Of a stretch of DNA of 11,806 bases, positions 1-11,806 are shown piece after piece. The notes under the pieces are model-generated. The model did not search any database, was not told where the DNA came from, and worked only from the letters and a program-made list of their open reading frames with translations. The DNA is from an uncultured bacterium (GTDB lineage: Bacteria > Abyssobacteria > SURF-5): contig CAZSKP010000002.1 in the NCBI GenBank assembly GCA_964607485.1, forward strand, positions 1-11,806. The letters run 5' to 3'. The position numbers were made by a program, and so were the translations under genes. Within the stretch, counting starts at the first letter, position 1, and every line of letters begins with the position of its first letter.

Positions 1-1
1 C

Positions 2-226
2 ACCTACATGGACACCAGGCACGGCAACTACTGGCAGAGGGCGTTCCCGCCGGAGCGCACGCTGGAGGAAATGGACAGGCTGGGGATAGGGTTCGTCGTG
101 ACGGGAAAGGCCCGTGACCAGTGGCTGGAAGAGCACGCCATTCCTCCCGATGCCAGGCACAGGTTCAAAGACATGGGCAAGCTCGCCGAAGGCGCCACGA
201 TTATTGCTGTTCGGAGCAAGGAATAG
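2..226 (+). CDS. 3' end of an unidentified protein, probably truncated by the window edge
   Basis: The frame is open from base 2 (acc tac atg gac...) to TAG at 224-226, has GC-rich coding-like codons and is followed by an intergenic palindrome. No recognisable motif. Confidence 0.6.
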   Translation, partial: TYMDTRHGNYWQRAFPPERTLEEMDRLGIGFVVTGKARDQWLEEHAIPPDARHRFKDMGKLAEGATIIAVRSKE

Positions 227-250
227 TTGTCAGTCGGCGAAATTATTAGT

Positions 251-349
251 TGTCATTCTGAGCGCAGCGAAGAATCTCTCGTTGCGCAATGACATGCTTT
301 GAAACTGAGATCCTTCACTTGGGCCTGTGGCCCTTCGTTCAGGATGACA
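251..349. repeat. REP-like composite palindromic element between convergent genes, possibly also a bidirectional terminator
   Basis: TGTCATTCTGAGCG (251-264) is an inverted repeat of CGTTCAGGATGACA (336-349), 12/14. GAAGAATCTC (269-278) pairs with GAGATCCTTC (307-316), 9/10. Inner hairpin GGGCC-tgt-GGCCC (321-333). Resembles the widespread GTCATTCTGAGCG.AGCGAAGAATCT...AGATCCTTC...TCAGGATGAC intergenic repeat type. Confidence 0.75.
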
Positions 350-397
350 GGAATGTGATATATTTCATGCTTCCCATGGTAAGTACACGCCGTAGCG

Positions 398-847
398 TTA
401 CCTGTTCCTGATGGTCCAGATGTCATCCAGCTCGTGAATGCCTTTGCGGAGCTCGTCCGGATTCTTCGCGTCGAACGGTTCCGTCGGGATATTGATGAGG
501 TAACTCATCTCGCTCAGGCCCATCTGGCCGTGCCACACCATCGGTGGTATGACGAGCAGCACGTCCTCGCCGTCTTCGCCGAGGATGAACTGACCATATT
601 CGCCACAAGTCGGACTGCCGGGCCTGTCGTCGTACAGGCCTATCTTTGCCGTGCCTTTGACGATGAAGAAGTTGTCGGTCTGCTTCTGATGACAGTGCCA
701 CGCCTTGACGACGTTGCGGCGGCAGGAGGCGACGTACACCTGGCCGAACTTCATGAAATGGGGCGAATCGCAGCGGAGTATCTCGGTTACATATCCCCGG
801 TCATCGGGATGACGCACCAAGGGAATCTTCTTCACACCGTCTATCAT
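398..847 (-). CDS. dTDP-4-dehydrorhamnose 3,5-epimerase family (RmlC-like cupin) protein
   Basis: MIDGVKKIPLVRHPDDRGYVTE (DxRG motif), VKAWHCHQKQTD (cupin HxH), GLYDDRPGSPT, LVIPPMVWHG. ATG at 847 follows purine-rich AGGAGGAAGCGGGAG and is preferred over the 916 start, which lies inside the promoter. Confidence 0.85.
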   Translation of the reverse strand: MIDGVKKIPLVRHPDDRGYVTEILRCDSPHFMKFGQVYVASCRRNVVKAWHCHQKQTDNFFIVKGTAKIGLYDDRPGSPTCGEYGQFILGEDGEDVLLVIPPMVWHGQMGLSEMSYLINIPTEPFDAKNPDELRKGIHELDDIWTIRNR

Positions 848-906
848 CTCCCGCTTCCTCCTGAAATGGCCCGCACAAATTCGGGAATCATTGCGCCGGA
901 AACCGC

Positions 907-935
907 ATTCTATCAAAAACGCCGCCGGAATTCAA
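907..935 (-). promoter_or_regulatory. sigma70-type promoter for the RmlC-like gene
   Basis: Minus strand reads TTGAAT-N17-TAGAAT, with TG one base upstream of the -10 (extended -10). Confidence 0.65.
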
Positions 936-979
936 TTTTCTCTTGTGAAATAACTTGAGTTAAAACGCCCTCCGGGATA

Positions 980-1230
980 TTGGGGACAGACACCATATTT
1001 ATAATCATAACATGTGTCATAAAAATATGTTTCATATCTTACTTGAAAGTATGAATGAGAATATTTATTGCCTTTCATGAAATATTTCCGTTAGTTCCGC
1101 TCATTTCGAGAAATCCAGGGAGTGGCAGGCCGATTTGGTGAAGCTGGTGAAGCTAAGGCACCCCATGAGATGTCGGCGTAATATATTAATAATACAATAC
1201 TTAGATGATATAATGTGGTGTCTGTTCCCA
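980..1230 (+). mobile_element. Non-autonomous, internally deleted (MITE-like) derivative of the Y1/RAYT-like element at 11038->11806
   Basis: Terminal inverted repeats TGGGGACAGACACCATATT (981-999) and AATGTGGTGTCTGTTCCCA (1212-1230), 17/19. 980-1000 is identical to 11038-11058. 980-1090 aligns ungapped to 11038-11148 (about 70/111 by hand). Degenerate first (1103-1126) and last (1126-1159) codons of the transposase are present. AT-rich relative to the flanking genes. Confidence 0.85.
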
Positions 1231-1271
1231 CATTGGAGGAATGATTCCAATCAGGAAGGCAAGCCGAAGGG

Positions 1272-3464
1272 TCAGCGCATCTGTTCTTTGACGGCGCGCA
1301 CGACGCCGCCCGCTCGGAAGTCCTCGATCTTGCAGTAAGAGGAGCCCATCGCCCTCGCTATCCTCTGCGCCATCGAGGGGGAGGTGGAGGCGTTGCGGAA
1401 GACGGAGAACCTTCTTTCCTCGGTGTCGATGACAAGCGTCTTGATTCTCTTGTCGTCTCTTATCATCTTGGCGATTTCGAACAGCTCGTCCAGAAGCGCG
1501 GAATAGCCCGGTCCTTCGTAAGACCTGTCGCGCCTGACGCCCACGTTCGCCTCGCCGTCGGAGATGAGGACCATCAAGGGCATCGTGTGGCTGTCACGGC
1601 GCATGTGGTTCGCCAGCAGTTCGTGTGCCTTCAAAAGCCCGTGACCGAGAGGCGTCTTGCCGCCGGCGGGCAGGTCTTCGAGAAGCTTCTTTGCCAGGTC
1701 GATGCTGTTGGTCGGAGGGAGCAGCACCTCCGCCTCGTCTCCCTTAAACGTCACGAGCGCCACCCTGTCGCGCTTTTGATATGCGTCCAGAAGCAGGCTT
1801 ATCATCGCCGCCTTGGTTTCGGTCATGAGGCGGGTGCCCATCGACCCGCTCGCGTCCACGACGAAGAGCAGCAGGCTGCCGGCTTTCATCTCGCGGACTT
1901 TCTCGCGGATGTCGGATTCCTCTATCGCTATCGCCACGTCGCGTCTTCGACGGTTCTTTTGATGGGGCGCGGCGGCGCGGATAGTGGCGTCGAACGCCAT
2001 GTCGTCGTTGCGGCGCTCGGGCGTGCTGCGCACGTAGCGGCCCGCCTTCCGCAGGGTTCGCGTCGGCATGCGGCGGCCGCTCTTCTTGCGCACGGTTCGG
2101 TCCCTGTCGAGGAGGAGTGGCGGCACGCGGAACGTTTCGCCGACTCCGAACAGCCGCTCTTTGCATTTCTTGTCTCGCGCCTCGCCCTCGTTTCCCAGCA
2201 TCTGGCTGTCGGCGCCCGGTTCGAGCTTCCCGGCGTAATCGGGTGTCCGCTGGTCGTCGTCGCCCATCATCGCGTTGGAAGCGCTTGCCGCATCGCCCTC
2301 CTCCGCGGAGGACTCATCGTCCAGCGTCAGTTGCTCGGCGTCAACCTGCACCGACTCGCTTTCATCATCCTCGGGGTCGGGCCTGTCGGCCTTGTGGTCC
2401 TGTTCTCTCGCCATCTCCTCGGCCAGCATCCTCTGGAAATCCTCAAGTGTCTTCTTCGGAAGATTCGTGTTGCGGGACCGATGGGGCAAAACGAGCGCCG
2501 CAGCCCGGCTCATGTCGTCGAGTGTGGGAACCAGCCGCAGGCTGAACGCCGCAATGGTCTTGGCGGCCTTTTCGAGAAAAATGTCGGCGCGGTGACCGTC
2601 CACCTGGTTAAGCAGGCAGACCTGTGAGATGAACGCGCGCATTCGGTCCGGGATGAATACGCGCGGCAGCAGTTCCCTCGCCTTTCTTATCCTGATTCTC
2701 ATGGCCTCCTGCCGAGGCGCCCATTGTTCGCAGAAACCCGCGGGGTCGGTGTCGAACGCCTCCCGCCGCTTCACCACCTCGACCCGCCGCTCCGGGTCGG
2801 GGATTCCCTCGATGCCGACGCACAGGCCGAACCTGTCCAGGAGCTGGGGCCTGAGCTCGCCCTCCTCGGGATTCATCGTGCCCACGAGCGAGAACGCGGC
2901 CGGATGCGCAAAAGAGATGCCCTCGCGCTCGATGATGTTTATGCCGGTGACGACCGTGTCGAGCAGCAGGTTGACTATGTAGTCGTCCAGCAGGTTGACC
3001 TCATCGACGTAGAGGATGTTCCGGTTGGCCGCGGCCAGGATGCCCGTCTCGACCCGTTTCTCGCCCGCGCTGAGCGCATGCTCGAAGTCGATGCTTCCGA
3101 CGACCCTGTCCTCAGTCGCGCCGATGGGGAGGTTTATCACCTGCGCCTTGCGCCTCTCCACGGGAAGCTCCGAGCCGCTCGACAGGCGTTCCCGACAGTT
3201 CAGGCACATCTTTTCTTTCTCGCGGGGATGGCAGCCGAACGGACAATCCGCCACCACCTCCGCCTCGGGCAGCAGGTCGGCGAGCGCCCTGACGGCGGTC
3301 GACTTGGCCGTACCCTTCTGACCCCGCACCAGCACGCCGGAAAGCGACGGGTCGATGGCGTTGAGAAGCAGCGCGAGCAGAAGCTGCTCCTGCCCGACGA
3401 TCGCCGTGAATGGATATATCGGCCTCCCGAGAGCTCTCCATCCGTTTCCGTTGCTCTTCTTCAT
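1272..3464 (-). CDS. Mg/Co chelatase subunit D-like protein (BchD/ChlD family: AAA+ module, acidic linker, vWA domain)
   Basis: [10 protein letters not shown], Walker [10 protein letters not shown], Walker [31 protein letters not shown], acidic linker (DPEDDESES...[10 protein letters not shown]), vWA MIDAS motif [32 protein letters not shown]. Confidence 0.9.
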
Positions 3465-4507
3465 TTGGTCACCGACACATTGTGTCTGAGCACCGAGGCT
3501 ATGCGCTCGCGGTCGAGCACAACGTCCTCGAACGGCTTGCGCCTGACGCGGTGCTGAAGCGCCATGTCGGCGGATTCCTCGAGGTCCTCGTGTGTGACCT
3601 CGGTCCGCTGGTGAAACGCGGCCACCGTCTTCGCCGTCTTCATCATTATTATGTCGGCCCTGTGGCCGTCCACGCCTATCTCAATCGATATGTGCGCTAT
3701 CTTGTCCAGCATCTCGTCCGAAATTCGCACCTGCGGAAGAATCTCGCGCGCGTGAACGATTCGGTCGCGCAGCTCGGTCTCCGCGCGCGCCCACTCTTTT
3801 ATGAACGCGTTGGGATCGTCCTCGAACGCAACCCATCGCTTGACGACCTCGACGCGCTGCTCCGCGTCGGAGATGCCCTCGATGTTCACGCACAGGCCGA
3901 ACCTGTCCAGAAGCTGAGGCCTGAGCTCGCCCTCCTCGGGGTTCATCGTGCCCACGAGGATGAACTCGGCCGGATGCGTGTAAGAGACGCTCTCGCGCTC
4001 GATCGAGTTGACACCCATCGCCGCCGAATCGAGCAGCACGTCCACGATGTGATCGTCGAGGAGGTTGACCTCATCGACGTAAAGGATGCCCCGGTTGGCA
4101 TCGGCCAACACACCCGGCTCGAAGCGTTTCTCGCCCTTCTTTATCGCGTGCTCGAGGTCGAGCGTGCCCACCACCCTGTCCTCGGTGGCGTTGACGGGAA
4201 GGTTTATCACCCGCGTCTGCCTTTCCTCAACCTCGAGCTCCACCTTCTGACGAAGCTTGTCGCGGCATTGAATGCACATCTTGTGACGGTCGTCGGGGTC
4301 GCAGTGAAACGGGCAATCCTTGACGACGCGGAGATTGGGAAGGAGCACCGCGAGCGAGCGCACGGCCGTGGATTTTGCCGTGCCTTTCTCCCCGCGTATG
4401 AGCACGCCCGAGAGCTTGGGATTGATGGCGTTCAACACGAGCGCCAACTTCATTTTTTCCTGTCCCACGATTGCAGTAAATGGAAAATTCAGCATTGAAG
4501 CTCTCAT
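3461..4507 (-). CDS. Mg/Co chelatase subunit I-like AAA+ ATPase (BchI/ChlI family)
   Basis: [75 protein letters not shown] 10 nt before the ATG. The stop overlaps the downstream start (ATGA, 3461-3464). Confidence 0.92.
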
Positions 4508-4620
4508 TTGGCGAATACTCCTGACGGCATTTCCTTAGCGTTCCGTGCGCCGGCCACACCTCGCGCGGTCTGCATCGACGCTGGGAGTACGCGGAGTGGC
4601 GCAACCATAAATACTACTTA

Positions 4621-4649
4621 ATTTTACCGCTTTCACGGCCAAATTGCAA
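4621..4649 (-). promoter_or_regulatory. sigma70-type promoter of the chelatase I/D operon
   Basis: Minus strand reads TTGCAA-N17-TAAAAT, implying a 5' leader of about 105-110 nt. Confidence 0.6.
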
Positions 4650-4692
4650 GGAAGATTCCGAAGGCAACTGCTATATTGCTGTGACATAATCA

Positions 4693-4701
4693 TGATAGAA
4701 T
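4693..4701 (+). promoter_or_regulatory. Extended -10 promoter element for the ArsM-like gene
   Basis: TGaTAGAAT about 47 nt before ATG 4748. No good -35 at 17-nt spacing. Confidence 0.45.
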
Positions 4702-4747
4702 ACTGGAGCAAGGTGTATCAGAAAACCTGTAACGGAGTCAGCAACAA

Positions 4748-5479
4748 ATGAACCCCGGAGAGATCAGTGACGCCGTTTGCCGGAAATACTCGCGGGTGGC
4801 AAAGCATCCCACCGAGGCATTCGGCTTTCCGGTCGGATGCGCATTCGCCAAGAGCGTTGGCTATCCGACAGAGGTATTGGAACGCCTGCCCAGATCGCTC
4901 ACCGAATCGTTCACCGGCGCCCACAATCCGCTGCTTTTCGCCGATCTCAGGCCGGGCGAAGTTGTGCTCGACCTCGGTTGCGGGGCGGGGCTCGACATGT
5001 ATCTCGCGGCGGTTTCGGTCGGTCCCGAAGGATTCGTGCACGGGCTTGATTTCTCATCGGATATGATTGAGAAAGCGAGACGCAACCTCGCGGAGTTGGG
5101 AATACGCAACGTTGATTTTCACCACGCGCCCGCGGACCACATTCCCCTGTCCGACAGGTCGGCCGACGTCGTCATCAGCAACGGCATCTACAACCTTTCA
5201 CCTGCGAAGGAACCGATTGTCGCGGAGGTCTTCAGAGTGCTCAAACCGCAAGGTCGCACCGTCCTGTCGGAGATAATCCTGAAGAAGCCGTCGGAGGAAA
5301 AAGCCGCTTGCAGCCTTGAAGACTGGTTTAAATGACTTGCCGGCGCGTTGCCGGAACGGTCGTTTCTGGGTTTATTTGAAAGCGCCGGCTTCAAGCAAGT
5401 GGAACTGCTTTCCACCCTGCGCAACGCGAGAACCAAGAACCCTCTGGCAATTATCGCCAACGTCAGAGCGATTAAATGA
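4748..5479 (+). CDS. ArsM-like class I SAM-dependent methyltransferase, probable selenoprotein (UGA 5333-5335 = Sec, 243 aa)
   Basis: LRPGEVVLDLGCGAGLD, VGPEGFVHGLDFSSDMIEKAR, DVVISNGIYNLSPAK, EVFRVLKPQG. After DWFK-TGA the frame continues LAGALPERSFLGLFESAGFKQVELLSTLRNARTKNPLAIIANVRAIK-TGA(5477-5479), matching the ArsM W-x-x-C-x-A-G-A-L...AGF C-terminal segment. Confidence 0.85.
5340..5369 (+). promoter_or_regulatory. Candidate bacterial SECIS element
   Basis: Hand-folded hairpin CCGG-c-GCG-tt-GCCG-[GAA]-CGGT-CGT-tt-CTGG just after the in-frame UGA. The apical loop begins with G, 18 nt after the UGA, with a bulged UU. An alternative fold (CCGGC/GCCGG) is also possible. Confidence 0.6.
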
Positions 5480-5557
5480 CGCAATCCTCACGGGATGTGG
5501 CGGGGACGGAACGAGGTGTGGCCAGAGGGCTATTCTTCTTCTGCAAGGAGTAAACGG

Positions 5558-6370
5558 CTACGAGGCTACCGAAATCAGGTCGAGCGTCTTATCGACGGCA
5601 AACGGCGTGAACGAGTAGTCGGCATAGTGGCGGATGTTCTGAAAACCTGCGCGCCCGAGCGCGGCGTCCATGTGCTTTTTCAGTATAGGCCGAAGCCGCG
5701 TCGTCTGGACGTTGTAGCTCCACTTGCCCGACTCGCGCAGGAACCGAATGATGTGAAAATCGACTCGGCGCGGGCCGTGAATGTCGAGCATCCTGAAGAA
5801 GACGCACTCTCTCCCCTCCCATTCGGCCGAGGACGGCGGCATGAAGCGAAGGTTCTCTCTAAGAATCCTCGCGTAGTTGCGTATCTGCGAGACGAACACG
5901 CCGCCCGGCGCGAGCGCCTGTTTGATGGAGCGAATCGCTCGGTCCAGCTCGCGCTGTGTGAGAAGATGGGGCAATGAATTGCCGATGCACACGACGGCGT
6001 CAAACTTTTCTCGTCCCGCCTTCCGGGCGACCTCGGTCAACCCCGCCCTGAAGAATTCGACGGCCGCCCCGGCCGCCGAGCTGTTGCGCTCAGCCAGCCG
6101 AAGCATCTCCGGGCTGATGTCGCACGCGGAAACCGCGAGGCCCCACGTGGCAAATTCGACCGCGTGGTGCCCCGTCCCGCAGGCGCAGTCGAGCACACTT
6201 CGGACCCCGCGCTCCTCGAAGAGCTTCCGGAAGAAGGGAGCCTCCCGCCTGAGACGGGCGTCCCAGTTTATCATCAGCTCGTATCCTACGCCGAGTTCGT
6301 CGTAGAATTCGTCTGCCGAATGGGAGCTGTCTCTGAATTTTTCTCTCTTACTTTTTTTGCGGTGCGGCAT
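5558..6370 (-). CDS. Class I SAM-dependent methyltransferase (glycine/sarcosine N-methyltransferase-like motifs)
   Basis: FYDELGVGYELMINW, SVLDCACGTGHHA, CDISPEML, FDAVVCIGNSLPHL, LAPGGVF, AGFQNI. Substrate cannot be determined from sequence. Confidence 0.85.
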   Translation of the reverse strand: MPHRKKSKREKFRDSSHSADEFYDELGVGYELMINWDARLRREAPFFRKLFEERGVRSVLDCACGTGHHAVEFATWGLAVSACDISPEMLRLAERNSSAAGAAVEFFRAGLTEVARKAGREKFDAVVCIGNSLPHLLTQRELDRAIRSIKQALAPGGVFVSQIRNYARILRENLRFMPPSSAEWEGRECVFFRMLDIHGPRRVDFHIIRFLRESGKWSYNVQTTRLRPILKKHMDAALGRAGFQNIRHYADYSFTPFAVDKTLDLISVAS

Positions 6371-6479
6371 TCGTTAAGCTCGCTCACTATGACATTCACC
6401 TGGAGGCGGCGCAGGGCTCTGCGACTTCCGTCACACACGTCAGGATAACACAAGGAGGCGGGGTCGAACAAGTCTTTAT

Positions 6480-6501
6480 GAAAGTAAGCGCCGTTACTTT
6501 C
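6480..6501. promoter_or_regulatory. Operator-like palindrome between divergent genes
   Basis: GAAAGTAA-gcgccg-TTACTTTC: perfect 8-bp inverted arms with a 6-bp spacer. Confidence 0.45.
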
Positions 6502-6533
6502 GCGATGAGCGGAGTTATGTTATTGTTATTCTT

Positions 6534-7118
6534 ATGCAGTCGCTAACAAGAAGCAGGAATACAAACCATATTGAGGGCGCCGAGCTCCTGAAGTTCCGCT
6601 GCGGACAATGCGGCACGTGCTGTCACCTGTGGATTCCGGTCACCGATGACGACGTGCGCCGGCTCATGGCGAGCACGGGACTGCCCGCCCGGGAAATTGT
6701 CGAATTCGTCAAGCCCTCGATGTTCGGGTCGAATCCCGAGATGGTCGCGTGGGTCAAGTTCGGCCCACGGCGACAGGACCGCAGGGTCATGTGCCTGCGA
6801 GAGATTCGCGGCCATTGCCGCTTCCTCCGGGCCAACCGGTGCTCCGTTTATGCGCACAGGCCGCTCACGTGCCGCGAACACCCGTTCGTCTTATCCTTGG
6901 ACGAATCCGAGCGCAGAATCGAATCCATCGAGCTGAGCGACGTCTCTGTCTGCTCACACACACTCGACGGCAAGGTGCGTAAGCGAGACCTGAAGCAAGT
7001 CTACCGTTGGAATGTACGGGAAGATGAAAGCTACTTCGAGAAAGTCCGCCGCTGGAATCGTCGCACGAGCTTCGGAACGAAGTCCGATTTTCTGCATTAT
7101 CTCGCCCTGGACGAATGA
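6534..7118 (+). CDS. YkgJ family (CxxCxxCC) cysteine-cluster protein, putative Zn/Fe-S binding
   Basis: FRCGQCGTCC, CRFLRANRCSVYAHRPLTCREHPF, plus a distal Cys. Start codon uncertain, no clear RBS. Confidence 0.85.
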   Translation: MQSLTRSRNTNHIEGAELLKFRCGQCGTCCHLWIPVTDDDVRRLMASTGLPAREIVEFVKPSMFGSNPEMVAWVKFGPRRQDRRVMCLREIRGHCRFLRANRCSVYAHRPLTCREHPFVLSLDESERRIESIELSDVSVCSHTLDGKVRKRDLKQVYRWNVREDESYFEKVRRWNRRTSFGTKSDFLHYLALDE

Positions 7119-7166
7119 GCCGCCGGCGCCCGCGCTATCCTTCACAGAGCCGCCTCTCCCGATAAA

Positions 7167-7195
7167 TTGACACGGTGCGTTGATTTTGCTAGAAT
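7167..7195 (+). promoter_or_regulatory. Near-consensus sigma70 promoter of the thiolase operon
   Basis: TTGACA (7167-7172)-N17-TAGAAT (7190-7195). Confidence 0.8.
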
Positions 7196-7281
7196 GCACT
7201 CCGCTCGGTGTCCCGCTGACCCTTTCCCCACCCGACTCAAAGAGTTTGAAAAACACGCTGAACAGGCAAGGAGAATCGACC

Positions 7282-8457
7282 ATGAGAGAAGTTGTCATAG
7301 CGAGTGCGGCGCGCACGCCCGTCGGCAGTTTTCAAGGCGTTCTCTCCGATGTTCCCGCGACGCGCCTCGGCAGCATCGCGATCGAGGAAGCGCTCAAGCG
7401 CGCCGGAATCTCTCCCGACGAAGTCAACCAGTGCATCATGGGCTGCGTGTTGCCCGCCGGATTAGGCCAGGCGCCCGCAAGGCAGGCGGCGCTCGGAGCC
7501 GGCCTGCCGAAAGCGACCGACTGCCTGACCATCAACAAGGTATGCGGGTCCGGACTCAAGGCGGTGATGCTCGCCTTCGACGCCATCCGGCTGGAGGAGG
7601 CCGAAGTGGTCGTCGCGGGCGGGATGGAGAGCATGACGCGCGCGCCCTACGCCCTCGACAAGGCGCGGAGCGGCTATCGGATGGGCAACGGGCAGATTCT
7701 GGACCTGATGATAAAGGACGGCCTGTGGGACGTGTACAACGATTTCCACATGGGCAACGCGGCCGAGCTCTGTGCCGCTGAATACGAGTTCACCCGCGAG
7801 ATACAGGACGAATTTGCAATCGAGAGCTACACGCGCGCCCAGCGGGCGCAAAAGGAGGGCCTGTTCCGGGAGGAAATCGTGCCCGTCAGCGTGCCCCAGC
7901 GCAAGGGCGACCCCGTCGTCGTGAGCGATGATGAGGGTCCCGGCCGCGCCAACATACAGAAGATACCCACGCTCCGGCCCGCGTTCAAGAAGGACGGCAC
8001 CGTCACCGCGGCAAACGCGTCATCGATAAACGACGGCGCCGCGGCAGTCGTGGTGACCTCGGCCGAATTCGCGAAGAAGAAGGGCCTCCAGCCGCTCGCC
8101 AAGATCATCGCTCACAGTTCCGCAAGCCGCGAGCCCGAATGGTTCACCATCGCCCCCGCCGACGCGATGAAGAAACTGTTCGAAAAGACAAAGACGGCCC
8201 CCGCAGACGTCGACCTGTTCGAGATAAACGAGGCATTCGCGGTCGTCACGCTGGTCGCCAACAAGCAGTTCGGGCTCGACCCCGCCAAGGTGAACGTCAA
8301 CGGGGGCGCGGTCGCCCTCGGGCATCCCATCGGCGCCAGCGGGGCGAGGATATTTGTGACGCTGCTGTATTCGATGAAGCAGCGAAACGCGAAGAGAGGG
8401 CTTGCCACCCTCTGTATCGGCGGAGGCGAGGCCGTCGCCATGATGGTGGAGCGTTAA
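7282..8457 (+). CDS. Acetyl-CoA C-acetyltransferase (thiolase, AtoB/PhaA-like)
   Basis: MREVVIASAARTPVGSF, catalytic motifs INKVCGSG, EINEAF, GHPIGASG, LCIGGGE. RBS AAGGAG (7268-7273) supports ATG 7282 over the 7180 start. Confidence 0.95.
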   Translation: MREVVIASAARTPVGSFQGVLSDVPATRLGSIAIEEALKRAGISPDEVNQCIMGCVLPAGLGQAPARQAALGAGLPKATDCLTINKVCGSGLKAVMLAFDAIRLEEAEVVVAGGMESMTRAPYALDKARSGYRMGNGQILDLMIKDGLWDVYNDFHMGNAAELCAAEYEFTREIQDEFAIESYTRAQRAQKEGLFREEIVPVSVPQRKGDPVVVSDDEGPGRANIQKIPTLRPAFKKDGTVTAANASSINDGAAAVVVTSAEFAKKKGLQPLAKIIAHSSASREPEWFTIAPADAMKKLFEKTKTAPADVDLFEINEAFAVVTLVANKQFGLDPAKVNVNGGAVALGHPIGASGARIFVTLLYSMKQRNAKRGLATLCIGGGEAVAMMVER

Positions 8458-8521
8458 GCCGGGCGGCTGCCCCGACGGGTTCGGACGAATCGGCCAGCAG
8501 AGCATTCGAAGGAGAAAGAGA

Positions 8522-9661
8522 ATGGACTTTGAACTCACCGAAGAACAACGAATGATACAGGAGATGGCGCGCAATTTCGCCGAGAAAGAGGTCGCCCCCG
8601 TCGCGGCCGAGCTGGACGAAACACACCGGTTCCCCGTCGAGCTTGCGCGTAAGATGGGCGAGCTCGGGCTGATGGGCGTAGCCGTGCCGGAGGAATACGG
8701 CGGCGCGGGGATGGACTACGTCTGCTACGTCGTCGCGCTCGAGGAAATCTCCGTCGCCTGCGCGAACACGGGCGTCGTCATGTCGGCCAACAATTCGCTC
8801 GCATGCGGTCCGATTCTGGCCAATGGCACGGAGGAACAGAAGAAGAAATTTCTAGCGCCGATGGCGTCGGGCGAAAAGATCGGATGCTTCGGGCTGACTG
8901 AGCCGAGCGCAGGCTCCGACGCGAGCAATCAGAAGACGACCGCCGTGCTCGACGGCGACAAATGGGTGCTCAACGGAAACAAGGTGTTCATCACCAACGG
9001 CACCCACGCCGACATAGCCGTCGTGTTTGCGATGACCGATAAGAGCAAGGGAGCGAAGGGCATCAGCGCGTTCATCGTCGAAAAAGGCACGCCCGGCTTC
9101 AGCGCGGGCTCGGCGGAGAAGAAGCTCGGCCTGAACGCTTCCGGCACGGCCGAACTCGTGTTCGAGGACTGCCGCATCCCGAAGGACCAGTTGCTCGGCC
9201 AGGAGGGACAAGGGTTCAAGATTGCGCTGCAGACGCTCGACGGCGGCCGCATCGGAATCGCCGCGCAGGCAATCGGCATAGCGCGCGCGGCGATGGAACA
9301 ATCGGCCAAGTACGCGCTCGAACGCGAGCAGTTCGGCCAGCCGATAGCGAAGTTTCAGGCAATTCAATGGATGCTCGCCGACATGGCGACCGAGATCGAC
9401 GCGTCGCGCCTGCTCGCCTACCGCGCGGCGAGATTGCAGAGTTCCGGCCAGCGTTACACCAAGGAAGCGGCCATGGCGAAGCTGTTCGCCTCGGAGACCG
9501 CCATGAAGACCGCGACGAAGGCCGTTCAGATACACGGAGGGTACGGTTATTCGAAGGAATATCCCGTCGAGCGCTTCTTCCGCGACGCCAAGATAACCGA
9601 AATATACGAAGGCACATCTGAGATACAGCGGCTCGTCATCGCGGCGAACCTGCTGCGCTAG
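8522..9661 (+). CDS. Acyl-CoA dehydrogenase (short-chain / butyryl-CoA dehydrogenase-like)
   Basis: MDFELTEEQ, GCFGLTEPSAGSD, LNGNKVFITNG, LDGGRIGIAAQA, QIHGGYGY, RDAKITEIYEGTSEIQR (catalytic Glu at the SCAD/MCAD position). RBS AAGGAG. Confidence 0.95.
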   Translation: MDFELTEEQRMIQEMARNFAEKEVAPVAAELDETHRFPVELARKMGELGLMGVAVPEEYGGAGMDYVCYVVALEEISVACANTGVVMSANNSLACGPILANGTEEQKKKFLAPMASGEKIGCFGLTEPSAGSDASNQKTTAVLDGDKWVLNGNKVFITNGTHADIAVVFAMTDKSKGAKGISAFIVEKGTPGFSAGSAEKKLGLNASGTAELVFEDCRIPKDQLLGQEGQGFKIALQTLDGGRIGIAAQAIGIARAAMEQSAKYALEREQFGQPIAKFQAIQWMLADMATEIDASRLLAYRAARLQSSGQRYTKEAAMAKLFASETAMKTATKAVQIHGGYGYSKEYPVERFFRDAKITEIYEGTSEIQRLVIAANLLR

Positions 9662-9671
9662 TGTGAGGCCC

Positions 9672-11006
9672 ATGCGCTTTTCGGCAAGAGCCTCTGAACC
9701 ATCCCCACTCGGCTGCGACACGGTCGTCGCCCTATCCGAAGCGACGGCCGACGGCTCCGTCGTGTTCGCGAAGAACAGCGACAGGCCCGCCGACGAGAGC
9801 CAGCCGCTCATTCAAGCCCCGCGGCTCGAGCACGGTCGCGGGTCCTTCCTGAAATGTCAATACATCGACATCCCACAGGCGGAGGAAACCCGCGCGTTCA
9901 TAGGTTCCAGGCCGCACTGGCTGTGGGGTCTCGAACACGGGATGAACGACTGTGGCGTCGCCATCGGCAACGAGGCTGTGTTCACCAAGGAAGCTCTGCC
10001 CGACAGCGGGCTGCTGGGAATGGACCTCGTGCGCATCGGGCTCGAACGCGGGCAGACGGCACGAGAAGCGCTCGGCGTGATGACGCGTCTGCTCGAAGAG
10101 TTCGGACAGGGCGGCTCGGGGTACGAACACGTCCAATGGCCGTACAACAATTCGTTCATCATCGCCGATCCTTCCGCGGCATATATCCTGGAGACCTCCG
10201 GCCGGCAGTTTGCGTGGAAGAGGGTTTCCGCGATTGGGAGCATTTCCAATCACATTGCGATAGGCGCCGATTGGGACGCGCTTTCCGACAACGCCGTCGA
10301 GTATGCCGTGTCGAAAGGGTGGTGGAATCGCGACCCTTCCGAGCGGCTCGATTTTTCGGGAGCCTACCGCAGCACGGAGATTGCTCCGCCCCAGATATCG
10401 GAAGGACGCCTTCGACGCTCGCAAGAGCTACTGGAGCAGCGCCGCGGCCGCATTTCTCCCGAAACGATGACGCGCCTGCTCCGCGACCACTACGAAAGCG
10501 GCACAATCTTCACACCCGGCCGCGACCCCGCCAACGACGAGTGCTACTCGATATGCATGCATGCCGACCCCGTCGGCACAACGGCCGCAAGCGTCGTCGC
10601 ACACCTGCGCGGGCCCGGACGCCCGAACGTGTACTGGGCGAGTCTCGGCAATCCCTGCTGCGGCGTGTTCATGCCGCTGTACATCGACGGCGAAATACCG
10701 CCGGCGCTGACCCGCGCAGGCTCGGAGTTTTCGGACGACTCGGTGTGGTGGCTGTTCAGGAGATTGGATGAATACGTCGCCGAGGACTATCGGGAGAGAA
10801 CACCCCTCGTTCAAGATGTCTGGACGGAACTCGAGAGCGCGTTTCGGAGAGAAGCAGCCGACGTCGAAGCCGAGGCCGAGGCTCTCCAGTCCAAGGGAAG
10901 GCACGCCCAAGCCTCTTCGCGCCTGACGCAATTCATGAACGAAGACCTCGACAAAGTCTTGGCCGCCCTGCGCGAATTGCTGGCAGGATTCGAAAACAAG
11001 AGCTAA
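9672..11006 (+). CDS. Peptidase C69 / secernin-like Ntn-hydrolase
   Basis: GCDTVVAL (N-terminal nucleophile Cys), VFAKNSDRP, WLWGLEHGMNDCGVAIGNEAVFT, LLGMDLVRIGLERG, YGQGG-like FGQGG, NSFIIAD, SICMH. Start is ATG 9672 or the track's 9663. Confidence 0.88.
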   Translation: MRFSARASEPSPLGCDTVVALSEATADGSVVFAKNSDRPADESQPLIQAPRLEHGRGSFLKCQYIDIPQAEETRAFIGSRPHWLWGLEHGMNDCGVAIGNEAVFTKEALPDSGLLGMDLVRIGLERGQTAREALGVMTRLLEEFGQGGSGYEHVQWPYNNSFIIADPSAAYILETSGRQFAWKRVSAIGSISNHIAIGADWDALSDNAVEYAVSKGWWNRDPSERLDFSGAYRSTEIAPPQISEGRLRRSQELLEQRRGRISPETMTRLLRDHYESGTIFTPGRDPANDECYSICMHADPVGTTAASVVAHLRGPGRPNVYWASLGNPCCGVFMPLYIDGEIPPALTRAGSEFSDDSVWWLFRRLDEYVAEDYRERTPLVQDVWTELESAFRREAADVEAEAEALQSKGRHAQASSRLTQFMNEDLDKVLAALRELLAGFENKS

Positions 11007-11125
11007 GACGCCGCAAGCCGATTAATTTGGGACAAATTTGGGGACAGACACCATATTTTAGGACATAAGACCTTTATTAACAATTTGTTATTAACATCGA
11101 CCTTGGATACAGATGAAAATATTAT

Positions 11126-11154
11126 TTGACTTTCCTGCAGTCTTTCCTTAACAT
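11126..11154 (+). promoter_or_regulatory. sigma70 promoter of the transposase, predicted leaderless transcript
   Basis: TTGACT (11126-11131)-N17-TAACAT (11149-11154). The ATG at 11161 lies 7 nt after the -10 and there is no Shine-Dalgarno sequence. Confidence 0.6.
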
Positions 11155-11160
11155 AACTTC

Positions 11161-11806
11161 ATGCCGAGAATAGCCAGGGTGGTGGCCACCGGTCTTCCTC
11201 ACCACATCACGCAAAGGGGCAATCGCCGGGCCGATGTGTTCCTTGACGATGAAGATCGGTTGAGCTATCTGGAACTGCTGAAGCGATACTCTCAGAGGCA
11301 CGGCTTGGAGATTCTCGCCTACTGCCTGATGTCTAACCACGTCCATTTTGTGGCGATCCCGCGGGAATCATATTCGCTTGCGCGTACGTTTGCCGAGACA
11401 CATATGCGCCACGCGCGGCACGTAAATCGCAAGCAGGAGCAAACGGGACACTTGTGGCAGGGGCGGTTCTACTCGTGCGTTCTCGACGAGCTGCACGCTC
11501 TAGCCGCCGCGCGCTATGTGGAATGCAACCCTGTGAGGGCCGGGCTGGCGGAAAAGGCGTGGGATTACCCGTGGTCGAGCGCGCGCGCTCATGTGGGCGA
11601 GGTGTGCGACGACCTGCTTTCGGAGCAATGGCCGTCGCGCCAGCTTCTGGCTCAATGGCGCGACATACTCACGGGGCCCGACCCCGAGACTGAAACGGAC
11701 GCCCTTCGCTCTTTCACCCGGACCGGGCGTCCCCTGGGAGGCGAAAGCTTCATCGCAATGGTCGAGCGCATGACAGGCCGTTCCGTGAAGCTGAAGAAGT
11801 CGGGCC
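11161..11806 (+). CDS. REP-associated tyrosine transposase-like protein (Y1_Tnp, IS200/IS605 TnpA superfamily), 3' truncated by the window
   Basis: Not in the ORF track because there is no stop in the window. Translation: MPRIARVVATGLPHHITQRGNRRADVF...AYCLMSNHVH (HUH)...GHLWQGRFYS...RYVECNPVRAGL (catalytic Tyr)...YPWSSARAH...TRTGRPLGGESF...VKLKKSG. Confidence 0.93.
   Translation, partial: MPRIARVVATGLPHHITQRGNRRADVFLDDEDRLSYLELLKRYSQRHGLEILAYCLMSNHVHFVAIPRESYSLARTFAETHMRHARHVNRKQEQTGHLWQGRFYSCVLDELHALAAARYVECNPVRAGLAEKAWDYPWSSARAHVGEVCDDLLSEQWPSRQLLAQWRDILTGPDPETETDALRSFTRTGRPLGGESFIAMVERMTGRSVKLKKSG

Follow-up and report, generated by a model that had tools for sequence, protein, structure and literature searches.

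The 258-nt segment at 977..1234 (+ strand) of the window, by which we mean the whole 11,806-nt stretch of DNA that was analyzed, is what is left of a small mobile element that lost its gene long ago, and it has no evident function. Alignment with a gene-carrying relative that begins at 11035 shows that the segment derives by internal deletion from a TIRtron, a class in which, according to the text of Di Nocera, De Gregorio, and Rocco (2013, PMC3733652), inverted repeats bearing the motif GGGGWSAS frame an HUH/Y1 gene. The literature already contains TIRtrons, this motif, and gene-less TIR dimers, and 977..1234 is a fresh example of this named class and not an element of a new sort.

The left end of the element (977..1000, + strand) is an imperfect palindrome whose axis, at 988, lies in the GGGGACAG motif, which fits GGGGWSAS. 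Its right end (1212..1234, − strand) is a palindrome with its axis at 1223, and the distance between the two axes is 235 nt. A sequence-only reading of the window had noted a 17/19 inverted copy of the left end, which is present at 1212-1230; the ends are inverted as it had stated, but they are palindromic rather than a plain inverted repeat, and the limits of the element extend to about 977 and about 1234. Between the ends, all on the + strand, are remnants of the 5′ untranslated region and promoter (1001..1102, collinear with 11059-11160), what survives of the initial transposase codons (1103..1125), the deletion junction (1122..1128), and a remnant of the 3′ end of the gene (1126..1152) that aligns with 11774-11799. 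As read from the sequence, the promoter remnant comprises a −35 remnant at 1068-1073 and a decayed −10 at 1091-1096. The loss of coding sequence, put at about 590 nt by the sequence-only reading, comes to about 588 nt in our alignment, and the two sides of the junction appear to have a short microhomology in common. The GC content of the element is 36%, compared with 57% for the genome, and the ORFs that cross it are incidental, leaving it with no coding capacity.

The identity of 980-1000 to 11038-11058 is complete (21/21), and similarity is not limited to this 21-mer, because blocks of the interior align with both the 5′ and the 3′ part of the TIRtron above the level of shuffled sequences. 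The ungapped alignment of 980-1103 with 11038-11161 contains 76/124 identical positions, among them the 27/35 reported for 1055-1089 and 11113-11147, which share its offset of 10058. Once the ends are taken away, local alignment of the interior with the 5′ part of the TIRtron scores 34, a value reached by 0/1000 dinucleotide shuffles (maximum 29), 0/3000 random genome windows (maximum 28), and none of 85 other TIRYT loci (maximum 29; TIRYT denotes the HUH/Y1 transposase). The position of the transposase ATG (11161) is occupied by ATT (1103-1105), and the alignment then jumps to the 3′ end of the transposase gene, as had been proposed; this second block scores 28, a value reached by 0/1000 shuffles and 1/3000 random windows, with a best score of 29 among the 85 other TIRYT loci. 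The 3′ block is modest by itself and becomes convincing only together with its collinear position.

These modest scores (34 and 28), one of which is exceeded at another TIRYT locus, would suit an element that is simply a REPIN-like dimer of two ends, with AT-rich filler that resembles a TIRtron through composition and chance. The end-dimers of G004, a genome of the same family and another genus, are consistent with this idea, as they have no detectable TIRYT remnant: among 19 gene-less regions of that genome, only one (L080) matches the TIRYT profile. Chance filler is difficult to reconcile, however, with the collinearity of both blocks, the 5′ one lying at zero offset from an identical end, with the failure of any shuffle or genome window to attain the 5′ score, or with the presence of the 3′ block in a second copy of the element (score reached by 0/1000 shuffles). 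We regard this explanation as largely refuted and give it scarcely any weight. Derivation from a TIRtron by internal deletion, which the sequence-only reading had proposed for the HUH-transposase element family, is thus supported. That reading had also named the element 10 kb away as the source. Membership in the same family stands, but because the interior is only about 54% identical, the deletion event is old and the TIRtron at 11035 is a relative and not necessarily the parent. The ends are conserved far better than the interior (21/21 versus about 54%), as had been claimed, and recognition of the end by the transposase would fit this pattern.

The gene-carrying TIRtron has its left end at 11035..11058 (+ strand, axis 11046), outside which lies a truncated stutter copy of the same end (11023..11034, +). 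A σ70-like promoter is read from the sequence at 11126..11154 (+; −35 at 11126, 17 nt, −10 at 11149), and the TIRYT gene begins at 11161 and continues past the end of the window (11161..11806, +). The promoter ends six bases before the ATG, with similar spacing before the TIRYT genes on contigs C38 and C6 of the same genome (G000) and in G004, and the window gene is probably leaderless. In the window, C38, C6, and L063 genes alike, the −35/−10 pair ends 6-7 bases before the ATG, giving all four a leaderless appearance. The distance from left-end axis to ATG is about 45-55 nt in most related loci and 115 nt in the window TIRtron.

The TIRYT protein matches Pfam Y1_Tnp (9e-14) and scores 79.1 bits against NCBIfam REP_Tyr_transpos, just below the cut-off of 80; its score against transpos_IS200 is 21.7, with a cut-off of 55. 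Its motifs (NHVH, WQ, YVECNP, and WSS) are those of TnpA-Y1 subclass 2.1, with the HUH motif at H60-V-H62 and the catalytic tyrosine at Y119. The structure model is confident (pLDDT 94.8) and has three C-terminal helices, and the best match of both the model and the profile is E. coli TnpA-REP (4ER8). A Pfam search of the protein matched no helix-turn-helix tail. NHxH, YxxNP, and SS occur together in 67/77 intact TIRYT relatives, and under a strict pattern 33/77 carry what we take to be an AT-hook-like tail.

Inverted ends are present downstream of the transposase gene, past the N run that follows the end of the window, at C2:11939-11954 and C2:12067-12082. The left end of the TIRtron matches GGGGWSAS at 8/8 positions, and these right ends at 7/8 (three G). 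A tandem duplication covers the final 128 nt of the TIRtron, right end included (C2:11744-12130), and several truncated end copies come after it. In the duplicated piece, the TIRYT frame closes eleven codons past the last codon of the window. A contig from sequencing run X1, which may come from the source sample, stops at 11781, 30 bases into the exact repeat, which is what a real duplication would be expected to cause in a 31-mer graph. The two further TIRYT genes of the genome, on C38 and C6, have their own end variants and are 59% identical; no right end was found in a search of about 500 nt past the C38 gene.

A second gutted copy lies at C2:185710-185950 and aligns with 977..1234 with an E value of 4.5e-18 (74% over 171 nt). 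Both copies have the same junction, ATT in place of ATG, an altered −10 region, and a 1-nt insertion in the 3′ block, so the decay of start codon and −10 box described for 977..1234 holds for each. The −10 regions of the two copies are identical at 26/31 positions, compared with about 60% identity to the TIRtron. The 5′ interior offers 120 columns free of gaps, in which 27 sites are common to the gutted copies only and 16 and 14 to one copy and the TIRtron; here the copies are 63% identical to each other and 54% and 53% identical to the TIRtron. In the 3′ parts, the shared-site signal is neutral (1/2/2 and 5/7/3 sites), and the 3′ block is 82-86% identical among both gutted copies and the TIRtron. 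Compared with the TIRtron alone, the 5′ interior of the second copy gave no significant similarity (score 19, attained by 217/1000 shuffles). These alignments show that the two gutted copies have a common origin. Because the junction and the loss of the start codon are shared, the deleted form was copied at least once, and the simplest reading is a single deletion followed by long-ago copying of the gene-less unit.

It could instead be argued that the gutted copies are relics that lost their genes in place, either as two insertions that each became gene-less or as one that host recombination duplicated, and that the transposase never moved the gutted form. Independent deletion derivatives do occur, since L080 has a different breakpoint; microhomology could favor a recurrent breakpoint; and the identity of the copies to each other exceeds their identity to the TIRtron by no more than a moderate margin. 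The history of the site adds no sign of movement: the RmlC-like gene is not beside the chelatase gene in any of five relatives, for which 1.5 kb upstream was compared and no empty site was seen, and no joint that skips 977-1234 is among the 15 joints listed for four runs from one study, most of which cover the site thinly. Loss in place nevertheless leaves unaccounted for the junction, the lost ATG, the −10 change, and the 1-nt insertion that the copies have in common, and the likeness between the two loci stops at the ends of the element, which argues against a larger segmental duplication. We consider such relics improbable, and prefer one deletion followed by copying.

The full account that we favor, and hold to be probable, is therefore one gene deletion, decay, and copying of the gutted unit, most likely in trans. 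The alignments show that some 590 nt of the transposase gene disappeared from an ancestral TIRtron of the same end type, apparently through a single deletion at short microhomologies, whereas its two ends, its promoter region, and the codons at either extremity of the gene were kept. Decay of the start codon and −10 box followed, and the shared junction and derived changes show that the gutted unit was copied one or more times, which produced the two diverged copies on C2; the element at 977..1234 presumably arrived at its site by insertion. HUH/Y1 enzymes bind hairpins in single-stranded DNA, nick via a 5′-phosphotyrosine, and rejoin strands, according to the text of PMC8266576. By analogy, a TIRYT would bind the short imperfect palindrome of the end on single-stranded DNA, nick it via its catalytic tyrosine, and join the strand into another intergenic site with no fixed target duplication, in the manner of IS200/IS605 and REP-associated enzymes. 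That a TIRYT acting on the end palindromes copied the gutted unit in trans is, in our judgment, somewhat better than an even prospect. The interior would be neutral and decay, and the ends would stay conserved because only units with recognizable ends keep being copied or re-templated.

We characterized the ends further in related TIRYT loci, taking the best 80 of 583 in the genome collection. An inward-facing pair of the core motif was found in 53/80 (25 had no pair and 2 were dropped for short flanks) under a pairing rule that had no chance control; an unconstrained inverted-repeat search finds the same motif in most loci. Each end of the 53 other loci is an imperfect palindrome of about 23 nt whose axis is fixed within the core: at 7-12 bases from this axis, pairing averages 0.56, compared with 0.22-0.39 when the axis is shifted. 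Left ends (n = 53) have 4.30/7 pairs, compared with 3.13 ± 0.15 when halves are swapped among loci, and right ends (n = 52) have 3.67/7, compared with 2.95 ± 0.14; 0/2000 swaps reach either value, in a test that ignores the relatedness of the loci. These comparisons show that the arms of the ends covary to remain self-complementary. In 977..1234, the 7-bp stem of the right end is perfect and differs from the family consensus by a double (compensatory) change (−5.2 kcal/mol, z −2.19), and the left end has one surplus T in its outer arm and folds weakly, like its shuffles (z −0.11). As the left hairpin is no better than shuffles, it is equally possible that a dimer uses the palindrome as a double-stranded site.

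Flanking direct repeats showed no excess over expectation at 51 TIRtron loci (4-mers, 22 versus 17.8; 5-mers, 3 versus 6.2; 6-mers, 0 versus 1.7); the longest is 2 nt at 977-1234 and 4 nt at the second copy. There is one 6-nt target-duplication candidate, at L066 of G004. Truncated copies of the end, of at least 8 nt, lie outside 41/102 ends and inside 4, with 4.1% in swapped flanks, and at 10 nt the figures are 29 outside, 1 inside, and 0.5%; these counts use 102 of 106 ends (4 dropped), and assembly artifacts could account for some of the copies. These stutters start at the outer boundary in 31/41 cases and have stopping points scattered between −6 and +13 of the axis, a spread from which no fixed nick position can be read. 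They are present at the window TIRtron and at the second gutted copy and are not clear at 977-1234. We judge it an even question whether such truncated outer copies are scars of nicking and repair at the junction of element and host.

The genome contains 12 matches to the 16-nt end motif (at most 2 mismatches; 0 in the control), including a solo end on C8. It has no near-identical copies of the element: of the window end type there are two gutted copies and one solo end, all old. Solo end motifs of the three TIRtron types lie at C3:62534, C4:134801, C8:44643, C11:84641, and C33:36402, some of them beside GTAG-type palindromes. A generic scan of the genome for end-like hairpins was unspecific (27 matches, and 27 in the reversed genome) and was excluded from the counts.

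No same-genus relative is among the relatives listed for this genome. A search of 40 other genomes with the element DNA gave end-sized matches only in G004, plus two weak matches in one distant genome. In G004 there are 67 matches to the end motif (2 in the control). The 20 of its regions that we compared comprise one TIRtron with its gene in two frames, six end-dimers with axes 58 nt apart, five longer pairs (83, 104, 138/196, 245, and 309 nt), and eight with no pair under a strict pattern. In the 309-nt unit, L080, the final third of a TIRYT gene survives (profile positions 148-210, E 7e-12); by its different breakpoint, this unit is an independent deletion derivative. The 58-nt end-dimers in G004 (L063-L082) have variable AT-rich linkers, and many begin directly after a stop codon. 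The same genome carries a second motif family, with about 30 matches (C5, C30, C84, and C121).

Some features of the interior could suggest that the remnant was retained for a function, whether as a small RNA or as a regulatory site, perhaps in the role of a decoy or antisense regulator of the transposase. Around the former start codon and the junction, a core of some 55 nt is 83% identical between the copies (44/53), compared with 56% elsewhere (72/129), an unevenness of decay that also counts against our favored account, although the nominal p of 0.0006 applies to blocks that were picked after looking; the 3′ block is similarly well preserved among all three sequences, and promoter-like sites are somewhat enriched (5 versus 1.2 ± 1.1). 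Against this, neither copy retains the original −10 box, the best Rfam match is 20 bits where thresholds are 50-100, which is not credible, and the two-sequence consensus folds are weak on both strands (−12.8 and −6.1 kcal/mol; 166 columns). The fold of the whole element (z −2.9) is accounted for by the pairing of its ends. The interior was also not found in 10 other genomes of the class, and scans of metagenome contigs with exact patterns, which miss diverged copies, found 0. We consider a retained function very unlikely, and a neutral interior remains our reading. A terminator scan found 0, and the idea that the element had split a terminator hairpin is unsupported.

Published descriptions place the element among known systems as follows. 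Like the TIRtrons of PMC3733652, the window family has GGGGWSAS inverted ends at a similar distance from the gene. The gene-less TIRtron ends of that paper occur singly, as dimers, or in clusters, some of them partly self-complementary, and 977-1234 and C2:185.7 kb each hold an inverted gene-less pair of the same ends, as a TIR dimer does. Its accessible text does not describe dimers that arise by internal deletion of the gene, target-site duplication, or stutter copies. More generally, internal-deletion derivatives, arm covariation, and stutters were not found in the accessible text of the TIRtron and subclass 2.1 literature.

The TIRYTs of Di Nocera 2013 correspond to TnpA-Y1 subclass 2.1 in the text of Quentin et al. 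(2018, PMC6006769), and subclass 2.1 to RAYT group 1 (Bertels et al., 2017, 10.1101/119735). The window TIRYT has the subclass motifs (NHVH, W[EQ], Y--NP, SS) and longer C-terminal tail, a length near the subclass median of 238, and a likewise low copy number, with about 59% identity among its three copies in the genome. The text of PMC6006769 mentions a C-terminal Bac_DnaA_C, HTH_23, or HTH_28 domain, reported for all 20 subclass-2.1 TIRYTs, or else a 2.1.1 extension, and no REP-like structure flanking subclass 2.1. The accessible parts of these surveys present subclass 2.1/RAYT group 1 as mostly single-copy and not associated with REPs or REPINs (PMC6006769, 10.1101/119735), and only RAYT groups 2 and 3 as REPIN-associated, per Bertels and Rainey. 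The present family differs from these descriptions in its covarying palindromic arms and gene-less dimers. The REPIN-RAYT systems of groups 2/3, as described in the text of 10.1101/2021.07.10.451892 and PMC8266576, likewise consist of inverted short palindromes, gene-less and intergenic, near a cognate HUH enzyme, and single-strand cleavage chemistry is presumed in both. REPINs, however, are GTAG-footed, have palindromes under about 130 bp apart, and reach high copy, whereas 977-1234 has no GTAG foot, 235 nt between its axes, and 12 motif matches in the genome; it also keeps gene remnants, and the TIRYT gene itself is framed by the ends.

The MITE label given by the sequence-only reading fits in part. 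PMC3733652 quotes a definition of classical MITEs as non-coding elements of 70-300 bp with terminal inverted repeats of 15-30 bp, which 977-1234 satisfies in size and ends, and its derivation from an autonomous element is also MITE-like. It differs in that its cognate enzyme is HUH/Y1, not DDE, and in that no target duplication and no burst of near-identical copies were found, there being only two copies, 74% identical over 171 nt. Target-site duplication is typical of classical MITEs. PATEs are non-autonomous derivatives of IS200/IS605; the IS200/IS605 enzymes have Y---Q where the window TIRYT has YVECNP, and their left and right hairpins are distinct and non-inverted.

The gutted element bears on a question raised in Di Nocera 2013 and Quentin 2018, of whether TIRYT enzymes move their ends and in what way inverted ends serve an enzyme with single-strand chemistry. 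A gutted copy that was duplicated after gene loss argues for action in trans. The hairpin axis, the absence of target duplications, and the stutter scars provide concrete substrates and predictions for a cleavage assay. A bolder proposal, which we offer tentatively and think rather less likely to hold than to fail, is that group 1/subclass 2.1 enzymes have REPIN-like satellites of their own, in which internal deletion leads, by way of forms such as 977-1234 that retain gene remnants, to the 58-nt end-dimers of G004, the ends are cryptic imperfect hairpins, and the stutters at the host junction are a nick-and-rejoin footprint. If this were true, 977-1234 would capture an intermediate stage in the emergence of a REPIN-like family and would supply defined substrates for a never-assayed HUH class.

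Other features of the window and its counterparts were observed in passing. A different REP-like inverted-repeat unit of about 105 nt lies at 245-352, in the gap that separates the gene at 2-226 from the RmlC-like gene; it has 70 BLAST pieces in the genome, several of them full-length at 80-91%, and very high depth in sediment runs. In G006, a genome of another genus, L165:2050-2270 carries a GTAG-type palindrome flanked on one side by a related end motif and on the other by a weaker inverted counterpart of that motif, just upstream of the promoter of the orthologous RmlC-like gene and near the position of the element in our genome; the site near this gene is possibly a shared hot spot. The region 1272-4507 contains adjoining chelatase-type AAA+ genes, ChlI-like and ChlD-like with a vWA domain, which have a 300-nt repeat in common (79%) and do not adjoin the RmlC-like gene in five relatives. 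At 4748-5479, a methyltransferase ORF (4748-5335) stops at TGA, and its frame appears to run on to about 5479; the read-through frame presumably resembles selenocysteine-containing arsenite-methyltransferase-like proteins.
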